The notes under the pieces: model-generated
What the model was told of the DNA's origin: nothing
What the model saw: only the letters and a program-made list of their open reading frames with translations
The model's database searches: none
Translations under genes and position numbers: made by a program
Part shown: positions 1 to 64,000 of the stretch, in pieces
Position numbering within the stretch: the first letter of the stretch is position 1
Layout of the letters: each line of letters opens with the position of its first letter
Sequence record: OZ346175.1
Direction: 5' to 3' (one strand)
Length of the DNA stretch: 64,000 nt
DNA from: a phage

Positions 1-1602
1 ATGGACTTAAATGCTGTTAAGCAGAAGCGAGTGGAAGATGTTAGGAAAGTCCTAGCTGGAGAGTTGGGGCTTTCTGATGAAGTAAAAGAAATTATCAAAT
101 CATTCGGTAAAGACCCCTCTAAATTCCTTCCAACTCAAATTCTGACTTTATTAAGATACACACCAGACCAAGTTCGCCTTATCTTTAAATTGATGACTGA
201 TAAGAACTATGTAGCCCCTCAACCGGGTTCTCAAGAGGTCTTTTTAAACACTAATGCTGACTTGGTTCTTTATGGTGGTGCTGCTGGTGCTGGTAAAACT
301 GCTGCATTGTTAATGGACTCTTTAAGATTTATTGAAGACCCTAACTATAATGCTGTATATTTCCGTCGAAATACAACACAGTTACAAGGTGGTTTATGGC
401 CTGCTGCAAAGAAACTATTTGGTAAGTTTGGTGGGATTCCTCATGAGCAGAAAATGACTATCACATTCCCTTCTGGGGCGACTATCAAGTTTACCTATCT
501 AGAACTTGAAAAGCACGCTGAAGGCCATCAGGGTATTGAATACTCAGCTATTTACTTTGACGAAGGTACACACTTCTCTGCTTCACAGATTTCATACCTA
601 CAAACCCGTCTACGTTCTGGTGCTGAAGGTGATTCATACATGAAGATTTCCATGAACCCAGATAGAGACCACTTTATTTACGATTGGGTAGAACCATTCT
701 TAGATGAAGAAGGTTACCCAGACCCTGAAAAGTGTGGTCGTATTCGTTGGTATGTAATGAATGATGGTGTGATGGTTTCTGATTGGGAGAGAGACAAGAT
801 TCTTGAAATGTTCCCTCTTGAGATTCCTCAAACATACACCTTCATCTCTGGTACGATTGATGATAACCCAATTCTTGACTTCTTAGAACCAAAGTATCGC
901 GGTAAGCTTGAAAACAACACCCCTGTAAACGTTGCAAGACTTCGTTTCGGTAACTGGAAGGCTCGTGCAGAAGGTTCAAACTACTGGCAAAGACAATGGT
1001 GTGAGATTGTTGATTCACTCCCAGAAGATATATTTGATGTTAGAGCATGGGACTTAGCAGCAACTTTACCATCTGAGGTTAACCCTAATCCAGACTGGAC
1101 AGCAGGTGTTAAGATGGGTAAATCTAAAAAAGACGGTTGCTATTATATCATTGATGTAGTAAGATTTAGAGATAGACCCTCTGGAGTTGAAACACAAATT
1201 AATTTGACTGCTGAAAGTGACGGTAAGCGAACTGGTATTTTTATCCCTCAAGACCCAGGCGCTGCTGGTAAATCCTACGCAACATCCCTCATCAGGAAAC
1301 TTGCCGAGAAAGGCTATCGTGCAAGAGCTAAACCAACAAATAAAGATAAAGTTACCCGATTTGCGGGGTTTTCTGCTGCTTCTGAAGCTGGACTTGTAAA
1401 AGTCTTGAGAGGTAGTTGGAATGAAGCTTACTTCCAAGAGCTTGAAGGCTTTTGTGGTGATGGCAAAACTAAAGATGACCAAGTGGATGCTACCAGTGAT
1501 GCTTTCAACAGTCTTAACGAAGTTAAATTATTCAAGCCACCATCAATGGGTGCTCACACAGACTTAGTGAGAGGAAACCCATATGAGGGGCTTAGACGTT
1601 GA
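1..1602 (+). CDS. terminase large subunit; start may be truncated by window edge
   Basis: Walker A-like VLYGGAAGAGKT ATPase motif, 533 aa, immediately upstream of portal gene. Confidence 0.85.
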   Translation: MDLNAVKQKRVEDVRKVLAGELGLSDEVKEIIKSFGKDPSKFLPTQILTLLRYTPDQVRLIFKLMTDKNYVAPQPGSQEVFLNTNADLVLYGGAAGAGKTAALLMDSLRFIEDPNYNAVYFRRNTTQLQGGLWPAAKKLFGKFGGIPHEQKMTITFPSGATIKFTYLELEKHAEGHQGIEYSAIYFDEGTHFSASQISYLQTRLRSGAEGDSYMKISMNPDRDHFIYDWVEPFLDEEGYPDPEKCGRIRWYVMNDGVMVSDWERDKILEMFPLEIPQTYTFISGTIDDNPILDFLEPKYRGKLENNTPVNVARLRFGNWKARAEGSNYWQRQWCEIVDSLPEDIFDVRAWDLAATLPSEVNPNPDWTAGVKMGKSKKDGCYYIIDVVRFRDRPSGVETQINLTAESDGKRTGIFIPQDPGAAGKSYATSLIRKLAEKGYRARAKPTNKDKVTRFAGFSAASEAGLVKVLRGSWNEAYFQELEGFCGDGKTKDDQVDATSDAFNSLNEVKLFKPPSMGAHTDLVRGNPYEGLRR

Positions 1603-1619
1603 TAGCTAGGTGAAGAAGA

Positions 1620-3086
1620 ATGGCAGATATTACAGAAACACAAGAAAGCTTACCACCATTTAGAATGGGTGAAGTAGGTTCTTTGGGTCTGAAGGTTAAG
1701 AATGGAAGAATCTATGAAGAACCTCGTCAGGCACTAAGGTTCCCTGAAAGTATTAAAACTTTCCAATTAATGATGCGTGACCCTGCTGTAGCAGCATCTG
1801 TAAATATTATTAAGATGTTTGTCAGAAAAGTCAACTGGAGATTCGTACCTCCAAAGGGAAAAGAGCAAGACCCTAAAATGCTTGAAAGAGCAGACTTCTT
1901 TAATTCTTTAATGGATGACATGGAGCATGATTGGGCAGATTTTATTAATTCTGTAATGTCATTCTGCACTTATGGGTTCTGTGTTAATGAAAAAGTTTAT
2001 AAGAAGCGTCAGGGTAAGAAAGGGAAGTACCAATCGAAATTCGATGATGGTTTAATCGGATGGGCTAAATTGCCAATCAGAAACCAGTCAACGCTTGATA
2101 AGTGGTACTTTGACGAAGACTTTAGAAAAGTTACTGGTGTTAGACAGAATCTGAGAAATGTTTCACATATTGCTGGAGCAATTAATCTTGGAGAAAGACC
2201 ACTAACAAGAAAACTTCCACGAGCTAAATTCATGCTGTTCAAGTATGACGATGAATATGGAAACCCAGAAGGTCGTTCACCATTACTTAATGCTTATGTA
2301 CCGTGGAAATATAAAGTACAGATTGAAGAGTATGAAGCTGTTGGTGTTTCAAGAGACTTGGTTGGTATGCCAAAGATTGGTTTACCACCAGATTATTTGG
2401 ATGAAAATGCAGAACCTGAAAAGAAAGCTTTCGTACAATACTGCAAAACTGTTGTTAACGATATGATTGCTAATGATAGAGCGGGTTTAATCTGGCCTAG
2501 ATATATCGACCCAGATACTAAAGAGGATATTTTCGAGTTCTCATTAGTTTCTAGACAGGGTGCTAAAGCATACGATACAGGTTCTATTATTGACAGATAT
2601 TCCAAGCAGATTATGATGGCATTTATGTCAGATGTTCTTGCTATGGGTCAGTCAAAATATGGTTCATTCTCTCTTGCAGATTCTAAGACAAGCTTACTAG
2701 CAATGTCAGTAGATATTCTGCTGAAGCAAATTAAGAACGTAATTAACCGTGATTTGGTTGCACAGACTTATGCTCTTAATATGTGGGATGATGAAGAACA
2801 TGTGCAAATCACATATGATGATATCGAAACTCCAGACCTTGAAGCAATTGGTTCTTATATTCAGAAGACTGTTGCAGTAGGTGCTTTGGAAGTTGACAAA
2901 GAACTATCTAACAAGCTTAGAGAGCATATTGGTCTTCCTCCTGCTGATGAGTCTCAGCCAGTATCTGAAAAGCTTTCTCCAAATAGCCAAAGCCGCTCAG
3001 GAGATGGTTATAAGACCGCTGGAGAAGGTACTGCAAAGACACCTTCAGCGAAAGACCCAAGCACAGCAAATAAGGCAAATAAATAA
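1620..3086 (+). CDS. portal protein (putative)
   Basis: 488 aa ORF directly after terminase and before prohead protease; position and size typical of portal. Confidence 0.65.
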   Translation: MADITETQESLPPFRMGEVGSLGLKVKNGRIYEEPRQALRFPESIKTFQLMMRDPAVAASVNIIKMFVRKVNWRFVPPKGKEQDPKMLERADFFNSLMDDMEHDWADFINSVMSFCTYGFCVNEKVYKKRQGKKGKYQSKFDDGLIGWAKLPIRNQSTLDKWYFDEDFRKVTGVRQNLRNVSHIAGAINLGERPLTRKLPRAKFMLFKYDDEYGNPEGRSPLLNAYVPWKYKVQIEEYEAVGVSRDLVGMPKIGLPPDYLDENAEPEKKAFVQYCKTVVNDMIANDRAGLIWPRYIDPDTKEDIFEFSLVSRQGAKAYDTGSIIDRYSKQIMMAFMSDVLAMGQSKYGSFSLADSKTSLLAMSVDILLKQIKNVINRDLVAQTYALNMWDDEEHVQITYDDIETPDLEAIGSYIQKTVAVGALEVDKELSNKLREHIGLPPADESQPVSEKLSPNSQSRSGDGYKTAGEGTAKTPSAKDPSTANKANK

Positions 3087-3586
3087 TGGCTGAAGTTATC
3101 TCTATTTCAAATGCTACACGAGTGCATTCGTATAGAGGTGTTCTTATTATCACTGACAAATTATCTGTAGGGGCTGGCTCAAGGGTCAGCCTTTCAGGTT
3201 ATGTAAGTGATGGTGGAACCTCTGACGTTTTCACTATTTGCAGGTTACTTGATGCACCAATGAGTGGAAAACCGTTTATTTCAGGAAATTGTAGTGAAAT
3301 TGTTAAAATTCCATTTGACAGTTCATGCCTTTTGGGTGTAAAGTTATATAACTGCGAGAATAAACGTATCAATGTTAATAGCATTGAAGCCGCTTTCATT
3401 ACCCTCGACACTGCATTTCAATCTCCAATGACAGTTAATAAAGAAACAAACAGACTTGAATACATTTTTTCACAAAATGATTACAAAGTACTTGTCAAAG
3501 GCAAAGTATATGATATGATTGTAAATGTGGTAGATGAATCTGGTAACCATTCAACAGTCCTTAAACAAAAAGTAAGGTTTAATTAA
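3086..3586 (+). CDS. hypothetical protein (head module)
   Basis: 166 aa ORF, start overlaps portal stop (ATAATGG), co-directional. Confidence 0.5.
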   Translation: MAEVISISNATRVHSYRGVLIITDKLSVGAGSRVSLSGYVSDGGTSDVFTICRLLDAPMSGKPFISGNCSEIVKIPFDSSCLLGVKLYNCENKRINVNSIEAAFITLDTAFQSPMTVNKETNRLEYIFSQNDYKVLVKGKVYDMIVNVVDESGNHSTVLKQKVRFN

Positions 3587-3918
3587 TGGGAACATTAACT
3601 ATTGATGGTAAGAATAAAATCCTCGCCACGCTAACCCCAACGACTATTATTTTACACAATGTAGACCCAACGGCAGACCCTACAGCAAATAAGGTTACTC
3701 AGCCAGTGGCTATTTATTTTTCTGAACCGGATAATGGCTTAATTGCCTCAGAAGACACAGTTAATATCGCTGTTCCAGCTTCTGCAACGGTCTCACACTA
3801 TAGCTTGTGGGATGCTAACGATAAATGCGTGGCAACTGGTGCTCTTAGCAAACCTCAATTCTTTGCTGAAGAAGGTATCTATGTTATCTCTTCAGTCTCT
3901 GTAGATTTAAACAAATAG
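3586..3918 (+). CDS. hypothetical protein (head module)
   Basis: 110 aa ORF tightly packed between neighbours. Confidence 0.45.
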   Translation: MGTLTIDGKNKILATLTPTTIILHNVDPTADPTANKVTQPVAIYFSEPDNGLIASEDTVNIAVPASATVSHYSLWDANDKCVATGALSKPQFFAEEGIYVISSVSVDLNK

Positions 3919-3929
3919 GGTGAGTAAAA

Positions 3930-5276
3930 ATGAGTTCGAATATCTTCAGACTTGCTGATAGATTATTCAACCAACCTTTACTAGCCACTGAATCGTTAGC
4001 TCACTCAGCAGCAACTTATGTGAATAACAGATTGCTGGGTGATGTCCAAGCAGCAGTAAACTTTGATAAACCCAAAGGTGAAGCAAGAAGTCTTTTAAAA
4101 GTGAAAGATGACATTGCTATTATCCCTATTATGGGTGGTTTAACCCATCGTATGACATTCATTGATGCAATGTGTACAGGTGGATTAAGCTCTTATGAAG
4201 GTTTGCGTAGAGGCTTTGACGAAGCTTTAGCAGATGAGTCAATCAAGACTATTGTTCTGCACATCGATTCTGGTGGTGGTGAAGCTTCAGGTTGCTTTGA
4301 ATTAGCACGTCACATTATGGCTTCAAGAGGCCAAAAGAAAATTATTGCTTATGTAGATGAGTTCGCTTGTTCCGCTGCATACGCTCTTGCATCTTCTGCT
4401 GAAGAAATTATTGCATCACCAGATGCAGATGTTGGTTCTATCGGTGTAATCATGGTTCATCAGGAATTAACTAAGGCATTTGAAAAGAATGGCGTAACAA
4501 TTAACGTCATCAAAGCTGGTGAGTTTAAAGGTATGGGTTCACCATTCCAAGCACTCTCAGAAGAAAGCAAAGAAAGACTTCAAAAGAGAATTAATGATAC
4601 CTACGCAACCTTTACAGGTTTTGTAGCTGAATCTCGTAAACTCTCTGAAGAAGCTGTAAAGAATACTGAGGCGAATGTTTATTCTGCTCAGGAAGCTCTT
4701 GAACTTGGTTTAATTAACTCAATCATGTCTCAAGATGATTTCTTAAATTACTTACAAGGTTCTGAAGAGGCTCCTGTAAGTTTAAACGTTAACAATTCAG
4801 GTGAAGAAATGACTGAACAAGAAAAGCAAGAACTAGAAGCTTTGCGTCTTCAGGTTGCTCAAATGAAAGCTAAAGAACAGGAAGCTGCTTTGTCAGATTT
4901 GACTAATAAGATTTCTGCTTCTGCTGAAGCTTTTGGATTTGATGCAAAAGAAGCTGCAACGACTATTTTAGGTGCTGGTCTTGATAACCCTCTGAGCGTT
5001 CTGTTTATGAATGCTATGGAAGGTGCTAACCAGAAACTTAATGAAACTATCGCGTCCCATGCTTCTGCAATGGAAGAAAAAGAATCAGAAATTACCAAGC
5101 TGAAAGAAACTGCTGGTGCTGTTCTTGAACATTCCAACGCTATGGAAGAAGTGGGTAATGACGGCGAAGCTGATTTGGTTGAAGAAGAAAAAGAACCAGC
5201 TAAGAATGCTTCCGAAGACACCGCTGAACAACGCAAACTGGCTCTCCAGAATGCTCTAAAATCTCTTATCAAATAA
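3930..5276 (+). CDS. prohead protease (S49/ClpP-like) fused to scaffold-like C-terminal region
   Basis: S49-type motifs IVLHIDSGGGEASG and FACSAAYALASSA; acidic/coiled-coil C-terminal half; precedes capsid gene. Confidence 0.8.
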   Translation: MSSNIFRLADRLFNQPLLATESLAHSAATYVNNRLLGDVQAAVNFDKPKGEARSLLKVKDDIAIIPIMGGLTHRMTFIDAMCTGGLSSYEGLRRGFDEALADESIKTIVLHIDSGGGEASGCFELARHIMASRGQKKIIAYVDEFACSAAYALASSAEEIIASPDADVGSIGVIMVHQELTKAFEKNGVTINVIKAGEFKGMGSPFQALSEESKERLQKRINDTYATFTGFVAESRKLSEEAVKNTEANVYSAQEALELGLINSIMSQDDFLNYLQGSEEAPVSLNVNNSGEEMTEQEKQELEALRLQVAQMKAKEQEAALSDLTNKISASAEAFGFDAKEAATTILGAGLDNPLSVLFMNAMEGANQKLNETIASHASAMEEKESEITKLKETAGAVLEHSNAMEEVGNDGEADLVEEEKEPAKNASEDTAEQRKLALQNALKSLIK

Positions 5277-5287
5277 GGAACACAATA

Positions 5288-5665
5288 ATGGCATATCAAG
5301 GTTTTACTAAGTTAGGTAACAGAGAACCTCTGAATGATATCATTCTTTGGGAACAGATTACCCCAACAGGCCACTCTCGTAAAGAGTACACTCCGGTTGC
5401 TTCAACAGAATACCGTGTAGGTGAAGTTCTGAAAGCAGATGGTACTAAGGTACAAGCTGGAGAAGAAGCCCAAGCAGACTCTGTATGTATCGTTAATTTC
5501 TACGCAGACCTGCAACTGTCTTATCATGGTCAGTTGAAAGTGGTAGGTATCCACCGTGATGCAGAACTAAAAGACCTGCTGACTCTTGAATCAAGCGTTA
5601 ATGCTGCTGAAGTCAAGAAAGCTCTGGCTGCTAAAGGTATTGATTTCGTACCAACTGGCCTGTAA
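5288..5665 (+). CDS. hypothetical protein, possible head decoration protein
   Basis: 125 aa ORF between protease/scaffold and major capsid gene. Confidence 0.45.
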   Translation: MAYQGFTKLGNREPLNDIILWEQITPTGHSRKEYTPVASTEYRVGEVLKADGTKVQAGEEAQADSVCIVNFYADLQLSYHGQLKVVGIHRDAELKDLLTLESSVNAAEVKKALAAKGIDFVPTGL

Positions 5666-5698
5666 TAACAATAATAAGACATTCTGGAGAATTTTACA

Positions 5699-6805
5699 AT
5701 GTTGACTAATTCTGAAAAAAGCAGATTTTTACTTGCTGACCTGACTCGTGAAGTCCAGTCTATCCCAAACACTTATGGGTATATTTCCAACTTAGGTCTG
5801 TTCCGTTCAGCACCACAAACTCAGACAACCTTCCTGATGGACTTGACAGATTGGGATATCAGCTTGCTTGATGCTGTAGACCGCACTAGCCGTAAAGCTG
5901 AAACAAGTGCTCCTGAGCGTGTTCGTCAAATCAGCTTCCCAATGATGTACTTCAAGGAAGTTGAAAGCATTACTCCTGATGAGATTCAGGGTGTACGTCA
6001 GCCAGGTACTGCAAATGAACTAACCACTGAAGCTATCGTTCGTGCTAAGAAGCTGATGAAGATTCGCACCAAGTTCGATATTACTCGTGAGTTCTTGTTC
6101 ATGCAAGCTCTGAAGGGTAAAGTTATCGACGCTAATGGTGTTCTGTACGCAGACCTGTACAAACAGTTCGATGTAACTAAGAAGACTATCTACTTCGACC
6201 TTGACAATCCGAACTCTGATATTGATGCTCACATCGAAGACCTACGTATGCACATGGAAGACGAAGCTAAGACTGGTACTGTAATCAACGGTGAAGAGAT
6301 TCACGTAGTTGTTGACAGAGCTTTCTTCAGTAAACTTACCAAGCATCCGAAGATTCGTGACGCATACCTTGCACAGCAGACTCCGCTGGCATGGCAACAG
6401 ATTACTGGCTCTCTGAGAACTGGTGGTTCTGATGGTGTTCAGGCTCATATGAACACGTTCTACTACGGTGGTGTTAAGTTTGTCCAGTACAACGGTAAGT
6501 TCAAAGACAATCGCGGTAAGACCCATACTCTGGTTAGCATCGATGGTGTTACTCAGGATGGAACTGTAGGTGTAGGGCACGCTTTCCCTAACGTTTCTAT
6601 GCTTGGTGAAGCAAACAACATCTTTGAAGTAGCTTACGCTCCATGTCCGAAGATGGGCTACGCAAATACTCTGGGTCAGGAGTTGTACGTATTTGAATAC
6701 GAAAAAGACCGTGATGAAGGTATTGACTTCGAAGCTCACTCTTACATGCTGCCATACTGCACACGTCCTCAACTGCTGGTTGACGTTCGCTCAGACTCTG
6801 AGTAA
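5699..6805 (+). CDS. major capsid protein (putative)
   Basis: 368 aa ORF following protease/scaffold; strong SD; position typical of HK97-fold capsid gene. Confidence 0.7.
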   Translation: MLTNSEKSRFLLADLTREVQSIPNTYGYISNLGLFRSAPQTQTTFLMDLTDWDISLLDAVDRTSRKAETSAPERVRQISFPMMYFKEVESITPDEIQGVRQPGTANELTTEAIVRAKKLMKIRTKFDITREFLFMQALKGKVIDANGVLYADLYKQFDVTKKTIYFDLDNPNSDIDAHIEDLRMHMEDEAKTGTVINGEEIHVVVDRAFFSKLTKHPKIRDAYLAQQTPLAWQQITGSLRTGGSDGVQAHMNTFYYGGVKFVQYNGKFKDNRGKTHTLVSIDGVTQDGTVGVGHAFPNVSMLGEANNIFEVAYAPCPKMGYANTLGQELYVFEYEKDRDEGIDFEAHSYMLPYCTRPQLLVDVRSDSE

Positions 6806-6827
6806 TGATAGGTAAGGAGGGTTATGA

Positions 6828-7277
6828 ATGTGTTATACAGGCGACCCAGCCAATAACCCTCTTGATAGAGTAAGAATCCTCTGCACAGACACTAATAATG
6901 ATGAAATTCTTATTGAGCAGTCTGTGCTAGAGTGGTTCTATCTAGAATCTGGAAAGGATGAAAAGAAAGCAGCCATCAAAGCTCTTAAATATTTACTCTT
7001 TCAAGTAGCCAAGATGGGAGATGAGAAGGTTGGTGGTGTTTATTTACGTAACTCTTCCAGATTCAAGTCTCTGAAAGCTGTTTATGACGACCTTGTTAAA
7101 AGCTCTGTTTCAGGACTACCCTATGCAGGTGGTATTAATCAGTGTGATATTGACATGCGTCGTCAGAATCCTTGCTCTGTCAAGAAATACACAGAATATG
7201 GTGATGCTGCCAGATACGAAGGCAGAGATTACTGCAACCGTGTTAATGGCGTATTTATTATCGAGCGAGATGAATAA
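6828..7277 (+). CDS. hypothetical protein (head-tail joining region)
   Basis: 149 aa ORF, SD AAGGAGGG upstream. Confidence 0.5.
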   Translation: MCYTGDPANNPLDRVRILCTDTNNDEILIEQSVLEWFYLESGKDEKKAAIKALKYLLFQVAKMGDEKVGGVYLRNSSRFKSLKAVYDDLVKSSVSGLPYAGGINQCDIDMRRQNPCSVKKYTEYGDAARYEGRDYCNRVNGVFIIERDE

Positions 7278-7759
7278 TGGTTAAAAGGGTTATTCACCCC
7301 GCTAGAGCAAAATTAGTCGGGGCTATGAAGAACTTGCAAACGGCTAATGCTCAAGTTGGGTATTTTCAAGAACAAGGTCAACATAGCTCTGGTTTTTCTT
7401 ATCCTGCTTTAATGTATTTACAAGAAGTTATTGGGGTTCCTTCAGCTTCTGGTAAAGTATATCGTAGGTTGTTTGAAATCACTATGATGCTAAACAAACA
7501 GACCTTGTTAGAGCAGACTAAGAAGAATCTATATAAGCAACTTAGCAGTCTCAACACAGACCCTTCAAATACCTTAGAAGCATTTGCAAAGAATGCTCAA
7601 AAGGCAATTAAAAGAGGTTTTGGTAATTCTGCTATCCTCCCTCCTAACGCACCTTCCACAGTCAAGAAAAAAGGCTTTAACGCACCTCTTGTTGAGACAG
7701 GTGACTTAAGAGATAACCTTGCTTATAAAATTTCTACTAAGAAGGGTATTAAGAAATGA
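7277..7759 (+). CDS. hypothetical structural protein
   Basis: 160 aa ORF, overlapping start/stop with neighbours. Confidence 0.5.
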   Translation: MVKRVIHPARAKLVGAMKNLQTANAQVGYFQEQGQHSSGFSYPALMYLQEVIGVPSASGKVYRRLFEITMMLNKQTLLEQTKKNLYKQLSSLNTDPSNTLEAFAKNAQKAIKRGFGNSAILPPNAPSTVKKKGFNAPLVETGDLRDNLAYKISTKKGIKK

Positions 7760-8157
7760 GACTCTTAAACAGACACAGCTTTGTAGTAAAGCGTAAAGTC
7801 TCTGAAGACGGTTATTATAATGATGATGGTGATTGGGTAGCTTCACAAGATATTGTAGAGGTTAACTGTAAAGGTAATATCCAACCATATATCAAAGGTT
7901 CTGTAAAGAATGGTACACAGATTGCTTTACCGGAAGGTATCAGGCTTACCGATACAAGAATCCTGTACACCACATATAAACTTAGAACTTCAGATGATGT
8001 AGAGTGGAATGAGTCTGATATTGTTATGATTGATGGTCATGAGTATGAAGTATTTATGACTATGGATTGGTCACAGCAATTAGCCCATACATCCCATTAT
8101 GAATATATCATTATTAGAAGGGATAAAATGAATGCAGTTAGAAACAGCAGAACTTGA
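7756..8157 (+). CDS. hypothetical structural protein
   Basis: 133 aa ORF, translationally coupled. Confidence 0.5.
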   Translation: MRLLNRHSFVVKRKVSEDGYYNDDGDWVASQDIVEVNCKGNIQPYIKGSVKNGTQIALPEGIRLTDTRILYTTYKLRTSDDVEWNESDIVMIDGHEYEVFMTMDWSQQLAHTSHYEYIIIRRDKMNAVRNSRT

Positions 8158-8731
8158 AAAAGGTCTAGTTAGAGCCTTAGTGGGTGTTATTGGTCACAGA
8201 CTAGCTCGTGATAAAAATAATAGACCAAATGTAATTAGAGCTTACCCTTCTGATAACTCAAATGACAAAGGTTTAAAACCTGACCAGCCATTTATTACCG
8301 TATATTGTCAAGATGCTGCAACACCTTATGGTTGGGTTCTTGATAAGTTTGTTGAGGATGATGTAGTTTGCTACAGAATTGCTTTTCAGATTCCAGTATT
8401 AATTACGGTGAATGGTAAAGGTGCTCACAGTATTATGCTTGAGCTTAAACAACGATTAGAGATGAGTTCAGTCAGAGATTTAATCCTTGAAGAAACAGGA
8501 GCTACAGTACTAGACACTGGAGCTATCCCGAATGACTATACTTATCTCAATACAGATTTCGAAAATTCTGCACCTCTTGTTGTAACTCTTGTAAAAAACT
8601 CAGTCCTGAAGGATGAACGTGGAAGTATTATTGAGCGTGTCATTGTTGATGGTGAGTTGGTTTATGAAGAAGGACAAGAGCCACCAGAATATACTATCCA
8701 TCTAGATGTAGACTCCAAAGGGGTAAAATAA
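8132..8731 (+). CDS. hypothetical structural protein (tail completion?)
   Basis: 199 aa ORF immediately upstream of putative sheath. Confidence 0.45.
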   Translation: MQLETAELEKGLVRALVGVIGHRLARDKNNRPNVIRAYPSDNSNDKGLKPDQPFITVYCQDAATPYGWVLDKFVEDDVVCYRIAFQIPVLITVNGKGAHSIMLELKQRLEMSSVRDLILEETGATVLDTGAIPNDYTYLNTDFENSAPLVVTLVKNSVLKDERGSIIERVIVDGELVYEEGQEPPEYTIHLDVDSKGVK

Positions 8732-10084
8732 ATGTGGAATCCAATTGTTAATGTAGATATTACATTGAACACCGCAGGAACTACAAGAGAAGGTTTTGGT
8801 TTGCCACTATTCTTAGCTTCAACAGATAACTTTGAAGAAAGAGTACGTGGTTACACTTCCTTAACTGAAGTTGCTGAAGATTTCGATGAGAATACTGCTG
8901 CATATAAGGCTGCTAAACAACTTTGGAGTCAGACTCCTAAAGTAACTCAGCTTTATATCGGTAGACGCGCTATGCAGTACACTGTATCAATTCCTGATGC
9001 CGTTACCGAAAGTACAGACTACTCAATTACTGTAGCTGTTGGCGGTGGAATTTCTCAACCATACCAGTACACAGCACAAGATTCAGACACTGCTGAGGTA
9101 GTGTTGCAACAGTTTAAAACACAGATTGAAGCTGACCCAACAATCAAAGATAAGGTTTCTGTGAATGTAACTGGTAGCAATGGCTCTGTCACAATGATTA
9201 TTACCAAAGCTGGTGATAATGACTTTGTGAAAGTAACAACCACAGCACAGACTGTATATATTGCAAGTACAACTGCTGATACAGCAGCAACTGCTCTGGC
9301 AGCTATCGAAGCTTACTCTACTGACTGGTATTTCATTGCAGCAGAAGACAGAACTCAACAGTTTGTCTTAGCAATGGCTTCTGAGATTCAGGCTCGTAAG
9401 AAAATCTTCTTTACGGCTAACTCCGATGTAACAGCCCTACAAGGTACAGAATTAGCCAGTGCAAATGATGTTCCAGCACAGCTTGCTAAGAATATGTACA
9501 CTCGTACAGTTTGCTTGTGGCATCACGCAGCAGCAGAAGATTATCCAGAGATGGCATACATTGCTTATGGTGCTCCATATGATGCAGGCTCAATTGCTTG
9601 GGGTAATGCTCAGCTAACTGGCGTAGCAGCTTCTCTACAACCATCTAATCAGAGACCTCTGACAAGTATTCAGAAGTCTGCTTTAGATGTACGTCACTGT
9701 AACTTTATTGACCTTGATGGTGGTGTTCCAGTGGTTCGTAGAGGGATTACTTCTGGTGGGGAATGGATTGATATCGTCCGTGGTGTTGACTGGTTAGAAT
9801 CAGACCTGAAAACTTCTCTGAGAGACTTGCTAATTAACCAGAAGGGTGGTAAGATTACTTATGATGATACTGGTATTACCCGTATTCGTCAAGTCATTGA
9901 AACCTCTCTGCAAAGAGCAGTCAACAGAAACTTCCTGTCATCTTACACAGTTAATGTTCCTAAAGCCTCTCAAGTTGCTTTAGCAGACAAGAAAGCACGT
10001 ATCCTGAAAGATGTTACCTTCGCAGGTATCTTAGCAGGGGCTATCTTGGATGTTGACTTGAAAGGTACAGTGGCTTACGAATAA
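8732..10084 (+). CDS. tail sheath protein (putative)
   Basis: 450 aa ORF followed by ~148 aa tube-like ORF, chaperone pair and tape measure; Mu/P2-like order. Confidence 0.5.
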   Translation: MWNPIVNVDITLNTAGTTREGFGLPLFLASTDNFEERVRGYTSLTEVAEDFDENTAAYKAAKQLWSQTPKVTQLYIGRRAMQYTVSIPDAVTESTDYSITVAVGGGISQPYQYTAQDSDTAEVVLQQFKTQIEADPTIKDKVSVNVTGSNGSVTMIITKAGDNDFVKVTTTAQTVYIASTTADTAATALAAIEAYSTDWYFIAAEDRTQQFVLAMASEIQARKKIFFTANSDVTALQGTELASANDVPAQLAKNMYTRTVCLWHHAAAEDYPEMAYIAYGAPYDAGSIAWGNAQLTGVAASLQPSNQRPLTSIQKSALDVRHCNFIDLDGGVPVVRRGITSGGEWIDIVRGVDWLESDLKTSLRDLLINQKGGKITYDDTGITRIRQVIETSLQRAVNRNFLSSYTVNVPKASQVALADKKARILKDVTFAGILAGAILDVDLKGTVAYE

Positions 10085-10099
10085 TAGAGGTAAATTGGA

Positions 10100-10546
10100 A
10101 TGGCTATGTATCAGCAATATTCCCCTAAAGACGTTGTATGTAGCTGGAACGGCATTGCTATTGAAGGCTTTGCTCCAGACTCATTCTTGCGTCTACAGAG
10201 AACATCACCACTTGTGACACCAGTTGTTGGTGCAGGTGGTCAGGTTGCTCTGACACGAAATGCAGACAAGACAGGTACTATTGAGATTGAGCTAATGCAG
10301 ACTTCTCTCTCTAACCAGATGCTTTCTGCAATTCAAGCTAAACAAGACAATATGGAACTTGAAGAAGATATCTCTTCTAACTTCGTAATCTACGACCCAT
10401 CAGGCTCTGTTCTGGCAACTGGTATTAACGCTTGGTTGCAGGAGTTACCACAGATTGAACTTGGTCGTGACCAGAACTCTAAAACTTGGATTTTTGGTTG
10501 TGAGAAGTTAGACTACACTTCTACAATTCCAGCGTCAAGTGTTTAA
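10100..10546 (+). CDS. tail tube protein (putative)
   Basis: 148 aa ORF after sheath candidate, followed by terminator. Confidence 0.45.
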   Translation: MAMYQQYSPKDVVCSWNGIAIEGFAPDSFLRLQRTSPLVTPVVGAGGQVALTRNADKTGTIEIELMQTSLSNQMLSAIQAKQDNMELEEDISSNFVIYDPSGSVLATGINAWLQELPQIELGRDQNSKTWIFGCEKLDYTSTIPASSV

Positions 10547-10558
10547 TAAATCCTATAA

Positions 10559-10590
10559 GGGGGAGACTTTAAAAGGTCTTCCCCTTTTTT
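10559..10590 (+). terminator. rho-independent terminator
   Basis: GGGGGAGAC-loop-GTCTTCCCC hairpin followed by TTTTTT. Confidence 0.6.
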
Positions 10591-10618
10591 GTTTCTTTTA
10601 AAGTATTAAGGAATCACA

Positions 10619-11017
10619 ATGAAAACAGAATCTAGAGTAATTAATGGTAAGAAAGTAAATATCGTTCTGCTTGGGGCAAGAGATGGTATTAAGATGTCTA
10701 TGAAGTTGGGTAAGATTGTTGTCCCAACCTTTGCACAGATGCTATCAAGTCTGACTGACAAGGGTAAGAAAGAAGCTCCAATGGTTCCATTTAAAGAACT
10801 TGTTGAAGCTTGTTTTGACAGAATTGAAGAAATTAACCTTGAAGAGATGGCTACCCTGCTGTTTCAAGGGGCAACTGTTGATGACTTCCCACTTAATATT
10901 GATACGTACTTCCAAGCAAACTACGGTGAGTTTATTGATTACTTAGCATTTGCGCTGGAGGCAAACTTCGGAAGTTTTTTCGAAGCAAGCATTTTCAAAA
11001 GCCTAACTTCTCAGTAA
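10619..11017 (+). CDS. tail assembly chaperone (putative)
   Basis: 132 aa acidic ORF immediately upstream of tape measure. Confidence 0.4.
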   Translation: MKTESRVINGKKVNIVLLGARDGIKMSMKLGKIVVPTFAQMLSSLTDKGKKEAPMVPFKELVEACFDRIEEINLEEMATLLFQGATVDDFPLNIDTYFQANYGEFIDYLAFALEANFGSFFEASIFKSLTSQ

Positions 11018-11019
11018 AC

Positions 11020-11258
11020 ATGGGTAACACTCTACAGACACCACTAACTGATGCTGCTGTAGAGGCAACCTATGAAGAAGCAGACGAGATGAAATTTGTG
11101 CTTGCTATTTATGGTATGGAAGGGTGTAAAGAAACACTTGACCAACTCTTTGCTATGACATTCTCTGATTTATTATCATTGAGACAATTTCTTGAGATTC
11201 AGAGGTCGTATAAAGAGGAAATTGCTTACAACGAACTTAGAAGAGCAGGAAAAATGTA

Positions 11259-11259
<1 letters not shown>
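11020..11259 (+). CDS. tail assembly chaperone (putative)
   Basis: 79 aa ORF between chaperone candidate and tape measure. Confidence 0.4.
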
Positions 11260-19275
<8,016 letters not shown>

Positions 19276-19277
19276 TA

Positions 19278-20426
19278 ATGGCAGTAGGTGAAATTCAAAT
19301 TAGTGCCTTGCCTCAAGCAGCCTTACCAATTGACCTTAGTGATATCTTCCATCTTAAACAGGGTATCGAGGATAAGAGATGCACTCTTGAGCAATTACTT
19401 GCTCCACACTCAAGCCTAAGAAATAACCCTCATGGTGTTACTAAGACACAAATTGGTTTAGATAACGTTATTAATGCTCTCCAGTTAGTTGCTGAAAATA
19501 ACTTATCAGACATTGTTAATGTAGCTGAGGCAAGAGCAAATCTACAGATTATGTCTTCAGAAGAGGTTAATAATCTTATTCAACAACATATTGATGATAA
19601 GAGCAACCCACACAATACCACTAAGGCACAGGTTGGGTTAAGTAATGTTCAGAACTGGGTGACATCTAACCTTTATAACGAGGATGCAGATAAGTATGCT
19701 ACAGCAAGAGCAGTAAATAACTTGTACAAGGCTGTTCAGGCTTCTTATCCAGTAGGTACTATCCATCTCTCTATGAATCCTGCAAACCCTTCTACATATT
19801 TAATTTGTGGAGGTACTTGGGAGTTAGTTTCAAAAGGAAGAGCACTTGTAGGTTATGATAGTGCTTCTAGGCCAGTTGGTTCAACGTTTGGTTCGCAGAC
19901 TACTGCACTGACAGTTAACAACATTCCTGCACATACTCACTCAGTATACGTCACTGGTGGTGGTCACACACACGGTGCAACGGCCTCTATCAGTGCTTTT
20001 GACTACGGTACTAAAGGGACTACAACGTTTGACTATGGAACAAAGACTGTATCTACTTATGACTATGGTAACAGAACAACCAGTGCTGCTGGTTTAACAC
20101 AAACAACATTCATTAATCGTGGTTATGCTGATGGTGGTTGGAGAGGTTTATCAGTTGAGGGGGCAAGCTATGACCCAAGAGCTACGCTGACAACAGCTAA
20201 CAACCACACTCACTCTGTAGCAATTGGCGCGCATAATCACACAGTTGGGATTGGTGCTCACAACCATTCTGTTGCAATTGGTTCCCACAACCACTCAGCA
20301 ACAGTAACAGTAACCGGAGCAGGTGAGCATTCGCACTCTGGCACAACTGGCACAACTGGTTCTGGTCAAGCATTTAGCGTTGAACAGCCATCCTTCGTAT
20401 TGTATGTATGGCAGAGAACAGCTTAA
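19278..20426 (+). CDS. tail fiber / receptor-binding protein with His-x-His metal-binding repeats
   Basis: Collar-like segment (VGTIHLSMNPANPSTYLICGGTWELV) then six HxH motifs (HTHS, HTHG, HNHT, HNHS, HNHS, HSHS) and C-terminal ...GSGQAFSVEQPSFVLYVWQRTA. Confidence 0.8.
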   Translation: MAVGEIQISALPQAALPIDLSDIFHLKQGIEDKRCTLEQLLAPHSSLRNNPHGVTKTQIGLDNVINALQLVAENNLSDIVNVAEARANLQIMSSEEVNNLIQQHIDDKSNPHNTTKAQVGLSNVQNWVTSNLYNEDADKYATARAVNNLYKAVQASYPVGTIHLSMNPANPSTYLICGGTWELVSKGRALVGYDSASRPVGSTFGSQTTALTVNNIPAHTHSVYVTGGGHTHGATASISAFDYGTKGTTTFDYGTKTVSTYDYGNRTTSAAGLTQTTFINRGYADGGWRGLSVEGASYDPRATLTTANNHTHSVAIGAHNHTVGIGAHNHSVAIGSHNHSATVTVTGAGEHSHSGTTGTTGSGQAFSVEQPSFVLYVWQRTA

Positions 20427-20436
20427 TTTCTTTACA

Positions 20437-20456
20437 GGGGCTGTATAGCCCCTTTT
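20437..20456 (+). terminator. rho-independent terminator (weak, intercistronic)
   Basis: GGGGCT-GTAT-AGCCCC hairpin followed by TTTT. Confidence 0.5.
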
Positions 20457-20472
20457 AAGAGGAAAATTTATA

Positions 20473-22818
20473 ATGGCAGATTACAAGTTGAGTGAATTAA
20501 ATTCAATTGATACAATTTGTTCAGACGACCTCCTTCATATCAGGGTTAAAAAGAGACCTGAAATGCTGGGTGATGAAGACCGTCGAATGACCTATCAAGA
20601 TTTCTTAGCATCTTTTAAACTTGAAAGATTTGTTCAGATTGCTGGCAGCACTATGACTGGTGACTTAGGGATTGTTAAGTTACTTTATGGTGGTAAGGCA
20701 GTCTTTGACCCAACAGGCTCTTCTGAGATTACTATTGGGGATGTTTTAAAGACTTTTAAAATTAACGCAAATGGTCTTAAACTAACTATTGCAGATGCTT
20801 CAAGGTCGGCAACTGTTTATCATACTCTGAATAAGCCAAGCCCTAATGAGCTTGGGATGAGAACTAATGAAGAGAATGATGCAAGATATGCAAGGTTGGC
20901 TGTTACAAACACATTTAACTCTAAACAGACCATTGTAGCAAATGGGGAACAGTTAACACTAAGGTCTCCTGTGAGTGGGGATAGTGCATACTCTGCTATT
21001 GTAGGTAGGGATGCAAGTAATGAAAAAACTTGGGCTATTGGGAACCTGATTAGGGGTAGTCTTGATGTTCAAATCGAGAGTAAATTAGGTTCCATCCTCA
21101 CTCTAGGCACGGCTGCTTCTTTTAATAGGTCTTTATCAATCAATGGTCAAGTGCAACCCTCTGACTTCTCTAACTTAGATGCTAGATATTTTACTCAGAC
21201 AGCAGCTAATCGGAGATTTGCACAGTTAACTGGTAATAATACCTTTAGTGGTGCAAATGTGTTTAATGGCTTTAACACAATTAAACGTAATGGTGAAGTG
21301 TTAAGGTTGCAAAATTCATCAGTTAGCCAGCCATTGTACATCAAGGCTATTGACTCTTCTGGTGCTAACAGGTGGTATGTTGGATGCGCCAACGGCGGTG
21401 ATGATGTATCACTAGAGAATTACAAAACTGGTGGTAAACTCACTATTGGTTCAAATGCCGCTATCAATACAACACTAAAAATCACTGGTCAAGTTCAACC
21501 TACAGATTGGACTAACATTGACTCTAGATACATTCCAGCAGCAACATTAAGTACAATTGCAAGAACTAATGCAAGTAACACGTTCACTGCAAAGCAGGTT
21601 ATTAAAACTGATGGTGAAGCTCTTATGTTACAAGGAAAGACAACCGCAGCACTTTACATTAGAGGTAAGGACTATGATGGAACGAATAGGTGGTATGTTG
21701 GTAATAACAGTGAGAGTGACACTCTTAATGTATATAACTATAAAACTGGTAAAACCCTAAGCATTGGTTCCCAAGTAGAAATTAATGCAACACTAAAAAT
21801 CACTGGTCAAGTACAACCTAGCAACTGGTCTAACTTAGATGCTAGATACTTCACTCAGGCAGCAGCTAATCGGAGATTTATGTATGCAGGTTCTACAGGA
21901 GAAGCTACAGAGCAGAATGCAGATGGTGTGGCATGGAACGCTAAAACAGGCTTATATAATGTAACCTCAACAAATGCTGGTTACACAGCACTTGTGTTTC
22001 AAATGTATCAGGGGGTGACCTCTTCTACTGCCTGTGCGCAATTAAAGTTCCAGTATAAAAACGGTGGAATGTGGTACAGAACATCTGTAGATAGTAAAGG
22101 TTTTGAAGCTAAGTGGTCTAAGGTTTACACAGAGGCTCAGAAACCAACCCCTTCAGAGCTTGGTGCATACACTAAAGCAGAAACTAACCAGAAGATTGCA
22201 CAGGCAGTAAGTGACTCTACAGACCTTAACAAAATCTATCCAGTAGGCATTGTAACGTGGTTTAACAGTAATGTTAACCCTAATACAGTACTGCCTGGTC
22301 TAACTTGGACGTACCTCAACAATGGTGTTGGTAGAACTATCAGAATTGCAGCAGCAAATGGTTCAGATGTTGCTACAACTGGTGGTTCAGACTCTGTGAC
22401 GTTAGCTGTTGGTAACTTACCTTCGCACACGCACAGTTTTTCTGCGACTACCTCATCGTTTAACTACGGAACAAAAAACACTAACACGACTGGTGCTCAC
22501 GCTCACTCTGTAAGTGGCTCTACTTCATCTGCTGGTAACCACAACCATTCCATTTCGTGGATTGGTCAGAACTCTACACACTACTCTGGTGGTGGTGGTG
22601 GTAGAATTGGTGTGGGGCCGGGGTACACTGATGCAGGTGGTGCTCACACCCACACAATCTCTGGTACTGCTGCTTCTGCTGGTAACCATGCTCACAGTGT
22701 AGGTATCGGTGCTCACACTCATACAGTTAGTGGTAACACTGGTGGTACAGGTTCTGGTTCAGCATTTAGTGTTACTAACCAGTTCTACAAGTTAATGGCT
22801 TGGGTAAGAACTGCTTAA
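20473..22818 (+). CDS. long tail fiber protein with internal tandem repeats and His-x-His C-terminal domain
   Basis: 781 aa; three ~110 aa repeats; collar-like segment; six HxH motifs; C-terminus ...[22 protein letters not shown] paralogous to upstream fiber. Confidence 0.8.
20908..21900 (+). repeat. intragenic tandem repeats (3 units of ~330 bp) within tail fiber gene
   Basis: Near-identical 49-mer TAACTTAGATGCTAGATA(T/C)TT(T/C)ACTCAG(A/G)CAGCAGCTAATCGGAGATTT at 21171-21219 and 21831-21879; AAAAATCACTGGTCAAGT(T/A)CAACCT at 21476 and 21795. Confidence 0.7.
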
Positions 22819-22825
22819 TCCCTTG

Positions 22826-22854
22826 TTGACTGATTGTTAAGATGGTGTTAATAT
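22826..22854 (+). promoter_or_regulatory. sigma70-like promoter TTGACT-N17-TAATAT
   Basis: -35 TTGACT 22826-22831, 17-nt spacer, -10 TAATAT 22849-22854; upstream of 22898 ORF. Confidence 0.5.
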
Positions 22855-22897
22855 TCTTTATGGGTATTCTCACCATCTTGGCTGATGAGGTGATTAA

Positions 22898-23092
22898 ATG
22901 CCTACAATCCTAGCAATTCTTCTAAAAAATCTAGGTAGCTTCTTCTGGAAACTCATTTTATCCCTTCTAAGTGAATACATGATTGAGAAAGTGTTCTTTA
23001 AGCTTGCAAGATACCTTGCGAGTAAAACAGACACACCTATTGATGATGAGTTCGTAGATAACTTAGAAAAAGCTTTTAAGGGGGAGAAATAA
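22898..23092 (+). CDS. small membrane protein (holin-like?)
   Basis: 64 aa, hydrophobic N-terminal helix, SD GAGGTGA 7 nt upstream. Confidence 0.5.
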   Translation: MPTILAILLKNLGSFFWKLILSLLSEYMIEKVFFKLARYLASKTDTPIDDEFVDNLEKAFKGEK

Positions 23093-23464
23093 ATGAAGTG
23101 GCTAGAGGAAGCTTTTAAAAATAATATTGGTGCAATTGTAGTTGGTATTTTTAGTGTTATTGGGATGTATACCACGATGCAAGTTTCGGATGGTAAACAA
23201 GAAGTGTCTATCACAACAAAGTTACAGCAGCTAGATAATTATTCCAAAAGTAATTATTCAGCTATTCGTGATTTACAGTCTGATATGAGGCTGCTTCAGC
23301 TAGGGATGGAGAACCAGAAAGTCCAGTTAGAGAATGTTAAGGGAGAGAACGCAAAACTTACTAAGACTCTTGATAAATTCTCTGATAGTGTGAACAATCT
23401 GGCTCAATCAGTATCAGCCCTCCAAGCTATTACTGAGAAGAACACAAAGAATACTGAAAAATAA
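23093..23464 (+). CDS. membrane-anchored coiled-coil protein
   Basis: 123 aa, N-terminal TM segment IGAIVVGIFSVIGMY then heptad-rich helical domain; SD AAGGGGGAG. Confidence 0.5.
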   Translation: MKWLEEAFKNNIGAIVVGIFSVIGMYTTMQVSDGKQEVSITTKLQQLDNYSKSNYSAIRDLQSDMRLLQLGMENQKVQLENVKGENAKLTKTLDKFSDSVNNLAQSVSALQAITEKNTKNTEK

Positions 23465-23471
23465 AATTTTA

Positions 23472-23498
23472 AGGCTCCTTTTTACGGGAGCCTTTTTT
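23472..23498. terminator. bidirectional rho-independent terminator at convergent junction
   Basis: AGGCTCC-loop-GGGAGCCT hairpin with TTTTTT on + strand and A/T run on - side, between convergent gene blocks. Confidence 0.65.
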
Positions 23499-23502
23499 GT
23501 TT

Positions 23503-24402
23503 TTACTTACCTACTGATAAAGGTGCTTCAATCTTCCCTGCATGTTGGTAGTTGTTAATGCCACCAATAAAATCACTTGCAGTAAGGTGTTTTAGGTCAC
23601 TTAAAGTATTAAGTTGTAGACCAATCTCAAAAGTTGGTGCATGGAACTCTTCATTGTTCATCAGTTCATAAACCTGCTTCATATGATTCTGATAAATCTG
23701 AGTATCTCCAAAGACACCTATCAAGTACCGTGGAGTGTATCCAGTCATCTTACAAAGAACTTCCAGAATAAAACCATAAGATGCAATATTAAACGGAAGT
23801 CCTAAAAAGGTGTCTACTGAACGCTGATACCACTGTAAGTCAACTTCACCCTCGTTAGTAATATAAATCTGAAACAGAACATGGCAAGGTGCTAGAGCCA
23901 TTGAGTTTGCTGCAATATCTGCTGCATTCCAAGCATTCACAAGCATGTAACGGTCTGTGATATCACCCTTCATCTTCGTTACTAAGGTCTCTAGCTGGTC
24001 TACAACACAACCGTTATGACCTTCAAAGTTTCTCCACTGAACTCCGTAGATTCTTCCACCTGCATCTTCTAACCAATCTTGTTCAGAGGAATAGTTAGAG
24101 CTTAACCAACGTTTAAAATCATCTGACCAGATAGTCCAGCGTTCCCCATCATTTTCACCCCAAGTACGGTAACGGAGTTCGCCAAGTTTATTCTCACCAT
24201 TCAGGAACCATAAAGCTTCCCCAATAACTTGCCGCGTAAACACCTGTTTAGAGGTTAAGAGTGGGAAACCAGTTCTCATATCAAAACGAAACTGTGGTGG
24301 AGCAAATGCAGAGATAACATCCCCAGTTCGTGTAGTACGCAGTTCACCAACAGATAGAACATGGTTCAGGATATTTTTGTAACTCAAATCAGCTTGTGAC
24401 AT
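23503..24402 (-). CDS. thyA: thymidylate synthase
   Basis: ThyA signatures: FPLLTSK, GVQWR, APCH active-site Cys, YQRSVDTFLGLPFNIASY, GDTQIYQNH. Confidence 0.9.
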   Translation of the reverse strand: MSQADLSYKNILNHVLSVGELRTTRTGDVISAFAPPQFRFDMRTGFPLLTSKQVFTRQVIGEALWFLNGENKLGELRYRTWGENDGERWTIWSDDFKRWLSSNYSSEQDWLEDAGGRIYGVQWRNFEGHNGCVVDQLETLVTKMKGDITDRYMLVNAWNAADIAANSMALAPCHVLFQIYITNEGEVDLQWYQRSVDTFLGLPFNIASYGFILEVLCKMTGYTPRYLIGVFGDTQIYQNHMKQVYELMNNEEFHAPTFEIGLQLNTLSDLKHLTASDFIGGINNYQHAGKIEAPLSVGK

Positions 24403-24403
24403 A

Positions 24404-24949
24404 TCAAAAGTGTCCTTTTACTTGTGGAACATAAATCTCAAAGGTTGCTTTACCATCATCTGAGGGTCTTGACTGCACCTTTGCAAATACACGGTTATCA
24501 TACAGTTTATCGAAGAAGTTTTCAAAAGGTAAATACACAGTGGCCTCTTCAGTGACTTTATGGAAAACTGTATGGAAAACTACACCAGCATACGGTAAAG
24601 CATTGACAAGGACACCTGCACCACCAATTACAAAGACATCTTCATCAATAGAGCTATCAAGATACTTCAAAAATGCTCCAAATGACTCTTTACTGGCTTT
24701 AGCATACATTACATCATCTTTGCCAAAGTCTATGCCTAAGTATGGTACAGAATTTGTTAAGATGAGGTTTGCACGTTCTGGTAAAGGTTTACTACCCAGA
24801 GTCTTAAAAGTCTCATTACCCATGACTACTAAGTTATTTTTAGTGAGTCTCTTAAACTCTTGCATGTCCTGTTTATGTCGAGGCCACGGCATACCAGTTG
24901 GAGTACCAAATTCACCGTTTTCACCACTTGCAAATATTAGCTTAATCAT
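24404..24949 (-). CDS. folA: dihydrofolate reductase
   Basis: DHFR motifs GMPWPRH, VVMGNETFKTL, LPERANLILT; adjacent to thyA. Confidence 0.85.
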   Translation of the reverse strand: MIKLIFASGENGEFGTPTGMPWPRHKQDMQEFKRLTKNNLVVMGNETFKTLGSKPLPERANLILTNSVPYLGIDFGKDDVMYAKASKESFGAFLKYLDSSIDEDVFVIGGAGVLVNALPYAGVVFHTVFHKVTEEATVYLPFENFFDKLYDNRVFAKVQSRPSDDGKATFEIYVPQVKGHF

Positions 24950-25206
24950 TTTGTAAACCCTCTCTTAATGAACCAGTTGATGACACTCTTCACAACTTTA
25001 CTACGATGGTAGATAAAATGTGGAGAGTGTTGGTATGAACCATAAGCCCAGAAAGCGATAATTTCATTACACCCTGTGCATCGGGTACTTTCTTCAGCAA
25101 TATGACCGTTGACTATTTCACTTACTTCACCTTGTAAGTCTGTACACCCACAATGTGGACATCGGATAGGTGTTCCATCAGACTCATAGCAGTGTTCAAT
25201 TTTCAT
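24946..25206 (-). CDS. small zinc-ribbon protein
   Basis: 86 aa with CPHCGC...CTGC cysteine pairs. Confidence 0.5.
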   Translation of the reverse strand: MKIEHCYESDGTPIRCPHCGCTDLQGEVSEIVNGHIAEESTRCTGCNEIIAFWAYGSYQHSPHFIYHRSKVVKSVINWFIKRGFTK

Positions 25207-25659
25207 CTATTTAACCTCAAAAACTGGTTCAAGAACCAATATAAAGTCTACACAGTAATCTTCTTCATCCAGAATACCATCAAAGTTCTTAGGAACGAAG
25301 TCGAAGAGGCTCATAACAAAACAGTCAGAAGTGACCTTGATAGTTCCTCCCATGTTTTCTACAGTTAATATTGTACGGCTTTCTGTTACCTCCCTCAGAA
25401 GATTACCCACAAAGTCATCTAAGAAGTACTTCATTAGCGACTTGAAACCTTTAGGGTAATCTGTACCAGAGTATGTTTCAATCTGTGGTACAAGTTTAAC
25501 ATTTATACTAGTCTTTGTTAAGAACGTTTTAGAGAACATACTATCAGGTAGCTTACAAACAGTCTTTCCAGTACCTTCATGCTCAATCTCAACAAAACCA
25601 GCTTCATCGCCACATGTAACTATTTTAAAAGATGCTTCATTCTCATACTGTGAAGCCAT
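25207..25659 (-). CDS. hypothetical protein
   Basis: 150 aa ORF in leftward early block. Confidence 0.5.
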   Translation of the reverse strand: MASQYENEASFKIVTCGDEAGFVEIEHEGTGKTVCKLPDSMFSKTFLTKTSINVKLVPQIETYSGTDYPKGFKSLMKYFLDDFVGNLLREVTESRTILTVENMGGTIKVTSDCFVMSLFDFVPKNFDGILDEEDYCVDFILVLEPVFEVK

Positions 25660-25721
25660 AAACTTTTAAGCATTTCTTTAAGGAAGTCTGCATGAGCATC
25701 TTGTAAGAAGATATCAATCAT
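25620..25721 (-). CDS. possible small ORF (33 aa)
   Basis: ATG preceded by AGGTGA SD at 6 nt spacing; overlaps downstream gene start; below ORF-track size cutoff. Confidence 0.25.
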   Translation of the reverse strand: MIDIFLQDAHADFLKEMLKSLWLHSMRMKHLLK

Positions 25722-25734
25722 AGTTAATCACCTA

Positions 25735-26094
25735 TTATGGGAACAAACACTTAATGTCATCGTTTTTGAAAACAAAACTTGTGTAATTATGACCATCAAC
25801 ATCCAGCCAAACAGCCTGAACATCTACACCATCAAGATTTTGGTAAAGCTCTTTGATGAAGTGGTCTTTCACAATCTGACTGCTAGTTGTTTCCAGCTTA
25901 ATGTTCGAGATTGCTGAACCTACAGCCATATAGCCCATGACACGTTTCTTCTCAGTATGCTTAATCTTACCATCTTTGTAAGCCATAATGAGATTGGAAA
26001 GAATCTTTACACCATAATACTTTTCAAGGTGAGTAGGTACACCATAAAAGCCTAATGCGAAGTTTTCAGAGTGGATAATGTTTTCACGTTTCAT
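25735..26094 (-). CDS. hypothetical protein
   Basis: 119 aa ORF, tightly packed. Confidence 0.5.
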   Translation of the reverse strand: MKRENIIHSENFALGFYGVPTHLEKYYGVKILSNLIMAYKDGKIKHTEKKRVMGYMAVGSAISNIKLETTSSQIVKDHFIKELYQNLDGVDVQAVWLDVDGHNYTSFVFKNDDIKCLFP

Positions 26095-26095
26095 A

Positions 26096-26395
26096 TTAGT
26101 CTGCCAACCTTAAATTGAAATTAACACCAAATTTTTCACATACTTCCAACATATACTCAAGTGAAACATTCCCAGTGAGGTGGATTATGTTGGATACACG
26201 AGCTTGAGAGATACCACAAATTTTAGCAACTTGCTCTTGAGAAAGACCTCTGGATTTAATCTCTCTCTTAAAACGATGTGCAACGAAGTCTCTCATTTCG
26301 TCTACATCCATTGGACAAATATAACTCTCCATTTCAGCCTCTCTATCAGCCTCCCAATCATCTTGTGGGGCATAAGGGTCAAAAACCTCATTCAT
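26096..26395 (-). CDS. XRE-family helix-turn-helix DNA-binding protein
   Basis: HTH segment LSQEQVAKICGISQARVSNI; start set at internal ATG 26395 (track start 26425 is TTG). Confidence 0.6.
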   Translation of the reverse strand: MNEVFDPYAPQDDWEADREAEMESYICPMDVDEMRDFVAHRFKREIKSRGLSQEQVAKICGISQARVSNIIHLTGNVSLEYMLEVCEKFGVNFNLRLAD

Positions 26396-26600
26396 CTTTC
26401 TTCTTCCGTTTGCGTGAAGTGTCAATCAATGAATCTATGTTTGTAGCTCTAACCTTTTCACGTTCATCGTTAAGATAATCATCAAGAGCCTTTTCAATCT
26501 GTGAATCATCTTGACAGATGACTGTAAAGACTGTAAAGCCATCTGTATCATCAATTATCTTACCATAACCGCTTCTGGGATGTAACTTTTTAAGAGCCAT
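26388..26600 (-). CDS. hypothetical protein
   Basis: 70 aa ORF, co-directional. Confidence 0.4.
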   Translation of the reverse strand: MALKKLHPRSGYGKIIDDTDGFTVFTVICQDDSQIEKALDDYLNDEREKVRATNIDSLIDTSRKRKKKDE

Positions 26601-26985
26601 ACCAAATACCTGTGCAGCTTCTGTTTTCTAAGAAATACTCAACACCGTACATAGCTTTTTGCATCAAATCTTCTTTAAACTGGATACGATGATTTAGCAT
26701 AGCCTGTACATCAATATCTTCATGGTGCTTCTCTTTAATGTTTGCAGATTGCAGGAAATACTCTGCAAGAACACGATACTGATAGTCAGTTACTTTATCA
26801 GTCATCTCTGTCAAAGACTCTTCAGAGATTGGTTTAAGTAGCTCACCATTAGCTAGAGCAACACCTTTAACAATCTGGCAAGTGTCTTCTGGAACACCTG
26901 ATAAGTCCACATTTGGAAGTTCTGTTGCATTAACTGGTAAATTCATTGCCATAACCATTGCAGCAGCTAATAAAACCTTTTTCAT
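26590..26985 (-). CDS. secreted/periplasmic protein with signal peptide
   Basis: N-terminal MKKVLLAAAMVMAMNLPVNA signal-peptide-like sequence; SD AGGTT upstream. Confidence 0.55.
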   Translation of the reverse strand: MKKVLLAAAMVMAMNLPVNATELPNVDLSGVPEDTCQIVKGVALANGELLKPISEESLTEMTDKVTDYQYRVLAEYFLQSANIKEKHHEDIDVQAMLNHRIQFKEDLMQKAMYGVEYFLENRSCTGIWYGS

Positions 26986-27385
26986 AATAACCTCAAAGTT
27001 ATATTAAATTTTGTATTACATTGAGTATAAAAATAAGCTATAACACCTGACTTGTCAACAGATTTTATAGCTTATTTGGCAGATTTTTTATAAGGCTACT
27101 GCCATCCTTCCATACCCTACCTTACCACACCCAACCATACCTAACCAAACTACACCATACAATACCTTATTAAAAGACCCTCTTAAAGACCTTTTAAAAA
27201 GGTAAGTCTCATTTTAATGTAGATGAGACTAACTACCCATACCAAACAGCACCGCACTATGCCTTACCCCACCTCACCGAGCCTCGCCCCACATCACTTA
27301 AAAAACCCTTTTCAAAGACTCTTAAGTGATGTTGGTGAGTACCCGTTGGTTTATGCTGCTCAGTATACTCACCAAATTTTCTATG
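26986..27385. other. ~400-bp non-coding island with hairpins and CA-rich degenerate repeats
   Basis: 11-bp inverted repeat ATAAGCTATAA/TTATAGCTTAT (27033-27075); palindrome CCTTTTAAAAAGG; inverted repeat CATCACTTAA/TTAAGTGATG (27289-27334); CA-rich tracts 27103-27172 and 27230-27290. Confidence 0.5.
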
Positions 27386-27574
27386 TCAACAACTTTCTAA
27401 TAAAGTTTTATGAAGATTTTGCTTAACAACCCGCCTCACATGCCTGTGCTCTTTCTTAATAAAGAGTGACCTCTTCTTGACAGAGCGCCTATTCTTGTAA
27501 GTATTACTAGGATACTTATCATGAACCGGACAACAGCTACCCGGATTGGTAAACTTGATAATCTCTCTTTTCAC
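27386..27574 (-). CDS. small basic protein
   Basis: 62 aa, K/R-rich, start overlaps ligase stop. Confidence 0.4.
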   Translation of the reverse strand: MKREIIKFTNPGSCCPVHDKYPSNTYKNRRSVKKRSLFIKKEHRHVRRVVKQNLHKTLLESC

Positions 27575-28707
27575 TATTCATAATCCCTAATAACTAGCCC
27601 AACAGGGAACTGTAAAGACCCCTTACGAGTCATCTTCTGGAACTGAACCGTTAAAGGCTTCCCGATAAACTCTTCAGGGTGTTCAGCAAGATACTGTTTC
27701 TTCTCATGAGTAGTCTTCCATGAGACATCTACAAAGACGTTAGGAAGAGTCTCTACAACGAACTTACCATGACCACGCTTATCGGTCTTTACACCAGTCA
27801 CTTTAAACTCTTCAGTGTGCATCTTCTTGTGCTTAATCAAGAAGTATGAACGGTGACAACACTCATAGAAGGAGTCTTCAGAGATTGAACGGTACATTGC
27901 ACCTTCAAACTTAGCTTCAACCCACTTATCATGGGCTTCATCAAACTCTTCCCAAGAATTTACACGGATAGTCTGTACAGGAACAACTCTACAGGTATCC
28001 CCAAGCTCAACAATAGGTGAGTTATCAATAACTTCACGACGTTCAGGCCAAGATTTTGAATTGTCGCAGATATCATACCAGTAGAATTTAAGAAGGTGAC
28101 GGTCTGGATTGTCAGCATTCTTAATCATAGATACAATATCTTCTAAGTCCCAACCATGAGCATAAATCTCTCCATCAAAGTCTTCAACTTGCGGATGTAA
28201 TTTAAGCAACAAAAGCAAATCTGGAATTAGTTCTGCTGGAACGTTGTAAACAGTATTCTCACGAGAATAAGCTGTGAAACCGACTGAATCAGCATCTCTT
28301 GAAATTCTACAACGGACACCATCAAGCTTTGGTTGAGCATCAGCAGGGAACTTCAGATACTTTGCATGGCTAACCTTTGCAGCATCATGAGCAAGCTGTA
28401 CACCTACTTTCTCAGTATTCTTTGCAGACTCTTTTGTGTAAGCGTAGCCTTTACGGTCAACTTGCTTTTTATACTTAGCAGCAACTTCAAAGAGAGCTTG
28501 CTGTTCAGCGTTACGCTCATTCTTTTTACCGATGTTTTTCGGTTCTGCTGTGTACTCTTCAAACATCATCTTGCCATTTTCTTTACCATAGGTTGTAATA
28601 ACTTTGTCACCTACAGCAACGCATGACCAGACGTTGAAAGAGCCATCTTTATTTTGTTTGTATAGGATTGTCATTTTTATTCCTCTGAGTGATACCAAGT
28701 ATTGCAA
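27574..28707 (-). CDS. ATP-dependent DNA ligase
   Basis: Adenylation motif I KLDGVRC (KxDGxR); 377 aa. Confidence 0.85.
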   Translation of the reverse strand: MQYLVSLRGIKMTILYKQNKDGSFNVWSCVAVGDKVITTYGKENGKMMFEEYTAEPKNIGKKNERNAEQQALFEVAAKYKKQVDRKGYAYTKESAKNTEKVGVQLAHDAAKVSHAKYLKFPADAQPKLDGVRCRISRDADSVGFTAYSRENTVYNVPAELIPDLLLLLKLHPQVEDFDGEIYAHGWDLEDIVSMIKNADNPDRHLLKFYWYDICDNSKSWPERREVIDNSPIVELGDTCRVVPVQTIRVNSWEEFDEAHDKWVEAKFEGAMYRSISEDSFYECCHRSYFLIKHKKMHTEEFKVTGVKTDKRGHGKFVVETLPNVFVDVSWKTTHEKKQYLAEHPEEFIGKPLTVQFQKMTRKGSLQFPVGLVIRDYE

Positions 28708-28868
28708 GCATTACATGCGTAAAGCTCTAAGTCATTTTTATCTGGTTTATGAAAACAGTTTGCTCCGCAGTGGCAACGAAATGGCTTTCCACCAACTGTC
28801 AGGACGAAGGACTGAATCTTTCCATCAGGAGTCCGTACAGCATTTTTATGCTTATCTTCTTTGTTCAT
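28677..28868 (-). CDS. small zinc-ribbon protein
   Basis: 63 aa with CHCGANC...CNACN cysteine clusters. Confidence 0.45.
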   Translation of the reverse strand: MNKEDKHKNAVRTPDGKIQSFVLTVGGKPFRCHCGANCFHKPDKNDLELYACNACNTWYHSEE

Positions 28869-29071
28869 TTCCTCTTGCCACCAATTTCTACGTCAATAAC
28901 TTGAACATCACCAGCAACATCAAACTTATGAATGATGCTTTCCACAGTGTAAGTCCAACCATCAATGCGAACCAACTCACCTTCTCGTGGGACGATTGGG
29001 TTACGTTGAGCTACCGTTGTAGTAGAGTGAACAACATCATAACAATAGATATAGTTTACTAGGACTTCCAT
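28865..29071 (-). CDS. hypothetical protein
   Basis: Start set at internal ATG 29071 (SD GAGGG 8 nt upstream), avoiding overlap with upstream gene; track start 29170. Confidence 0.4.
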   Translation of the reverse strand: MEVLVNYIYCYDVVHSTTTVAQRNPIVPREGELVRIDGWTYTVESIIHKFDVAGDVQVIDVEIGGKRK

Positions 29072-29081
29072 CGTGAAACCC

Positions 29082-29342
29082 TCACTCAATAACCGTAGTG
29101 TGTGATTGACCATTTTTGCCATAGCTATAAGATGTTGTTGTTTGGGAGTTTGGACATCTGACAACAACAATATCTCTGCTTATAGCATCACCATGTAACT
29201 TGTATACTCTGCAATCTTGCATCTCTGGTGGGAGGCTGTAAGAAGCATTTTTATCTTCATAAGAAGGGTTGCAGCCAGATAGAAAAATAACACCAAGCGC
29301 AATTACTGATTTCCACATAATACACCCCTGTTTACTGTTCAC
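29082..29342 (-). CDS. putative lipoprotein
   Basis: Signal peptide with lipobox-like VIFLSGC. Confidence 0.5.
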   Translation of the reverse strand: MNSKQGCIMWKSVIALGVIFLSGCNPSYEDKNASYSLPPEMQDCRVYKLHGDAISRDIVVVRCPNSQTTTSYSYGKNGQSHTTVIE

Positions 29343-29487
29343 GATGCTCTACTTCTCTGTATGTACGTCGATAATGAATGATAAGTGGTGCTAATTCATT
29401 GCTTTTAACATTTGAGCGTAACAGTTGCCAGTCAAAACCTTTACCAACTCTTCCATATAAATTAAAAAACTTAACTTTGCGTTTCAT
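29332..29487 (-). CDS. possible small basic protein (51 aa)
   Basis: ATG with GGAGA SD 9 nt upstream; fills gap between flanking leftward genes; below ORF-track cutoff. Confidence 0.3.
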   Translation of the reverse strand: MKRKVKFFNLYGRVGKGFDWQLLRSNVKSNELAPLIIHYRRTYREVEHREQ

Positions 29488-29505
29488 TTTCGGTATCTCC
29501 AATAT

Positions 29506-29733
29506 TCAGAGGTTAATATTAATACGTTCGCCCTTAAGGACTCCAGTACGGTCCCTTGCAATCTTACCATCAACAATAAGGATATGCGCAGACCTTAAAG
29601 AGTCATTATTAAAACCTTTTACGAACTTACTAGGCATCACTACAATAAGCATCTCCTGAATCAACTCTGGAGTATAGCAGTTATCATGAAGTTGTTGGAT
29701 AACGTCTGCAAGTGTCATTTTTGATGTCTCCAA
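29506..29733 (-). CDS. hypothetical protein
   Basis: 75 aa ORF, co-directional. Confidence 0.45.
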   Translation of the reverse strand: METSKMTLADVIQQLHDNCYTPELIQEMLIVVMPSKFVKGFNNDSLRSAHILIVDGKIARDRTGVLKGERININL

Positions 29734-29924
29734 TACTCAATGTCAATAAGTTCTTGTGCAATGCTTTTCAGATTACCTTTCAAGAAAACCTTCTCAGAAC
29801 CTGAAAGAGATGAATTGTCAATTAACCTGTTCATTCTCTCAAACAACTTCTGCTTACGGTTCTTGATAGTTTCCTTTGAAGCGCCTTTCATCATCGCTGC
29901 ATGGGTTCTTCCACGATGGCTCAT
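29715..29924 (-). CDS. hypothetical protein
   Basis: 69 aa ORF with AGGAGG SD; TTGACAAGGTG motif ~50 nt upstream. Confidence 0.5.
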   Translation of the reverse strand: MSHRGRTHAAMMKGASKETIKNRKQKLFERMNRLIDNSSLSGSEKVFLKGNLKSIAQELIDIEYWRHQK

Positions 29925-29975
29925 AAGTCCTCCTATACAAGATATTGTATAAGGTACTCTTCCCTGAGCACCTTG

Positions 29976-30503
29976 TCAACTTAGTTTTGCAAACTCTCCG
30001 TGGAGTTTAATAGCAGCTTCACAGTAAGCTTTATGGGCTTCTTCAGGTGTGTCATGGTAACCTAAAAACATCTTCTTACCTTTATAACTTATCTGTGCGA
30101 CCCACTTACCAGACTTCTTCTTCAGGCTTACACCCTTATAGCCTGATTTATTGGTGGATAGTTTGCTTTTATTCCAAGCACTTTGGTAGTCATCTGCTTC
30201 TCTTAAGTTTACAATCCTGTTATCAAGGGAGTCTCCATTAATATGGTCAATAACACCTTTCGGCAACCTACCATACATGTACAGCCATGCGAGTCTGTGT
30301 GCTTTATGTGCTTTCTTGTCAAAATAGATAGTAATCTGCTTATGACCAGTTGAGTCAATCTGGATGCTCCCCGCTACCTGTCCTGCGTACTGACTATTAA
30401 AAACTTTAACAGCCTTTGAGTCGCCCTCTCTACGAAGCCAAGTAAAGACCCCTGTTTCGGGGTCATAGTGTAGTAGTTCCTTTAAACGTTCTTTTGTAAT
30501 CAT
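29976..30503 (-). CDS. HNH homing endonuclease with AP2-like DNA-binding domain
   Basis: HNH segment VIDHINGDSLDNRIVNLREA; AP2-like SGYKGVSLKKKSGKWVAQISYKGKKMFLGYHDTPEEAHKAY; start set at ATG 30503 by conservation with paralog at 40374. Confidence 0.8.
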   Translation of the reverse strand: MITKERLKELLHYDPETGVFTWLRREGDSKAVKVFNSQYAGQVAGSIQIDSTGHKQITIYFDKKAHKAHRLAWLYMYGRLPKGVIDHINGDSLDNRIVNLREADDYQSAWNKSKLSTNKSGYKGVSLKKKSGKWVAQISYKGKKMFLGYHDTPEEAHKAYCEAAIKLHGEFAKLS

Positions 30504-30513
30504 TTTGTCACCA

Positions 30514-31070
30514 TTAATGCACTTCCAACCACGATTTACCAACCTTTGCTGTACCAGTTACAAGTGTTTCTTTCCTCAAACCTAAGTTTTTTGAAGCTTG
30601 TCCATACATCCAGTCAGCAATTGCTTTCATATCATGTGTCATACCCTCTGGACATTCCCAACTATTTTCATCGTGATATGCCAGAAGTAACCTTGCTCCG
30701 ATAGCTGGTTTTCGAGCATTCAGTTTTGTCAGGCCATCTTCACAGGCTTTTCTTGCTGCTAGGTTGATGGCCTCATTCTGAATCTGTGCTTCCGAACTCA
30801 TCAGGAGGTAGTTCAGTAGTTTATGTGGAGATTTGCACCATATCCATGCTCCAGCGACCCTGATATAACCACCTTTAGCAATTGAAGAATTCTTCCCAAA
30901 AACCTCTTCCAGAGCCTTTTTAGACGCCTTAAAATCGGCTTCTAAGCTATCAAGTAACTTCTTAATCTTTGGCAGACGCATATAGTAAGTTTGTTTAGTT
31001 AATGCACCTTCCTCTGTAGAAGCTGCCTTAATGGTTTTGGCAAACTTCTCATCACCTGCACCGAACAATA
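30514..31070 (-). CDS. DNA polymerase (family A) exon 2, C-terminal portion
   Basis: Begins LLFGAGDEK (motif B continuation, cf. T7 YGFLYGAGDEK) and contains motif C LLAYHDENSWECP; in-frame TGA 3 codons upstream of first sense codon. Confidence 0.8.
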
Positions 31071-31338
31071 CATCTGGTCAATACACTCGCAAGGTGTACC
31101 AGTTCTCTTATGAACTTCTCCGCATTTCTACGGAGTGTCGGACTATATCACGTAGTAGTAATACTACCGTTGCACTTGGGAATGGTCATTGGCTTACCAC
31201 CCTACTCTACTCAGTTCATACGTTAAGTATGCTTTTCGATAGTCTCTGAACGTTCCTCTTAAGAGGCTTCGCTGCTGATTACCATATCTTTACAGACTTA
31301 GGCTTCCAGCAATTCACAACGTTTTACATGCGCCACTG
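31071..31338 (-). ncRNA. group I self-splicing intron (ORF-less) within DNA polymerase gene
   Basis: On - strand RNA: 5' exon ends ...AUGCGU pairing with IGS GCGCAU (U.G at splice site); core elements P-like UUGCUGGAAG, Q AAUCAGCAGCG, R GUUCAGAGACUA, S GAUAUAGUCC; terminal G; splicing restores ...AKNGIYA-LLFGAGDEK. Confidence 0.75.
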
Positions 31339-33481
31339 ACGCATAAATGCCATTTTTGGCTTTCTTACGACCTTTTGTAATCTCGTGGAGAAGTTCCTCA
31401 TCCTGTGTCTCCCTACAACGAACAATATCTTCTTCCTTGTTCAGACCAAAGTAAATACTGTTCAGTGTATGCGCATCAGTCCCTGTGTAGACTTCATAGA
31501 GGTCGTTCTCAGCATCATAACGAAGATACTTGTCAGTTTCTGGATTAAGGTGCTTATCAAGATGTTTGCAATAATATCTCCCATCTTCTTGCTTGGTAAA
31601 TTCTACTGACTCTTTACCTTCAGTTACTGCTTTAGTGAACTCTTTATCACCCATAAAGTTACACAGTAAAACAAGCTGTGCAGAGTTCTGGTCAACAGAA
31701 ACAATGTTAGTCCCCTCTTCACAAATCCACACTGCCCTCATAGGTGCTCCATAGACAGCAGCACCAGACGGTACGTTTACAATACCATATTGTGTCATAC
31801 GTCCAGTTGAAGTACCAAACACCATTGCACCAGCACTAAGGCGACCATCAGGACGAATCTGGTTCAACCAACCTTTTTCATCATCCTTTGAGTTCTCAAT
31901 AGTTCTGCGTCGGTGCATCAAAGTATAGTACTTAGCAATCTTCTGTCCAAGCTCACCTTCAATCGTATCATAAGATGATTCAGTAAGTTTTGGTGAAGTA
32001 CGGATTAAGCAAGGCTCAAGCAAATCTGTGTACTTCTTCACAGACCAGTTATGCTCAATGTACTGTACACCTTCATGTTCAACATAACTCAAACCACACC
32101 GCTCAACCATTTCCTGCCACTTAGGATGTTTTGTAATCATCTTTTTATTGTCTTTGAAACGACAAACTTTGACAGGGCGACCATCTGAATCTTTCTTGTA
32201 GTTCCAGTCATCTGGAATCCAACCAACTGATTTCAAGTAGTCTTTAACAACTGCTACCTGAGTCATATGAGAAACTTCAAACTCAATTGGTGTATATGGT
32301 GCATCAATCAAACCTGTGTAGCGACTTGACTCAAGTTCAAAGTGATTGACAACGTGACTGTTATAGTACTTCACAGTCTTGACTGTTTTTACTGGTTTCC
32401 AGTCTTTGCATTTTTTGCCAATCTTTGCATTCAACTCGTTGCAGATTGCACGAGCATCCTTCATCGCTACAAAACCCTCTTTGTACTCTTCACCAGTTAC
32501 AGAGTTGGTTGGTGTATAGCAATTTCTCTTTTCAATGTTAAAAATCTTTGTAGTTGGCTTACCAAATGGCTTGATTTCATATGTCTGCATCTCACCATTA
32601 CGTACCTGCTGACGATACTTTGTCTTAGGGTACTTGGTAATTCTTTTCAGTCCATCTGCATGACCAAATGCTTCAACATACTCATTCCAAGCTTTTGCAA
32701 ACTCTTCTCCAGTGACTTTACCTTTGGTCTTAATAGTTGGAGGTAGATGTGGTTCAACCTCTGAAGCAAGCTCATTAGTCAACTTGTCAAGCTCCTTTAC
32801 ATGGAACTCCATAAGCTCTTTATCAGCTTTCCAACCATTGATAGCTTGTTGACTCATCCAGAAAGATGTTTCTTTAGCTCGCATGTAAGTTTCATAAGTG
32901 TCTATGCCACACTTCTTAAGCTTGAGATACTCGTTATCAAGTGCCCGTTTAGTTTTGGCGTTAATACGGATATCTTCTACAACACGAGTGAAGATTTCTG
33001 CATTCCACACACCCCAATGCTCAATCTCTGGCTTACGAACACCAACACGAGCACCCCATGCAGCCAAGCCATGAGCACCTTTATAACCCTTTGGAGTTGG
33101 TCTATCCATCCACTGAACACGAGACTGGATAAGAGAATCCTGAAAGAAATTACTCCACGGCTTACACTTTGGATTATCAAAGTTCCATAAATCAGGTGCA
33201 ATGTGATTAAAAACCCACCAGTCATAACCGAGACCGTTATGGATGCAAAGACGTTTTGCCTTTAACGCAAATTCAACACCTTCACGTAAGCCACCCTTAA
33301 TGTACTTGGTATACTTGTGACCGAGGATAGGTTCATCCGTAAAGACCCATACAGGTGGCTCTTCATCGTCAGATTTATAGTCTGCGAAAGCCATTACGTG
33401 CACTTTAGTGAACTCAAGGAGTAAACCATCAGTTTCTGTATCACCAACTAAATGTAAGTTTTTAAAATCTACGTTTTCCAT
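31339..33481 (-). CDS. DNA polymerase (family A) exon 1, 3'-5' exonuclease and N-terminal polymerase domains
   Basis: Exo I motif LVGDTETDGL; ends in motif B start GRKKAKNGIYA; start set at ATG 33481 with GAGGGAG SD (track start 33511). Confidence 0.85.
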
Positions 33482-33738
33482 TTTTACTCCCTCTAAAATC
33501 ATTAACCTCATACATTACTGCAAAAAATTATAAAAAGCAAGTTGACAATGCACTTGACAAGGTGTTAATCTTTGCGAAGTGGGTTTTTACTTAAAAGGTT
33601 ACTTAACAGTTTAACTATACAGATACTTTAAAACTCTTAAAAGATTATTTAATAGCTTTTAAAAAGCTTTAAAGTATAACGTATAGAATACGTTAAGATA
33701 AAAGATTAAAACTTAATAGTTACTTAAAAGAGGCTTAC

Positions 33739-34161
33739 ATGCAGAAAATGTTTGTTCACCCAGACATAGCTGACTTTGTTAGAGCTTTGCAGAAGTTGGA
33801 AGAACTTGACATTGCTGCTCAACGGGAATATGCTCACCATCACAGGAGAATGGTTGATATACAACATGAAATAGAGTTATCTGAAAACTATGAAGATGAC
33901 TTAAAATGCTCTGTGTTTGAGCATATGAAAGATGTTGCTACAGCGAGACGTAAAGCTAAAGACACAGTTGCTTTACTAGACTCTCTTAAAAAGAGGTTGC
34001 AAAGTGGTACAGACCTGTGTAATCTAGCGTCACTGATTAACGATGTTGAAACTTCTTGGGATAGGCACTATTATCCACGTTCTGAAAAGACACTTGACTT
34101 TTCTTCATCCGAAAACTTAAAATGTTCTAGAAAGAAACTTAACCAACTGAGAGAGAAATAA
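33739..34161 (+). CDS. hypothetical protein
   Basis: 140 aa ORF, SD AAAAGAGG, first gene of rightward block. Confidence 0.55.
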   Translation: MQKMFVHPDIADFVRALQKLEELDIAAQREYAHHHRRMVDIQHEIELSENYEDDLKCSVFEHMKDVATARRKAKDTVALLDSLKKRLQSGTDLCNLASLINDVETSWDRHYYPRSEKTLDFSSSENLKCSRKKLNQLREK

Positions 34162-34162
34162 T

Positions 34163-34963
34163 ATGAATATCAATGTAGAAAAGATGCTTGAAGAAAAAGG
34201 TATTGACGAAGCATTTTTAATCAATGCCGTAGAAAGCATGGCTATGATTCTTCGTGGGAACAACTACACAGAACAGTTTATGCCTTCAAGCTATAACTTG
34301 CCTGAAGACAAGTCTGATAATGGTGCTTTTGCAGAACAGGTTAACATGATGTTGACAGACACTACACTTGCTTTAGCATCTATAGTCGTAGGTGTTGATG
34401 CTCTTGCAGAGTTCATTTTTAAGGAGATGCAGAAAAATGACTATATCTCCCTTAACTCTGAAGAAAAGGACTTATTACTGTCATTAGGTAATAATGAGTT
34501 AATTTCCATGATAATTTCATCAACAAGTGCTGTTATGGCTGCTCTTGAGAAGCGAATGGGAGAGAAGCTGTCACGATATGAAAAACTTGATTGGGGGGTA
34601 GAAGAACTAAACCCACGAATCCAAGAAATTATCCAGCAAACCAAAGATTCTTTGGAAGAAGCTGTTGAAAATGACTCTGTAGCTGATATAGAACCACTTC
34701 AGGTGAAAGTTGCACTGATGATTCCAGCTATCTCTACAATGATGAATATCGTTGCACTAATCCAACTTTCACAGATGATGGGTGTAAGTATTGAGTTCAT
34801 TGAGGAGATGACTGGTGGCGTTAGTATGCAAGCAATCAATGATGTTTTGGTGAATATTGGTGCTTCAATCATTGAAGAGAAACTACGCATTAACTTCGGT
34901 GATGATTTTGTGAAGCAAATCTCAGCTATGGCTGAAAAAGAGTCTGCTGAGCAACTGCACTAA
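34163..34963 (+). CDS. hypothetical protein
   Basis: 266 aa acidic ORF. Confidence 0.55.
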   Translation: MNINVEKMLEEKGIDEAFLINAVESMAMILRGNNYTEQFMPSSYNLPEDKSDNGAFAEQVNMMLTDTTLALASIVVGVDALAEFIFKEMQKNDYISLNSEEKDLLLSLGNNELISMIISSTSAVMAALEKRMGEKLSRYEKLDWGVEELNPRIQEIIQQTKDSLEEAVENDSVADIEPLQVKVALMIPAISTMMNIVALIQLSQMMGVSIEFIEEMTGGVSMQAINDVLVNIGASIIEEKLRINFGDDFVKQISAMAEKESAEQLH

Positions 34964-34980
34964 GTCTTTATAAATCTTAC

Positions 34981-35005
34981 AAGCCTCCTTAGTTGGGGGC
35001 TTTTT
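34981..35005 (+). terminator. rho-independent terminator
   Basis: AAGCCTCC-TTAGTT-GGGGGCTT hairpin plus TTTTT. Confidence 0.6.
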
Positions 35006-35024
35006 AGTAATTAAGGGAGATAAA

Positions 35025-35768
35025 ATGAGTAATATTATCGCATTTACTGGAAAGGCACGTTCTGGAAAAGACACCTCATGTTCTATTGTGAAGAACATCT
35101 TAGAGGATGAGTACGGCTACAATGTTGCTGTAATGGCCTTTGCAGACAACCTTAAACTGTCTGCATCAAAGATATTTGACCTGACTTGGAATGACCTGTA
35201 TGGTGAAACTAAAGAGACTCCACGGGTATTTAACTTATCATATCCTGAACTGATGTTTAAAGTTACGGAAGCCATGAAGTTCACCTTCAGAGATGAACGT
35301 TACCATATGGACTTCAAGCTTATGTCAGAGTTAACCGGACGATTAATCATGGAGCTTAAGAAGGTTGCTAAACCGACTCTATTGACACGTCTGGGGTTTA
35401 GCAAAAAGTATAAATTCTCATCAAGACAAATTCAACAGGTTTGGGGCACTGAAGTTGTCCGTAAAGTAATGGGCGACAAGTTCTGGTCTAAAGACCTTGA
35501 AAAAAGAATGGTTAGATTCCATGAAATGTGCTCACTTAGAAATCAATATGGTTTTGTATTAATCAGTGATTTAAGATTTGACTCTGAAGCTGAATGGCTG
35601 AGTAGATTTGCACACCAAACTATTGAAGTAAAAAGAGACAATGTGGACAAAGTTTCATCACATGTTTCAGAAAATGGGATTTCTACAAAATATGAGCGTG
35701 ACATTATTCATAATAATGGTACTCTTGCAGACCTTGAGAACAAGCTAAGAGCCATCATTAAAGTTTAA
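35025..35768 (+). CDS. deoxynucleoside monophosphate kinase
   Basis: N-terminal P-loop IIAFTGKARSGKDT resembling T4 gp1 (LSGVKRSGKDT); ISDLRF segment. Confidence 0.7.
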   Translation: MSNIIAFTGKARSGKDTSCSIVKNILEDEYGYNVAVMAFADNLKLSASKIFDLTWNDLYGETKETPRVFNLSYPELMFKVTEAMKFTFRDERYHMDFKLMSELTGRLIMELKKVAKPTLLTRLGFSKKYKFSSRQIQQVWGTEVVRKVMGDKFWSKDLEKRMVRFHEMCSLRNQYGFVLISDLRFDSEAEWLSRFAHQTIEVKRDNVDKVSSHVSENGISTKYERDIIHNNGTLADLENKLRAIIKV

Positions 35769-35776
35769 AAGAGAGA

Positions 35777-35977
35777 ATGAAGATGAGAGTAAAAGACAAT
35801 TTTAAAGTTATTGACCACCGTTTAGTGGAACTCTCATCTCTTTCCAGTGAGGTAATGATTGAACGTCTTAAGAGAGTTGAATCACGAAGGAAAGAGATTG
35901 CAGATGAAATTCATGAACTGGACAAGATTGAAAATGGATTGAAGGCAGAACTACAACGAAGAGGTGCTAATGTCTAA
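35777..35977 (+). CDS. hypothetical coiled-coil protein
   Basis: 66 aa ORF. Confidence 0.45.
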   Translation: MKMRVKDNFKVIDHRLVELSSLSSEVMIERLKRVESRRKEIADEIHELDKIENGLKAELQRRGANV

Positions 35978-37955
35978 AGGTCGTAAATTGAAAGAGGCTG
36001 GTCAGTTTGTTGGTCATTGCGCATGTCCACGTTGTGGTTCATCAGATGCTGGTTCAATCTATCACCATGACGATGATTCTTATTCAATGACTTGCTTTAG
36101 TTGTAACAAAGGTTTCCCAGAGTGGGATTTTGATAAAGGACAAATCGTGAGCACTTATTCTACTGGTTCAGACAATAAAAACCGTACTTTCCGTGGAATG
36201 GATTTAGACGATGTAAAAGAAAACCTAGAAGCAATGGACTTGAAAGATAGGAAGATTCCTGCAAAAGTTCTTGAGCGTTTGGGTATTAAGGTTGACATTG
36301 ACAGTGATGGTGAAATTGACGCACATTTCTACCCAACTTACAAACGTAATGAAGATGGTAAGCTAGAACATGTTGGCTACCGTGTTCGTCACCGTTACCC
36401 AGAAGACCATCCAAAAGAGCACCTACGTGGTAAGCTAAAAGACTTTTCTGGTGGTGTTGGAGACATTAAAGGTGAACTGGCAATGTTTGGTTCATGGATT
36501 GCTCCAGAAGGTGGTAACCGTCTATTCATCTGGGAAGGTGAGATGGAATGTGCGACAGCAATCTACATGACCTCTTTGGCGATTAAAGATAAGTCTCGTC
36601 GTAAGAATTACTGTCACGTATCTGTCCCATCGGGTGCAAACATTAAGTCTATCAAAGACAACTATCAGTACATCACATCATTTGATGAGATTTACTTGTG
36701 CTTTGATAATGATGAAGCAGGTGCTAAAGCTACCAAAGAGGCTGCTGGCATTCTCCCTATCGAGAAGGTTCGTTTATTCCAGTATCCAGAAGGTGTAAAA
36801 GACCTTAACGAATGGTGGACAAAGTTCTATAAAGAGAAAGATACAGTTCTGGAAGGATTTAAGCAGCGTATCTACAATGCACCTCGTTACTGTCCTGCTG
36901 GTATCAAGAACTTCGCAGATGGTTTTGAGGCAATGAAGAATCGTGGTCAGATTCCATTGATTCCTTTCCCAGAATCATTCGGAGATTTGAACAGACTGAC
37001 TTATGGTGGTTATGGACTAGGTGAGATTACAACTCTGGCAGCACCATCTTCAGTGGGTAAATCAGCATACACTCGTGAAATGATTTACACAGCTTGGAAA
37101 GAAACCGATTACAATATTGGTGTAATTCCTGTAGAAGATACCTATGAAGAGTTGATGGAGATGCTCTGTGCAATCCACCTGAGCAAGCAGATTTCTGAGA
37201 TTCCTTATGACGAACGTGATTGGGATGAATTGAAGGGAGCGCACGCAGAACTATCTAAAGGTCGTCGTATCCACATCGTAGACCATCAAGGGGCAATTGA
37301 CCAAGATAACTTACTGGAGTTTGTTGACTATCTTGTTAATAGCTTAGACTGTAAGATTATTATTCTTGACCCTATTACGTTGGCTCTGTCACGTTCAGAT
37401 ACGGATGAAGAGGAAGTTTTGTCTGAGCTATTGCGTCGTTGCAAACGCTACCAGTATGCACAAGTGAACGTCTGTCACGTTCGTAAGAGTGCAGGTGGTC
37501 AGAAGGCTAACTCTGAAGGTGGAGATATCTCTGAAGAGGATATTAAAGGCTCTGGTGCGTATTTCCAGATTTCTATGAACAACATTCTGTTAATGCGTAA
37601 CAAGGTTGACCCAGACCCTGTTAAGAAAAACTTGACAAAAATCAAGCTAACTAAATGTCGTCGTCACGGTAAGTCAACGGGTATTGCTGGTCATACTTGG
37701 TACAATCCAGATACAGGACGCCTCATCAAAGCATCTGGTTGCGGAGTTGACATTGATGGTGCAGCAGAAAATATTCGCCAACAGTTTGGTATTGGTGAAG
37801 CTGAAGACCATTACGATGACTCTTTGCCACATTATGAGGATGAAGTGTTTGACCGTGAGACTGGTGAAGTCTATACTGAAGAGCAGCGTCAAAGCTCAAC
37901 GATTCCACCTGTATTAAGTGAGGATGCAGATGACTGCCCATTCGAAACTGAGTGA
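35964..37955 (+). CDS. DNA primase/helicase (T7 gp4-like)
   Basis: N-terminal zinc ribbon CPRCGSSD...CFSCN, central primase region, C-terminal helicase Walker A AAPSSVGKSAYT. Confidence 0.85.
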   Translation: MLMSKGRKLKEAGQFVGHCACPRCGSSDAGSIYHHDDDSYSMTCFSCNKGFPEWDFDKGQIVSTYSTGSDNKNRTFRGMDLDDVKENLEAMDLKDRKIPAKVLERLGIKVDIDSDGEIDAHFYPTYKRNEDGKLEHVGYRVRHRYPEDHPKEHLRGKLKDFSGGVGDIKGELAMFGSWIAPEGGNRLFIWEGEMECATAIYMTSLAIKDKSRRKNYCHVSVPSGANIKSIKDNYQYITSFDEIYLCFDNDEAGAKATKEAAGILPIEKVRLFQYPEGVKDLNEWWTKFYKEKDTVLEGFKQRIYNAPRYCPAGIKNFADGFEAMKNRGQIPLIPFPESFGDLNRLTYGGYGLGEITTLAAPSSVGKSAYTREMIYTAWKETDYNIGVIPVEDTYEELMEMLCAIHLSKQISEIPYDERDWDELKGAHAELSKGRRIHIVDHQGAIDQDNLLEFVDYLVNSLDCKIIILDPITLALSRSDTDEEEVLSELLRRCKRYQYAQVNVCHVRKSAGGQKANSEGGDISEEDIKGSGAYFQISMNNILLMRNKVDPDPVKKNLTKIKLTKCRRHGKSTGIAGHTWYNPDTGRLIKASGCGVDIDGAAENIRQQFGIGEAEDHYDDSLPHYEDEVFDRETGEVYTEEQRQSSTIPPVLSEDADDCPFETE

Positions 37956-38211
37956 TAGTTATAAAAGAGAGGGGTTCACACCCTTCTTTGAAGAAAAAAG
38001 TTTAAATAAATTTCAGGAAGAGTGTTTGACAAAGATTGATAGATTCTATAGAATGCTCCTCATGAAATGCGATGGAGAGGTTGAGATAAAAGAAGATTTT
38101 CACCAGAGCATGATTACAGTCATCATTGCGCTGCCTCAGCATAATATTAGTTGGCTGTTTATAATTAAAGAAAATGTGTTTGAATATCAAGTATATCGGA
38201 GAATATCATGA
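37918..38211 (+). CDS. hypothetical ORF (uncertain)
   Basis: 97 aa ORF overlapping primase 3' end; contains an internal promoter-like element, so coding status doubtful. Confidence 0.25.
   Translation: MRMQMTAHSKLSDSYKREGFTPFFEEKSLNKFQEECLTKIDRFYRMLLMKCDGEVEIKEDFHQSMITVIIALPQHNISWLFIIKENVFEYQVYRRIS
38026..38054 (+). promoter_or_regulatory. sigma70-like promoter TTGACA-N17-TAGAAT
   Basis: -35 TTGACA 38026-38031, -10 TAGAAT 38049-38054. Confidence 0.5.
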
Positions 38212-38357
38212 AACACTCTAAAGCATTTGAAAAAGTTTTTGGGGATTCCTTAAAAGCCACTGCTGGAAAACCAGCAAAATACTATGAAGAAAAACGTGTA
38301 AGAACTGGAAAAACTGCACGTAAAGCAGCTTCTAAAGATAAGCACAACTTCCAGTAA
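38208..38357 (+). CDS. possible small basic protein (49 aa)
   Basis: ATG with GGAGA SD; K/R-rich; below ORF-track cutoff. Confidence 0.35.
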   Translation: MKHSKAFEKVFGDSLKATAGKPAKYYEEKRVRTGKTARKAASKDKHNFQ

Positions 38358-38364
38358 TTAGTAT

Positions 38365-38393
38365 TTGACAATAGAGTATCAACAAATTAGAAT
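38365..38393 (+). promoter_or_regulatory. sigma70-like promoter TTGACA-N17-TAGAAT
   Basis: -35 TTGACA 38365-38370, -10 TAGAAT 38388-38393, ~35 nt upstream of SSB gene. Confidence 0.55.
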
Positions 38394-38429
38394 TGGTACT
38401 CTTCATAAATTGAGATAGAGGTTTAAATA

Positions 38430-39287
38430 ATGTCTAAAGTTGTTAAAATGAAAGCTCCGGTAGAGAAGTACAACGGTACTGAACGTCAAACTCTGCGTTA
38501 CCTGCTGAAAGATGTCTGGTTTTATTACCTGAACACTTCACCACGTCCGGGAAAAGGTAAGTCTATTGATAAAAAATTCCCAGGAAAAGATTGTAACTAC
38601 AGCGTATCAATTCTGGCAGAAGACGGTAACAAACTCTTTAAAGAGTTTACTAAGTCTAAGAAAAATCCAGAAGGCTGGGATAAAGTTACTACTGAAGCAG
38701 TTGACGCAGATGACTTTGAAGAGAAGTTTGGTTGTAAGCCACCTTTTGAAGCAGACACTTACTACATCTTGAAAGTAAGTCGTGCAGCAGCTTATAAAGA
38801 TGGTGCTGTATGGACAGCTAAACAGTCATTCCCTGTAATGCTGATTGAAGAAGTGAATGGTAAGCGTGTAGCTGTTAAGCAGCCGATGAAGAAAATCAAA
38901 GCTCAAGCATCTGATAAACATGAAGATGACAAGAACTATGATGTAATTCATCCAGATATCGCAGTTGGTAACGGTTCTTTTGGTAGTGTGATTCTTTCTA
39001 CTCACTTCTACACTTTTGAGAACAATGTTCTGACAAAACCTATTCAGGAACAGTTTATCATCGATACCCTTGTACCTTACACTGGTGGTAACGGTGCTAA
39101 TGGTGAACCTGAACTGGATGAAGATGAACTGGCTATGCTTGGTCTTGATGGTGTCGAAGATAACGGTGAAATCACTGAAGAAGACGCAACAGACCATAAA
39201 TCTTCGAATGATTCTGATGATGGTGATGATGAAGATTTGCCAGACCCAGATGACGAAGAAGATGAAGACTTCGATACAGAAGACTAA
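38430..39287 (+). CDS. single-stranded DNA-binding protein (T7 gp2.5-like) with acidic C-terminal tail
   Basis: 285 aa; highly acidic C-terminus DEDLPDPDDEEDEDFDTED; position between primase-helicase and 5'-3' exonuclease. Confidence 0.55.
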   Translation: MSKVVKMKAPVEKYNGTERQTLRYLLKDVWFYYLNTSPRPGKGKSIDKKFPGKDCNYSVSILAEDGNKLFKEFTKSKKNPEGWDKVTTEAVDADDFEEKFGCKPPFEADTYYILKVSRAAAYKDGAVWTAKQSFPVMLIEEVNGKRVAVKQPMKKIKAQASDKHEDDKNYDVIHPDIAVGNGSFGSVILSTHFYTFENNVLTKPIQEQFIIDTLVPYTGGNGANGEPELDEDELAMLGLDGVEDNGEITEEDATDHKSSNDSDDGDDEDLPDPDDEEDEDFDTED

Positions 39288-39305
39288 TCTCTAAAAGTTA
39301 CTTTA

Positions 39306-39333
39306 AAGCCCTGTACTTAGTATGGGGCTTTTT
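39306..39333 (+). terminator. rho-independent terminator
   Basis: AAGCCC-loop-GGGGCTT hairpin plus TTTTT. Confidence 0.55.
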
Positions 39334-39349
39334 CATATGGAGAGCCATA

Positions 39350-40396
39350 ATGGAGAAGTACACATTAACAAAGCTTCCCGATTCAGTTACACATGTCTTT
39401 ATTGACTCTGACAGTATTGCCTATAAAGGTGCTTGTGTAGTTGAGAAAGCAAAATATAAATATGTCAATAAACTCACAGCAGAAGAATCTGATTCGTTTG
39501 ATAATGCGAAAGATGCTGCAAGATGGTTAGCAGACCAGAGAATCCTTGTGGAAGAACTTGGCCTGACATTTGATGAAGATGAATGGGAAAGACAGACTTG
39601 GAAAGAAGCTAAGAGTGAAAAAGAAGCTATCATGGCTACTCAACAGGTTCTTCAGGAATGGCTTAAGGTTGTTGGTAAAGAGAGAACTTGGGTAGGCTAT
39701 TTAACAGAGAAAGGTGTGCATAAGCATAAAGACATTAAAGGTCTTGAGCACCAATATCAAGGTAACCGTAAAGATGCTGTCACACCAACACACTTAGTTG
39801 CTTGTCGTGAGTATCTTCTGTCAAGACCAGAGTTCAAACTAATTCTTGATGGATTTGAAGCCGACTCTATCGTTATTGCTAAAGCTGAAAAGATGGGTAA
39901 AAAGGCTGCCTTAATGAGTATTGATAAAGACCTTCGCCAAGCTGAAGGGACTTACTGCATTGATATGACCTATGAAAAGTCACCTTTGATTTTCATTGCT
40001 GATAACAACGTTGGTGAAATTTGGGATTGCCCAATAAAATCGACACCAAAAGCTAAGAAGACAGTTGGGGTAGGTTTTAAATTTCTTTGTTACCAAGCTG
40101 TGGCTGGTGATAATGCTGATAATTATTTTGGTTTAAAGGGCGTTGGTAAGGCTACTGTAATGAAAGCTCTTGAAGGTAAAACCACCTACAAAGAGTGTCT
40201 TGATGCAATTTATGAGCTTTATGCTAAGAAAGAGTCATACACTTATGTCTCGTGGGATGGTCAAACAATTACCAGAACACCTTTAGAGTTAATGCAGCAA
40301 CACTTTTTCTTAGCTTATCAGGAAAGAAACAAGAAAGACGATTTTACTTTTGATAAGTATGGGTGGACACCAAATGTTAACTCAACAAACTCTTAA
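39350..40396 (+). CDS. 5'-3' exonuclease / flap endonuclease
   Basis: PIN-like N-terminus (VFIDSDSIAYKGA), H3TH-like GLKGVGKATVMKAL. Confidence 0.7.
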   Translation: MEKYTLTKLPDSVTHVFIDSDSIAYKGACVVEKAKYKYVNKLTAEESDSFDNAKDAARWLADQRILVEELGLTFDEDEWERQTWKEAKSEKEAIMATQQVLQEWLKVVGKERTWVGYLTEKGVHKHKDIKGLEHQYQGNRKDAVTPTHLVACREYLLSRPEFKLILDGFEADSIVIAKAEKMGKKAALMSIDKDLRQAEGTYCIDMTYEKSPLIFIADNNVGEIWDCPIKSTPKAKKTVGVGFKFLCYQAVAGDNADNYFGLKGVGKATVMKALEGKTTYKECLDAIYELYAKKESYTYVSWDGQTITRTPLELMQQHFFLAYQERNKKDDFTFDKYGWTPNVNSTNS

Positions 40397-40865
40397 AGAG
40401 TACCTACATTATGACCCCGAAACAGGGGTCTTTACTTGGATTAAGAAATCTGCTAGACACACAAAAATTGGCTCTGTTGCAGGTACAAACTTAAGAGGGT
40501 ATACCAGAATTTATTTGTTTGGTAAGGGCTATTATGCACATACCCTAGCCGTTCTGTATATGGATGGATACCTACCTGAGTGTGTTGACCATAAAAATCA
40601 TGTAACACTAGACAATCGCTGGGTAAATCTTAGGGCATGTACGTTATCAGAGAACCAATGTAATAGGTTGCTCAATAAGAACAATAAATCAGGTGTTAAA
40701 GGTGTGTACTACAAAAAACAGTATGGTAAGTGGTCTACACAGATAACTTTTAAGAAGAGGGTCTACTTCTTCGGCAACTATGACACTATTGATGAAGCAG
40801 CAGAGGTTGTAAATAGGGAACGTCAACGTTTACACAAAGAGTTTGCTAATAAAGGTGATGAATGA
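40374..40865 (+). CDS. HNH homing endonuclease with AP2-like domain (paralog of 29976-30503)
   Basis: Shared N-terminus with paralog (LKEYLHYDPETGVFTW), HNH segment VDHKNHVTLDNRWVNLR, AP2-like SGVKGVYYKKQYGKWSTQI. Confidence 0.8.
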   Translation: MLTQQTLKEYLHYDPETGVFTWIKKSARHTKIGSVAGTNLRGYTRIYLFGKGYYAHTLAVLYMDGYLPECVDHKNHVTLDNRWVNLRACTLSENQCNRLLNKNNKSGVKGVYYKKQYGKWSTQITFKKRVYFFGNYDTIDEAAEVVNRERQRLHKEFANKGDE

Positions 40866-41362
40866 GAAAAATAAAAGGTTTTGGCAATTGCCCTGAATAT
40901 GGACATTGGGTTTCACTATGTGGTGAAGTTGACCCAGCAAAGCACTTTGGTTTTGTCTACCTAGTGTACTGCAAAAAGACTGGACAGTACTATTTGGGTA
41001 AGAAACAGTTTAACAGTGTGACCAAAAGAAAAGTTGCTGGGAAGACTCGGAAGAAGATAGTCACTAAGGAAAGTGATTGGATGACTTATGAGACTTCTTC
41101 TGAGTATATTAAAAAAGATATTGAGAGTTTTGGAAAAGAATTTTTTGACTTTTACATTATTCAGACCTACTACACAAAAGGTGGCCTAGCCTATGGTGAA
41201 GCAAACCTTCAACATAAATTCGATGTAATGACAAAAAGGATTGACTCTAAGCTCAGACTCTTCTACAATGCCAATATTGCAGCAATTAAGTTTATCACTA
41301 AAGAAACTTATGAAGATGCTGAAAAAAGAATCCATAAGGTCATGAAAGCAAATTGTGCTTGA
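40862..41362 (+). CDS. GIY-YIG domain protein (putative nuclease)
   Basis: GFVYLVYCKKTGQYYLGKK resembles GIY-(X10)-YIG motif. Confidence 0.45.
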   Translation: MRKIKGFGNCPEYGHWVSLCGEVDPAKHFGFVYLVYCKKTGQYYLGKKQFNSVTKRKVAGKTRKKIVTKESDWMTYETSSEYIKKDIESFGKEFFDFYIIQTYYTKGGLAYGEANLQHKFDVMTKRIDSKLRLFYNANIAAIKFITKETYEDAEKRIHKVMKANCA

Positions 41363-41368
41363 TAACTA

Positions 41369-41632
41369 TTGAGAGAGAATAAAATGTTTAACAAAAGTAA
41401 AGCTGTGAGTCATGTAGCAAAAGTTGACAGCAAGATTGAAGAACTTGAGCGCGTTCTTACAAATGCCAGAGAGTCAATAATTAAAGAGGTTGAAGCTGTT
41501 GAATCTCAAATGCAGCACCTAATGCTTAAACGTCAAGAGCTACGTGAGCATCTAGAATATATTGAAACACGAGAGCTAAAGGTTAACAAATATTTTAAGG
41601 AGTCCGAATGTTTAACTCAAGAGAATCAGTAA
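41369..41632 (+). CDS. hypothetical coiled-coil protein
   Basis: 87 aa ORF. Confidence 0.45.
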   Translation: MRENKMFNKSKAVSHVAKVDSKIEELERVLTNARESIIKEVEAVESQMQHLMLKRQELREHLEYIETRELKVNKYFKESECLTQENQ

Positions 41633-42363
41633 AAAACTGGAACCTTCGTTGTGGAAACACTCAAAAGCAACCTTACAGTGATGAGTATTGGGAATCTTTA
41701 AAATCTCAATCTCTGTGTATGCTTGAAGAAGCAAAAGAGCTTGTAAAAGCAATTGAAGAGAAAGACCCCATTGAGACACTGGATGCTCAGGCAGATTTGC
41801 AATATGTTCTTGACGGTTTGATTTACCTGTCACAACATGACCATAACGGTGCTATGAAAGCTGTTTGCCATAATAATGACCTGAAATACACAGATGACTA
41901 TGAAGAGGCTTTAAAACGTCTTGCAGACATTGAAAAGCGTACTGGTCAAGAGTGTATTATCAGAATGTCAGTAGTTGATGGTAAAGAGTGGTATGCGATT
42001 GTTCGTGCAGCCGATGGGAAGATTATGAAGCAATCAAATCTCCCTAAAGTACAGCTTGGTGAATACATTGTAGAACTTGAAAGCCAAGAACTTTTTGTGG
42101 TAGTATCTGAGACATGCGTTATCTGCAAAGGTATTGTAGGTAGCTTAAAGGATTTGGGTGTAGATGGTTTTGTAGAAGTTAATCCAATTACCTCTAAAGC
42201 AGATAAAGACTTCTGTAAAGAGAACGGACTATGGATTGCAGATATTGTCTACTATGATGGTGAGCAGTTCCATGTAACCTCATACCCGAAACTGAATTAT
42301 GATGCTAATAACCTGAAGTGCTGGTTAAAAGGGGTTGGTTATAATGGATTCACAGAACATTAA
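41608..42363 (+). CDS. MazG-like nucleotide pyrophosphohydrolase domain protein (putative)
   Basis: LEEAKELVKAIEEKDPIETLDAQADLQYVLDG resembles MazG EExxE...D motif; SD TAAGGAG. Confidence 0.4.
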   Translation: MFNSRESVKNWNLRCGNTQKQPYSDEYWESLKSQSLCMLEEAKELVKAIEEKDPIETLDAQADLQYVLDGLIYLSQHDHNGAMKAVCHNNDLKYTDDYEEALKRLADIEKRTGQECIIRMSVVDGKEWYAIVRAADGKIMKQSNLPKVQLGEYIVELESQELFVVVSETCVICKGIVGSLKDLGVDGFVEVNPITSKADKDFCKENGLWIADIVYYDGEQFHVTSYPKLNYDANNLKCWLKGVGYNGFTEH

Positions 42364-42667
42364 TAAAGAAGGCGTGGCTCAAAAGAGCCACTTCTCAAAC
42401 TACAATATCTCTATGACGGTGTTTATGAATGACCCGTTACTTGAGAAGTATGGTGAGACTCCAGATACACTTCTGGATAATGAACAAGTTTTAAAAGCAG
42501 TTCTGTACAAATACGGGATTGATATTGAGAAAGAGTATTCTTTTGAAATCTGCCAACACAGAAATACTTTCGGTAAAGTTGTGATGGCTCCGCTCTTTAT
42601 GGGTGTAGAAAGGACTGACTATGGTTGGTTGTATCTGAAAAGAAACTTGGAGAAATACCGTGTCTAA
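42344..42667 (+). CDS. hypothetical protein
   Basis: Start set at ATG 42344 (track uses TTG 42335). Confidence 0.45.
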   Translation: MDSQNINKEGVAQKSHFSNYNISMTVFMNDPLLEKYGETPDTLLDNEQVLKAVLYKYGIDIEKEYSFEICQHRNTFGKVVMAPLFMGVERTDYGWLYLKRNLEKYRV

Positions 42668-42995
42668 AGCAAAAAAGCTATCTTATGATGACATTATCTC
42701 AGGTGCTAAGTTAGGTGTTGATAGTATCGGACAAGATGTTAAGCACGGAGACACAGTCATGTACTGTGATGACCGAAGAGGTAGAAGTGCAATCTTGTTT
42801 GGAAGAATTGTTTGCAAGATGAGAGGTAATTACGTTGTTGCAGACATGGATGTGAACGTTACACAAAAACTTGAAGCAATTATGGATGCTAGCGCACCAT
42901 CATGGTTCCTAAATTGTATGCACACCTCGTCAGTCACAAAAGTAAGTGATAAGTTTTACGATATGTGGCAGAATGAGCAAATTTTCAAGATTTAA
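42660..42995 (+). CDS. hypothetical protein
   Basis: 111 aa ORF. Confidence 0.45.
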   Translation: MSKAKKLSYDDIISGAKLGVDSIGQDVKHGDTVMYCDDRRGRSAILFGRIVCKMRGNYVVADMDVNVTQKLEAIMDASAPSWFLNCMHTSSVTKVSDKFYDMWQNEQIFKI

Positions 42996-43000
42996 ACTAG

Positions 43001-43024
43001 GGAGCCTCTTCGGAGGCTCTTTTC
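43001..43024 (+). terminator. rho-independent terminator
   Basis: GAGCCTC-TTCG-GAGGCTC hairpin plus TTTT. Confidence 0.65.
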
Positions 43025-43041
43025 ATCTGTAGGATTCAAAA

Positions 43042-45276
43042 ATGATTAAGACAATTAAAAAATCAAACGGTACAGTAGTAAACTTTGACCCAGAAAGACT
43101 GAATAAGTGGGCATCATGGGCAGATAAGCGTGGGATTATCTGGTCAGAAGTCACTATGGAAGCTATGAAACGTGTCTATGAAGGTTGCACTACAAAAGAG
43201 ATGCACCAAGCCATGATTGATGTTTGTGTTGATAAACAAACTCAAGAGTACTCAGACATGGCTGGACGGCTACTTCTGGGGATTATCTACAAAGAAGCCT
43301 TTGGAGGCTTTACTAAGGTTCCTATGCTGGTTACCTTCGTTAAAAATATGGAGAGAGCAGGACTTTGGGAGAAGATGGATTATTCACAGGAAGAGCTTGA
43401 ATACCTGCAAGGTTACATCGTACACTCAAAAGATATCTCTTACGGTTATGCAGTCTTGAAACAGTTCAGAGACAAGTATGGTATCCGTGATATTAAAACG
43501 GGAAGACTTTTTGAGTCACCACAATTTATGTTTATGGGTATGGCTATGAAAGCTTTTGAGAAGCAACCAAAGCACCGTAGACTGCAAGATGTTATCAAGC
43601 TGTACACTTATCTATCTGACCTGAAGATTAATGCTCCCACACCTTATTTAAACGGTTTAAGAGCTACTAAATCAGGTTATGCGTCATGCTGTTTGATTAA
43701 GGCGAACGATACTGCTGAATCTCTAGGTATTGCTGCAAAGGTTGCCTATGACATGACCACAAAGCAAGCTGGTATTGGGATGCTGATGGAGACTCGCACT
43801 ATTGGTGATGGCATCCGTCAAAATACTATTGAACACATGGGTAAGCTGCCTTATTATAAGCTTGTACGTTCATCTGTAGAGGCAAACAAACAGAAGAGTC
43901 GTGGTGGTTCAGCTAATAACTTCTACACTGCTCTAGACCCGCAGATTGAAGATTTACTGCGTTTGAAGCACCCTACAACGGTTCCTTCTAAACGTATTAA
44001 TGAGATGGACTACTCATTCGGCACAAACGATTATTTCTGGCAGTGTGTTCAGTATGATACAGATTGGTTGCTATTCTCTTACAAAGATGCACCAAAACTC
44101 TATGACATGTTCTACACAGCATCTGCTGATGAGTTTGCTATGGCAGTTGGTCACGCAGTACATACAGGAGTTAAGCACAGACGAGTAAAGGCTCGTGAAA
44201 TTGCTAAGCTGTTTATTCAACAGCGTTATGCTACAGGTCGTGTGTATCCATTCTTCACTAACAATGCAAACACACATACACCATTTAAAGAACCATTGAA
44301 GATGTCAAATCTTTGTATGGAAATTGTATTGCCAGTGTATGGTTTTGAGAAAGAGACAGACCTTTACAGAGACGATGCTGTGAAAGAGGATGGTGAGGTG
44401 GCTCTTTGCTTCCTAGCTAGTTTGGTTGCAGGGAGAATTTCAGAAGATGAATACGCTGACGTTGCTTATTATGCTCTTGCAATGGTTGACTCCGTTATTG
44501 ACCTTATGGATTATCCGTATCCGTCGATGTGTAACCATGTTCAGAAGCGTCGTTCTGTTGGGATTGGCCTTACAAATGTGGCTCATTACCTTGCGAAGAA
44601 CTACGTGAACTACTCTTCACGAGCAGGTAAAACGAAACTTCATGAACTTGCAGAGATGCACTCTTACTATCTGCATGAAGCCTCTCTGAGACTTGCTAAA
44701 GAGCGTGGCGTTCCAGAGTACATGAAGTTCACTAAGTATCCTGAAGGCTGGGTTCCTCCAAAGACAGCTAACAAGAAGATTGATGAAAAGCATGATGCAA
44801 AACTACGATATGATTGGGATGACTTAGCACAACGTATCAAAGAAAATGGTGGAATCCGAAACTCTGTATTAGAAGCTTACATGCCTAATGAGAGTTCTTC
44901 ACTAGCAACTAATACGACAAACGGCTTGTACCCAATTCGTGACTTTATTTTAACTAAAAAGTCTGCAACCGGTAACGTACTGTTTATTGTTCCAGATTAT
45001 GAAGAACTGAAGTATGTCTATGAAATTGCTTGGGATATTGACACCTTTGATATGATTGATTGTTATGCAATTGTTCAAAAGTTCACTGGTCAGGCTATCT
45101 CTTCAGACTTCTATGTTGACTATGCAAAGTCTAAGAAGGTATCATTGGCTCAAGCTTTGAAGTACATGATTTATGCCAACTCGGTAGGTATGAAAACCAT
45201 GTACTACCTTAACAGTCGCATTGGTGTAGGTAAATCTGCACTGCAAGATGCTTATTGCGAGGGTTGTGGTGTTTAG
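43042..45276 (+). CDS. nrdA: ribonucleoside-diphosphate reductase alpha subunit (class I)
   Basis: N-terminal ATP-cone-like region, active-site NLCMEIVLP, C-terminal cysteine pair YCEGCGV. Confidence 0.9.
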   Translation: MIKTIKKSNGTVVNFDPERLNKWASWADKRGIIWSEVTMEAMKRVYEGCTTKEMHQAMIDVCVDKQTQEYSDMAGRLLLGIIYKEAFGGFTKVPMLVTFVKNMERAGLWEKMDYSQEELEYLQGYIVHSKDISYGYAVLKQFRDKYGIRDIKTGRLFESPQFMFMGMAMKAFEKQPKHRRLQDVIKLYTYLSDLKINAPTPYLNGLRATKSGYASCCLIKANDTAESLGIAAKVAYDMTTKQAGIGMLMETRTIGDGIRQNTIEHMGKLPYYKLVRSSVEANKQKSRGGSANNFYTALDPQIEDLLRLKHPTTVPSKRINEMDYSFGTNDYFWQCVQYDTDWLLFSYKDAPKLYDMFYTASADEFAMAVGHAVHTGVKHRRVKAREIAKLFIQQRYATGRVYPFFTNNANTHTPFKEPLKMSNLCMEIVLPVYGFEKETDLYRDDAVKEDGEVALCFLASLVAGRISEDEYADVAYYALAMVDSVIDLMDYPYPSMCNHVQKRRSVGIGLTNVAHYLAKNYVNYSSRAGKTKLHELAEMHSYYLHEASLRLAKERGVPEYMKFTKYPEGWVPPKTANKKIDEKHDAKLRYDWDDLAQRIKENGGIRNSVLEAYMPNESSSLATNTTNGLYPIRDFILTKKSATGNVLFIVPDYEELKYVYEIAWDIDTFDMIDCYAIVQKFTGQAISSDFYVDYAKSKKVSLAQALKYMIYANSVGMKTMYYLNSRIGVGKSALQDAYCEGCGV

Positions 45277-45289
45277 TTTTAATAACTAT

Positions 45290-45309
45290 GAGGGTCGTAA
45301 AAGACCCTC
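45290..45309 (+). other. stem-loop without U-tract between nrdA and downstream ORF
   Basis: GAGGGTC-GTAAAA-GACCCTC inverted repeat. Confidence 0.4.
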
Positions 45310-45331
45310 TAAAAATAACTTTGGAGAGACC

Positions 45332-45589
45332 ATGAAAGATTTAATAGAAAAACATGAGCGACCTATATACTTGCTCCACAAGCCTCGGAAAACGATGTAC
45401 TATGTGAGTAGCACAGACATGATGATAAAACAAAAGGATGACTCATGGGTTGCTGGTATATCTTACATCTCTACAGCAGATGGTAAAATCTACGCAAGAC
45501 CTTATGAGATGTTCAATGAAGAAAATTGGGAAGTTTTAGACAGAAAACAAGCCTTAGAAATGATAAAGAAAGGAGAAATCACACTATGA
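45332..45589 (+). CDS. hypothetical protein
   Basis: Start set at ATG 45332; stop overlaps nrdB start (ATGA). Confidence 0.45.
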   Translation: MKDLIEKHERPIYLLHKPRKTMYYVSSTDMMIKQKDDSWVAGISYISTADGKIYARPYEMFNEENWEVLDRKQALEMIKKGEITL

Positions 45590-46659
45590 TTAACCAGTAC
45601 CCAATCTTTTTAGGCGGTGAGAGAAAAACTTTTGACTCACTTAATAAGCACTACCCAAAAATCTTTGAACTTTATAAACAACAAAAAGCACAAGACTGGT
45701 CAGAAGATGAGTTCCCTTTTGAGCAATCACGTCTTGATTTTGAGAGTGTGCCAGCATCAATGTCAGGTGTAATGCTTGAGATTCTTAAGTGGCAGTGGGA
45801 AGCAGATACCCAAGTTGCTAAGAGCTTGGCATTCGCCTTTGCACCATTCATCTCTGATGATATTTATGCAACTGCAATTATGAAGCAGTCTGAGATTGAA
45901 AACCTACATGCTCTAACTTACTCGGAGATTGTAAGGCAATGTATTAAAAATCCTGAAACAATCTTAGATGAGATTAACCAGAACGTTGCTGTACAAGACC
46001 GATTAAAAACTGTGAATCGTGTTCTTGAAGAATTACTAGATGAAGGTATAAACTACCGACTGAGTTATGTCCGTGGCTCACTTCTGGACAAAGACCCTTT
46101 ACACTTCCATAAAGTGATTCTGAAAGGTCTATTTGCAGTGACTGCACTGGAAGGTATATCTTTTATGGCATCCTTTGCATGTACTTTTGCACTTGATGCT
46201 CAAGATAAATTTCAGGGTATTGCTCAAGCGGTACAGAAAATTATGCTTGACGAAATCCTTCACACTAAAATTGATATTGAAGTTTTAAAAGAAACTTTAA
46301 GAGATGATGAGTGGCAGAAAGCTTTTCAACAAATTCTTCCAGAGATTAAAGTAATCTTAGATGAAGTAGTTGAAAGTGAAGAGAAATGGTCGTATTATAT
46401 CTTCTCCGAAGGACGTGCTGTAGTTGGCTTAAATACAAAGCTTCTTCATGAGTGGGTTTACTATAATGCTGCCCCGCTGTATGACATGTTTGGCATTCAA
46501 AGAGATTTTGTAGCTCCTAAAGAACCACCTTTGAAGTACATGATTAAGAAGATGGAAATTGATAAAGAGCAGAATGCTAATCAGGAGCAACAGAACGGTG
46601 CGTACCTGTTGAATACTGTTGTAGACGATTTGAATAGTGGATTTTTAGAGGTTCCTTAA
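45586..46659 (+). CDS. nrdB: ribonucleoside-diphosphate reductase beta subunit (class I)
   Basis: Ferritin-like diiron segment LEGISFMASFA; start set at ATG 45586 with AAGGAG SD (track start 45526). Confidence 0.8.
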   Translation: MINQYPIFLGGERKTFDSLNKHYPKIFELYKQQKAQDWSEDEFPFEQSRLDFESVPASMSGVMLEILKWQWEADTQVAKSLAFAFAPFISDDIYATAIMKQSEIENLHALTYSEIVRQCIKNPETILDEINQNVAVQDRLKTVNRVLEELLDEGINYRLSYVRGSLLDKDPLHFHKVILKGLFAVTALEGISFMASFACTFALDAQDKFQGIAQAVQKIMLDEILHTKIDIEVLKETLRDDEWQKAFQQILPEIKVILDEVVESEEKWSYYIFSEGRAVVGLNTKLLHEWVYYNAAPLYDMFGIQRDFVAPKEPPLKYMIKKMEIDKEQNANQEQQNGAYLLNTVVDDLNSGFLEVP

Positions 46660-46901
46660 TGACTTATGTAATTTACTCCAAAACTGGATGCCCTCAGTGT
46701 GAGACTGCAAAGAATTTTGCAAAAGTTCGTGGTATTGACCACGTTGTGAGAATGTTAGGGCAGGATTATGAGCTATCAGACCTGATGGATATTGCACAGA
46801 TGCCAGTTCGTCAGATGCCATTCATCATGAAAACTGATGGACAAAACCTAAAACCTGTTGGTACGCTACAGAATTTTATGGCAGAGGTGAATAATGCTTA
46901 A
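46659..46901 (+). CDS. glutaredoxin/NrdH-like redoxin
   Basis: CPQC active site in SKTGCPQCETAK; 80 aa; adjacent to nrdAB. Confidence 0.7.
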   Translation: MTYVIYSKTGCPQCETAKNFAKVRGIDHVVRMLGQDYELSDLMDIAQMPVRQMPFIMKTDGQNLKPVGTLQNFMAEVNNA

Positions 46902-47100
46902 ACGCCTTTGGGAAGGTTTGGTTGTTGATGCACCAGCTATTGTGATTGGTATGCTTATTGTTAACCTATTTACTGACTTTGAACAAGGTTCATTGTTTGG
47001 AGCCATGTTACTATGGGTTATCTTTGAAATATTAGAGATACAGTTAGGTATCACTGAAAAACTAAGAGAACTCTTTGCGAAGTTTTCTAAAAAGATTTAA
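46894..47100 (+). CDS. small membrane protein
   Basis: 68 aa with hydrophobic helices. Confidence 0.4.
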   Translation: MLKRLWEGLVVDAPAIVIGMLIVNLFTDFEQGSLFGAMLLWVIFEILEIQLGITEKLRELFAKFSKKI

Positions 47101-47106
47101 AATGAA

Positions 47107-47129
47107 AGGGTCTCTTCGGAGACCTTTTT
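47107..47129 (+). terminator. rho-independent terminator
   Basis: GGGTCTC-TTCG-GAGACC hairpin plus TTTTT. Confidence 0.65.
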
Positions 47130-47148
47130 AGCATGTAAAGGGGCAATA

Positions 47149-49293
47149 ATGAACAAAGTACAGATTATTAAAAAGAATGGCTCACTCGAAGAACCTGATA
47201 TCAAAAAAGTTTTAGCAGCAGTCACAAAGTCAGCTAATAGGGTTGGGTATAAAGAACTTCCACCAGATGTTACCCAAGCTCTTGAGTCAGCATTTATGAG
47301 GATTCTGGTAAAATCTACTAAGCAGAATAATTTACTCATTTCAGTAAATGATATTCACAGTATTGTTGAGGGTGCTTTGGCAGAAGTCAATCACGAGATT
47401 TATGAGTCTTACTCAACATATAGAAATTACCGTAAAGAGGTTGCTCAAAATTGGGACGAGCTTTACCAAAAGACTAGGGATACACTCTTCTTAGGTGACC
47501 GTGAAAATGCTAACTTTGACAGTAGTTTAATTTCTACAAAAGGCTCAATTATTCGTGGTTACTTGACTAAAGAAATCTTTAAACAGTACCATTTAACACC
47601 AGAGGAACTTGAAGCCATTGAAAAAGGGTTTATCTACATCCATGACTTAAGAGACCTAATTTTTGGTGGTATCAACTGTTGCCTGTTTGACATCGGCAAA
47701 GTACTGAAAGGTGGCTTTGAAATGTCTGGTATCGAATATTGTGAACCAAAGTCTGTGCTGTCAGCCTTACAGGTTATTGGTGATGTAGTTCTTTCAGCAA
47801 CTGCACAGCAATTTGGTGGCTTTACTTTAGCAGAGATTGATAAGGTACTTGTGCCGTATGCTAAAAAATCTTTAGTGTACCACTCAGAGAAAGCTGAAGA
47901 GTACGGAATCCCTAAAGAGCAACACTATAATTACGTAATGGAGCAATTACAGAATGAGTTAACACAAGGTTTCCAATCTCTTGAAATGAAACTCAACACT
48001 GTTCCTTGCAGTCGCGGTGATTTTGCATTTACTACTCTGACATTTGGCCTGTTGGAACCAGATATGCACAATGAAGATAACCGTCTTCAGTTTATGATTG
48101 CTAATACAATCCTTAATGTAAGGATGAACGGGCAAGGGAAAAGCAAAAAACCTGTTGTTTTTCCTAAACTTGTGTATATCTATGAAGAGACAAGACATAA
48201 ACTTGATGTATGCCAAGCAAGGTTGTTTGAAAAAGCTATTGAGTGTTGCTCTAAAGCGATGTATCCAGATTTCTTAAGTGTATCTGGTCATGGTGCTGTA
48301 GCAGATGCTTTTGAGCGTTCTGGTAAGGTGATTTCACCGATGGGTTGCAGAGCTTTCTTGTCTCCATATCTTAACGAGAATGGGGAAGAGTTCTATGTAG
48401 GTCGTGCTAACATTGGTGCTGTATCTTTGAACTTGCCAATGATTTACCAGTATTCTAAAGAGAATGGTTTAGATTTCTGGAAAGAGCTTGATAAGTACCT
48501 AGAGATGATTCGCAGCTTCCACAAGAAACGCTACGAAATGATTGCTAATATGCCAGCAAGCTCTAACCCTCTTGCATTCACACAAGGTGGCCTGTACAAA
48601 GGGACTAAGAAATCTACCGACAAGGTTGGCTGGGATATCGTGAAGTCCTTCACAGCTTCTTTTGGAGTTACTGCGCTTGATGAGCTATCTGTTCTTGCTG
48701 AAGGTAAACGACTTCATGAAGTTGGGAGCTATAGTTTTGCATACGATGTTCTGGCATACATCAACATGAAGACTGAAGAGTTTAAAAATGAAGATGGCTT
48801 CTTATATGCAGTCTATGGCACTCCAGCAGAATCACTTTGTGGAACTCAGCTAAAACAGTTCAGAGATATGTTTGGCGTTATCAAAGGCGTTTCTGACAAG
48901 GAATACTTTACAAACAGTTTCCATATGAATGTTGCAGCAGATATTACACCATTTGAGAAGCAGGACTTAGAAGAGCCATTCTTCCATATCTGTAGAGGTG
49001 GCAGAATCCAGTATGTCAGGGTAGCTAACCCAGAAAACTTAACAGCACTTAAGAGTTGTATTACAAGAGGGATGTTGAAAGGTTTTTATCAGGGACTTAA
49101 CTTTGACCTAGCAATTTGTGAGCATTGTGGTAGCAGACCAAAGGCTGATGTTGAAGAATGTGAGGTTTGCCATTCACATGATATCTCTGTGATTAACAGG
49201 GTGTGTGGGTATCTTGGGTGGACTAAGATTAAAGGTGAATCACGAATGAACGATGCAAAAATTGCTGAGATTCGTGATAGAGTCTCTATGTAA
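47149..49293 (+). CDS. nrdD: anaerobic ribonucleoside-triphosphate reductase (class III)
   Basis: C-terminal glycyl-radical motif RVCGYLGW and zinc-ribbon-like CEHCG...CEVCH; 714 aa. Confidence 0.9.
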   Translation: MNKVQIIKKNGSLEEPDIKKVLAAVTKSANRVGYKELPPDVTQALESAFMRILVKSTKQNNLLISVNDIHSIVEGALAEVNHEIYESYSTYRNYRKEVAQNWDELYQKTRDTLFLGDRENANFDSSLISTKGSIIRGYLTKEIFKQYHLTPEELEAIEKGFIYIHDLRDLIFGGINCCLFDIGKVLKGGFEMSGIEYCEPKSVLSALQVIGDVVLSATAQQFGGFTLAEIDKVLVPYAKKSLVYHSEKAEEYGIPKEQHYNYVMEQLQNELTQGFQSLEMKLNTVPCSRGDFAFTTLTFGLLEPDMHNEDNRLQFMIANTILNVRMNGQGKSKKPVVFPKLVYIYEETRHKLDVCQARLFEKAIECCSKAMYPDFLSVSGHGAVADAFERSGKVISPMGCRAFLSPYLNENGEEFYVGRANIGAVSLNLPMIYQYSKENGLDFWKELDKYLEMIRSFHKKRYEMIANMPASSNPLAFTQGGLYKGTKKSTDKVGWDIVKSFTASFGVTALDELSVLAEGKRLHEVGSYSFAYDVLAYINMKTEEFKNEDGFLYAVYGTPAESLCGTQLKQFRDMFGVIKGVSDKEYFTNSFHMNVAADITPFEKQDLEEPFFHICRGGRIQYVRVANPENLTALKSCITRGMLKGFYQGLNFDLAICEHCGSRPKADVEECEVCHSHDISVINRVCGYLGWTKIKGESRMNDAKIAEIRDRVSM

Positions 49294-49301
49294 AACTTGA
49301 C

Positions 49302-49342
49302 AAGGTGGTGTGGGTCTTGGTAGGCTTACATCACCTTTTTAT
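49302..49342 (+). terminator. putative terminator / stem-loop after nrdD
   Basis: AAGGTG...CACCTT inverted repeat followed by TTTTTATT. Confidence 0.4.
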
Positions 49343-49446
49343 TGGGTGTTAGATATGGCAGATAGTATTGTTGGGTTGTTCATAGGTTCTGTCTTACTAG
49401 GGTTCTTTTTAGGACTCTCCTATTGTGAGTTGAGAGATAAGTTAAA

Positions 49447-49647
49447 ATGTTTAAAATACCAAAAACGTTGATACACATACTCCACATACTAATCTTCTTC
49501 TTTGGGGTTAGTGTTATGGTATGGGGTTTTTCAGACCCACAATGGAGTTTCGCATATCATGGTCAGATGGATTTATGGTCATGCTTCAAACCATTTTTAG
49601 GGTTAGCTATAGCATTCAGTGCATTGCCAACTAAGGTGAAATTATGA
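49447..49647 (+). CDS. small membrane protein
   Basis: 66 aa with hydrophobic segment ILHILIFFFGVSVMVWGF. Confidence 0.45.
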   Translation: MFKIPKTLIHILHILIFFFGVSVMVWGFSDPQWSFAYHGQMDLWSCFKPFLGLAIAFSALPTKVKL

Positions 49648-50039
49648 TTAAGTTGAACAAAAAACAGTTAGAGTGGATTAAAGATTACGCCTCAGAGTGT
49701 GGCTCTTGCGAAAAGAGTCACGTAAGATATTCAATATTCCATACAACCTTCACATTGTATATCAGTGACAACGTTCTAAGTGATTCCGTAGAAGACGGTG
49801 TAGCATTAACTAATGAGTTACTTGATAAACTAGCTGTAGTCACTGGAACTTGGTCTGAAGAAGACGGTCATGAATTATCTGACAATGTTGTCTTCTACAC
49901 CATTGAAAACATTATGAACCCAGAGTATATTGCACTCATGACTTGTGCACAAGACTGTGTGCTCTTACAAGACTTCATTAAAGAGCACTGTGAAGAGTTT
50001 ATTACTAAATATGTTCCTTGTCAGGTGGTGTTTGAATGA
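49644..50039 (+). CDS. hypothetical protein
   Basis: 131 aa ORF. Confidence 0.5.
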   Translation: MIKLNKKQLEWIKDYASECGSCEKSHVRYSIFHTTFTLYISDNVLSDSVEDGVALTNELLDKLAVVTGTWSEEDGHELSDNVVFYTIENIMNPEYIALMTCAQDCVLLQDFIKEHCEEFITKYVPCQVVFE

Positions 50040-50335
50040 GTAAAACAATTCGAAGAAAAGGTTTAAAGAACGTTCACGGACTCTATGAGTGGAGAAATGA
50101 GGTACGTAACAGAGAAAATGCTTCAGATGTCTACTTCCATTCTGATATGATGTCCAGAAAAGGTGGCTCTTATGACTTTACAAGTCAGCCTTGTAGAGAG
50201 ATTAAGAAGGTTACTAAACGTCTTACAAGAACACAAATCAGGCAGCTTTCTAAGACATCCTTCTTAGATGAGGACTTTGACATTGACAGCAAGTCTCCAA
50301 AGAAAGCTGCTCAGAACACTTATATGTATTGGTGA
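50036..50335 (+). CDS. hypothetical protein
   Basis: 99 aa ORF. Confidence 0.5.
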   Translation: MSKTIRRKGLKNVHGLYEWRNEVRNRENASDVYFHSDMMSRKGGSYDFTSQPCREIKKVTKRLTRTQIRQLSKTSFLDEDFDIDSKSPKKAAQNTYMYW

Positions 50336-50344
50336 GGTAACTAG

Positions 50345-50830
50345 ATGAATTACATGGAGATTAGGCCATTTGACACAGCTAATGGTGAAGGGGTTCGTGT
50401 AAGCCTCTTTGTAGCTGGTTGTAAGCATCACTGTGAAGGCTGCTTCAACAGGGAGTCTTGGAAGTTTAATGCTGGTAAAGAGTTTACTTATGCAAACCTC
50501 TACGGCATCATTAAGTTAATGGATGATGAGGCCATAAGTGGATTATCAATACTCGGTGGAGAACCTCTGGATGATAGAAATATTCGAGAGGTCACCAACA
50601 TTTGTAAACGTATTAAAACTGTTTACCCAGAAAAGTCTATCTGGCTCTGGACAGGTTTTCAGTTACACGAAAAAATTCACTTAGATGTGATGAAATATGT
50701 TGACGTAGTGATTGATGGTAAGTATGATTCATCTAAACCAACAGTTAAACCTTATCGTGGTTCTGATAACCAAACCCTCTGGAGAAAAGAGTATGGGTGG
50801 CAAGGTGATTGTCAATGGCGAGCAGAATGA
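50345..50830 (+). CDS. nrdG: anaerobic ribonucleotide reductase activating protein (radical SAM)
   Basis: CKHHCEGC (CX3CX2C) radical-SAM cluster motif; 161 aa; near nrdD. Confidence 0.8.
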   Translation: MNYMEIRPFDTANGEGVRVSLFVAGCKHHCEGCFNRESWKFNAGKEFTYANLYGIIKLMDDEAISGLSILGGEPLDDRNIREVTNICKRIKTVYPEKSIWLWTGFQLHEKIHLDVMKYVDVVIDGKYDSSKPTVKPYRGSDNQTLWRKEYGWQGDCQWRAE

Positions 50831-51068
50831 TTATTCTGGCAAGTGGACTTACGACATCAACAAGTTAGATGCTTGGATGATTTATACAAGAGAAAAATTT
50901 GGCGAACGTTCATTATGTGCTCTTGCAACAATGGTGAAGAACGTTACCTTTGTCATTCATGAATCAGATAAGTTTGGAGACTTCTACAGGATTCAAAACA
51001 TTAGAGAAGGTATAACTCCAATCGGTATCACTGAAGAAGAACTCCATAAGTTCTGTATTAAACTTTAA
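50793..51068 (+). CDS. hypothetical protein
   Basis: Start set at ATG 50793 with GGAGAA SD (track start 50712 overlaps nrdG). Confidence 0.45.
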   Translation: MGGKVIVNGEQNDYSGKWTYDINKLDAWMIYTREKFGERSLCALATMVKNVTFVIHESDKFGDFYRIQNIREGITPIGITEEELHKFCIKL

Positions 51069-51083
51069 TGAGAGAGACTAAAA

Positions 51084-51350
51084 ATGGGAATTTTAGGTAA
51101 TATGAAAGCTGGCTTCTTGAAGGCACTGGCAAAAGCAGCAGCAATCATTTCTATGACTGGAAAGCAGGTTGGTGTAGATGCTTCAGCAATTGCACAGGTT
51201 CTTGCAAGCCAAATTGAACAGCAGCCTTACATCCACGTTGGACGTGGCAAAGGTGGTAAGAAACAAGCACATCGACCAACTGGTGCAGCAGCAATTAAAC
51301 GTGCAGCTAAAAAAGCTCGTAACCGTAAACGTAATAAGAAGGCTAAATAA
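51084..51350 (+). CDS. hypothetical protein with basic C-terminal tail
   Basis: 88 aa; C-terminus KRAAKKARNRKRNKKAK. Confidence 0.5.
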   Translation: MGILGNMKAGFLKALAKAAAIISMTGKQVGVDASAIAQVLASQIEQQPYIHVGRGKGGKKQAHRPTGAAAIKRAAKKARNRKRNKKAK

Positions 51351-51352
51351 TC

Positions 51353-51673
51353 ATGAGCAAAGTTTATAACACTCGTAAATTACAGATTTTCGTACTGTGC
51401 CAGTTTATGGCTAAAGAGTATAACTACTACTACTGTGGTACAGGGTTCATCAGCGATGATGACGGTTCATACCTACCATTTAAAGAAGCTGTGAAGCTCT
51501 TTAATGAAGAGAAAAACTCTAAGAAAGATATTGAAAAGGTTAAGCTAACCTACAGCAAGAAAGATAAGAAGATTATCTGCCTAGATAACTTTGTAAAAGT
51601 TACTGGAGAAGCAAAAGAGTTTATGGATGAGAGTGAGATTTCATTCACAAGCATCTTGAAAGTAGCTCAGTAA
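51353..51673 (+). CDS. hypothetical protein
   Basis: 106 aa ORF. Confidence 0.5.
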   Translation: MSKVYNTRKLQIFVLCQFMAKEYNYYYCGTGFISDDDGSYLPFKEAVKLFNEEKNSKKDIEKVKLTYSKKDKKIICLDNFVKVTGEAKEFMDESEISFTSILKVAQ

Positions 51674-51685
51674 ACAGATACTATA

Positions 51686-51710
51686 AGGGAACTGTAAAGG
51701 TTCCCTTTTT
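51686..51710 (+). terminator. rho-independent terminator
   Basis: AGGGAAC-TGTAAA-GGTTCCCT hairpin plus TTTTT. Confidence 0.65.
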
Positions 51711-51724
51711 ATTTTGGAGATAAT

Positions 51725-52240
51725 ATGTACCTGTCAAATCTGAAACGTTCTGCTGCAATGTCAGTGTTAAGACTCAGTTTTGAGGAACGTCAAGAGTTCA
51801 TTGACTCCCACCAATACGACCCTTCTAACTCCAATCACATGATTCTCTGGAATCGTGACAGTACTCGTGAAAGAGCACTATTCCGTTACTACCCACATTA
51901 CACCATAGACAAATTGTATGAATGTTTTGTTGTGAAGAACACCATTACAGTACTCAATAAACTTTGCAGATACACAGGTAGTCAATCCTTCACATTAGGC
52001 CACCACAAACCCGTTACAAAGGGTGGTGAGCATCACTGTGCAAACTGGTTTATCCAGACTAAACTTGATAACCAGAAGCAAGGGGATAACCTCCTAAGCA
52101 CACCTAAGATGACCTATGAAGAGCAAGAGAAATATATCAAAAATAATATGCCAGATGTGCTTGACAACAACTATACAGATTTGGCAATATCTCTCCTGTT
52201 GAAGTTCGAGACAGTTTATAGGGCAACTTACAATGGCTAA
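51725..52240 (+). CDS. HNH-like nuclease domain protein (putative)
   Basis: LGHHKPVTKGGEHHCANWFIQTKLDNQ resembles HNH core. Confidence 0.45.
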   Translation: MYLSNLKRSAAMSVLRLSFEERQEFIDSHQYDPSNSNHMILWNRDSTRERALFRYYPHYTIDKLYECFVVKNTITVLNKLCRYTGSQSFTLGHHKPVTKGGEHHCANWFIQTKLDNQKQGDNLLSTPKMTYEEQEKYIKNNMPDVLDNNYTDLAISLLLKFETVYRATYNG

Positions 52241-52511
52241 AGAGAAGTGGGAGATTTTACCATTAGTCAGTGAAGGCGGTAATGGTTGTGAAATGTACAT
52301 GATACGTGGGCATGTTCCAGAACCAATTGCACTTGAGATGGTAAACAACTTTACAGATGGCTCTTACAAAGACTTAGGGGAGCCAAATATAAAGCAGCAA
52401 TGGGTAAAGCCTGTACCAGACAGCACAGGTAACTGTAGTGTACTTTATCACGTTGTAGACCCTGCAAAATGCAAATCTGCAATGGCAGTAACAAACGTAA
52501 CTTTTGATTGA
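52233..52511 (+). CDS. hypothetical protein
   Basis: 92 aa ORF translationally coupled to downstream PRS-like gene. Confidence 0.5.
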   Translation: MAKEKWEILPLVSEGGNGCEMYMIRGHVPEPIALEMVNNFTDGSYKDLGEPNIKQQWVKPVPDSTGNCSVLYHVVDPAKCKSAMAVTNVTFD

Positions 52512-53404
52512 GAGAGAAAACTATGAAAACTGTTATTGAAGCCGTCGTCACCGCTCAAGAGAAATTCTTCCACACAGAAAAATTTAATATCATTCAATTC
52601 CCATCTGGAGAGATTGGTGGAAACTTCTCTGAAGATTTTGTTAAGTTTACTGAGCGTAATGCTGGTAAGATTGATAATGTTATAATTACTGTACAGGGAT
52701 ATGACAAAGATACACTGTTTGCATTAGCTTTGGCTAAGGATGCCGTTGACAGTCTTGTTCCCCAGAAATCAGCGATGAAAACCGTTGTTTTCGGGTTCTT
52801 ACCAAATGCTCGATATGACCGCCACATGTTCAAAGGTGATGCAGCAGCACTGAAAGTCTTTGCCAACCTAGTTAATGCAATGGGTTTTGATGCAGTATGT
52901 GCTCTTGACCCTCACAGTAATGTTGCAGAAAACTTATTTAAGTGCTTTCAAAGCATGAAGCAAAAAGATGTGGCAGTACACTTTGCAAGTGACCCACGCA
53001 TTGATTTCTTGGTAGCCCCAGATGCAGGTGCAGCTAAGAAGACTGAAGATACCGCTAAAGAGGTGGATAAACCGTATATCACAATGTCTAAGGTGCGCAA
53101 TCTTAAGACTGGAGAAATCACTGGTATGCGAATCCTTGACGATGTTGATTTGACCGATAAAACTGTCATGATTCTTGATGATATCTGTGATGGTGGTCGA
53201 ACCTTCGTAGAGGCAGCTAAACACCTACGTGAAGCAGGTGCAAAACGTGTGGAACTCTATGTAACTCATGGTATTTTCTCTAAAGGTGTTGAAAACTTGC
53301 TTGACAACGGTATTGACCATATCTACACTACAAACACTTTAGGTGAAGCTAAAGACCGTGGCTTAACACATTACGCCCAAGTTACTGTAGCAACCATTGA
53401 TTGA
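52508..53404 (+). CDS. PRPP synthetase-family protein (ribose-phosphate pyrophosphokinase-like; candidate ADPR-PP synthetase Adps)
   Basis: Phosphoribosyltransferase-type motif VMILDDICDGGRT; 298 aa; adjacent to NAMPT-family gene. Confidence 0.8.
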   Translation: MREKTMKTVIEAVVTAQEKFFHTEKFNIIQFPSGEIGGNFSEDFVKFTERNAGKIDNVIITVQGYDKDTLFALALAKDAVDSLVPQKSAMKTVVFGFLPNARYDRHMFKGDAAALKVFANLVNAMGFDAVCALDPHSNVAENLFKCFQSMKQKDVAVHFASDPRIDFLVAPDAGAAKKTEDTAKEVDKPYITMSKVRNLKTGEITGMRILDDVDLTDKTVMILDDICDGGRTFVEAAKHLREAGAKRVELYVTHGIFSKGVENLLDNGIDHIYTTNTLGEAKDRGLTHYAQVTVATID

Positions 53405-53413
53405 AACTTTATA

Positions 53414-53434
53414 GGGGCTTGAAAGCCCCATTTT
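53414..53434 (+). terminator. weak terminator/attenuator hairpin
   Basis: GGGGCT-TGAA-AGCCCC hairpin followed by ATTTT. Confidence 0.45.
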
Positions 53435-53449
53435 GAGAGAGATTAAAAG

Positions 53450-55231
53450 ATGACTAAATCGCTTTACGCAGTACCAGCAGGTTTAAACGCAGATGCTTAC
53501 AAATCTGGTCATGTTTACCAGTACCCTAGTGCAACAGAATACTTGATGTTCAACCTGACACCACGTAGTGACAAATGGTTTAACAGCCCCTTAGCAATTG
53601 ATGGTGTAGTAGCTTTTGGTATTCAACGTTTCGTTAAAGATTACCTGATAGACCACTGGAACGCCACTTTCTTTGAACGTGATAAAAAAGAAGCAGTTGA
53701 CGAAATCTTAGAAGTCATGAATGGTGTTCTGGGTAAAGATGCTATTGGTCGAGAGCATTGGGAAGCACTTCACGATTTAGGCTATCTACCAGTTGAAGTA
53801 TACGCTGTAGAAGAAGGTACAGTTGTTCCTATGCGTGTTCCAATGATTGTCTTCCAGAACACTGTTTCAGGTTTCCATTGGGTAGCAGGTTATCTGGAAG
53901 ATGCTTTCTCTGCTGAGATTTGGAAGACTTGCACCATTGCAACTATTGCATTGCACTACAAACGTATCTGTAAGAAGTGGGCTGACCTTACTTGCGACAA
54001 TGACTTACATTTACCTTATCAGTGCCATGACTTTGCTATGCGTGGTATGTCCGGCTTTACCGATGACGCATTTAATGCTGTAGGTCACTTAACCAGCTTT
54101 AAAGGAACTGATAGCTTCCCTGCTGTATACACGGCTAAACGCATCTATGGACAGTCTTACCCAATTTCTGATATTGGTAGTTCTGTACCAGCCACTGAAC
54201 ACTCTGTAATGTGTGCAAACATTGCTTGGGAAGGTGGTAATGAATTGATTGAAGAGGAAAGACGCTTTAAAGGTGAGTTGCAAACCTTCCGTCGTTTCTT
54301 AACAGAAACTTACCCAACTGGTATTGCAAGTATTGTTTCAGATACTTATAACTTCTGGAGAACTGTGTCAGAAATCTTACCAGCACTTCGTAAAGAAATT
54401 ATGGAACGTGATGGTAAGCTGGTAATTCGCCCTGACTCTGGAGACCCTGTACATATTGTCACAGGCTATAAAGCAATCCACTTAGAGTGTGCTAAGAAGG
54501 CTTATTATGAGCACATAAGCAAGCTGGAAGCTAGTGACACAATGTTGAATGCTGTTCTGAACATGAAGCTTGAAAACATCAACTATGGTATTGCTGGATG
54601 GCTACTGTCAGAAGGCTACGAAATGGTTGTTGACAGAGAAGACTTTGAAGTTGCTGATACAGTGATGTTGAAAAATGCTTATATGGTTGGCTCTGCAAAC
54701 GTTGTAACACGTCCTGTAGCAGAGATTGATGGAGCTATTAAGACCCTGTACAACATCTTCGGAGGGACTATTAACTCTAAAGGGTTTAAGGTACTGGATG
54801 AGCACATCGGCCTTATCTATGGTGACTCTATCACGCTGGAACGTGCAAACGAAATCCTGAAGCGTCTGTATGAAATGGGTTTTGCAAGCTCTAACGTAGT
54901 GTTTGGTGTAGGCTCTTACACTTACCAGTACATGACTCGTGACACCTTTGCATTTGCTGTCAAAGCAACTCTTGCAAGCATTGGTGGTAAAGAGATTATG
55001 CTTGCAAAAGACCCTAAAACAGATAGTGGTGTTAAGAAATCTGCCTTTGGTGGTGTAGCACCTATGTGGGATGGTGATAAGCTGAAAGCTGTAGATGGCT
55101 ATGGATTCCAGAGTTTTGCAGATGTACTTGACCACCAAGCTTGTGCTTTACGTTTAGTCTTTAGCGACTCTGAGCAGTTCGGTTATACAACTCTTGGAGA
55201 TATTCGAAATAATATTGACAAGCAGCTTTAA
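53450..55231 (+). CDS. nicotinamide phosphoribosyltransferase-family protein (NAMPT-like; candidate Namat)
   Basis: N-terminal DAYKSGH (cf. NAMPT DSYKVTH); 593 aa. Confidence 0.8.
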   Translation: MTKSLYAVPAGLNADAYKSGHVYQYPSATEYLMFNLTPRSDKWFNSPLAIDGVVAFGIQRFVKDYLIDHWNATFFERDKKEAVDEILEVMNGVLGKDAIGREHWEALHDLGYLPVEVYAVEEGTVVPMRVPMIVFQNTVSGFHWVAGYLEDAFSAEIWKTCTIATIALHYKRICKKWADLTCDNDLHLPYQCHDFAMRGMSGFTDDAFNAVGHLTSFKGTDSFPAVYTAKRIYGQSYPISDIGSSVPATEHSVMCANIAWEGGNELIEEERRFKGELQTFRRFLTETYPTGIASIVSDTYNFWRTVSEILPALRKEIMERDGKLVIRPDSGDPVHIVTGYKAIHLECAKKAYYEHISKLEASDTMLNAVLNMKLENINYGIAGWLLSEGYEMVVDREDFEVADTVMLKNAYMVGSANVVTRPVAEIDGAIKTLYNIFGGTINSKGFKVLDEHIGLIYGDSITLERANEILKRLYEMGFASSNVVFGVGSYTYQYMTRDTFAFAVKATLASIGGKEIMLAKDPKTDSGVKKSAFGGVAPMWDGDKLKAVDGYGFQSFADVLDHQACALRLVFSDSEQFGYTTLGDIRNNIDKQL

Positions 55232-55245
55232 AAGTATATGATAAG

Positions 55246-55267
55246 AGGCTCCTACGGGAGCCTTTTT
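55246..55267 (+). terminator. rho-independent terminator
   Basis: AGGCTCC-TACG-GGAGCCT hairpin plus TTTTT. Confidence 0.7.
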
Positions 55268-55284
55268 AATTTCTGGAGAAGATT

Positions 55285-55620
55285 ATGAAAATCAAAGAAA
55301 TGAACATTAACGTTGTCCTAGAAGAACGTTGGGAGAACATTAAGAAACCTGAAGATGGTAAAAAGTTCCTTAACAAAATTTTAGTAGCAGCTAAAGAAGA
55401 ACTGACTGGCAAGATTGCAGCAGCAATCACAATAAAAATCTGTGTAAAAGGTCTTCCACAACATCACCAATTTGCACTTGACGAGTTTAAAGGAAGCTTC
55501 TACAATCCAAACAAACAGATGCTTGAAAGTAACTTTGCAGTGTCTACAAGTATCGTTCATGACAGAAGCTTTATCCTTTACAAGAATATGAGAGGTGAGT
55601 CATGCAAGCATATTGGATAG
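55285..55620 (+). CDS. hypothetical protein
   Basis: 111 aa ORF. Confidence 0.5.
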   Translation: MKIKEMNINVVLEERWENIKKPEDGKKFLNKILVAAKEELTGKIAAAITIKICVKGLPQHHQFALDEFKGSFYNPNKQMLESNFAVSTSIVHDRSFILYKNMRGESCKHIG

Positions 55621-55778
55621 AAATTTTACTGTCACTCGGTAGTGTAGCAGTCCTTGTTTATCTTCTTTGTAAGTACTTTGCAGAACACAAGAAGTGTGAC
55701 TACTGTAACGGAGAAGGGTATACAAGAGCAGGTTGTTGCCCTATGTGTGGTGGTTCTGGTAAAATGTTTAATAAGTAA
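55602..55778 (+). CDS. small membrane protein with DnaJ-type zinc-finger repeats (58 aa)
   Basis: SD GAGGTGA; hydrophobic N-terminus ILLSLGSVAVLVYLL then two CxxCxGxG motifs (CDYCNGEG, CPMCGGSG); below ORF-track cutoff. Confidence 0.45.
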   Translation: MQAYWIEILLSLGSVAVLVYLLCKYFAEHKKCDYCNGEGYTRAGCCPMCGGSGKMFNK

Positions 55779-55806
55779 TTTAACAGTAAACTAAGAGGAA
55801 AGTATT

Positions 55807-56553
55807 ATGCGCATGGTAAATGACCACGCAGAAGTGATTAAGAGTTCAACTTCTTTAGAGACGTCTCAAGCACAGATTACAATGACACCTGAGATGTTCA
55901 GCCTTTTGAGTTCTGGTGTATACACCTTTAAAGAAAGGGCAGTGATTCGTGAACTGTCATGTAACGCAGTAGATGCTCAGAAAGAAGCTGGAAAAGAGAA
56001 CATCCCATTCCATGTGCATTTACCTACTCGTTTTGAGCCTTACTTCGAAGTTCGTGATTTTGGAACTGGATTGACTCATGATAAAGTAATGAGTTTGTAT
56101 CTGAACTATGGGGCTTCTACGAAGAATGACTCCAATGATTACATTGGTGCAATGGGTATCGGCTCAAAATCCCCATTTGCAATTGCTCAGTCATTCACAG
56201 TATCTAGCTATGTTGATGGTGTTGTTAATAAGTACTCTGTTTACCTTGAGAATGGTATCCCTCAAGTAACTAAGCTTACTACCAACCCAACAAATGAACC
56301 CAATGGTTTAGCTGTACGTGTGGCAGTTGCTGACCATCGTATTTCAAAGTTCTTTGAAGAGGCTGGTCACGTATACTCATACTTTGCTGTAAAACCAGAA
56401 AGTAACATTGTATATGATGATGTATTAGCAGATATGAATGTCATTGCCCGTGAAGAGGGTGTTTATGATGCTATGATTCATAAGCAAAGCTGGCGTTCTA
56501 GTGGCAACAGGACAGAGTTTAATGTGGTGATGGGTAATATTGCCACCCAGTGA
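55807..56553 (+). CDS. rIIA: rIIA-like protein, N-terminal GHKL ATPase part
   Basis: Bergerat-fold motifs: N-box ELSCNAVDAQ, G1 VRDFGTGL, G2 GAMGIGSKSPF; 248 aa ending in TGA. Confidence 0.5.
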   Translation: MRMVNDHAEVIKSSTSLETSQAQITMTPEMFSLLSSGVYTFKERAVIRELSCNAVDAQKEAGKENIPFHVHLPTRFEPYFEVRDFGTGLTHDKVMSLYLNYGASTKNDSNDYIGAMGIGSKSPFAIAQSFTVSSYVDGVVNKYSVYLENGIPQVTKLTTNPTNEPNGLAVRVAVADHRISKFFEEAGHVYSYFAVKPESNIVYDDVLADMNVIAREEGVYDAMIHKQSWRSSGNRTEFNVVMGNIATQ

Positions 56554-58172
56554 ACATGGAAGCATTACTTGGTGATGATTTCTTCAAAGTCTTGCCAGAG
56601 TTTTTCCGTAGGAGCGTAGACCTTGTAAACATCTACATGCCTATTGGTTCAGTTGCTATTGCAGCTTCTCGTGAAGCATTGCAGATGAATGACACGACAA
56701 AAAATGTTATCATTGAGGCTACTAAAAAGATAACTGAAGCCATTACAAAGGATGTTATCAAGAAAGTTAATAGCCAACCTACACTCATGGATGCTGCACA
56801 GGCTTATGCTGAGTTACGTTTGAACTCACGAGAGATGTTTAATGCTGTGTGTCCAAAGCTAGAGTGGGGTGGCGTTAAGCTTGATTCTCTGGAAGAAGAA
56901 TTGCTAAACATTCGTCGTGGAATTATCTACGCAGAAGACGGCTCAGTCATTTACGAACGTGACGGTAAAGGTAATATTAAGGTTGATAGGAACGGGAACA
57001 ATATCCCTAAAGTAGATTATCTTTATGACCCAGTTGCTTATGTCAAGTTTAACTCTTTAGAGAGTAAGATTCGTGCAACAGCACTATCCTACACTCAAGA
57101 GGCGAGCATGTTCAACATCTTTGGTGCAATGCGCAAAAGCCAGATTGGACAGTTTTTGTTCGTGATTAATGACCGTCGAAATAAAAATGGCACTGAGAAG
57201 ACTGTTGGGCGTAACCAAATCTTGCGTGGTGCATGTCGAGACTATGCAAGTGAGTCTAGTCTGTTTCACAGATACAATGGTATTGTCTTTGTATTCTCGA
57301 CTGAAAAAGAGTTAGATGACTTAATCAATCTGCACAAACTTGATAAAAGCTTGCTAAAGATTGTGAAAATGTCTGATAAGGAACACCATTACCAGCGTAA
57401 AGAAGCTGTAAGAGGTGTTGTAAAACTCTGGAAAGCTGTTCCAGCAGAAGGTGTAGCCTCCTACAAAGAGGTGTCAGAGGACTTAGACACAATTGAAGAA
57501 CCTCAGCTTTACATTAAGGCAATTGGTGACACAGTTGATGGCGAATGTTTTTGCTCATCTCCAGAAGATGTAGCTAAGTCAGTTGCCAATGTCATTGAAA
57601 AGACAGTCTATGTTTTCCGAAAAGCAAATTGGAAAAAGATACCAGAAGACTGGATTGAAGTAGATGAGAAGCTCTTGAGCAACAGCTTAACTAATGTTCA
57701 CTGGATTAATCATAACAGGTATATGACACGTATCTATATGAATGGTGTCCTAGACCTGACAAGCAGTTGGATTATTGCCAGAAACTTTACGTTCAATAAC
57801 AGGAAGATTTCTCGTGGCTATTGCTATTCACGGGATACAAACAAAACTATCTTCCTAGAAGGTAATGAAGAGGCTGTAGAGGCAATGTTTGGTAAAATCC
57901 AGTATGTTGCTGCACCATTTGCATACACTTACACTATTAGTGTGTTGAAAACTTTGAAAGATTGTCTTGACAACGATACAAAGCTTTACAAGAAAATTAA
58001 GAAAGCTGGTGACCGTATGGTTATTAAGGTGACAAACTACCTTTCAAAAAGAAAACAAGAAAACTTCTTGCTTTCCCATTTAGATTGGAATAAAGTGTCA
58101 CCCATCGAAGTGAGTAAGTTCTTAGGTTTTGATGTGAAGTGTGTTCCAGAAGGAACTACAGTTTACGATTAA
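56550..58172 (+). CDS. rIIA-like protein, C-terminal part (separate ORF in -1 frame)
   Basis: 540 aa ORF starting GTG 56550 / ATG 56556, immediately after stop of GHKL ORF. Confidence 0.45.
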   Translation: MNMEALLGDDFFKVLPEFFRRSVDLVNIYMPIGSVAIAASREALQMNDTTKNVIIEATKKITEAITKDVIKKVNSQPTLMDAAQAYAELRLNSREMFNAVCPKLEWGGVKLDSLEEELLNIRRGIIYAEDGSVIYERDGKGNIKVDRNGNNIPKVDYLYDPVAYVKFNSLESKIRATALSYTQEASMFNIFGAMRKSQIGQFLFVINDRRNKNGTEKTVGRNQILRGACRDYASESSLFHRYNGIVFVFSTEKELDDLINLHKLDKSLLKIVKMSDKEHHYQRKEAVRGVVKLWKAVPAEGVASYKEVSEDLDTIEEPQLYIKAIGDTVDGECFCSSPEDVAKSVANVIEKTVYVFRKANWKKIPEDWIEVDEKLLSNSLTNVHWINHNRYMTRIYMNGVLDLTSSWIIARNFTFNNRKISRGYCYSRDTNKTIFLEGNEEAVEAMFGKIQYVAAPFAYTYTISVLKTLKDCLDNDTKLYKKIKKAGDRMVIKVTNYLSKRKQENFLLSHLDWNKVSPIEVSKFLGFDVKCVPEGTTVYD

Positions 58173-58177
58173 AGTGT

Positions 58178-58207
58178 TTGACAAGGGGCTTCAAAGCCCC
58201 TTAGAAT
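58178..58207 (+). promoter_or_regulatory. sigma70-like promoter TTGACA-N18-TAGAAT with palindrome in spacer
   Basis: -35 TTGACA 58178-58183, spacer AGGGGCTTCAAAGCCCCT (inverted repeat), -10 TAGAAT 58202-58207. Confidence 0.5.
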
Positions 58208-58251
58208 ATCCTCAAAAAATGATTTATTAACTAACAAGAGAGAGTAATAAG

Positions 58252-59334
58252 ATGACTACTAAAACTAAAGCACAGATTGACGCAGAAATTTACAAACTGG
58301 TTAAAGAAGGTAAGCTGACTAAAACAGCTATTGCACAGAAATTTAATACTTCAACCCGTTCAGTCGGTCGTGCTGTAGAGCGTCATGAAGCAATATTAAA
58401 AGGGAATAAGAAGGTAACTTCTACACCAGCTACGAAGACTTTGAAGCAAGTTGCTAAGACCTTTAAAAAGAAAGCTGACAAACCAGTTGAAAAGGTTGTT
58501 AAAGATTCTGTACAGAAAGCTCCAGTAAATAAACTGCACGAAGCTATGCAGAAAGATGACAAGATTGAGTACATGATTACTGGTGACTCTGTAATTATGA
58601 CTTACGGTTCAGAATCTGAAATTGTTGAGTCTACTCATCCGAACTATCAAGAGATTGTAGTTCATGTTGTGAAAGGTGAGTTCAAGAAAGCCTTTGAACT
58701 GATGAACATTCGTAAGTCTATCGAAAACTTCACGCAGGGAGCTATCACAATCAAAGGTGATAAGCTATTCTACGGTGCTGTTGAGATGCGTTCTACTCTG
58801 GTTGACCGTATACTTCACATGATGAAAACTGGTGATAAAGGTTTTGAACGACTTGTAATGTTCTTCGAAAAACTGATGGAAAACCCATCTAAAGATTCTG
58901 TAGAACAACTTTGGGGATTCATATCTCACCTTGATGTTGAAATTGATGAAGAAGGCTACATCATTGGTTGGAAGAAAGTCTCTACTCGTGAAGGCAAGCT
59001 GGTTGACTCCCGCACCTGCAAAGTACCTAATGATTTGGGTAACATTGTAGAAATGCCACGTTGGATGGTTGATAATAACCGTAACGTGACTTGCTCTCAA
59101 GGTCTTCACGTTGGTGCTTGGGATTATGTTCGTTACTTCTCAGGTGATACAATTCTGAAGGTTCGTGTCCATCCACGAGACGTTGTATCCGTACCAACTG
59201 ATTACAACGATATGAAGATGCGTTCGTCTCGTTATGAAGTTGCAGCAATCGTTGATAATCAACGTAAAGTGCTGAAAGAATGGGATGGCAAGACTGAAGC
59301 TTTGCATGACGTAAACGTGAAATCTAATAAGTAA
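58252..59334 (+). CDS. hypothetical protein, possibly rIIB-like
   Basis: 360 aa with HTH-like N-terminus; position after rIIA-like ORFs; assignment from synteny only. Confidence 0.35.
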   Translation: MTTKTKAQIDAEIYKLVKEGKLTKTAIAQKFNTSTRSVGRAVERHEAILKGNKKVTSTPATKTLKQVAKTFKKKADKPVEKVVKDSVQKAPVNKLHEAMQKDDKIEYMITGDSVIMTYGSESEIVESTHPNYQEIVVHVVKGEFKKAFELMNIRKSIENFTQGAITIKGDKLFYGAVEMRSTLVDRILHMMKTGDKGFERLVMFFEKLMENPSKDSVEQLWGFISHLDVEIDEEGYIIGWKKVSTREGKLVDSRTCKVPNDLGNIVEMPRWMVDNNRNVTCSQGLHVGAWDYVRYFSGDTILKVRVHPRDVVSVPTDYNDMKMRSSRYEVAAIVDNQRKVLKEWDGKTEALHDVNVKSNK

Positions 59335-59343
59335 TTTCTTAAA

Positions 59344-59366
59344 AGGCTGCTTCGGCGGCCTTTTTT
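59344..59366 (+). terminator. rho-independent terminator
   Basis: GGCTGC-TTCG-GCGGCC hairpin plus TTTTTT. Confidence 0.7.
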
Positions 59367-59368
59367 AT

Positions 59369-59396
59369 TTGTATTTTGTGCAGAGTGCTGTATAAT
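59369..59396 (+). promoter_or_regulatory. sigma70-like promoter TTGTAT-N16-TATAAT
   Basis: Perfect -10 TATAAT 59391-59396, -35-like TTGTAT 59369-59374. Confidence 0.45.
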
Positions 59397-59427
59397 TGTT
59401 GTCACGATAAACTAAACAGGAGAACCA

Positions 59428-59976
59428 ATGAAGAAATTGATTCTAGGTTTGTGCTTAATGTTTACAGCACACTTATCTTATGCAGTTGACTGCCCAGAGC
59501 TATCAATTAGCCAAAAAGTAAACATGTTAAAAGCTTACCAGTATGGTGAGAATAACATGGGTAAAGGTTGGGGTATCACTCTAGCTGCTATAGCCTTACA
59601 AGAGTCAGAGTTAGGTCTGAAGGTAGAGAATAAAAAGACACATGATTATGGTATCTTCCAGAATCACTTGAAGACTGTTGTAAAGCGTAACAAAATCAGT
59701 CCTAATGTGGCTAAAAAGAAACTCTTAAAAGACTTTGACTATGCTGCTAAGGAAACTCACAAAGAGCTTGAGTTTTGGACAAAGGTGCATGGTCAGCCAA
59801 AGTCAAAGAAGACTTTACAAAAAGTCTTAGCATCATATAATGCTGGGTATTCGTACAGAATCCCTAAAGCTAAGAAATATTCTCAAGATGTTTATAACAA
59901 TATGAAAGTAATTGCTCAATGTGAATTTGCAACAAACATTTCTAAGGTAAACCATGAAAAAATTAAGAAAGTCTGA
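59428..59976 (+). CDS. lytic transglycosylase (SLT domain) with signal peptide; candidate endolysin
   Basis: Signal peptide MKKLILGLCLMFTAHLSYA; SLT-like catalytic region AAIALQESELG. Confidence 0.55.
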   Translation: MKKLILGLCLMFTAHLSYAVDCPELSISQKVNMLKAYQYGENNMGKGWGITLAAIALQESELGLKVENKKTHDYGIFQNHLKTVVKRNKISPNVAKKKLLKDFDYAAKETHKELEFWTKVHGQPKSKKTLQKVLASYNAGYSYRIPKAKKYSQDVYNNMKVIAQCEFATNISKVNHEKIKKV

Positions 59977-60649
59977 TGAAGTATTGTGCCATGCTTATGA
60001 CTTACATCCTCATGAGTTAGTTCTTGATTCCTGTGTATGGACTCCAGAACAGTGCAGGGATTTTGAAGACACCGCAAGAGAAGTTGTATGTTCACTTGAA
60101 GAGTTCCACACATCAGAGCCAATTGTGAATGTTGTAGATAAAGAGACTGGACAAACTATAGGTGTAAGTCGTGATAGCTTAGTCATAGTCAATAAAGACC
60201 TTGTAGAAAAAGGTAACCTCATCTTAGCAGATATTGATGGTGTTCTTACAAATTTTAATCACGAAGATTGCTCAACGGAATTGACTGATGGGTCATTCTC
60301 ACAGTACACTAATCTTCTTGACTCTGTAAGAGCAAAACCAACGTATGTCTTTAGTATTATTGATGCAATTACTAATCATGCTGCCATTGGACTCTTGACA
60401 GCGAGAGGTGAATCTCAGAGAATACCTACTGAGATGTTTTTAAGGCACAATATAGAGCATGATTACTTGCTTTTTATGCGTGGTTTTGGAACTAACTCTA
60501 TAAGTGCAGAAAGTTTGAAAGTGAGGATGATTCAATCTTGCATTCTTCCTTACTTTAATATAGTATGTTTTATAGAAGATACAGAGAAGAATGTTCAGAA
60601 GGTAAACAGAATACTTCCACACATCAAAACCATGTTAGTTAAACATTGA
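59954..60649 (+). CDS. HAD-superfamily hydrolase, 5'(3')-deoxyribonucleotidase-like (putative)
   Basis: HAD motif I ILADIDGVLTNF. Confidence 0.45.
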   Translation: MKKLRKSDEVLCHAYDLHPHELVLDSCVWTPEQCRDFEDTAREVVCSLEEFHTSEPIVNVVDKETGQTIGVSRDSLVIVNKDLVEKGNLILADIDGVLTNFNHEDCSTELTDGSFSQYTNLLDSVRAKPTYVFSIIDAITNHAAIGLLTARGESQRIPTEMFLRHNIEHDYLLFMRGFGTNSISAESLKVRMIQSCILPYFNIVCFIEDTEKNVQKVNRILPHIKTMLVKH

Positions 60650-60659
60650 GAGAAAACTT

Positions 60660-61124
60660 ATGAACAATATCATTACGGTAGCACTGGATGTTACGGCAAA
60701 CAAATCTGAAGTAGTTCGTAACATTATCAAGAGCAACTTTGAGGGTAAAATTTTCCGTGCTGTCAACGTAAAAGCAGACGGTAACATCCGAGAGTATCGT
60801 GCTCTTTTGAATGTTAAGAAACACGTAAAAGGTTCTGGCTCAACCACAGCACACAAAGAAAACCTGATGACTATCTATGATATGGGGATGGCTTCAGAAT
60901 TAGGTGCTGAAGGTATCGTTAAAGAAGGTGCTCCGTATCGCTCTTTCAATCTGGAAACTGCTCTTATGCTTTCCTTTACAAGTGGTTCTAAAACAACTAC
61001 TTATCTCTTTACTGATGCTGCAACGGTATCTGCTATCAAGGATAGCACTGTCAAAGCTGGGGTAGCTGCTGCTGCAAAAGCTTCTTCGATGGCTGCAAAT
61101 GTCCTTGCTAAAGTCCTCGGTTAA
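60660..61124 (+). CDS. hypothetical protein
   Basis: 154 aa ORF, Ala-rich C-terminus. Confidence 0.5.
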   Translation: MNNIITVALDVTANKSEVVRNIIKSNFEGKIFRAVNVKADGNIREYRALLNVKKHVKGSGSTTAHKENLMTIYDMGMASELGAEGIVKEGAPYRSFNLETALMLSFTSGSKTTTYLFTDAATVSAIKDSTVKAGVAAAAKASSMAANVLAKVLG

Positions 61125-61135
61125 GGTTAAGATAC

Positions 61136-61157
61136 AGGCTCCTTCGGGAGCCTTTTT
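61136..61157 (+). terminator. rho-independent terminator
   Basis: AGGCTCC-TTCG-GGAGCCT perfect hairpin plus TTTTT. Confidence 0.75.
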
Positions 61158-61176
61158 CATTTCAGGAGATTGTTAA

Positions 61177-61524
61177 ATGACATTTAAAGAGTTCTGTCAA
61201 GCTACTTTCATAATTGTTTTCTTAGTTGGGGCAGGTGTCTGGGGAGGATACTCTTACAGAGACTATCAAGTTGCTGAAGCTGAGCTAAATAATGAGAAAC
61301 TAATAAGTGTTGCCAAAGATGCTTATCAGGAAGGTTTAGCCACACTGAGCACCAATTACAAAAATGATTTGAAAGATGTGCTTGCTAAGAATAAGCATAC
61401 AAAAGAGGTACTAACGTATGAAAAGACTAAGCCAGAGTTTTATAATGTTTGTGTTACTGATAATTATGTCAGGGTGTTCAACGAACAAAGTGAGCAGTAC
61501 ATTCAAAAACTCCCAAGTAAGTGA
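61177..61524 (+). CDS. i-spanin-like protein (N-terminal TM plus periplasmic helical domain)
   Basis: TM segment FIIVFLVGAGVWGGY followed by charged helical region; overlapping lipoprotein ORF at 3' end. Confidence 0.45.
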   Translation: MTFKEFCQATFIIVFLVGAGVWGGYSYRDYQVAEAELNNEKLISVAKDAYQEGLATLSTNYKNDLKDVLAKNKHTKEVLTYEKTKPEFYNVCVTDNYVRVFNEQSEQYIQKLPSK

Positions 61525-61687
61525 GAGTGATAAGTACACTCAAGAAGAATCACGGTATAGCATCAAAGGCAACACAGGTAGTGATGTAGCAGCAGCACTT
61601 GAGTTCTACCGTGACGGATTTTACCAGTGTACAATCAAAGCTAATAACCTTATTGACATGATTTTATTAGGGAATAAGCAGCAATGA
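61418..61687 (+). CDS. o-spanin-like lipoprotein, overlapping i-spanin in alternate frame
   Basis: Signal peptide with lipobox-like IIMSGC; starts inside upstream ORF in different frame. Confidence 0.45.
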   Translation: MKRLSQSFIMFVLLIIMSGCSTNKVSSTFKNSQVSESDKYTQEESRYSIKGNTGSDVAAALEFYRDGFYQCTIKANNLIDMILLGNKQQ

Positions 61688-61953
61688 CAGAGAACGAAGA
61701 TACTTTCTATGTAGAAGGGTACTTACTGCTACCACGACCAAAAGAAACTTATATGCGGGTTGATTTCTCACCAACCATTATGGATAACGTGATGTGTCAT
61801 ATCTTTATGCAAGGTGTCACAGCACAACTTAAGCATGTTGGTAAAGAGTGCAAAATAAAGGTTGACACTCATCCAGAAATCAAAGAGAATCACTACACAT
61901 GGTTCTTACCAGACTCTAAAGAAATCTTAGCAGTTCTTAAAACGAGGAAGTAG
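61684..61953 (+). CDS. hypothetical protein
   Basis: 89 aa ORF. Confidence 0.45.
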   Translation: MTENEDTFYVEGYLLLPRPKETYMRVDFSPTIMDNVMCHIFMQGVTAQLKHVGKECKIKVDTHPEIKENHYTWFLPDSKEILAVLKTRK

Positions 61954-61955
61954 CT

Positions 61956-62210
61956 ATGCAGATTAATGGAAGAGACTTTGTAGCCGTTTACTATGATAAC
62001 GATAAAGAAGTTGGTGTAGCACAGGTAACCTATGGCAATGGTAAGTGGCTATATGGAACAATCGCAGTAGTAGGAACAAGAAGTGATACAAAAACTTTTA
62101 AAGATTGTGTTGACCTTCTTGAAGAATCCATCCACAATCATTGGTGTCTGATATGGATGACTGACAATGAAGTGATGGAACGTTTCAAAAAAAAATTGAT
62201 ATCAACATAG
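61956..62210 (+). CDS. hypothetical protein
   Basis: 84 aa ORF. Confidence 0.45.
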   Translation: MQINGRDFVAVYYDNDKEVGVAQVTYGNGKWLYGTIAVVGTRSDTKTFKDCVDLLEESIHNHWCLIWMTDNEVMERFKKKLIST

Positions 62211-62258
62211 ACAGCATTGAGCATGTTGACTTGTATGAACTGACTGAGAAGGTAAATT

Positions 62259-62486
62259 ATGAAAGTAATTCTAGCCAGAGATAAAAAGACACGGAAAATT
62301 ATCCGGTCAGCAGTATTTATTGGAAGAAATGAAGTGATTCCTTTTACAGCAAATGATGCGATAGTCTACAGGAAAAAATTAGCATTCAGTTATTGCTTAC
62401 GTGGCTTTATCTCCCAGCCATTGGAAGACTTTAAAAGTCGTTGTGGTAAAGGTATCATCATTCAAGAGGCAATTATCAATGGCTGA
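62259..62486 (+). CDS. hypothetical protein
   Basis: 75 aa ORF. Confidence 0.4.
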   Translation: MKVILARDKKTRKIIRSAVFIGRNEVIPFTANDAIVYRKKLAFSYCLRGFISQPLEDFKSRCGKGIIIQEAIING

Positions 62487-62679
62487 CTTCTGCAAAGACT
62501 GTTCTATCGAAATGTTTGGACGTGATACAGGTGACTTAAAAGGTCTTATCACTGAAGACGACTTTAAAGCTGGTTATGCAATGCCAGTAATCTGTGAAGG
62601 TTGTGGGTGTATCTGGGTAGACCACGAAGGGCAACGTGTAAAACCTTCAGAGGATAAAGAATCTTGGGAGAGATGTTAA
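62479..62679 (+). CDS. small cysteine-rich (zinc-binding?) protein
   Basis: Start set at ATG 62479 with SD; CKDC...CEGCGC cysteine clusters. Confidence 0.4.
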   Translation: MADFCKDCSIEMFGRDTGDLKGLITEDDFKAGYAMPVICEGCGCIWVDHEGQRVKPSEDKESWERC

Positions 62680-63465
62680 ATGGGTATTGTAAAAATCATC
62701 AATGGGGATATCTTCTCAGCATTTGATAAAGGTAAGTTTGATATTATTGGTCACGGTTGTAACTGTATGAACTTAATGGGTGCAGGTATCGCTGATAAGA
62801 TTTCTAAACTTTACCCAAAAGCATATGAGACCGATACAGAAGTTTATCTGTATGCAGGTGGTATAAGTCACAAACCCTGTGAAAATTTGCTAGGCAATTT
62901 CTCTGTAGCACGTTTAAAACAAGGCCGTATAGCCAATCTTTACACTCAGCTTAAGACTGGTAAAGATGCCCGATACAGTGATTTAGAGTCATCTTTGAAG
63001 CAACTTAACAGATACTGTGAAGTTAATCAGTTGAAGAAAGTTGGCTTACCTATGATTGGTGCAGGTATCGGCGGACTAGACCCTCAAGCCGTCACAGTTA
63101 TCATTAATCAGGTGATGAAGAGTGTAGATGTTTATCTGTATGTCTACGAAGGAGAGATGTACCACAAGTTACGCTCAGGTTGGAAGAATTACTGTGAACC
63201 AGAATACTTTGCAGGTGTAGTAGTGTTCATAGACGACACAGTTACCCTCTTCAGACGAAGAAAAGGTAAGGTACATCAAAGTAACCCTCCGGTTGAAAAG
63301 ATGTCTCTAAGTAACGCTCTAGTTACCCACCTGTCGAAGAGCAATCACAGGATTGCAGTAACATTTGGCAGTGATGCAGATACATATATCTATGCAAGAA
63401 CTGATGAGGATATCGAGTTAATCTTCTCTTCACCAGAGCTTACCTTCTTAGACGCAAAGAACTAA
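62680..63465 (+). CDS. macro-domain protein (ADP-ribose binding/processing) with C-terminal extension
   Basis: N-terminal GDIFSAFDKGKFDIIGHGCNCMNLMGAGIA and LPMIGAGIGGLDP resemble macro-domain binding loops. Confidence 0.55.
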   Translation: MGIVKIINGDIFSAFDKGKFDIIGHGCNCMNLMGAGIADKISKLYPKAYETDTEVYLYAGGISHKPCENLLGNFSVARLKQGRIANLYTQLKTGKDARYSDLESSLKQLNRYCEVNQLKKVGLPMIGAGIGGLDPQAVTVIINQVMKSVDVYLYVYEGEMYHKLRSGWKNYCEPEYFAGVVVFIDDTVTLFRRRKGKVHQSNPPVEKMSLSNALVTHLSKSNHRIAVTFGSDADTYIYARTDEDIELIFSSPELTFLDAKN

Positions 63466-63495
63466 GAAACTTCGTAGTAAATTCACAATAGACTA

Positions 63496-63539
63496 AGCCT
63501 TTCTTATCTGGTAAATTTTTCAGGTAAGGAGGGCTTTTT
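63496..63539 (+). terminator. terminator-like hairpin with G.U pairs
   Basis: AAGCCTTTCTTATCTG / CAGGTAAGGAGGGCTT arms followed by TTTTT. Confidence 0.4.
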
Positions 63540-63735
63540 CATTTCAGATTTGTGCAGGTAGAGTTCTGTAGAGAAATCTATAGAGAAAATTTTGAACTCC
63601 AAAGAGAAAATTCATTCTCAAACTGTGCAGGTAATCTCCAAAGAGCTTTTTCATTTTCAAAACGTGCAGACCCCGCTCAGGTCGGGCAAGAAAAATCATT
63701 TTAGAATTGTGCAGGTAGGTGGGTGCAGGTGGGGA
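63537..63735 (+). repeat. array of four direct repeats sharing TGTGCAGGTA core
   Basis: Exact TGTGCAGGTA at 63551, 63624, 63708; degenerate copies at 63663 and 63723; flanking TTCATTYTCARA conserved; spacing 73-84 bp. Confidence 0.6.
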
Positions 63736-63893
63736 TGTCGCCATTTCTCACAAGGCTACCACATCTGGAAATAAAAGTCAACAGAAAAATTTGTAGCGGA
63801 TTGAAAAATAATTCTTGATTGTAGTTCTGTTTTGTGGTAGTCGTGCGCGCCCGTTTCATTCCATTTTTGCCAAAAATATTTTAAAAATTTTTA

Positions 63894-63922
63894 TTGACTC
63901 TTTGAACGGGTTTTTATAGTAT
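63894..63922 (+). promoter_or_regulatory. sigma70-like promoter with AT-rich UP-like element
   Basis: -35 TTGACT 63894-63899, -10 TATAGT/TAGTAT ~63915-63922, upstream A/T tract; precedes SD AGGAGAA and ATG 63976. Confidence 0.45.
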
Positions 63923-63975
63923 TTGCATCAGACGGGGCGACAAGCTCACTACCTTAAACTAGGAGAATCTAAAAA

Positions 63976-64000
63976 ATGCTTTACAGTCGTGAATTGATGG
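63976..64000 (+). CDS. 5' end of ORF truncated by window edge
   Basis: ATG 63976 preceded by AGGAGAA SD; reads MLYSRELM to window end. Confidence 0.4.

Follow-up and report, generated by a model that had tools for sequence, protein, structure and literature searches.

The window analyzed here, a stretch of 64,000 nucleotides of phage DNA (record OZ346175.1), matched 239 phage records in a megablast search, nearly all of them Felixounavirus, and by these matches it is a Felixounavirus itself, i.e., a Felix O1-like phage of E. coli. An earlier sequence-only reading had placed two tail fiber genes in the interval 19278–22818, and these coordinates correspond exactly to two complete, adjacent ORFs on the same strand, referred to below as A, the short tail fiber (STF), and B, the long tail fiber (LTF). 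The gene order is that of Bas63 (Escherichia phage JohannRWettstein), with two wedge genes followed by the platform gene, the STF, the LTF, two small ORFs, and the convergent td/frd genes. The main features of the locus are as follows:

16644..18973, plus strand: baseplate wedge genes (Pfam and PHROG matches, Bas63 gene order)
18973..19275, plus strand: orthologue of Bas63 gp25, the LTF-platform trimer protein, 100 aa, 5' of A (phrog_4141 full-length, E 4e-62; position as bas63_0025)
19278..20426, plus strand: gene A, STF, complete ORF of 382 aa
20437..20452, plus strand: hairpin GGGGCT-gtat-AGCCCC followed by TTTT, found by eye in the 46 nt that separate A from B
20473..22818, plus strand: gene B, LTF, complete ORF of 781 aa

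The wedge genes encode a 489-aa Baseplate_J protein corresponding to Bas63 wedge 2 and a 285-aa DUF2612 protein corresponding to wedge 1. In Bas63, wedge 2 serves for the attachment of the STF and wedge 1 for that of the platform, and the gp25 platform trimer is the LTF attachment site and a functional analogue of T4 gp9 (PMC12609058). T4 has gp38, whereas no gp38-like or Tfa-like chaperone gene was found beside the fibers of the present phage (the two ORFs 3' of B match only PHROGs of unknown function), so that fiber folding may differ from that of T4. Minus-strand ORFs of 62–65 aa lying within A and B were taken as chance ORFs. The hairpin, situated just 5' of the ribosome-binding site of B (AAGAGGAAA), is a predicted element only and was not called by the terminator scan. 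Promoter and terminator scans of positions 18500–23700 returned sites no more numerous than in shuffled sequence, with the sole exception of a bidirectional terminator at 23471–23494.

By sequence comparison, A is the orthologue of Bas63 gp26, Felix O1 gp76, and Sf14 gp52; it is 98% identical to Bas63 gp26 (bas63_0026), with which it shares gene order, the seven HxH motifs and the head, and it matches the tail fiber family phrog_2097 (E 3e-127). Gene B, a full-length match to phrog_4277 (E 0) with a best database match of 93% identity, is in the same sense the orthologue of Bas63 gp27, Felix O1 gp77, and Sf14 gp53. Its identity to Bas63 gp27 (bas63_0027, gene order alike) is 68% overall and about 95–100% at the termini; the N-terminus, collar, needle, head type, and C-terminus are nearly the same in both, whereas the shafts (aa ~150–550) are only about 35–45% identical, as the four shaft modules are represented by other alleles in this phage. 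The head-proximal motif of the LTF also differs, being HHxH in Bas63 and NHNH here. The same two-fiber arrangement recurs across the Ounavirinae (Sf14 gp52/gp53, Felix O1 gp76/gp77, and VpaE1 gp74/gp75), with about 50–77% identity in the tips and with different hosts and LPS specificities. The two proteins were divided into the following regions:

19278..19712, plus strand: A aa 1–145, N-terminal baseplate-binding region and short shaft (conserved in 63 orthologues)
19713..19931, plus strand: A aa 146–218, collar domain of the T4 gp10 C-terminal/gp37 collar type (Pfam Gp10_C, E 1e-17)
19932..20060, plus strand: A aa 219–261, ascending needle strand with two HxH motifs, then FDYGTK repeats (aligned to T4 gp37 AHSHS...FDYGTK)
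20061..20204, plus strand: A aa 262–309, hypervariable apex (head and distal needle), predicted receptor-binding site (column entropy)
20205..20342, plus strand: A aa 310–355, descending needle strand with five HxH motifs (motif positions; aligned to T4 gp37)
20343..20423, plus strand: A aa 356–382, conserved C-terminal tail GTTGTTGSGQAFSVEQPSFVLYVWQRTA (73–79% identity to the window sequence in all orthologues)
20473..20892, plus strand: B aa 1–140, conserved N-terminal baseplate (platform)-binding region (92–99% identity in 67 orthologues)
20893..21882, plus strand: B aa 141–470, shaft of three ~110-aa repeats (three matches to Pfam gp37_trimer PF20744, E 2e-53)
21883..22227, plus strand: B aa 471–585, Mu S/S'-like domain (fourth variable module) and conserved connector (Pfam gp37_C PF12604, E 5e-20)
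22228..22425, plus strand: B aa 586–651, collar domain (Pfam Gp10_C; nearly invariant among orthologues)
22426..22548, plus strand: B aa 652–692, ascending needle strand with three HxH motifs and one FNYGTK (motif positions, alignment)
22549..22644, plus strand: B aa 693–724, head domain, predicted receptor-binding apex (discrete head cassettes among orthologues)
22645..22728, plus strand: B aa 725–752, descending needle strand with three HxH motifs (motif positions, alignment, conservation)
22729..22815, plus strand: B aa 753–781, conserved C-terminal tail (~100% conserved in 67 orthologues; paralogous to the A tail)

The N-terminal part of A contains the motif NPHxxTKxQ(I/V)GLxNV twice (aa 50–64 and 110–124), and in the cryo-EM structure of Bas63 the STF N-terminus sits on domain 2 of the wedge-2A monomers (PMC12609058). 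In the shaft of B, variable modules (aa 141–220, 261–336, and 366–442) are separated by conserved linkers, and the DNA repeats D1, D3, D6, and D9 are located in this part of the gene. The fourth module also varies as a cassette (18–99% identity among orthologues) and resembles Mu S/S' (8JU3), B aa 472–576 aligning with Mu residues 327–427 (phmmer E 1e-17). Unlike in Mu, this domain is internal, is followed by a gp37-type tip, and is accompanied neither by a U/U'-type chaperone gene nor by an inversion switch; homologues of Mu-type chaperones were likewise reported as absent in the Sf14 paper (PMC11821841). A Mu-type invertible cassette was considered for the locus and rejected, both genes being on the plus strand and no flanking inverted repeats exceeding chance.

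The paralogy proposed for the two fibers was confirmed for the C-terminal regions of ~200 residues, with 29% identity between A157–382 and B589–781 in BLASTP (E 2e-12) and a probability of 99.9% (E 5.8e-33, 192 columns) when the profiles of 63 A-orthologues and 68 B-orthologues were compared with hhalign. The shared collar-like segment corresponds to Pfam Gp10_C (PF21939; A 154–259, E 1e-17; B 586–693, E 1e-5, the latter with 26.8 bits falling just under the 27-bit gathering cut-off), and the common ...AFSV...W-RTA end is present in A (GSGQAFSVEQPSFVLYVWQRTA) as well as in B. The shafts of A and B differ, in line with the divergence that had been noted, and neither BLASTP nor hhalign recovered any N-terminal paralogy, the literature reporting only structural similarity for the N-termini of the two fibers.

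At the level of sequence, the resemblance of both tips to T4 gp12/gp37 stood for gp37 and failed for gp12. In searches against the PDB, the T4 gp37 tip (2XGF) was matched by A (phmmer, E 4.1e-14), by B (phmmer, E 1.1e-17), and by the profile of 63 A-orthologues (E 8.3e-27), with 33–39% identity over the tip (homologous gp37 residues ~785–1026). A three-way alignment brought the HxH motifs, FDYGTK, VGIGAH, and the terminal R-x-A of A, B, and T4 gp37 into register, the T4 end ...NIAFNYIVRLA being aligned with the tail of A, so that the likeness extends from the collar through the two-strand HxH needle to the hydrophobic R-x-A tail. The collar of A aligns with that of 2XGF and with the gp10 structures 2FKK and 5HX2, and the collar of B could be aligned with those of A and T4 gp37. 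No T4 gp12 chain was found among the PDB matches at E ≤ 1 for A, B, or the A profile, and hhalign of the A and B profiles against T4 gp12 gave a probability of 1–2%; within T4, relatives of A and B were detectable in gp37 and in the C-terminal domain of gp10. What gp12 has in common with these fibers is its role as a baseplate-attached short fiber, whereas it has a single HxH site in place of a multi-site needle and folds under the T4 baseplate, not along the sheath. One HxH-coordinated Zn is present in the C-terminal domain of T4 gp12. The collar regions of gp12 and gp37 have been described as similar (PMC3004832). T4 also differs in building its fiber from four proteins (gp34–37), the tip here being carried on single-gene fibers of 382 and 781 aa, and in its gp37 head, which is unrelated in sequence to the heads of this phage, although T4-like heads occur in some relatives.

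An AlphaFold2 monomer of A (63-sequence alignment) reached a mean pLDDT of 61 and a pTM of 0.26 and speaks neither for nor against the proposed fold, as a tip that is presumably an intertwined trimer is beyond the scope of a monomer model; the collar was its sole confident part (pLDDT ~83, versus 40–65 for needle and head), and a Foldseek search of this model against the PDB gave nothing below E 0.07, with weak gp10 matches only. The low-resolution cryo-EM of Bas63 fits a trimeric, six-stranded needle architecture, in fiber density too poor for side chains or metals (PMC12609058).

Among the 63 orthologues of A, the apex had a column entropy of 2–3 bits and 10–27% identity to the window sequence, compared with 0.5–1.3 bits elsewhere, and the entropy peaks were located at residues 271–310 in A and 686–728 in B. 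The heads of both fibers fall into discrete types among orthologues, T4 gp37-like heads included, and aa 686–728 of B are 84% identical to Bas63. A degenerate third repeat, YDYGNR, was seen in A at aa 261–266, and most relatives of A have two further HxH motifs within the apex. We predict that receptor binding would fall to the hypervariable apex, which lies between the two runs of HxH motifs (A 262–309, B 693–724), while the conserved ...AFSV..W-RTA end would, by homology with gp37, lie back at the collar, as the chain of the gp37 fold doubles back on itself (PMC12609058). The heads of A and B are unrelated to each other, the longest string that they share being 6 aa, which keeps the dual receptor specificity suggested earlier for the two fibers plausible. 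The receptor is likely the LPS core, by analogy with Bas63, whose two tips are almost identical to these and for which an intact LPS core is an absolute requirement. Inner-core LPS is used by VpaE1 (PMC4690856), and a 2026 receptor-screen preprint gives Felixounavirus no receptor, describing it only as a clade known for O-polysaccharide/LPS recognition. A PhageMaP study of gene essentiality in Bas63 (PMC11482910) does not mention gp26/gp27 in its main text.

Alternatively, only one of the two would be a true receptor-binding fiber, and the STF would act as a strut or trigger along the sheath, its tip touching the phage's own sheath. In Bas63, the head of the retracted STF is indeed lodged among sheath domains at the level of the tenth ring, with constant STF occupancy (PMC12609058), and at 90% identity STFs group into clusters of 100–350 members while LTFs remain singletons, which makes the STF far less diverse. 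We nevertheless regard this explanation as improbable, since no part of the STF varies more than its apex (entropy ~3 bits), which comprises many discrete head types, including T4 gp37-like ones. Such variability is consistent with diversification driven by host receptors, whereas an apex that touched the conserved sheath would be expected to stay constant.

The HxH motifs had been counted as six per fiber, which is correct for B (starting at residues 652, 676, 690, 725, 739, and 748) but one short for A (219, 230, 310, 319, 328, 337, and 351); the contexts HTHS, HNHS, and HAHS were found as described, together with HTHG, HNHT, HSHS, and HTHT. In 20,000 shuffles per protein, the whole sequences gave on average 0.99 (A) and 0.27 (B) motifs and the last 230 residues alone 0.91 and 0.67, and the observed count was reached in no shuffle of either protein. 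The motifs flank the head on the ascending and descending strands (2 + 5 in A, 3 + 3 in B), the descending strand of A including a 9-aa (27-nt) HxHxVxIGA repeat (direct-repeat family D2, 20205–20300). H219/221 and H230/232 of A are invariant (63/63 orthologues), and the His of the ascending HxH motifs of B are kept in 64–68 of 68. Overall, the HxH His are conserved at 91% (A) and 98% (B), whereas the remaining needle positions reach 38% and 79% and the middle x only 32% and 61%. Where motifs are lost, both His disappear together; the head-flanking motifs 690/692 and 725/727 of the LTF are each lost in four sequences. This pattern suggests a functional constraint on the His residues.

It seems very improbable that these motifs bind no metal and that the His-box repeats are kept for the beta-structure of the needle and as recombination sites for head swapping. 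Recombination has left its traces, as identical needle/head stretches of 25–36 aa recur between the STF genes of some phages and the LTF genes of others, either fiber can have T4-like heads, exchange was shown to take place in or beside the HxH repeats, and the DNA-level repeats D2 and D5 lie in the HxH region. However, the retention of His far above their neighbors and the middle x, together with their pairwise loss, speaks for selection at the level of the protein and not of DNA identity, and in the homologous needle of T4 gp37 seven iron ions are bound via seven HxH motifs, one from each of the three chains per Fe (PMC12609058). Metal binding and a role as recombination sites are not mutually exclusive.

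Cryo-EM of Bas63 revealed the STF (430 Å) and the LTF (630 Å), each with collar, HxH needle, and head, on the baseplate (PMC12609058), and both fibers were also seen on one baseplate in Sf14 (PMC11821841); by analogy, we infer that the virion of the present phage carries both. The further proposal of alternative fiber sets, with one set per virion or infection cycle and two host ranges as in the Mu S/S' G segment, would suit two adjacent paralogous genes with different heads and a Mu S/S'-like domain in B, but it is essentially refuted by their codirectional arrangement, with 46 nt between them and with neither an invertase nor a flanking invertible segment (the only inverted repeats within 18500–24000 being one 22-nt pair, 77% complementary, at chance level), by the distinct baseplate sites of the fibers on the same Bas63 and Sf14 particles (PMC12609058, PMC11821841), and by the detection in Felix O1 proteomics of gp77 and, at low coverage, gp76 as well.

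The reading that we prefer, and hold to be highly probable, is that A and B are the STF and LTF, carried together as N-terminally anchored homotrimers with gp37-type tips that would be riveted by metal and whose apex would contact the receptor; orthology, homology to the gp37 tip, motif anatomy, and the conservation pattern were established in the present analysis, and domain architecture and co-presence of the fibers are taken from the published cryo-EM of relatives (PMC12609058, PMC11821841). Each virion would have six STFs and six LTFs; the N-terminus would hold the STF on a wedge protein and the LTF on the platform, a trimer of the 100-aa protein whose gene lies just 5' of A. At the tip, the three chains would extend from the collar in a thin needle, reverse direction within a small head domain, and return to the collar, giving a six-stranded needle in which each HxH motif, contributed by all three chains, would place six imidazoles around one metal ion on the fiber axis (Fe2+ in T4 gp37; PMC12609058). 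Seven such axial ions are predicted for the STF and six for the LTF, and they would rivet the needle together; the exact geometry of the metal sites would not be a copy of T4, because the ascending/descending split is 2 + 5 in A and 3 + 3 in B, versus 3 + 4 in T4. The hypervariable head at the hairpin apex would contact the receptor, with the extreme C-terminus serving as a conserved structural strand, and, by analogy with T4, the LTF may scan reversibly and the STF commit.

The module-wise identities depict the LTF shaft as a cassette mosaic, with alleles shuffled at the conserved linkers, and head exchange was observed between the STF and LTF paralogues as well as with T-even phages. The His-box fibers of lambda (Stf), P2-like prophages, and T-even phages share the needle core alone (42–53% identity, tblastn with the B tip), whereas their collars, heads, and shafts differ. 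That T-even fibers exchange their heads at the conserved His-box repeats is a long-standing idea, reportedly put forward by Tetart et al. in 1998. Tentatively, and with more doubt than confidence, the four LTF shaft modules (141–220, 261–336, 366–442, and 471–560) could be second-site host-contact surfaces, or surfaces for evading defense or sensing, under diversifying selection, which would explain why discrete alleles are reshuffled between phages at conserved linkers; if so, host range would be encoded combinatorially along the whole fiber and not by the tip alone.

The gp37-like HxH tips of Felix O1-type fibers are real but ordinary and already known: the C-terminal similarity of both fibers to T4 gp37 was published in 2010, in 2015, and again in 2025, and since the tips have been reported from 2010 on and imaged in 2025, they open no new question. 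Their value lies in a firm annotation, as the STF and both tips are almost those of the structurally characterized Bas63, and adsorption should, given this near-identity, likewise depend on the LPS core. To engineer host range, one would target the apexes (A 262–309, B 693–724) instead of the C-terminal ends. The cassette shuffling, noted here as a side observation, is of modest interest; shaft-module shuffling and head exchange could guide the design of rational fiber chimeras in a phage group that is used in Salmonella and E. coli biocontrol.

The sequence-only reading had placed two tail fibre genes at 19278-22818, an interval that in the ORF map corresponds exactly to two complete plus-strand ORFs, A and B, which encode a short tail fibre (STF) and a long tail fibre (LTF), are co-oriented with a gap of 46 nt, and form the end of a long plus-strand block of baseplate genes. 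The features of this region were the following:

upstream baseplate block, plus strand: Baseplate_J protein, 489 aa (family name based on Pfam/PHROG)
upstream baseplate block, plus strand: DUF2612 protein, 285 aa
18973-19275, plus strand: 100-aa protein, counterpart of the LTF platform gp25 of Escherichia phage JohannRWettstein (Bas63)
19278-20426, plus strand: gene A, complete ORF, STF, 382 aa
20437-20452: GC-rich hairpin GGGGCT gtat AGCCCC followed by TTTT, in the 46-nt STF-LTF spacer
20473-22818, plus strand: gene B, complete ORF, LTF, 781 aa
22898-23464: two small ORFs (64 and 123 aa) with hydrophobic N-termini, directly downstream of the LTF
23471-23494: strong bidirectional terminator-like hairpin AAGGCTCC...GGAGCCTT, with T-runs on both strands

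Downstream of B, the two small ORFs, which matched only PHROGs of unknown function (402, 4038) apart from a faint Rz-like spanin match, are followed by the bidirectional terminator and by convergent genes for thymidylate synthase and dihydrofolate reductase; the hairpin sits where the late structural block meets these minus-strand genes. The spacer hairpin at 20437-20452 was left uncalled by the consensus scan and could be a weak terminator, an attenuator or an mRNA-stabilising element. Neither a gp38-like nor a Tfa-like fibre chaperone is encoded next to the fibre genes.

A megablast search of the region retrieved 239 phage records, almost all of them Felixounavirus genomes from Escherichia, Salmonella, Citrobacter or Shigella (top record: 94-95% identity across 94% of the query), and these near-exclusive matches indicate that the window comes from a Felix O1-like myophage. 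The gene order is that of the annotated Bas63 region, with A 98% identical to bas63_0026 and B 68% identical to bas63_0027, the latter being almost identical over residues 1-148 and 553-781 and strongly diverged in the intervening shaft; the tips of Bas63 are essentially the same two as here. The 2025 cryo-EM study of Bas63 assigned gp26 as the short tail fibre (430 Å), gp27 as the long tail fibre (630 Å) and gp25 as the LTF platform, with the counterparts of our 285-aa and 489-aa proteins forming wedge 1 and wedge 2 and the STF attached to wedge 2 (PMC12609058). The same two fibres are present in Sf14 (PMC11821841), and the likeness of the C-termini to T4 gp37 was already pointed out for Felix O1 gp76/gp77 in 2010 (PMC3185647) and for VpaE1 gp74/gp75 in 2015 (PMC4690856). 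A and B are, in other words, a pair of fibres known from earlier descriptions of Felixounavirus, an STF and an LTF with gp37-type tips bearing His-x-His (HxH) motifs; the feature is real and had been rightly recognised in outline.

The proposed paralogy of the C-terminal regions was borne out both by BLASTP (A157-382 vs. B589-781: 29% identity, E 2e-12) and by comparing a profile of 63 A-orthologues with one of 68 B-orthologues (probability 99.9%, E 5.8e-33). Both proteins carry the collar-like segment, identified as Pfam Gp10_C (PF21939; clear in A, at threshold in B), and both finish in the common end GSGxAFSV...W-RTA. The count of six HxH motifs per fibre was correct for B (first residues 652, 676, 690, 725, 739, and 748) and one short for A, which has seven (219, 230, 310, 319, 328, 337, and 351). 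In 20,000 shuffles per protein the mean number of motifs was about 1.0 for A and 0.27 for B, and the observed count was reached in none.

When all PDB sequences were searched with phmmer, the T4 gp37 tip (2XGF) was the top match for both A (E 4.1e-14) and B (E 1.1e-17), as had been suggested, followed in the case of A by the C-terminal domain of T4 gp10; with the A-orthologue profile the 2XGF match improved to E 8.3e-27. T4 gp37 785-1026 and both tips align in register at the collar (YP-G...P) and the first HxH, at FDYGTK, at the HxH motifs on either side of the head, and at VGIGAH-H-V and the R-x-A terminus. The accompanying comparison with T4 gp12 did not hold, as this protein was absent from the PDB searches at E ≤ 1 and hhalign gave a probability of 1-2% for either profile. 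By tblastn the B tip was found in 534 phage records, and the HxH core recurs in the gp37 of T-even phages, in lambda Stf and in P2-like fibres. The T4 comparison record (locus L002) is a mutant clone, in which the gp37 head reads AISHRAGG vs. AISYRAGG in 2XGF. The STF shaft contains a repeat, NPHxxTKxQ(I/V)GLxNV, at A aa 50-64 and 110-124 (window 19425-19469 and 19605-19649), and in the shaft segment adjacent to it (profile positions 70-95) the A-orthologue profile matched PDB 9ZD7 ('short tail fiber gp92', E 7e-14).

The gp37 chain runs from the collar up a six-stranded needle to the head and back, and every axial Fe ion is bound by three copies of an HxH, one per chain (PMC12609058, after Bartual 2010). 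Mapped on gp37, the two tips are divided as follows:

A aa ~146-218: collar
A aa 219-261: ascending strand, two HxH and FDYGTK repeats
A aa 262-309: apex (window 20061-20204)
A aa 310-355: descending strand, five HxH
A aa 356-382: tail
B aa 586-651: collar
B aa 652-692: ascending strand, three HxH
B aa 693-724: head (window 22549-22644)
B aa 725-752: descending strand, three HxH
B aa 753-781: tail

This mapping fits the conservation pattern in both orthologue sets. Column entropy among 63 STF orthologues mostly lay at 0.5-1.3 bits along the protein, rising to 2-3 bits at 271-310, with the last 22 residues highly conserved, while variation in the tips of 68 LTF sequences was confined to 686-728, where discrete head types were seen. 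Such a pattern suggests that specificity is located at the apex; by homology, the AFSV...W-RTA end would have returned to the collar as a structural strand, and would not be the part of the fibre that meets the receptor. The HxH histidines were conserved at 91% (A) and 98% (B), vs. 38% and 79% for other needle residues and just 32% and 61% for the middle x, and where an HxH was lost both histidines were gone together. This paired retention and loss, with a weakly conserved middle position, suggests that selection acts on the two histidines jointly as one functional unit, which is what a metal site would lead one to expect, and by analogy with gp37 we infer that the needles of A and B bind metal. 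Modelling A as a monomer with AF2 gave a poor structure (pLDDT 61), and Foldseek was uninformative; side chains lie beyond the resolution of the Bas63 fibre density (PMC12609058). Most STF orthologues have nine HxH (four ascending, five descending) and the window/Bas63 type seven (A needle, window 19932-20342), the two head-proximal ascending motifs having given way to a degenerate third repeat resembling FDYGTK (YDYGNR) and to an apex that is larger and lacks His.

Alternative fibre sets, one of the two explanations offered for the presence of two fibres, are contradicted by the co-oriented genes lying so close together and by the cryo-EM of relatives, in which the baseplate of one particle carries both STF and LTF (PMC12609058, PMC11821841); no inverted repeats defining an invertible segment were found at the fibre genes. 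The other explanation, two different ligands or epitopes, is plausible because the heads of A and B are unrelated (longest common string 6 aa). The receptor of VpaE1 is inner-core LPS (PMC4690856), and a 2026 genome-wide screen, which assigned no specific receptor to Felixounavirus, listed it as a clade known for O-polysaccharide or LPS moieties.

The B shaft is a cassette mosaic of four modules (aa 141-220, 261-336, 366-442, and 471-560; window 20893-22152), each of which was either 92-100% or 18-68% identical in 67 relatives, in differing combinations. The modules are parted by conserved linkers of ~25 aa, repeated in the DNA at 21138-21219 and 21798-21879 (82 nt, 85% identity). The combination present here was found in no single database protein, the best match to B being 93% identical overall but dropping to 68% in module 1. 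Module 4 has a homologous domain in the Mu S/S' fibre (8JU3 residues 327-427, E 1e-17; Pfam gp37_C); in B the domain (aa 471-585, window 21883-22227) lies mid-fibre just before the gp37-type collar and is cassette-variable among relatives. Some LTF homologues (P0124, P0215, P0182) bear apparently wrong public labels ('Methanobrevibacter gottschalkii', 'Staphylococcus phage SA1 (UNVERIFIED_ORG)', 'protein tyrosine phosphatase'). Low conservation of the shaft domain was noted for Bas63, and shuffling was not described (PMC12609058).

Elsewhere among the Felixounaviruses, identical head or distal-needle stretches of 25-36 aa recur in the STF and LTF genes of different phages (e.g., HTHTVGGRYGGDSIGGKQRVQVSGT), and some of their STFs and LTFs bear T4 gp37-like heads (EHSHYIEAWNGTG...YRAGG), which implies that heads have been exchanged between the paralogues and with T-even phages. 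For T-even fibres, head exchange at the His boxes is a classical idea. At 90% identity, LTF clusters were almost all singletons and STF clusters had up to about 350 members, so the LTF diversifies much faster than the STF. Only two points here are modestly new: the LTF is combined from cassettes, and heads are exchanged between the fibre paralogues.

What the first reader, a model, noticed from the sequence alone, without database searches (positions are those of the whole stretch)
26986..27385. 400-bp structured, CA-rich non-coding island inside the leftward early block
In an otherwise tightly packed region this gap has no convincing ORF but contains a perfect 11-bp inverted repeat with a 21-nt loop (27033-27075), a 13-bp palindrome CCTTTTAAAAAGG, a second 11-bp inverted repeat (27289-27334), and strongly strand-biased C/A-rich tracts built from degenerate CCATACC/CCTTACC/CTAACC units. 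It may encode a structured small RNA, or serve as a terminator/promoter hub or protein-binding array. A TTGACA -35-like box sits in the hairpin loop on the - strand.
Basis: seen in the sequence. Interest (0 to 1): 0.5.

Follow-up and report, generated by a model that had tools for sequence, protein, structure and literature searches.

The report
Orphan VIPR guide-RNA genes in phage
The "CA-rich island" holds two genes, read on the opposite strand, for VIPR guide RNAs (an RNA-guided DNA-silencing system of phages first reported in 2026). They are aimed at a satellite element of E. coli, but this Felix O1-like phage has no gene for the protein that uses them.

Summary
On the - strand the two C/A-rich tracts are arrays of 10-11 degenerate pentamers, GGY-NN. 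Each array is followed by a 34-nt pseudoknot tail. They sit between two sigma70-like promoters in a Felixounavirus genome.

This is the anatomy of vrRNAs, the guide RNAs of VIPR systems (bioRxiv 10.64898/2026.04.26.720920 and .720927). In 16 of 26 related loci the same modules flank a two-gene cassette, and its 195-aa product is the solved SUSP1 Vipr protein (PDB 36pp, E 1.5e-127).

The window has no vipr or vap1. Neither does the whole genome of its closest relative, so these are orphan guides. Its layout equals that of phage tootiki minus the ~1.28 kb between two copies of a 36-nt leader box.

The guides look intact:
- GGY integrity equals that of vipr+ phages.
- The tail shows compensatory changes in 8 of 9 base pairs.
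- Under the published 1-nt-skip code, vrRNA-B matches 20/22 positions over the -10/start region of a promoter in a ~11-kb satellite found in about 10% of complete E. coli genomes.
- vrRNA-A matches 19/22 positions in frame in the satellite's recombinase gene.

The kind is known. The effector-less state is the only new point.

The parts
27362..27389 (-). Promoter-like site P1 (TTGACA-16-TATACT, 11/12) upstream of the first guide gene. Its -10 lies inside the perfect 10-bp inverted repeat 27332-27341/27366-27375.
   Evidence: It served as an anchor with at most 4 substitutions in 38 of 39 related loci.
27294..27355 (-). 5' leader of vrRNA-A. It includes the hairpin CATCACTTAA...TTAAGTGATG (arms 27288-27301/27322-27335), whose loop carries the box GAGTCTTTGAAAAGGGTTTTTT, related to the leader of vrRNA-B.
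   Evidence: (I5, D3). The start coordinate is inferred from P1. The 5' end of the mature RNA is unknown.
27239..27293 (-). vrRNA-A guide: 11 pentamers, TGTGG GGCGA GGCTC GGTGA GGTGG GGTAA GGCAT AGTGC GGTGC TGTTT GGTAT. NN code: GG GA TC GA GG AA AT GC GC TT AT.
   Evidence: The identical guide occurs in vipr+ phages tootiki and Tribble and in vipr-less humlepung and Bas63. Best target is 19/22 at L163 16195-16226(-), inside the satellite recombinase CDS with the skip bases at codon position 3.
27205..27238 (-). vrRNA-A 3' tail, an H-type pseudoknot: GG-GTAG-TT-AGTCT(CAT)-CTAC-ATTAAA(ATG)-AGACT.
   Evidence: on 17 distinct tails 98.7% of cells pair, 8 of 9 pairs show changes on both sides, and slid controls pair 29-42%.
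27167..27204 (-). Spacer and leader of vrRNA-B: TACCTTTTTAAAAGGTCTTTAAGAGGGTCTTTTAATAA. It contains the 13-bp palindrome (27190-27202). This 36-nt box is present twice in vipr+ relatives, flanking vrRNA2 + vipr + vap1, and is the inferred deletion junction.
   Evidence: Window region 1-223 equals tootiki 1-223, and window 188-413 equals tootiki 1467-1692 at 97.3%.
27112..27166 (-). vrRNA-B guide: 11 pentamers, GGTAT TGTAT GGTGT AGTTT GGTTA GGTAT GGTTG GGTGT GGTAA GGTAG GGTAT. NN code: AT AT GT TT TA AT TG GT AA AG AT.
   Evidence: Target is 20/22 (22/24 with the leading AA) at L169 6716-6747(+). The same site scores 18-19/22 in four more satellites, and shuffles reach at most 17/22. The site overlaps the -10 of TTGACA-17-TAGTAT.
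27078..27111 (-). vrRNA-B 3' tail pseudoknot: GG-AAGG-AT-GGCAG-TAG-CCTT-ATAAAAAAT-CTGCC.
   Evidence: This is the commonest tail (37 copies in the sampled loci).
27030..27077 (-). Conserved inverted repeat (12-bp perfect core) with promoter-like site P2 (TTGACA-17-TATTTT) in its loop and 3' arm, then a T-run. It is probably the promoter of the 131-aa gene and may mark the 3' boundary of the guide transcript.
   Evidence: The sequence is nearly invariant in all related loci.
26590..26985 (-). Downstream gene, 131 aa, with a signal-peptide-like N-terminus, phrog_4332, function unknown. It is not part of VIPR and marks the fixed right-hand border of the locus in all relatives.
27386..27574 (-). 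Upstream small ORF (62 aa, phrog_5428), followed further upstream by ATP-dependent DNA ligase (27574..28707). This is the fixed left-hand border of the locus.

Best explanation
The island carries two vrRNA genes on the '-' strand. vrRNAs are the guide RNAs of a type II (SUSP1-clade) VIPR system.

Layout. Transcription runs leftward from promoter-like site P1. Each unit is a leader, then 10-11 pentamers G1-G2-Y3-N4-N5, then a 34-nt pseudoknot tail.

Mechanism, as established by others for SUSP1:
- One Vipr protomer binds each pentamer.
- The protomer flips out the GGY and presents the NN dinucleotides.
- The NN dinucleotides read double-stranded DNA as NNxNNx..., skipping one base in three.
- The filament silences transcription at the bound site.

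Targets, shown here. The two guides are written against a ~11-kb chromosomal satellite of E. coli that carries copies of Felixounavirus tail genes.
- vrRNA-B covers the -10/start region of a sigma70-like promoter, apparently that of the satellite's main operon.
- vrRNA-A lies in frame in the satellite's large recombinase gene.

Orphan state, shown here. This phage lacks vipr and vap1.

Inferred steps:
- The effector cassette plus one guide was lost by homologous recombination between two copies of the 36-nt leader box.
- The two guides are therefore recent orphans. They are idle on their own and could act only if Vipr is supplied in trans, for example by a co-infecting vipr+ relative.
For: Repeat pattern:
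- The pentamer arrays are unique in the window (13 matches against 0.01 expected).
- Logo over 60 distinct arrays and 744 units: G 85%, G 99%, T 82% (+C 10%), then two near-random positions. This matches the published GGY/NN definition and the cryo-EM contacts.

Link to Vipr:
- 16 of 26 related loci carry a cassette between the arrays. Its 195-aa protein is the SUSP1 Vipr protein, PDB 36pp, E 1.5e-127.
- 11 of 17 unrelated array-bearing viral contigs also encode a Vipr homologue.

Tail:
- Pseudoknot covariation is strong.

Missing effector:
- tblastn finds no vipr or vap1 in the window or in the whole 85.6-kb genome of LF82P2, which is collinear with the window at about 95% identity.
- The deletion junction maps to the duplicated leader box.

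Targets:
- vrRNA-B: 20/22. vrRNA-A: 19/22 with skip bases at codon wobble positions. Shuffles reach at most 17/22.
- No hit above background in the phage's own genome.

Guide condition in vipr-less phages:
- Guides seen only in vipr-less phages hit satellites as often as vipr+ guides: at NN match of 0.85 or more, 11/28 against 19/45. The best of 20 shuffles reached 0.85 for only 2 of 77 guides.
- GGY integrity is 0.747 in two-array vipr-less loci against 0.750 in vipr+ loci.
Against: - There is no expression data for this phage. How vrRNAs are cut out of the P1 transcript is not described, and no terminator was found.
- The last ~21 kb of this phage's genome is outside the window. The absence of vipr there rests on the closest relative.
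- The vrRNA-A target was found in only 1 of 9 satellites sampled.
- An insertion of the cassette into a two-guide ancestor would give the same junction as a deletion.
- The VIPR mechanism itself rests on two 2026 preprints.
Confidence: 0.85

Rival explanations
1. Guide-only strategy kept by selection. The phage does without the effector genes but keeps live guides, which are loaded onto Vipr made by co-infecting vipr+ relatives. This is free-riding on, or redirecting, a shared effector, as the satellites appear to do with their own vrRNAs.
For: - About half of Felix O1-like records have the locus without Vipr: 260 records hold the region against about 118 with Vipr at 90% identity or more.
- Guides found only in vipr-less phages have satellite targets as good as vipr+ guides, including a perfect 22/22 match for UAB_69/UAB_Phi87.
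- GGY integrity is undiminished in two-array orphans.
- Satellite L168 carries a vrRNA with a Felix-type tail and no vipr. The preprint reports the same for satellites.
Against: - The window's vrRNA-A, and near-identical alleles of its vrRNA-B, also occur in vipr+ phages. Recent loss plus frequent recombination therefore explains intact guides without any selection.
- Single-array orphans are degenerate (GGY 0.595) and mostly have no target, as expected for decay.
- The sample is small.
Confidence: 0.2
2. Anti-VIPR decoy. The arrays soak up Vipr protomers of rival vipr+ phages, like RNA anti-CRISPRs made of solitary repeats. They would protect this phage or disarm a competitor.
For: - The arrays keep the GGY frame and tail needed for Vipr binding.
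- They sit just downstream of a near-consensus promoter-like site.
Against: - A decoy needs no particular NN code, yet the NN of both guides match satellite DNA well above shuffles.
- No Felixounavirus guide in the sample hits Felixounavirus genomes above background, so there is no evident VIPR attack to defend against.
Confidence: 0.05
3. A DNA-level or generic regulatory element. Candidates were a promoter/terminator hub, an R-loop or G-quadruplex replication origin, a packaging or protein-binding DNA array, or a Rho-loading (rut) site on the antisense strand.
For: - Two promoter-like sites and several hairpins are present.
- The G-rich non-template strand lies downstream of P1.
- The C-rich, G-poor '+' strand resembles a rut site. 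That last point is an inference from the sequence.
Against: - None of these predicts a strict 5-nt frame with G1G2Y3 fixed and N4N5 free.
- None predicts a covarying pseudoknot, linkage to Vipr genes in unrelated viruses, or gapped matches to satellite DNA.
- The promoters are real candidates, but they flank the arrays rather than explain them.
Confidence: 0.03
4. The system is complete. vipr and vap1, or a very divergent RAMP-like effector, lie elsewhere in the ~21 kb of this phage's genome outside the window.
For: - Only 64 kb of about 85.5 kb is visible.
- Vipr proteins are very divergent between clades, down to 22-30% identity.
Against: - In all 16 vipr+ relatives the genes sit at this locus.
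- The collinear, ~95% identical genome LF82P2 has no hit with E of 0.3 or lower anywhere.
- The window gives no hit below E = 1.
Confidence: 0.05

Closest known systems
Type II VIPR locus of Escherichia phage SUSP1 (vrRNA1 - vipr - vap1 - vrRNA2-4); bioRxiv 10.64898/2026.04.26.720920 and .720927; PDB 36pp
   Same: - The same virus group (Felix O1-like Ounavirinae) and the same genomic slot, between the DNA ligase and the 131-aa gene.
- The same GGY/NN pentamer frame, the same pseudoknot tail and the same strand relative to neighbouring genes.
- The same target, the Felixounavirus satellite in E. coli.
- vrRNA-A is identical to a guide of the vipr+ phages tootiki and Tribble.
   Different: - There is no vipr and no vap1.
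- There are two guides instead of four to five.
- Both guides sit back to back between the two promoters.
Orphan CRISPR arrays, phage-borne mini-arrays and RNA anti-CRISPRs (solitary repeat units). This comparison is from my own knowledge, not tested here.
   Same: Guide-encoding repeats are found without the cognate effector genes. This raises the same three readings: relic, trans-use or decoy.
   Different: - The architecture is unrelated. Here specificity sits in 2 of every 5 nucleotides of a tandem repeat, not in spacers between repeats.
- No acquisition machinery is known.
vrRNAs carried by the Felixounavirus satellites themselves
   Same: They are also effector-less. L168 5217-5281(-) has 12 GGY/NN units and a tail (GGGTGGATTGTCGTAGCCACGTTAAAAATCGAC) that fits the same pseudoknot.
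   Different: They are encoded by the parasite rather than the helper phage, and the preprint says they are aimed at rival satellites.
TRAP binding sites of Bacillus trp leader RNAs: 11 (G/U)AG triplets with 2-3-nt spacers. This comparison is from my own knowledge.
   Same: Both are single-stranded RNA with a conserved triplet and a free 2-nt spacer, bound by one protein subunit per repeat. This resemblance led me to predict a periodic RNA-binding protein before Vipr turned up.
   Different: - The triplet is GGY, not GAG/UAG.
- The binder is a helical RAMP-like filament, not an 11-mer ring.
- The spacers carry information (a DNA address) rather than being filler.

Membership tests
vrRNA (VIPR guide RNA), SUSP1 / type II clade | 9-16 tandem YNNGG (GGY/NN) pentamers with conserved GGY and hypervariable NN | tested here: met
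   - Window arrays have 10-11 guide units each. Intact GGY: 8/10 in A and 9/11 in B.
- Logo over 744 units: G 85%, G 99%, Y 92%, then near-random N4 and N5.
- Unique in the 64-kb window.
vrRNA (VIPR guide RNA), SUSP1 / type II clade | Conserved ~40-nt 3' tail folding into a pseudoknot | tested here: met
   Ungapped alignment of 17 distinct tails. Both helices are 98-100% paired, 8 of 9 pairs have compensatory changes, and slid controls pair 29-42%. Both window tails fit.
vrRNA (VIPR guide RNA), SUSP1 / type II clade | NN dinucleotides match a natural DNA target under the 1-nt-skip rule (at least 80% NN match), typically in a competing mobile element, with no self-target | tested here: met
   - vrRNA-B: 20/22 (91%) on the satellite promoter.
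- vrRNA-A: 19/22 (86%) in the satellite recombinase, in frame.
- Shuffles reach at most 17/22.
- The phage's own genome gives no hit above shuffles.
vrRNA (VIPR guide RNA), SUSP1 / type II clade | Expressed as a ~100-nt RNA that co-purifies with Vipr | not testable with these tools
   This is shown only for SUSP1 and P. fulva in the preprint. A promoter-like site (11/12) lies upstream here.
Complete VIPR system | vipr gene (minimal RAMP-like protein with G-loop GDWRP and thumb) next to the arrays | tested here: not met
   tblastn with Felixounavirus Vipr gives nothing below E = 2.9 in the window and nothing below E = 0.3 in the whole LF82P2 genome. The 400-bp gap is fully accounted for by promoters, leaders, guides and tails.
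Complete VIPR system | vap accessory gene (vap1 in type II) | tested here: not met
   There is no vap1 hit in the window or in LF82P2.
CRISPR array | Direct repeats of ~28-37 nt separated by unique spacers of similar length | tested here: not met
   Repeat analysis shows only 5-nt periodicity and two ~130-nt modules.
Any Rfam family, tRNA or tmRNA | Match to a curated covariance model, or an ARAGORN call | tested here: not met
   There is no Rfam 15 hit at gathering threshold in this region. The only hit in the window is a group I intron at 31118-31401. No tRNA or tmRNA was found.
TRAP-type RNA operator | About 11 (G/U)AG triplets spaced by 2-3 nt, with a TRAP protein present | tested here: not met
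   The conserved triplet is GGY. None of the eight neighbouring gene products tested matched an RNA-binding family in Pfam or PHROGs.

The most novel reading that the evidence does not exclude
Effector-less Felix O1-like phages (about half of the sequenced ones) keep working anti-satellite guides under selection. They use them with Vipr supplied in trans by co-infecting relatives. Guides and effector would then be separable public goods in a phage population, and guide-only genomes would be a stable strategy rather than decay products.
Probability: 0.2. Interest if true: 0.75.

Novelty: new member of a known kind. Interest (0 to 1): 0.55.

Why it matters

The published surveys start from the Vipr protein, so loci without it are invisible to them. 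This analysis adds three points:
- Guide arrays persist without the effector in roughly half of Felix O1-like phages. These include the model phage Bas63 and several Salmonella phages that lack vipr, such as UAB_69 and UAB_Phi87.
- These orphan guides keep the GGY frame and still match the satellite.
- The effector cassette is bracketed by 36-nt direct repeats that can account for its loss or gain.

If the guides work in trans, phage-satellite conflict has a population-level, shared-effector dimension. If they do not, these loci time-stamp recent effector loss and give a natural series for studying guide decay.

Practically, annotators should stop calling spurious ORFs and bare "repeat_region" features here.

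Tried and rejected
Hypotheses held before Vipr was found, and dropped once the GGY/NN frame, the tail covariation and the Vipr linkage were in hand:
- a TRAP-like ring-protein operator;
- a boxA-like antitermination site (GGTCTTTAAGAG against rrn boxA);
- a CsrA sponge;
- two-tetrad G-quadruplexes;
- an R-loop origin downstream of P1;
- Chi, KOPS or BREX (GGTAAG) site arrays;
- arrays like those next to the T7 terminal repeats;
- an antisense rut site;
- T4 PeSL-like recombination modules.

The PeSL idea survives only as the deletion and insertion role of the leader box.

Searches that gave nothing useful:
- tRNA/tmRNA and Rfam scans were negative for this region.
- Pfam, NCBIfam and PADLOC gave nothing for Vipr or Vap1. 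PHROGs gave only "unknown function".
- The Felix O1 genome paper and the Bas63 PhageMaP preprint say nothing about this region.

Exact-pattern scans with the 1-nt-skip code:
- vrRNA-B gave one hit in an unrelated AT-rich metagenomic viral contig (L149, inside a 1172-aa ORF, no E. coli match) and one in Alloprevotella (L150). I treat both as chance.
- vrRNA-A gave none.
- These scans need perfect matches and one-genome-per-species sampling, so they could not find the satellite.

blastn of the whole island against E. coli genomes found nothing.

Whole-vrRNA thermodynamic folding is no better than shuffles, so MFE was not used as evidence.

The metagenome scan was not used.

Full report
**What is in the sequence**

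The window is a Felix O1-like myophage (Felixounavirus): 260 phage records match 26400-28000 at 80-99% identity. The flagged 400 bp lies between two '-' strand genes. One is a 131-aa gene (26590..26985). The other is a 62-aa ORF (27386..27574) that directly follows the ATP-dependent DNA ligase gene (27574..28707).

Two sigma70-like sites lie on the '-' strand. P1 is TTGACA-16-TATACT at 27389..27362. P2 is TTGACA-17-TATTTT at 27058..27030. No tRNA and no Rfam family matches here.

The C/A-rich tracts are not heptamers. They are pentamers in strict register, NNACC on '+' and GGYNN on '-'. A five-unit pattern with up to 2 mismatches hits 13 times, only at 27104-27166 and 27251-27288, against 0.01 expected. 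A register scan of both strands of all 64 kb finds only these two arrays.

**Comparative anatomy**

I collected the homologous locus from 38 relatives, including the closest one, LF82P2. For 37 of them both anchors were found, so the region could be parsed.

Every parsed relative has 1-5 such arrays, always on the gene-sense strand, with 7-17 units and a mode of 12. Over 60 distinct arrays and 744 units the composition is G 85% at position 1, G 99% at position 2, and T 82% plus C 10% at position 3. Positions 4 and 5 are near-random.

Arrays in phages with 95% identical flanks can differ completely at NN. The leaders, tails and promoters are conserved.

Each array ends in a 34-nt tail. The 17 distinct tails align without gaps and fit one H-type pseudoknot (columns 3-6 pair with 17-20, and 9-13 with 30-34). 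In that fold 98.7% of cells pair, 8 of 9 pairs carry changes on both sides, and slid controls pair only 29-42%.

The whole RNAs are not more stable than shuffles, with z-scores of +0.39 and +0.41. That fits a single-stranded guide region capped by a structured tail.

**How the identity was found**

An exact scan of IMG/VR for (GGTNN)5GGT showed that heterogeneous arrays of this kind, often in clusters of 2-12, occur in many unrelated viral contigs.

In several of these contigs the gene just upstream of the arrays ends in G(I/V)GD(W/F)RP. So does a 195-aa gene (phrog_4652) that sits between arrays in 16 of 26 Felixounavirus loci, together with a 146-aa gene.

That 195-aa protein matches PDB 36pp, "SUSP1 Vipr protein", at E = 1.5e-127. 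By tblastn, 11 of 17 unrelated array-bearing contigs also encode a Vipr homologue.

**What is known about the kind**

Two 2026 preprints define it. VIPR stands for Viral Interference Programmable Repeat.

- A system consists of Vipr (a minimal RAMP-like protein), an accessory Vap protein, and ~100-nt vrRNAs.
- Each vrRNA has 9-16 GGY/NN repeats followed by a conserved tail, which is a pseudoknot in the SUSP1 clade.
- One Vipr protomer binds each repeat, sequesters G1, G2 and Y3, and presents N4N5.
- The NN dinucleotides pair with double-stranded DNA that reads NNxNNx..., the "1-nt skip" code, on either strand and with no PAM.
- The result is transcriptional silencing.
- SUSP1-clade guides mostly target a satellite phage in E. 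coli genomes. Some satellites carry their own vrRNAs.

My logo, tail and locus layout match these definitions point for point.

**The window's locus is effector-less**

tblastn with Vipr and Vap1 finds nothing in the window (best E = 2.9 and 1.1). It also finds nothing in the complete 85.6-kb genome of LF82P2, which is collinear with the window at about 95% identity and has two arrays in the same place.

Across the phage collection, 260 records hold the region. Only 133 hold a Vipr homologue, and about 118 of those are Felixounavirus-like at 90% identity or more. Roughly half of these phages are therefore guide-only. The vipr+ fraction is higher among Escherichia phages (77 of 120) than among Salmonella phages (17 of 77).

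The window's '-' strand layout is P1, leader, vrRNA-A, 36-nt box, vrRNA-B, P2. It equals that of the vipr+ phage tootiki with the ~1.28 kb between two copies of the 36-nt box CCTTTTTAAAAGGTCTTTAAGAGGGTCTTTTAA removed. That segment holds a second guide, vipr, vap1 and a terminator. Window 1-223 equals tootiki 1-223, and window 188-413 equals tootiki 1467-1692 at 97.3%. Loss by recombination between the boxes is an inference, and gain would leave the same junction.

**Are the orphan guides intact, and what do they address?**

The intact-GGY fraction is 0.750 in vipr+ loci and 0.747 in two-array vipr-less loci such as the window's. It is 0.595 in single-array vipr-less loci.

To find the target I followed the preprint's note that the satellite shares a baseplate gene with SUSP1.
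- The window's gene 13487..14284, which follows the tape-measure gene, matches chromosomal loci in 474 of 5,426 complete E. coli genomes at 91-93% over about 560 nt.
- These loci are elements of about 11 kb with recombinases, an HNH endonuclease, a tape-measure gene and a baseplate gene.
- They have no Vipr or Vap1.

I scanned nine of them (105 kb) with the 1-nt-skip code.
- Many Felixounavirus guides hit the satellite at an NN match of 0.85 or more. The best of 20 shuffles reached that level for only 2 of 77 guides. This reproduces the published result independently.
- vrRNA-B matches 20/22 (22/24 with the preceding AA) at L169 6716-6747. The same site scores 18-19/22 in four other satellites, and shuffles reach at most 17/22.
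- That site overlaps the -10 and start region of TTGACA-17-TAGTAT, about 50 nt upstream of the first gene of the satellite's operon.
- vrRNA-A matches 19/22 in the large recombinase gene of L163, with every skipped base at a codon third position.
- Neither guide matches the phage's own genome above shuffles.
- Guides seen only in vipr-less phages hit satellites as often as vipr+ guides do: 11/28 against 19/45 at 0.85 or more, including one perfect 22/22 match.

**Interpretation**

Identity as vrRNA genes is well supported. Function in this phage is not.

Without Vipr the gapped code cannot be read. The most economical reading is recent loss of the effector cassette in a recombining population, with the guides still intact. 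The degenerate, target-less single-array loci fit a later stage of decay.

Two alternatives remain open. Guide-only genomes might exploit Vipr from co-infecting relatives, as the satellites seem to do, and my sample cannot separate this from recent loss. A decoy role is unlikely, because the NN code is meaningful.

DNA-level ideas (origin, G-quadruplex, packaging site, rut) do not explain the frame, the covariation, the Vipr linkage or the targets.

**Limits**

- There is no expression data for this phage.
- vrRNA processing is undescribed.
- About 21 kb of the genome is unseen.
- Only nine satellites were sampled.
- The mechanism rests on preprints.

Noticed in passing
window 31118-31401 (-), with ORFs 31298..33511 (-) and 29976..30542 (-): A group I intron (Rfam RF00028, 64.2 bits against a gathering score of 50) overlaps the 3' end of a 737-aa ORF that has no Pfam match. 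About 600 bp further along the '-' strand there is an HNH_3 + AP2 ORF of homing-endonuclease type.
   Followed up: partly
window 13487-14284 (+); L163-L171: The first ~560 nt of the gene after the tape-measure gene (phrog_3721, "baseplate") are 91-93% identical to a gene of a ~11-kb chromosomal satellite. The satellite is present in 474-526 of 5,426 complete E. coli genomes. It is inserted at several sites (yciI/tonB, DUF72/yecD, ymdF/wrbA, mdtG/lpxL) and flanked by serine-recombinase genes.
   Followed up: partly
L168 5217-5281 (-): One satellite carries its own 12-unit GGY/NN array with a Felixounavirus-type pseudoknot tail but no vipr. It is an effector-less guide on the parasite's side.
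   Followed up: partly
L158 (Bas63 / JohannRWettstein), region positions 224-313: The vrRNA-B homologue of the model phage Bas63 has a (GGTTA GGTAT)x4 expansion, apparently from slippage. It no longer matches the satellite site (0.65 NN match). Bas63's vrRNA-A is identical to the window's.
   Followed up: partly
L004, L005, L017, L153-L156: A third locus state has one hybrid array between P1 and P2 (region of ~280 nt). G1 is degenerate (GGY intact 0.595), and six of its seven distinct guides have no satellite target. It looks like a decaying end state.
   Followed up: partly
L050 rc 3391-3848; L062 2217-3376; L071 rc 11500-12040; L077 rc 7526-7824: Unrelated metagenomic viral contigs carry 4-12 tandem GGY/NN arrays with other punctuation: GGCTAAT in L050, GGAATGGTTTAATGAATTTAATT in L062, and GGCAG in L071 and L077. 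The arrays lie next to distant Vipr homologues. They are probably other VIPR types, including the "staggered" arrays of the preprint.
   Followed up: partly
window 27386-27574 (-) against L001 2487-2648: The small gene between the ligase gene and P1 is variable. The window has a basic 62-aa ORF (phrog_5428). Humlepung and tootiki have a 48-aa hydrophobic ORF there instead (read by eye), Bas63 has a small annotated ORF in the same place, and some phages have neither.
   Followed up: no
MN850637.1 (phage warpig) 85957-86106; UAB_69 gp111; MN850564 and MN850647 repeat_region features: Public records treat this locus inconsistently. One record ends inside the locus after only 155 nt of the island, which is probably an assembly break at the repeat. 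One calls a '+' strand ORF across the arrays. Some label the arrays "repeat_region". None annotates an RNA gene.
   Followed up: no

Follow-up and report, generated by a model that had tools for sequence, protein, structure and literature searches.

Results

Gene content of the polymerase and exonuclease loci

The window analysed in this study is a 64,000-nt stretch of phage DNA (sequence record OZ346175.1). It comes from a Felix O1-like phage of the genus Felixounavirus, and about 260 GenBank records matched it at 90-97% identity. The features of its polymerase (pol) and exonuclease (exo) loci are collected in Table 1.

Table 1. Features of the window at the pol and exo loci
Feature	Position	Strand	Basis
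Right edge of the HNH-A cassette, TTGACA overlapped by the TGA stop	29974..29979	-	Comparison with empty sites
HNH-A, free-standing HNH_3 + AP2 homing-endonuclease gene (putative), 175 aa	29976..30503	-	Pfam, phrog_99, relatives
Hairpin GACCCCGAAACAGGGGTC inside HNH-A, codons DPETGV	30447..30464	-	Sequence and fold
DNA polymerase exon 2, including the stop codon	30514..31070	-	Pfam DNA_pol_A, C-terminal part; spliced translation
Left edge of the HNH-A cassette, last 21 nt of the polymerase gene (aaatcgtggttggaagtgcat)	30517..30537	-	Comparison with relatives
ORF-less group I intron, 268 nt, in polymerase motif B (between KNGIYA and LLFGAG)	31071..31338	-	Rfam RF00028
DNA polymerase exon 1	31339..33511	-	ORF list and splice reconstruction
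5′-3′ exonuclease gene, last ~13 codons part of the HNH-B cassette	39350..40396	+	Weak Pfam 5_3_exonuc matches
HNH-B, paralogous HNH_3 + AP2 homing-endonuclease gene (putative), 163 aa	40374..40865	+	Pfam, identity to HNH-A
Hairpin GACCCCGAAACAGGGGTC inside HNH-B, identical to that of HNH-A	40413..40430	+	Sequence
SegE-type GIY-YIG nuclease gene, 166 aa, conserved syntenic Ounavirinae core gene	40862..41362	+	Pfam, synteny

The initial annotation had described two paralogous HNH-AP2 ORFs, one just 3′ of the intron-containing polymerase gene and the other overlapping the 3′ end of the 5′-3′ exonuclease gene, and all of its coordinates held. HNH-A (ATG at 30503, TGA at 29976) starts 10 nt past the polymerase stop codon (30514-30516), and HNH-B (ATG at 40374, TGA at 40865) begins within the exonuclease gene (stop at 40396), whose last 23 nt it shares. 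The HNH-B stop codon in turn overlaps the ATG of ORF 40862-41362 in the sequence ATGA. When the two proteins were compared, 42% of residues were identical over 172 aa (E 6e-40), and both carried the N-terminus LKE(L/Y)LHYDPETGVFTW. No third paralogue was found among the ORFs of at least 60 aa in the window.

Profile searches also bore out the shared domains that had been claimed, with one qualification concerning AP2. Pfam HNH_3 (PF13392; cut-off 24.8 bits) was matched above gathering by HNH-A (57 bits, 1.5e-15) as well as by HNH-B (44.6 bits, 1.1e-11). For AP2 (PF00847; cut-off 33.3 bits), HNH-A scored above gathering (47.1 bits, 3e-12), and HNH-B scored below it (19.5 bits, 1.2e-3), although the segment concerned aligns with the AP2 domain of HNH-A. 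Moreover, the AP2 region of HNH-A matched solved plant AP2/ERF domains (WRI1, E 6.6e-8). HNH-A falls in phage family phrog_99 (4.6e-74), a large family of which HNH-B is also a member. Neither protein lacks the catalytic His and Asn residues: His87, Asn95, and Asn99 are kept in HNH-A (DH(87), DN(95), N(99)LR), and His73, Asn81, and Asn85 in HNH-B (DH(73), DN(81), N(85)LR). The third ORF, likewise described beforehand as GIY-YIG-like and directly following HNH-B, matched Pfam SegE_GIY-YIG (PF19835) at 2.3e-27 and 96.1 bits (cut-off 25).

In GenBank relatives, all three ORFs are already labelled as HNH or GIY-YIG (homing) endonucleases, and in relatives with 95-99% identity the annotation is HNH homing endonuclease. 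Six HNH endonuclease genes were counted in the genome paper of Felix O1 (PMC3185647), and the variable regions of Felixounavirus genomes are HNH regions (PMC9951933). The presence of HNH-AP2 homing genes at both loci is thus ordinary and already known for the genus, from GenBank labels and from Felix O1 in 2010. Among the matching records, MG065664 and MG065668 ('Campylobacter phage A132/A126') and one 'Staphylococcus' record were 93-99% identical to the Felixounavirus region; the hosts named in them are probably mistaken, or contamination is present.

The polymerase intron and its forms in relatives

The intron scored 64.2 bits against Rfam RF00028 (gathering threshold 50). Its boundaries were placed by comparison with the intronless phage bumzen, so that the 5′ exon ends in ..GCGU and the intron in ..AUG; a U precedes the 5′ splice site and a G stands at the 3′ end of the intron, as in group I introns. 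Splicing in silico restored the reading frame and gave a product colinear with the bumzen polymerase.

The intron was found in 97 of the ~260 Felixounavirus records. When the window was compared with five loci of relatives (L037, L033, L020, L021, and L025), the intron copies formed a degeneration series. The form of ~800 nt (801 nt; for example LNA6) has an intact Endonuclease VII-type ORF of 161 aa (Pfam 2.7e-19); in the 780-nt form of VpaE1 this ORF is frameshifted by a 22-nt deletion; the ~310-nt form of warpig and S19cd is a deletion remnant in which the last ~18 nt of the ORF are left; and the 268-nt form of the window is compact and ORF-less. The window intron has the hairpin CCTCTTAAGAGG at the place where, in relatives, an extended stem carries the ORF in its terminal loop. 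Given that the same intron (at least 95% identical) occurs in exon backgrounds that differ by ~20%, the intron has moved. Intron conversion tracts are very short.

Synonymous variation is concentrated in the FGAGD codons immediately 3′ of the insertion site, a hot spot with at least seven third-position combinations (window positions 31040-31070 and 31339-31351). The intronless phages bumzen, HY02, Z31, AN17P8, SP116, and Felix O1 differ at the insertion site by 11 synonymous changes in 33 nt, the background being otherwise identical. On a first reading, such a recoded site was taken as selected resistance to an endonuclease; equally, it could be the resident sequence, the intron-linked version being a short co-conversion tract. 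In two records, MW006475 (GEC_vB_BS) and MF370225 (ST11), the intron or exon 1 lies a few hundred nt from the downstream junction; polymerase exon 2 and the HNH gene seem to be missing there, whether by true deletion or by faulty assembly.

Both HNH-AP2 genes occupy slots that are empty in some relatives

The pol locus was compared across 41 loci of relatives, mostly individual GenBank records, and a search of IMG/VR with the polymerase exon 2 protein as query yielded 16 loci. Where the slot has no HNH gene, as in wV8, TTAGTA comes after the polymerase stop codon and TTGACAAGGTGCTCA... after that, with the next gene beyond it. The window differs in that a cassette of ~540 nt stands in place of TTAGTA only. 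At the right edge of this cassette, TTGACA opens the conserved intergenic stretch that leads up to ORF 29715-29924. The 21-mer at its left edge travels with one HNH allele, designated A, whatever the exon 2 background, being identical in SUSP1/2, SP22, and ev78 and 2 nt off in SapYZU01; its last 18 nt show 6 synonymous differences from HNH-less genomes (agctggcttgaggtacac). Some relatives (UAB_Phi87 [L013], pEP20, JH2, OPT-SAL01, and S.Kent 1-2-1) have an additional, non-HNH insertion of ~215 nt between the polymerase stop and the downstream gene.

Across the 41 loci, the slot was found in several states. The A allele encodes proteins with 93-100% aa identity to HNH-A of the window, the A′ allele 87%, and other alleles 54, 53, 48.6, and 47%; a copy in a Mooglevirus reaches 76%; and the slot is empty at 8 loci. 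At least a partial match to HNH-A was present in 171 GenBank records and a full-length copy in 55; the records without a full-length match share the last 69-146 nt or the N-terminal island only. That the alleles have just the 5′ island and these last 69-146 nt in common fits the replacement of one cassette by another. Moreover, nucleotide identity of HNH-A was 95-96% to S19cd, SP22, and SUSP2, and exon 2 of SUSP1/2 was only 76% identical to that of the window despite the close HNH-A; bumzen and NBSal004, with exon 2 at 97% identity, nevertheless carry an 89% HNH allele. Judged from these alignments, HNH identity and exon 2 flank identity are decoupled, and the flanks are mosaic.

Similar variation was seen at the exo locus, where 21 genomes were sampled. 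The HNH gene is absent from 9 of them, and in HNH-less genomes such as warpig the exonuclease gene directly overlaps the GIY-YIG start. The allele of the window was present in 4 of the 21 genomes (the window counted), and the remaining HNH-bearing genomes hold an allele of 51-58% aa identity (56-58% in Felix O1 and others, Felix O1 itself being at 56%). The exonuclease C-terminus is ...FDKYGWTPNVNSTNS in genomes with HNH-B and ...FKKYNWEPCMNED in HNH-less ones; HNH-bearing genomes end in ...DKYGWTPNVNSTNS where HNH-less ones have ...KKYNWEPCMNED. The window-type HNH-B allele and the GIY-YIG gene were found together in 21 records.

Each HNH gene thus occupies an exact intergenic slot beside an essential replication gene, and in close relatives this slot may be empty or occupied, either by the same gene or by a diverged allele. 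The final codons of the neighbouring gene also differ, each cassette having a version of its own. The comparison with relatives lacking the insertions, which had been proposed as a check, therefore defined empty sites at both the pol locus (8/41) and the exo locus (9/21). The mobile-element traffic proposed for the region is borne out for HNH-A and HNH-B by presence and absence, allele replacement, and mosaic flanks, but it does not extend to the GIY-YIG gene, a single-copy syntenic core gene.

These combined data make it very probable that the paralogues HNH-A and HNH-B are both free-standing homing-endonuclease genes, of the HNH_3 + AP2 type (phrog_99), that the intron is a separate element, and that the GIY-YIG gene belongs to the core genome. 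Such footprints are what homing-endonuclease genes of the free-standing kind would be expected to leave, and cleavage by HNH-A and HNH-B is inferred. In a mixed infection, the HNH enzyme, positioned by its AP2 domain and N-terminal region, would nick or cut an HNH-less genome near the empty slot; the likely targets would be the 3′ ends of the polymerase and exonuclease genes. Recombinational repair from the HNH-bearing genome would then copy in the cassette together with a flank of variable length, and the carrier genome would be shielded from the enzyme it encodes by the synonymous differences at the cassette edge. Part of this pattern would also be expected of HNH genes that are simply dispensable and that undergo deletion and ordinary recombinational exchange.

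Linkage between the ORF-less intron and the polymerase-adjacent HNH gene

The initial annotation had also proposed that HNH-A may act with the ORF-less intron, from which it is separated by 557 nt in the window. The strongest observation in this direction is one of linkage. Among the 97 intron-bearing records (IME338 apart), none had an ORF-less intron beside an intact HNH-less junction. When a composite query was used, the intron was found beside an HNH-less junction in 28 intron-bearing records, 26 of which carry the ~800-nt ORF-containing intron; the other two were NJ12 (310-nt intron, with an HNH gene in between) and GEC_vB_BS (exon 2 apparently missing). ORF-containing introns adjoin an HNH-less junction in ~26 of ~37 cases, and the ORF-less introns number ~47 of 268 nt and ~13 of 310 nt, as scaled from 60 evenly spaced records of the 97. 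The constant position of ORF-less introns beside a polymerase-adjacent HNH gene suggests hitch-hiking of the intron with that gene.

Such linkage could reflect trans (collaborative) homing, in which the polymerase-adjacent HNH enzyme mobilises the ORF-less intron. In its strict form, the enzyme must target the intron insertion site (PMC3984707); in a looser form, it would cut nearby, and the intron 557 nt away would be co-converted. That HNH-A targets the insertion site was at one point suggested by the first 38 loci, in which HNH-A-type alleles never occurred with an ordinary uninterrupted site (0/13), and was refuted by four added loci. SP22, SapYZU01, and VpaE1_ev78 have the A allele (93-95% aa), yet their insertion site is uninterrupted and of the HNH-less kind, which is seen in wV8 and most genomes without intron and HNH gene; that of SapYZU01 is identical to the site in the HNH-less L010. 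Because the A allele coexists with an ordinary uninterrupted site in three genomes, the insertion site is unlikely to be the target of HNH-A, and strict trans homing is contradicted. Alleles of 48-54% likewise coexist with the ordinary site.

We regard trans homing, taken as a whole, as possible but doubtful. In addition to the linkage, it is favoured by the fact that two apparently independent ORF-less forms, the compact one and the 310-nt deletion remnant, both show the association, by the movement of the intron between divergent exon backgrounds, and by precedents in other systems (PMC3984707, PMC2790892). However, the HNH alleles found beside ORF-less introns are of four kinds or more, so that there is no specific partnership; exon sequence of the resident type lies between the intron-linked and the HNH-linked conversion tract in S19cd; and, given that the intron of relatives encodes its own Endonuclease VII-type enzyme, the ORF-less copy in the window need not depend on the HNH gene. 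The genomes are also phylogenetically non-independent, and linkage over 557 nt would yield the association on its own. The proposed cooperation is thus supported in part only. A more far-reaching reading, possible but doubtful, is that in Felixounaviruses the ORF-less intron is maintained and spread solely as a passenger of the HNH-AP2 gene, of whatever allele, downstream of the polymerase, through co-conversion over ~560 nt.

A hairpin common to the Felixounavirus HNH-AP2 genes

Both HNH genes contain the same hairpin ~39 nt into the ORF. Its stem is perfect (GACCCC-N6-GGGGTC; RNA dG -11.4 kcal/mol), and it was flagged as terminator-like by a terminator scan. The hairpin was constant in 31 of the 31 Felixounavirus HNH-AP2 copies examined, whose alleles are 42-58% identical in amino acids; the pol-locus allele of Felix O1 keeps the stem with a different loop. 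The codons used are rare ones, CCC accounting for 4% of Pro, GGG for 9% of Gly, and GTC for 10% of Val. We also considered that the hairpin might be a general feature of the HNH-AP2 protein family. This was rejected, as only Felixounavirus copies have the stem: the same peptide is encoded by 120 IMG/VR genes, and the stem was present in 12 of these, all Felixounavirus-like. The hairpin may serve to attenuate expression of the endonuclease, or it may be a gene-conversion island. Another HNH-AP2 gene containing this hairpin was observed on the Felixounavirus contig L126 from IMG/VR, in the region that corresponds to window positions 22638-27245. Given that the window has no HNH-AP2 gene at 22.6-27.2 kb, L126 points to a further homing-gene slot, which is empty in the window.

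An invariant nucleotide hairpin in every allele suggests phage-specific control, and both HNH genes are intact and apparently translationally coupled to essential genes. These features would suit proteins that have been domesticated, either as regulators that bind DNA by AP2 or as weapons against relatives in a mixed infection. We nevertheless consider domestication improbable, since the genes are dispensable, as seen from their absence at 8/41 pol loci and 9/21 exo loci, and since their alleles are replaced rather than conserved. Moreover, marker exclusion itself follows from homing-endonuclease activity, so that a role as a weapon is not truly distinct from the homing-endonuclease reading given above.

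The GIY-YIG gene is syntenic and single-copy

The GIY-YIG gene was found at 773 places in 770 records, that is, as a single-copy gene, and in ~237 of the ~260 Felixounavirus records. It also directly follows the exonuclease gene in Kolesnikvirus (an Erwinia phage; 61-62% aa) and in the unclassified Ounavirinae phage Arno18 (50% aa). Mooglevirus records contain a homologue of 86-88% aa identity, and single-copy homologues occur in T4-like cyanophages. The divergence tracks taxonomy (96%, 87%, 62%, 50%). When five homologues from Ounavirinae and cyanophages were aligned, Y33, Y44, G46, R63, E113, and N136 were invariant. A sequence search against solved structures returned nothing for this protein, and a Pfam search of its 166 aa returned no DNA-binding domain beyond the nuclease domain. 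The gene is often mislabelled 'NAD synthetase' (phrog_447).

A single-copy, syntenic, non-polymorphic gene of this kind offers no evidence of mobile traffic, and the GIY-YIG gene is best read, on gene order and divergence, as an ancestral core gene at whose junction with the exonuclease gene HNH-B has been inserted. Because the catalytic residues are kept, some nuclease role in the same region is possible. That this ORF is instead an active free-standing homing endonuclease, forming a tandem mobile pair with HNH-B, is highly improbable: the SegE_GIY-YIG match, the conserved catalytic Tyr, Tyr, Arg, Glu, and Asn, and the homing-endonuclease label in some GenBank records speak for it, whereas its constant single copy, its fixed position after the exonuclease gene in Kolesnikvirus and Arno18 with divergence that follows taxonomy, and its small size without a detected additional DNA-binding domain speak against it.

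Discussion

The two HNH-AP2 genes of the window conform closely to what is found elsewhere in the genus. The HNH-AP2 endonucleases of Felix O1 and other Felixounavirus phages share the same two insertion sites and the same domain architecture, and nothing essential differs in the window, where the pol locus has the A allele and the exo locus a 99% VpaE1-type one. In Felix O1 the corresponding alleles are at 47% (pol) and 56% (exo), and no intron is present. The link between AP2 and HNH proteins was reportedly drawn by Magnani et al. in the Plant Cell in 2004, for proteins of Felix O1 and RB49. None of the present findings would surprise a specialist.

Several well-studied phage endonucleases offer points of comparison. 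HNH nicking endonucleases of the I-HmuI type are encoded within DNA polymerase introns of Bacillus phages and use DNA-binding modules other than AP2. HNH-A resembles them in its His-Asn-Asn HNH core and in its tie to a family A DNA polymerase gene, but differs in being free-standing, rather than intron-encoded, and in carrying an AP2 domain. The nuclease domain of ORF 40862-41362 fits the model of T4 SegE, a free-standing GIY-YIG homing endonuclease (PF19835), and its catalytic residues are kept; unlike a gene of that kind, however, the gene in the window is syntenic and single-copy across the Ounavirinae sampled and shows no presence/absence polymorphism.

The arrangement at the pol locus is most reminiscent of T4 MobE and the defunct I-TevIII intron (PMC2790892), where a free-standing HNH gene likewise adjoins an essential nucleotide-metabolism or replication gene whose group I intron lacks a working endonuclease. 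MobE acts in trans on the I-TevIII intron, and the ORF-less introns studied here are always HNH-linked. The two cases differ in that the HNH alleles next to the Felixounavirus intron vary, in that this case is known from sequence linkage rather than from genetics, and in that the intron's own gene is of the Endonuclease VII type and intact in some relatives. Cyanophage S-PM2 provides another parallel, with F-CphI and the ORF-less psbA intron (PMC6083498; reviewed in PMC3984707), in that an endonuclease gene stands free beside a gene interrupted by an ORF-less intron. However, the defining target of F-CphI, the intron insertion site, is contradicted for HNH-A, and the Endonuclease VII motif, which F-CphI uses, belongs in the present case to the enzyme that the intron of relatives encodes rather than to the free-standing gene.

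For annotation, these data mean that the two HNH-AP2 genes should be treated as routine mobile genes, and that the regions surrounding them are best left out of phylogenies. The split polymerase is one spliced gene, not two, and the conserved core gene behind the labels 'NAD synthetase' and 'GIY-YIG homing endonuclease' encodes a putative nuclease. If the ORF-less intron did prove to be a passenger of the neighbouring HNH gene, the intron and the HNH gene would form a composite mobile unit in which the intron would be free to lose its Endonuclease VII-type gene, and Felixounavirus would offer a natural, population-scale example of the MobE/I-TevIII situation. The ~260 genomes hold every stage of an intron and its homing gene, from an intact ORF through frameshifted copies, a deletion remnant, and a compact ORF-less form to an empty site. 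Because these stages lie beside a slot with several competing HNH alleles, they make a convenient natural system for putting trans homing to the test.

Follow-up and report, generated by a model that had tools for sequence, protein, structure and literature searches.

We found that the DNA polymerase gene of this phage is interrupted by a sequence that we read, with a probability of about 0.88, as a group I intron running from 31338 to 31071 on the minus strand, with splice junctions that comparison of alleles predicts to the base. The intron had first been proposed from the letters of this DNA alone (hereafter, the sequence-only reading), and a match to the Rfam model RF00028 at 64.2 bits, a manual fold, intronless alleles and an alignment to T7 DNA polymerase all bear that proposal out. 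The intron is real and was accurately read, and it is a typical representative of a class that is well known. It was also already known, from the 2019 genome announcement of Salmonella phage Meda, but uncharacterised, and its novelty is modest; our literature searches on a Felixounavirus intron returned the single sentence in that announcement and no structural, splicing or population analysis.

Polymerase locus and exon junctions

The window, by which we mean the whole 64,000-nucleotide (nt) stretch analyzed (OZ346175.1), comes from a Felix O1-like phage of the genus Felixounavirus. Over the 3.7 kb around the intron, it shares 94-95.5% identity with many Felix O1-like myoviruses, among them Escherichia phages L27, JLBYU28, and REP8 and Salmonella phage BPS17W1, and this region is matched by 263 GenBank phage records. 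Read along the minus strand, polymerase piece 1 is followed by a gap, and then come polymerase piece 2, an HNH gene, small genes, and DNA ligase, with the following features:

31298..33511, minus strand: polymerase piece 1 as an open reading frame (ORF), from the ORF list
31339..33511, minus strand: exon 1 of the family A DNA polymerase gene, 724 codons and 1 nt (ORF list; "DNA polymerase" annotation in relatives)
31071..31338, minus strand: predicted group I intron, ORF-less, 268 nt (Rfam RF00028; manual model; near-identical copies)
30514..31068, minus strand: polymerase piece 2 as an ORF, opening with TTG at 31068 (ORF list)
30514..31070, minus strand: DNA polymerase exon 2, the rest of motif B plus motif C (Pfam; T7 alignment)
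29976..30542, minus strand: HNH gene as an ORF (ORF list)
29976..30503, minus strand: HNH_3 plus AP2 homing-endonuclease-type gene, free-standing (Pfam; start set via relatives)
27574..28707, minus strand: DNA ligase (ORF list)

Exon 1, which according to the annotation in relatives may alternatively start at the ATG at 33481, ends in ...AAAAATGGCATTTATGCGT at 31339 (also written ...GGCATTTATGCGT) and encodes ...RKKAKNGIYA; read onward, its frame meets a stop 13 codons into the intervening sequence. That sequence, 31338..31071, is exactly 268 nt long, and its last base is G. Exon 2 begins with TATTGTTCGGTGCAGGTGATGAGAAG at 31070, encodes (L)LFGAGDEK, contains LLAYHDE, and closes with the polymerase stop codon at 30516..30514. 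The stop and both exon 2 peptides are as the sequence-only reading had described them. When the exons are joined, GCG T|TA TTG TTC yields ...RKKAKNGIYA-LLFGAGDEK..., and the predicted ligated junction is ...ATTTATGCGT-TATTGTTCGG....

We gathered 39 related loci from IMG/VR and GenBank to compare these boundaries; since IMG/VR yielded 16 loci, the population counts given below are based on the GenBank phage collection. In 16/39 loci nothing breaks the polymerase, and the two exon ends meet at just the junction that had been proposed, with no base gained or lost, and these intronless alleles thus confirm to the base the limits first proposed for the intron. Felix O1 itself is reported to have a continuous polymerase, Gp96, of 906 amino acids (aa), and to lack introns (PMC3185647). 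We rejected the Rfam coordinates, 31401..31118, as intron limits: the model's P1/P2 were pushed about 60 nt into exon 1, and given that misplaced 5' alignment the boundaries were set from the intronless alleles and from P1/P10.

The junction reads TATGCGT|TATTG in each of the 15 alleles that bear the intron, regardless of their background, as P1 and P10 would need, while 14 of the 16 intronless alleles have C at -1 and read GCAC|TGCTG, GCAC|TACTG, or GCCC|TGTTA. The junction differences between intron-bearing and intronless alleles are synonymous and are exactly the guide-sequence partners. The stretches of exon that accompany the intron range from 2 nt to about 25 nt; BPS17W1, for example, differs from the intronless phage HY02 at ten places from -8 to +17, in an exon that is otherwise 97-99% identical. 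Such short tracts are the signature of a homing-type gene conversion begun near the insertion site.

The predicted junction also restores the frame and the motif B spacing, as had been proposed. The spliced protein aligns with residues 517-621 of T7 DNA polymerase ungapped across the junction (E about 4e-10), motif B reading gRkkAKngIYAlLFGAGDEK in the phage and tRdnAKtfIYGfLYGAGDEK in T7, and RKKAKNGIYALLFGAG in the spliced product aligns with T7 R518...Y530 (motif B, RxxxKxxxFxxxYG); motif C, LLAYHDE, lies within exon 2. Pfam DNA_pol_A matched exon 2 partially and below its cutoff (24.1 versus 34.3 bits). The junction falls at T7 G527|F528, inside the motif B O-helix and after the first base of the codon. 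In the standard correspondence, T7 Y526 matches F762 and Y530 matches Y766 of E. coli Pol I, which would place the junction at about Pol I 763/764.

Most of the approximately 96 intron-bearing GenBank records split the polymerase into two "DNA polymerase" coding sequences (CDS), some call spurious ORFs within the intron, and the exon 2 ORF can be opened at the TTG at 31068. These annotations would suit a polymerase that is made without splicing and assembles from two polypeptides, in the manner of Aeh1 nrdA, a "gene in pieces" that is split by an endonuclease gene. We regard this as highly improbable. The break lies inside the O-helix, between T7 Y526 and Y530, and on inspection of its sequence exon 2 holds no in-frame ATG and no Shine-Dalgarno sequence before the TTG at 31068. 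Moreover, the intervening sequence scores in full as a group I ribozyme, the flanking exon bases are held to their P1/P10 partners in 15/15 copies, and the intronless relatives, Felix O1 among them, encode one continuous protein. The polymerase is an essential family A gene, the phage replicase, and given a replicase gene broken within the O-helix, an exon 2 with no credible start, and dozens of plaque-forming isolates, the exons must be joined; similarly, with the intron in the polymerase gene of about 96 cultured-phage records, that gene must be expressed. Splicing is what the class of the intron would predict. The exact junction, GCG T|TA TTG, would permit correct annotation of the polymerase in intron-bearing records. 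Several intron-bearing phages are candidates for the biocontrol of Salmonella and E. coli.

Predicted ribozyme fold

A covariance-model search gave a match to RF00028, the group I catalytic intron, whose gathering score is 50, at 64.2 bits (E 5.8e-14, 31401..31118, minus strand), well beyond what chance would give, and the 311-nt intron of a relative scored 62.9 bits with the same model. When the 64-kb window was scanned with all of Rfam, RF00028 was the sole match, even at E<=0.1, and no second intron was found in the window at that threshold. We had looked for a second one because "two introns" are listed, uncommented, among the non-coding RNAs of phage SPJ41 (PMC9951933), and because nrdD is split in Meda.

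We then modeled the fold by hand. The model contains P1, P3 through P9.2, and P10, has no P2, and uses standard pairs throughout, as follows (nt are numbered from the first base of the intron):

P1: exon AUGCGU with intron nt 6-11, GCGCAU; U-1.G6 at the 5' splice site
P10: exon 2 UAUUG with intron nt 1-5, CAGUG; 5 pairs
31328..31338, minus strand: internal guide sequence CAGUGGCGCAU; nt 6-11 are the P1 strand and nt 1-5 the P10 strand
P3: nt 18-23 with 166-171
P4: nt 28-33 with 61-66
P5: nt 36-38 with 56-58
P5a: nt 40-45 with 50-55, GUAA loop
P6: nt 67-68 with 88-89
P6a: nt 73-76 with 81-84, UUAA loop
31250..31311, minus strand: P4-P5-P5a-P6-P6a domain
31259..31262, minus strand: L6a loop UUAA, the site in relatives of a 514-539-nt insert with an Endonuclease VII-type gene
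P7: nt 93 and 95-99 with 194-199; bulged A94 beside G95-C198
31140..31246, minus strand: P7 region, 5' strand 31246..31240 and 3' strand 31145..31140
P7.1: nt 108-112 with 118-122 (31231..31217)
P7.2: nt 137-143 with 153-159 (31202..31180)
31173..31168, minus strand: 3' strand of P3, enclosed by P7
P8: nt 172-177 with 182-187 (31167..31152), enclosed by P7
P9: nt 204-210 with 215-221, GAAA loop
P9.1: nt 224-227 with 234-237
P9.2: nt 238-245 with 253-264
31071..31135, minus strand: P9, P9.1, P9.2, and the terminal G
31071, minus strand: omega G (G268)

A complete P3-P9 core can thus be built, with the P3/P7 pseudoknot and the conserved P3-P8 core drawn in standard pairs. The small elements on which the sequence-only reading had relied were all there: the Q/R/S-like segments (AAUCAGCAGCG, which is the 3' strand of P4, GUUCAGAGACUA, and GAUAUAGUCC), the guide GCGCAU with its U.G wobble to AUGCGU, and the terminal G. 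The U at -1 is invariant among the 15/15 intron-bearing alleles. The minimum-free-energy fold, which served as a guide to the manual model only, recovered P3, P4-P5, P7.1, P7.2, P8, P9, and P9.1 and missed P7, since P3 and P7 form a pseudoknot.

Across the 15 intron copies that we compared, standard pairing is kept in 1034 of 1035 pair cells. Seventeen positions vary: nine lie in terminal loops, four make up two compensatory pairs, three are G-C/G.U or U-A/U.G switches, and one breaks a peripheral pair. The compensatory changes, C73-G84 to U-A in P6a and U176-A183 to C-G in P8, each occur in 7/15 copies. We consider the apparent covariation real but thin, as it comes from two pairs in copies that are more than 95% similar. 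Distant introns (those of the ZQ2 RNA polymerase, the FpV21 polymerase, and Vibrio and Acinetobacter terminases) were not used as orthologues and were left out of the covariation analysis because they are group I introns of other genes or sites.

Two extra helices, P7.1 and P7.2, separate the 5' strand of P7 from the 3' strand of P3. They mark subgroup IA in the Michel-Westhof scheme, and we take the window intron to be IA2-like, in line with those of phages T4 and SPO1 and of T7-like phages. By the usual chemistry of group I introns, the guide GCGCAU in the pre-mRNA would pair with the exon 1 end AUGCGU to form P1, with the U.G pair at the splice site, and an exogenous guanosine held in P7 would attack the 5' splice site. 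The guide segment CAGUG would then position exon 2 through UAUUG (P10), and the freed exon 1 would attack after the terminal G to give GCG U|UA UUG. Ligation would restore ...KNGIYA-LLFGAGDEK... and with it the motif B O-helix.

Intron forms and the neighboring HNH gene

The intron is present in about 96 of the approximately 263 related GenBank phage records (>=90% identity), where its copies are 97-99.6% identical. It is 97-99% identical even between polymerase backgrounds that are only 75-79% identical to each other, and finding a near-identical intron in such divergent exons points to recent movement between lineages. The intron is thus polymorphic for presence and absence at one site, with co-converted exon flanks, and it occurs in four forms:

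Form 1: 268 or 267 nt, without an ORF; the form found in the window
Form 2: about 802 nt, loop L6a holding an ORF of 160 aa
Form 3: about 805 nt, with a second ORF allele (about 75% DNA identity)
Form 4: 311 nt, the 802-nt type with its ORF deleted cleanly between two CCTAA repeats

The intron ORF product is of the Endonuclease VII type (Pfam PF02945, E 2.2e-19) and carries zinc ribbons at its N terminus. Its two alleles occur in 21 and 24 records, or about 41 after removal of overlap, and ORF-less copies occur in about 55. The window intron was described as ORF-less from the outset, and its 268 nt indeed leave no room for a sense ORF; an intron-encoded homing endonuclease is absent, so this intron would not home by itself. 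The 311-nt form shows that ORF loss does happen, as it is demonstrably a deletion derivative of an ORF-containing intron.

We next considered the gene directly after exon 2. Pfam assigns it the domains HNH_3 (PF13392, 1.6e-15) and AP2 (PF00847, 3.6e-12), and its likely start, the ATG at 30503, lies 11 nt past the polymerase stop and gives a 175-aa product. The cassette, which 557 nt separate from the intron, fills precisely the space from the polymerase stop to a conserved TTGACA. Because we found no acceptable -10 element there, we do not propose a sigma-70 promoter after the HNH gene. At least four allele types occupy this place (175/177, 170, 167, and 178 aa, plus a 174-aa type), all of them with YDPETGV near the N terminus and with a final stretch of roughly 80 nt that is nearly identical. 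HNH-less genomes read CAC TAA TTAGTA TTGACA here (HNH-empty junction CACTAATTAGTATTGACA), and the cassette disrupts this empty site. Disruption of the site by the cassette itself is the usual route to self-immunity for free-standing endonucleases. The gene's family is very widespread among phages, with relatives in 3163 phage records, including T7 gene 3.8, and a paralogue with 42% identity lies at 40350..40865 in the window.

The sequence-only reading had placed this HNH gene correctly, outside the intron and just after exon 2, but had called the arrangement unusual; among ORF-less copies in the genus it is instead the rule. An HNH+AP2 gene, of one of four allele types, directly followed exon 2 in 11/11 ORF-less loci that we opened (the window, L002, L018, L019, L020, L026, L027, and L032-L035), and it was missing from 8/8 ORF-containing loci that we opened (pEP20, EC6, SP2, VpaE1, JH2, BPS15Q2, FSL SP-107, and LinBro). 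Thirty-three records combine the intron with the 175/177 allele, and all 11 sampled rows of these are ORF-less (ten 268-nt copies and one 311-nt copy); 23 combine it with the 170 allele, about half of them ORF-less. We rejected a mutual exclusion of the intron ORF and the downstream HNH gene, as five of the records with the 170 allele (VSe102, FM4b, Si3, SBA-1781, and GE_vB_B3) have both. The HNH gene is likewise common in genomes that lack the intron (the dune, SapYZU01, HY02, and SUSP2-like loci). An ORF-less intron would thus imply an HNH gene but not the reverse, an association that we hold to be suggestive, given that the loci are not sampled independently of ancestry.

Two routes could account for the persistence of an intron that lacks its own endonuclease gene. 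The intron would interrupt the target of the Endonuclease VII-type enzyme made by its sibling copies, and, in addition, gene conversion started by the HNH+AP2 enzyme 557 nt away could carry the intron along, through trans or collaborative homing. We advance HNH-assisted mobility tentatively, as something less probable than an even bet. The distance to the HNH gene is within the range of co-conversion in T4 trans homing, up to about 2 kb (PMC2790892), and a free-standing endonuclease gene adjoins the gene that carries the ORF-less intron, as in collaborative homing. By analogy with trans homing, the HNH enzyme would cut HNH-less genomes near its own empty site and repair would sometimes co-convert the intron, which would fit the one-way association.

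Alternatively, the HNH gene may be a mere neighbor, and the ORF-less intron an immune form, a decayed, immobile derivative or the ancestor of the endonuclease-carrying form, passively inherited both vertically and by ordinary recombination, with tight physical linkage and shared ancestry behind its link to HNH. We consider this nearly an even chance. The 311-nt form is a demonstrable ORF deletion between CCTAA repeats, HNH-bearing intronless genomes are common, and the short tracts centered on the insertion site are what would be expected of the intron's own enzyme, not of a break 557 nt off. Further, the upstream flank that the cassette with the 175-aa allele shares across backgrounds is only about 90 nt long and does not reach the intron, so co-conversion reaching the intron would not be the usual outcome. 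Yet ORF-less introns have two origins (268 and 311 nt) and occur with four HNH alleles in several polymerase backgrounds, and the contrast between 11/11 ORF-less and 0/8 ORF-containing opened loci is a pattern that ancestry alone would hardly yield in genomes as mosaic as these.

A stricter form of collaborative homing, in which the HNH enzyme cuts the intronless polymerase at the intron insertion site itself, as F-CphI is said to do for psbA and T3 gp5.3 for T7-like polymerases, seems unlikely to us. The arrangement, in which the intron has no ORF and an HNH gene comes just after the gene for a family A polymerase, is that of T3 and PhiI, the co-conversion tracts at the insertion site are short, and the window carries, within a dune-like background, a BPS17W1-like patch whose arms of about 440 bp before and about 470 bp after the intron leave it roughly centered on the insertion site, all of which would suit such cutting. 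However, in the HNH-bearing intronless genomes L022, L023, L005, and L006, the insertion-site sequence equals that of HNH-less genomes over at least +/-15 nt, and so the enzyme would either spare this site or tolerate self-cutting. The unchanged site argues against cleavage there, as these four phages would cut themselves unless the enzyme only nicks, as I-HmuI does, and the HNH-empty site is already disrupted by the cassette.

With HNH-assisted mobility in mind, the Felix O1-like phages could be seen as a living snapshot of the birth of a mobile intron as Bonocora and Shub conceived it, with ORF-less forms kept only where an HNH+AP2 gene drives them in trans; this wider picture is one that we would put forward with distinct reserve, as less probable than its opposite. 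At one polymerase codon are found the empty site, the ORF-less intron, the same intron invaded by either of two Endonuclease VII-type alleles, and an ORF-deletion form, so that all evolutionary states of one intron stand side by side in easily grown phages of E. coli and Salmonella. This set of phages would make trans or collaborative homing, and the gain and loss of intron endonucleases, testable by simple crosses. Existing knowledge of how group I introns and homing endonucleases work is unchanged by these findings.

Comparison with known systems

The closest counterpart is Salmonella phage Meda (MH586731), whose genome announcement mentions an intron without an HNH endonuclease sequence in the DNA polymerase gene, in one sentence and without structure, junction analysis, or a splicing test (PMC6486253). 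Meda has a 268-nt intron that is 97.8% identical to ours and in the same codon, and an HNH gene follows exon 2, although Meda's allele has 170 aa versus 175 aa in the window; its polymerase is annotated as one joined CDS.

Other phage polymerases carry related introns. Among the phages of enterobacteria, Bonocora and Shub (2004, 2009; cited in PMC3428280) reportedly described group IA2 introns in the T7-like phages PhiI and W31 (I-TslI) and a free-standing gene 5.3 in T3. These share with our locus a group I intron in a family A polymerase and an HNH gene immediately downstream of the polymerase gene, and in relatives the endonuclease ORF lies in P6a, but in the Felixounavirus relatives it is of the Endonuclease VII type and not HNH. 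The self-splicing group I introns of SPO1, SP82, Bastille, and Pf-WMP3 (I-HmuI, I-HmuII, I-BasI, and I-PfoP3I) likewise interrupt conserved finger-domain motifs of family A polymerases, but they encode HNH nicking enzymes within the intron, whereas the window intron is ORF-less. A 2012 comparison of intron sites in family A polymerases lists 674 (SPO1, SP82, Bastille, and Pf-WMP3), 676 (phiL7), and 881 (PhiI and W31; E. coli Pol I numbering) (PMC3428280); with our junction at about 763/764, the insertion site differs from all three.

For an ORF-less intron with an endonuclease encoded outside it, collaborative homing and trans homing are the published precedents (PMC2790892, PMC3984707). In the first, the psbA intron of S-PM2 is paired with the free-standing F-CphI (Zeng, Bonocora, and Shub 2009; PMC6083498). 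As in our phage, the group I intron is ORF-less and a free-standing endonuclease gene adjoins the interrupted gene, and the Endo VII catalytic motif of F-CphI belongs to the family of the intron ORF in the window's relatives (PMC6083498); the neighbor is thus of the Endo VII type there but HNH+AP2 here. In the second, T4 mobE mobilizes the nrdB intron, whose I-TevIII is defunct, a role proven by crosses (PMC2790892). Both mobE and our HNH gene are free-standing HNH genes within co-conversion distance of a non-autonomous intron, with a cut target that need not be the insertion site and a terminator-like hairpin inside the endonuclease gene, but mobE lies upstream of the intron-bearing gene, whereas the HNH gene here lies 557 nt downstream of the intron.

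Intron site in the window and its relatives

[quoted passage not shown]

window about 30600..31780, mosaic patch

Phage dune matches the window at 95-100% identity beyond the borders of the patch but at 64-86% within them, where the window instead shows 92-100% identity to phages of the BPS17W1/HY02 type.

Other relatives display different states of the site. The intronless loci L011 and L013, both SUSP2-like contigs from IMG/VR, have GCGT at ~3998, the 5' exon bases of the intron type, but lack the 3' TATTG, a pattern that, judged from sequence, may be a trace left either by loss of the intron or by partial co-conversion. A further group of relatives contains a shortened intron, which is the ORF-containing intron minus its endonuclease gene, with the deletion lying between two CCTAA repeats; at 62.9 bits, it still scores above the Rfam threshold:

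L020 2501..2811, 311-nt intron form (phages EC106, Mushroom, garuso, NJ12, NS7 and S19cd); also in related loci L034 and L035

Related introns and their annotation

IA-type group I introns related to that of the window were also found in other phage genes, at 75-97 bits (L028 460..703, L030 and L031). One, associated with an HNH ORF, lies in the RNA polymerase gene of the N4-like phage ZQ2, and the terminase genes of Vibrio and Acinetobacter phages have two to three each; these RNA polymerase and terminase introns are for the most part unannotated. At the polymerase locus, most records give the polymerase as two separate CDS, and in some relatives the label "hypothetical protein" has been given to chance ORFs that lie within the intron or antisense to it:

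window 31031..31249, + strand, chance ORF
L020 2554..2688, chance ORF

Two GenBank records named "Campylobacter phage A132/A126" (MG065664 and MG065668) show ~95% identity to the Felixounavirus polymerase locus, intron included, and are probably mislabelled or contaminated.

HNH genes and an intragenic hairpin

The HNH cassette that follows the polymerase is bounded exactly by the polymerase stop codon on one side and by a conserved TTGACA on the other, a hexamer overlapped by the cassette's own TGA stop. HNH-less relatives read CAC TAA TTAGTA TTGACA at the same junction. Since we found no convincing -10 element downstream of TTGACA after the cassette, we make no promoter claim for this hexamer. 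A second HNH_3+AP2 gene, 42% identical to the first, overlaps the end of a 348-aa ORF (39350..40396) annotated in relatives as an exodeoxyribonuclease:

window 29974..29979 and 30514..30516, borders of the HNH cassette
window 40350..40865, + strand, second HNH_3+AP2 paralogue
window 30447..30464, - strand, terminator-like hairpin, GACCCCGAAACAGGGGTC then UUUACUU

The hairpin is located at codons YDPETGV, in the 5'-terminal part of the HNH gene after the polymerase, and is kept at the nucleotide level across all HNH alleles at this locus. In T4, expression of mobE is limited by an intragenic terminator (PMC2790892), of which the hairpin in the window's HNH gene is reminiscent.

Follow-up and report, generated by a model that had tools for sequence, protein, structure and literature searches.

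Location of the motif in a Felix O1-like phage genome

The window analysed here is a stretch of 64,000 nucleotides of phage DNA (OZ346175.1) and belongs to a Felix O1-like phage of the genus Felixounavirus. The 6-kb stretch around the motif matches 263 phage records at ~93-97% identity, nearly all of them Felix O1-like myoviruses of E. coli, Salmonella, Shigella and Citrobacter, and adding 29,990 to a window coordinate gives approximately the matching position in Felix O1 (AF320576). Phages of this type are widely used in typing, biocontrol and therapy of Salmonella and E. coli. Genes lie on the plus strand up to ~23.4 kb, on the minus strand from 23.5 to 33.5 kb, and on the plus strand again from 33.7 kb. 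Because the coding strand switches from minus to plus at 33.5-33.7 kb, we regard the gap at 33512-33738, between the DNA polymerase gene and the gp97 homologue, as a divergent control region. Early transcription was proposed to start in this polymerase/gp97 region, but no promoter was found there (PMC3185647).

The 11-mer TTGACAAGGTG occurs exactly at three sites in the window (A, B and C), and a one-mismatch copy (site D) and a related copy (site E) are also present, all at the positions given in the preliminary description (Table 1). As that description also held, all five are intergenic and upstream of gene starts; the downstream ATGs are at 33739, 49355, 29924, 58252 and 26985 for sites A to E, respectively. 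Every copy contains a perfect TTGACA, the sigma-70 -35 hexamer. Our scan found three further one-mismatch copies that had not been listed, at 11504, 32346 and 32780 (minus strand); these are located inside long open reading frames and look like chance occurrences.

Table 1. Copies of the 11-mer and associated features in the window
Feature	Position	Strand	Basis and remarks
TTGACAAGGTG, exact, site A	33554-33564	+	sequence scan
TTGACAAGGTG, exact, site B	49297-49307	+	sequence scan
TTGACAAGGTG, exact, site C	29979-29969	-	sequence scan
TTGACAAGGGG, one-mismatch copy, site D	58178-58188	+	sequence scan
TTGACAAGTCAGGTG, related copy, site E	27058-27044	-	sequence scan
Site A box 1, TTGACA	33542..33547	+	18 bp upstream of TAATCT
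Site A box 2, exact 11-mer	33554..33564	+	downstream member of tandem TTGACA-N6-TTGACA
Site A putative -10, TAATCT	33566..33571	+	TAGTCT in Moogle
Site B hairpin, 16 pairs, then TTTATT	49302..49337	+	terminator scan; -24 kcal/mol, z -5.7
Site C hairpin AAGGTGCTC-AGGGAA-GAGTACCTT, 9 pairs	29974-29951	-	-16.2 kcal/mol, z -2.1, weak
Site C cassette including alternative -10	29946..29974	-	hairpin and TATACA
Site D putative rIIA-rIIB intergenic promoter, TTGACA-18-TAGAAT	58178..58207	+	hairpin AAGGGGCT/AGCCCCTT fills spacer, z -3.2
Site E, TTGACAAGTCAGGTG with long hairpin, then TTTTT	27024..27075	-	-17.8 kcal/mol, z -4.3
Small Cro/C1-type HTH_3 regulator gene, candidate trans-acting factor	26096..26425	-	Pfam HTH_3 E 5.9e-10; PHROG 1373

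Orthologous sites were compared in protein-anchored loci from IMG/VR, 31 for sites A, C and E and 22 for sites B and D. These replaced an exact-pattern scan of IMG/VR with a 15-mer of the site B loop, which returned nearly all chance matches (4 of 120 loci were Felix-like). We know of no convincing match between the 11-mer and the consensus sequences of sigma-54, sigma-32, sigma-E, CRP, Fis, IHF, DnaA or the marbox. In the literature searched, we found no relevant report of the 11-mer itself, no description for Ounavirinae of the extended motif, of tandem boxes or of a promoter-in-terminator layout, and neither transcriptome data nor experimentally mapped RNA starts or ends for any Felixounavirus. 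An Rfam scan of the whole window gave no match at any motif site; its sole match in the window is a group I intron.

Recurrence of the motif compared with chance

The preliminary description gave a chance expectation of ~0.03 for the recurrence of the motif. This figure applies to an 11-mer chosen in advance, but not to the recurrence of any 11-mer: 168 distinct 11-mers occur at least three times in the window, against 51-80 in Markov-model random sequences, and the probability that three among all 72 TTGACA hexamers of the window share some 5-base extension is ~0.10. For these two reasons the bare recurrence is not significant, and both figures are what a reading by pure chance, in which three unrelated TTGACA hexamers happen to share the next five bases, would draw upon. 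Another recurrent 11-mer, TAAAAGGTCTT, has five copies mostly in coding DNA and was set aside as chance.

The context of the motif tells against that reading. A crude ORF mask leaves roughly 5% of the window as intergenic, and the TTGACA hexamers that it flags as touching intergenic DNA comprise nine that are co-oriented with genes and none that is anti-oriented; the mask misses site B, which is covered by a spurious ORF. For 9-15 such intergenic sites, the probability that three share one 5-mer is ~2e-4 to 8e-4. Furthermore, orthologous sites in other genera retain the exact motif although the bases next to it differ, and a fourth exact copy is found at the gp40/41 promoter in most of the Felixounavirus genomes examined. 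The 11-mer is thus non-random through its context, being intergenic, co-oriented with genes and kept at orthologous sites, and the chance reading, already disfavoured by the comparative data, appears highly improbable to us.

Tandem TTGACA boxes at the putative early promoter

At site A two TTGACA boxes stand 12 bp apart, and the 11-mer forms the downstream one, within the spacer of a putative rightward early promoter. Box 1 is probably the true -35 box, and the promoter annotated in the ASO1B GenBank record begins at this box. The TTGACA of box 2 has no usable -10 hexamer, as AAGTGG stands at 16-19 bp. The 11-mer at site A is probably not the -35 box; it lies in the spacer, where its last two bases, T33563 and G33564, fall at -15/-14 and make up a TGn extended -10.

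Both TTGACA boxes are invariant across the collected loci, and box 2 is invariant in the 31 IMG/VR loci save for an A>G change at position 7 in one. The N6 between the boxes varies at four of its six positions (ATGCAC, ATACAC, ATGTAC, ATGCGC, AATAAC, ATTCAC, AAGCAC and AATCAC). Downstream of the box 2 TTGACA the loci read R-GGTG-K-TA[A/G]TCT, and the TA[A/G]TCT is invariant across three genera. In all, 10 of the 11 motif positions are invariant, against two of the seven other spacer positions (Fisher P 0.013). No hairpin at site A stands out on either strand against shuffled controls (z -0.8 and +0.34), and RNA structure was accordingly set aside as the cause of the conservation. The textbook explanation, an extended -10, covers only the TG of this constraint, and the GG of AGGTG is likewise invariant there.

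The fourth copy of the 11-mer falls beyond the window, at the gp40/41 promoter ('P41' of the Felix O1 paper) of the other divergent region. A protein-anchored scan for this promoter was swamped by a common N-terminal motif and left six usable Felix-like loci. These six Felixounavirus loci read TTGACA-AAGTAC-TTGACAAGGTG-TAGGCT, with AAGGAC as the intervening hexamer in one of them; Felix O1 has GGTA, and the Citrobacter phage Moogle has TTGACAACGTG-TAGCCT. The tandem arrangement TTGACA-N6-TTGACA-N5/6-TAnnnT is present at site A in three genera and at gp40/41 in Felixounavirus and Moogle. An Erwinia phage promoter has the same tandem, TTGACA-N6-TTGACA-GGGGC-TAAAGT, with GGGGC in place of AGGTG. 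Because the tandem layout recurs at gp40/41 and in the Erwinia phage, the second TTGACA box seems to matter in its own right. At site A and gp40/41, we propose that the first box would serve as the working -35, that the 11-mer would fill the spacer, and that its TG would act as the extended -10. The cassettes yield a few sequences at which a regulator may act, first among them the constrained box 2 of the putative main early promoter.

Box 2 could also be a second site for sigma-70 region 4, either in a competing register or for polymerase recruitment, or it could belong to a second, overlapping promoter. The 11-mer would then be meaningless beyond its TTGACA and TG. The retention of the 12-bp tandem at both divergent promoters, and a similar one in the Erwinia phage, agrees with this proposal, and dense overlapping promoter-like signals are frequent around real E. 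coli promoters. It is opposed by the missing TAnnnT at 16-19 bp past box 2 at site A, by the invariance of the GG at that site, and by the fact that nothing consistent is found downstream of the second box across site A, gp40/41 and the Erwinia case. We consider it improbable.

Hairpins and putative promoter elements at the nrdD and DNA polymerase junctions

Site B adjoins nrdD, with its TTGACA beginning 3 nt past the nrdD stop codon (49291-49293). The hairpin that follows is a predicted intrinsic terminator of nrdD and is absent from the published Felix O1 terminator table (PMC3185647). Its 5' arm opens with the AAGGTG of the 11-mer, and the last A of TTGACA is the only base of the hexamer in the stem. 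The TAGGCT at 49321-49326 runs from the final base of the loop into the 3' arm. Among ten distinct sequences of the stem, 98% of cells are paired, and four pair changes are one-sided exchanges between G.U and A-U, a pattern that fits an RNA hairpin on the plus strand. The 3' arm shows one change only, an A>G in Felix O1 that yields a U.G wobble. TAGGCT is kept in 22 of the 22 loci. The 11-mer is mostly exact in these loci, with the uncompensated variants TTGACATGGTG in five and TTGACAATGTG in one. A 580-bp HNH gene sits between the nrdD stop codon and TTGACA in four of the 22 loci, and the downstream flanks differ among genomes.

At site C, the TGA stop codon of an HNH endonuclease ORF (29978-29976, minus strand) lies inside the TTGACA, and a weaker hairpin follows (Table 1). 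TACCTT is conserved there, save for TACCAT in two loci, and TATACA (29951-29946) stands 22 bp from TTGACA, followed by the Shine-Dalgarno sequence AGGAGG and the ATG. The 11-mer is exact in the loci compared, except for one with TTGACAGGGTG. In genomes without the HNH gene the cassette directly follows the stop codon of the DNA polymerase gene; the upstream flank is thus the end of either the HNH gene or the polymerase gene, and the downstream gene exists in two versions. Between these two exchangeable flanks the cassette hardly varies among genomes. Sites B and C are junctions of variable gene content, including homing-endonuclease insertions, and such cassettes mark places of gene swapping that are relevant to phage engineering.

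Another reading would have mobile genes insert at the 11-mer, which would then be a target for recombination or for a homing endonuclease. HNH genes lie immediately upstream of the cassette at site C, here and in many genomes, and at site B in four genomes, and the exchange of both flanks at site C points in the same direction. However, the HNH proteins at B and C come from unrelated families, and a single homing-endonuclease family that targets the motif was rejected on this ground. The motif is also equally conserved in genomes without insertions, and it is kept at site A, where no insertion was seen in the clade. Recombination of cassettes, as in the promoter-early stem-loops discussed below, is moreover compatible with the composite cassettes that we favour and is not an alternative to them. 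We give a homing target very little credence.

The preliminary description had read the 11-mer as an extended -35 element of a phage promoter class, or as an operator. The -35 part of this holds to the extent that the TTGACA hexamer is intergenic and co-oriented with genes and has a TAnnnT at a suitable distance at B and C. It does not extend to the 11-mer as a whole, which occupies no single promoter position (~-36 to -25 at B and C; ~-24 to -14 at A and gp40/41), and whose 'extension' AAGGTG is the 5' arm of the hairpin at B and C. In the range of 16-19 bp past TTGACA, a TAnnnT is found at B (TAGGCT, 18 bp), C (TACCTT, 17 bp), D (TAGAAT, 18 bp) and E (TATTTT, 17 bp), and at A only via box 1.

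The hairpin 3' arms mostly end in CCTT, which together with AAGG forms the usual 'AAGG...CCTT(TTT)' base of a terminator. The AAGG at sites B, C and D is accounted for by this usual stem base, and sites B and C share only two bases, TG, beyond what the architecture predicts. We infer that the identical AGGTG among the sites most likely originated from common descent or cassette recombination together with a preference for a G-rich AAGG...CCTT stem base.

A proposed composite of terminator and restart promoter

The sequence, geometry, conservation, hairpins and variable flanks of these cassettes are direct observations. From them we infer promoter and terminator activity and the positions of transcription starts, and propose that sites B and C would each combine a hairpin with a promoter at which transcription restarts. 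A transcript coming from nrdD at B, or from the DNA polymerase or HNH gene at C, would run into the hairpin armed with AAGGTG, which at site B may act as a full intrinsic terminator. RNA polymerase would bind TTGACA and the weak -10, TAGGCT or TACCTT, and new transcripts, beginning within the 3' arm or right behind it, would lack the hairpin and read on. At site B, a start 6-9 nt past TAGGCT would fall in the 3' arm, so that termination would be escaped. How transcription passes the many terminators, and how its timing is controlled, were questions left unanswered in the Felix O1 paper (PMC3185647). Restart promoters built into hairpins would give a concrete and testable, sequence-based answer to the first of them.

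On balance we lean, with moderate confidence, towards the view that TTGACAAGGTG is the -35 consensus hexamer of host promoters of the sigma-70 type with five flanking bases, and that it belongs to a small family of Felix O1-like regulatory cassettes. As a motif of promoter cassettes it is real and conserved, and mostly a familiar kind of signal.

Sites D and E and further promoter-like sites

Site D lies between rIIA and rIIB, with a TAA stop codon just upstream, and its hairpin begins directly behind TTGACA(A). It had been listed as a copy of the motif, and in this genome it differs by one mismatch; in Moogle-like and Suspvirus phages, where the orthologous site reads TTGACAGGGGCTGAAAAGCCCCTTAGAAT or TTGACAGGGGC, the A is lost. 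Site D resembles the 11-mer only via TTGACA and a G-rich stem. At C and D the hairpin is not followed by a U-tract, which sets it apart from a canonical terminator.

At site E, TTGACAAGT is the loop of the hairpin, whose arms are ATAAGCTATAA/TTATAGCTTAT plus ATCTG/CAGGT. The pairing of CAGGT with ATCTG places AGGTG in yet another structural role. A TATACT is present 23 bp from TTGACA. At sites C and E the better TATAC(A/T) hexamer at 22-23 bp may serve as the -10 instead of the one at 17 bp. AAGGTG was considered as an alternative -35-like element 17 bp before TATAC(A/T); this spacing fits site C, but not A, B or E. The putative promoter at E heads an operon that contains the HTH_3 regulator gene.

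Similar arrangements occur at three further promoter-like sites. At 38365 a hairpin begins right after TTGACA(A) and shows a compensatory change between genera, from AGAGTA/TACTCT to GGAGTA/TACTCC. At 27389 (minus strand), a hairpin either follows TTGACA(A) or encloses the -10. At 55215, a promoter-like TTGACA-16-TATGAT adjoins a terminator at 55243.

The -10 regions differ between the exact copies, TAATCT at A, TAGGCT at B and TACCTT at C, which bears out the preliminary description. These hexamers match TATAAT at only three of six positions, and all four exact copies, including that at gp40/41 of most Felixounavirus genomes, accompany weak -10 hexamers. Promoters without AGGTG have -10 hexamers that match at five of six positions (TAGAAT, TATACT, TATGAT; P 0.005, for classes defined post hoc). 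The association of weak -10 hexamers with the exact 11-mer hints at a shared extra function.

Distribution among genera and a candidate regulator

We examined how far the motif extends beyond Felixounavirus. Moogle (Mooglevirus) is ~80% identical to the window in the motif regions and has the exact 11-mer at the orthologues of A, B and C; its site E is unchanged and its flanks differ. Suspvirus SUSP1 has kept the 11-mer at site A, and Suspvirus-like phages at the sites examined (A, B and C). By these comparisons, the 11-mer is conserved across three genera. In Erwinia (Kolesnikvirus) and Pectobacterium phages, the site A orthologue has a single TTGAC(A/T) box 17-18 bp before TACATT, TAGGCT or TATCCT, among them TTGACA-17/18-TACATT and TTGACA-17-TAGGCT, and the site C orthologue in Erwinia-type loci reads TTGACA-17-TATCTT. 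The AGGTG extension is absent from the outgroup orthologues found (site A in Erwinia and Pectobacterium, site C in Erwinia), and TTGACA.GGTG occurs nowhere in the complete genome of one Erwinia phage. We found the extension only in the Felix/Moogle/Suspvirus clade.

The HTH_3 gene downstream of promoter E encodes a protein whose Pfam score against sigma-70 region 4 falls just short of the threshold. Its homologues are found in 259 records of the Felix/Moogle/Suspvirus clade and in none of the Erwinia or Pectobacterium phage records, and tblastn with the protein gave no match in the complete genome of one Erwinia phage. Both the AGGTG extension and the HTH_3 gene were thus found in this clade only, a coincidence that amounts to a single phylogenetic split.

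This distribution bears on the possibility that a protein other than sigma-70, such as the HTH_3 protein, recognises the 11-mer core TTGACA-R-GGTG as a unit, with the core acting as an operator or activator site that overlaps or adjoins the -35 region. The regulon would be small, consisting of the two divergent early promoters and of the restart promoters that follow nrdD and the DNA polymerase gene, and would provide temporal control, for example early shut-off. Recognition by a protein would account for the constraint on the 11-mer at site A, which stands at a spacer position not needed by sigma-70 geometry and is not accounted for by RNA structure, and it would be in keeping with the weak -10 hexamers that go with the exact copies. 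The absence of AGGTG from the outgroup orthologues, and the Erwinia phage genome that has neither TTGACA.GGTG nor an HTH_3 match, are consistent with it. Furthermore, between its two positions the motif shifts by 11-12 bp with respect to the -10, roughly a turn of the DNA helix, and temporal regulation is unexplained in the Felix O1 paper (PMC3185647).

The 11-mer is, however, not a dyad-symmetric site at a fixed promoter position, as expected of an operator: it lacks the dyad symmetry on which dimeric HTH_3 proteins normally depend, and its position relative to the -10 shifts between the two ranges given above. In the genomes that allowed a comparison, each variant at position 7 or 8 is confined to one site, with no corresponding change at the others. 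The link to the HTH gene is a single clade split, the tandem promoter is also found in an Erwinia phage without the HTH gene, which makes the tandem box independent of the HTH protein, and the hairpin already explains the AAGG at B and C. We judge recognition of the core by such a protein unlikely, though not negligible. Its most specific form, in which TTGACA-R-GGTG would be the site of a clade-specific phage factor, with HTH_3 as the candidate, governing a four-promoter regulon with deliberately weak -10 hexamers, strikes us as decidedly doubtful; if true, that factor would be the temporal switch of the Felix O1-like phages.

Relation to known regulatory elements

T4 middle promoters, which combine a MotA box at -30 with a sigma-70 -10 and depend on AsiA, would be an analogue if the 11-mer at B and C were bound by a phage factor. 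The 11-mer bears no relation to TGCTT, the consensus of the MotA box, the -35 hexamer that T4 middle promoters lack is intact here, and the position of the box varies here. A promoter of the MotA type was rejected, given that TTGACAAGGTG retains an intact -35 consensus and has no TGCTT.

Intrinsic terminators are matched by site B, whose strong hairpin and T-run come directly after the nrdD stop codon and whose G.U pairs mark the hairpin as specific to the plus-strand RNA; site E also has a hairpin followed by a run of T. Unlike in a plain terminator, TTGACA at site B is outside the stem save for its last A, no U-tract follows at C and D, and site A has no hairpin.

Promoter-early stem-loop (PeSL) cassettes are known from the T4-type phages RB49, phi1, PST and nt-1 (PMC2839356; PMC4122927). 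Their order, with an upstream stop codon, a -35, a stem-loop between or over the boxes, a -10, a Shine-Dalgarno sequence and an ATG, is found at sites B, C and D. The stems often have a base of the 'A3-4G3...C3T3-4' type in both cases, and PeSL cassettes likewise stand at junctions of variable gene content, as sites B and C do. The layout fits sites B, C and D as well as the putative promoters at 38365 and 55215, and a stem-loop between or overlapping the boxes is present at B, C, D and E and absent at A on either strand. The differences are that the present cassettes are in Ounavirinae, that there is a handful of them rather than dozens, that their promoter and terminator activity is predicted from sequence, and that PeSL -10 boxes are near consensus whereas the Felix-like ones are weak.

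Sigma-70 promoters (TTGACA-N17-TATAAT, with TGn as extended -10) share with the present sites the perfect TTGACA, a distance of 17-18 bp to TAnnnT, A-rich DNA upstream, a position before co-oriented genes and, at site A, the TG at -15/-14. They differ from them in that the -10 hexamers are weak here, five extra bases are conserved, and the 11-mer at site A is in the spacer, downstream of the working -35. The cassettes would be best filed as predicted sigma-70-type promoters within composite promoter/stem-loop cassettes of Ounavirinae. Earlier work had predicted sigma-70-like promoters for Felix O1 and related phages (PMC3185647; PMC4837284), and the ASO1B record likewise annotates one.

Conservation and leader of the divergent regulatory region

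In 173 of 259 phage records, identity across the divergent intergenic region around site A (the 11-mer copy at 33554-33564 on the plus strand, the second of two tandem TTGACA boxes in a predicted rightward early promoter) reaches 99% or more, whereas the coding DNA in the surrounding 6 kb shows about 93-94%. The regulatory region is better conserved than the genes that adjoin it.

Downstream of site A lies a long leader of about 160 nt with repeated CTTAAAAG(G/A) motifs. The leader also contains a box that reads ACTTAACAG in the Felix phages; Moogle has CTCTTTA(T/C)AG at this box, and the Erwinia phages have CCTCTTAACAG. The box resembles the boxA antitermination sequence (GCTCTTTAACAA). The leader also has ACTTAAAAGGTT in common with the paralogous gp40/41 leader, which belongs to a divergent promoter region outside the window. 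Such boxA-like leader sequences could have a bearing on read-through of the many terminators. Within the same leader is a 15-bp perfect palindrome, AGCTTTTAAAAAGCT, identical in Moogle and carrying one mismatch in SUSP1 (AGCTTTTAAGAAGCT). The palindrome is a possible operator, or may belong to the leftward promoter region for DNA polymerase. On the minus strand there is a conserved TATAGT.

Coordinates of the features described (window positions unless another record is named)
Feature	Position	Strand
Divergent intergenic region	33440-33760	
Leader motifs and box	33588-33612; 33591, 33637, ~33725	
Leader motifs and box, comparison record L002	~21555-21660	
Palindrome AGCTTTTAAAAAGCT	33654-33668	+
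TATAGT	33619-33614	-
HTH_3 regulator	26096-26425	-
Promoter-like unit with terminator	55215-55266	+
Tandem promoter, vEam_PM_27 (locus L264)	38709-38745; record position 83709	
DNA polymerase ORFs, gene split by group I intron	31298-33511 and 30514-31068	-
Group I intron RF00028	31118-31401	-
Free-standing HNH endonuclease ORF, after the split gene	29976-30542	-
First ORF downstream of site B	49355-49450	+
TTGACATTGACAG	36292-36304 and 50277-50289	+
GACCCCGAAACAGGGGTCTTTAC	30464-30442	-
GACCCCGAAACAGGGGTCTTTAC	40413-40435	+

Regulator and related promoters

The small HTH_3 regulator scores 21.8 bits against sigma-70 region 4, the domain that reads -35 boxes, just under the Pfam cut-off of 24.1 bits. 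Among PDB sequences its best match is 8vd6_A, which bears the name 'CAP REPEAT' (E 6e-12).

The Erwinia phage vEam_PM_27 carries, near the right end of its record, a tandem promoter (TTGACA-TTCCAC-TTGACA-GGGGC-TAAAGT) whose two boxes are arranged as at site A; its genus lacks both the AGGTG extension (the five bases after TTGACA in the 11-mer) and the HTH gene.

A promoter-like TTGACA-16-TATGAT lies in the final codons of a 593-aa ORF whose homologue is annotated in relatives as nicotinate/nicotinamide phosphoribosyltransferase, and a strong terminator (AAGAGGCTCC...GGAGCCTTTT) directly adjoins it. Promoter-like element and terminator are conserved together across genera, which suggests a further terminator-plus-restart cassette.

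Neighboring genes and coding repeats

The intron that splits the DNA polymerase gene was found with Rfam at 64 bits. Many related records are annotated 'DNA polymerase (x2)'; the gene is uninterrupted in Felix O1, ASO1B and Moogle.

Site B (the exact 11-mer copy at 49297-49307, plus strand) is followed first by an ORF for a small hydrophobic peptide (MADSIVGLFIGSVLLGFFLGLSYCELRDKLKC...). In the old Felix O1 record a different ORF is annotated there, its start inside the hairpin.

Both copies of TTGACATTGACAG are coding and in frame (peptide D-I-D-S), and neither is followed by a -10 hexamer; the recurrence is probably a codon-usage coincidence. The 23-nt stretch GACCCCGAAACAGGGGTCTTTAC, which codes for YDPETGVFTW, is identical in two paralogous HNH endonuclease genes whose proteins are 42% identical. 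It is able to fold as a hairpin and was flagged in the terminator scan.
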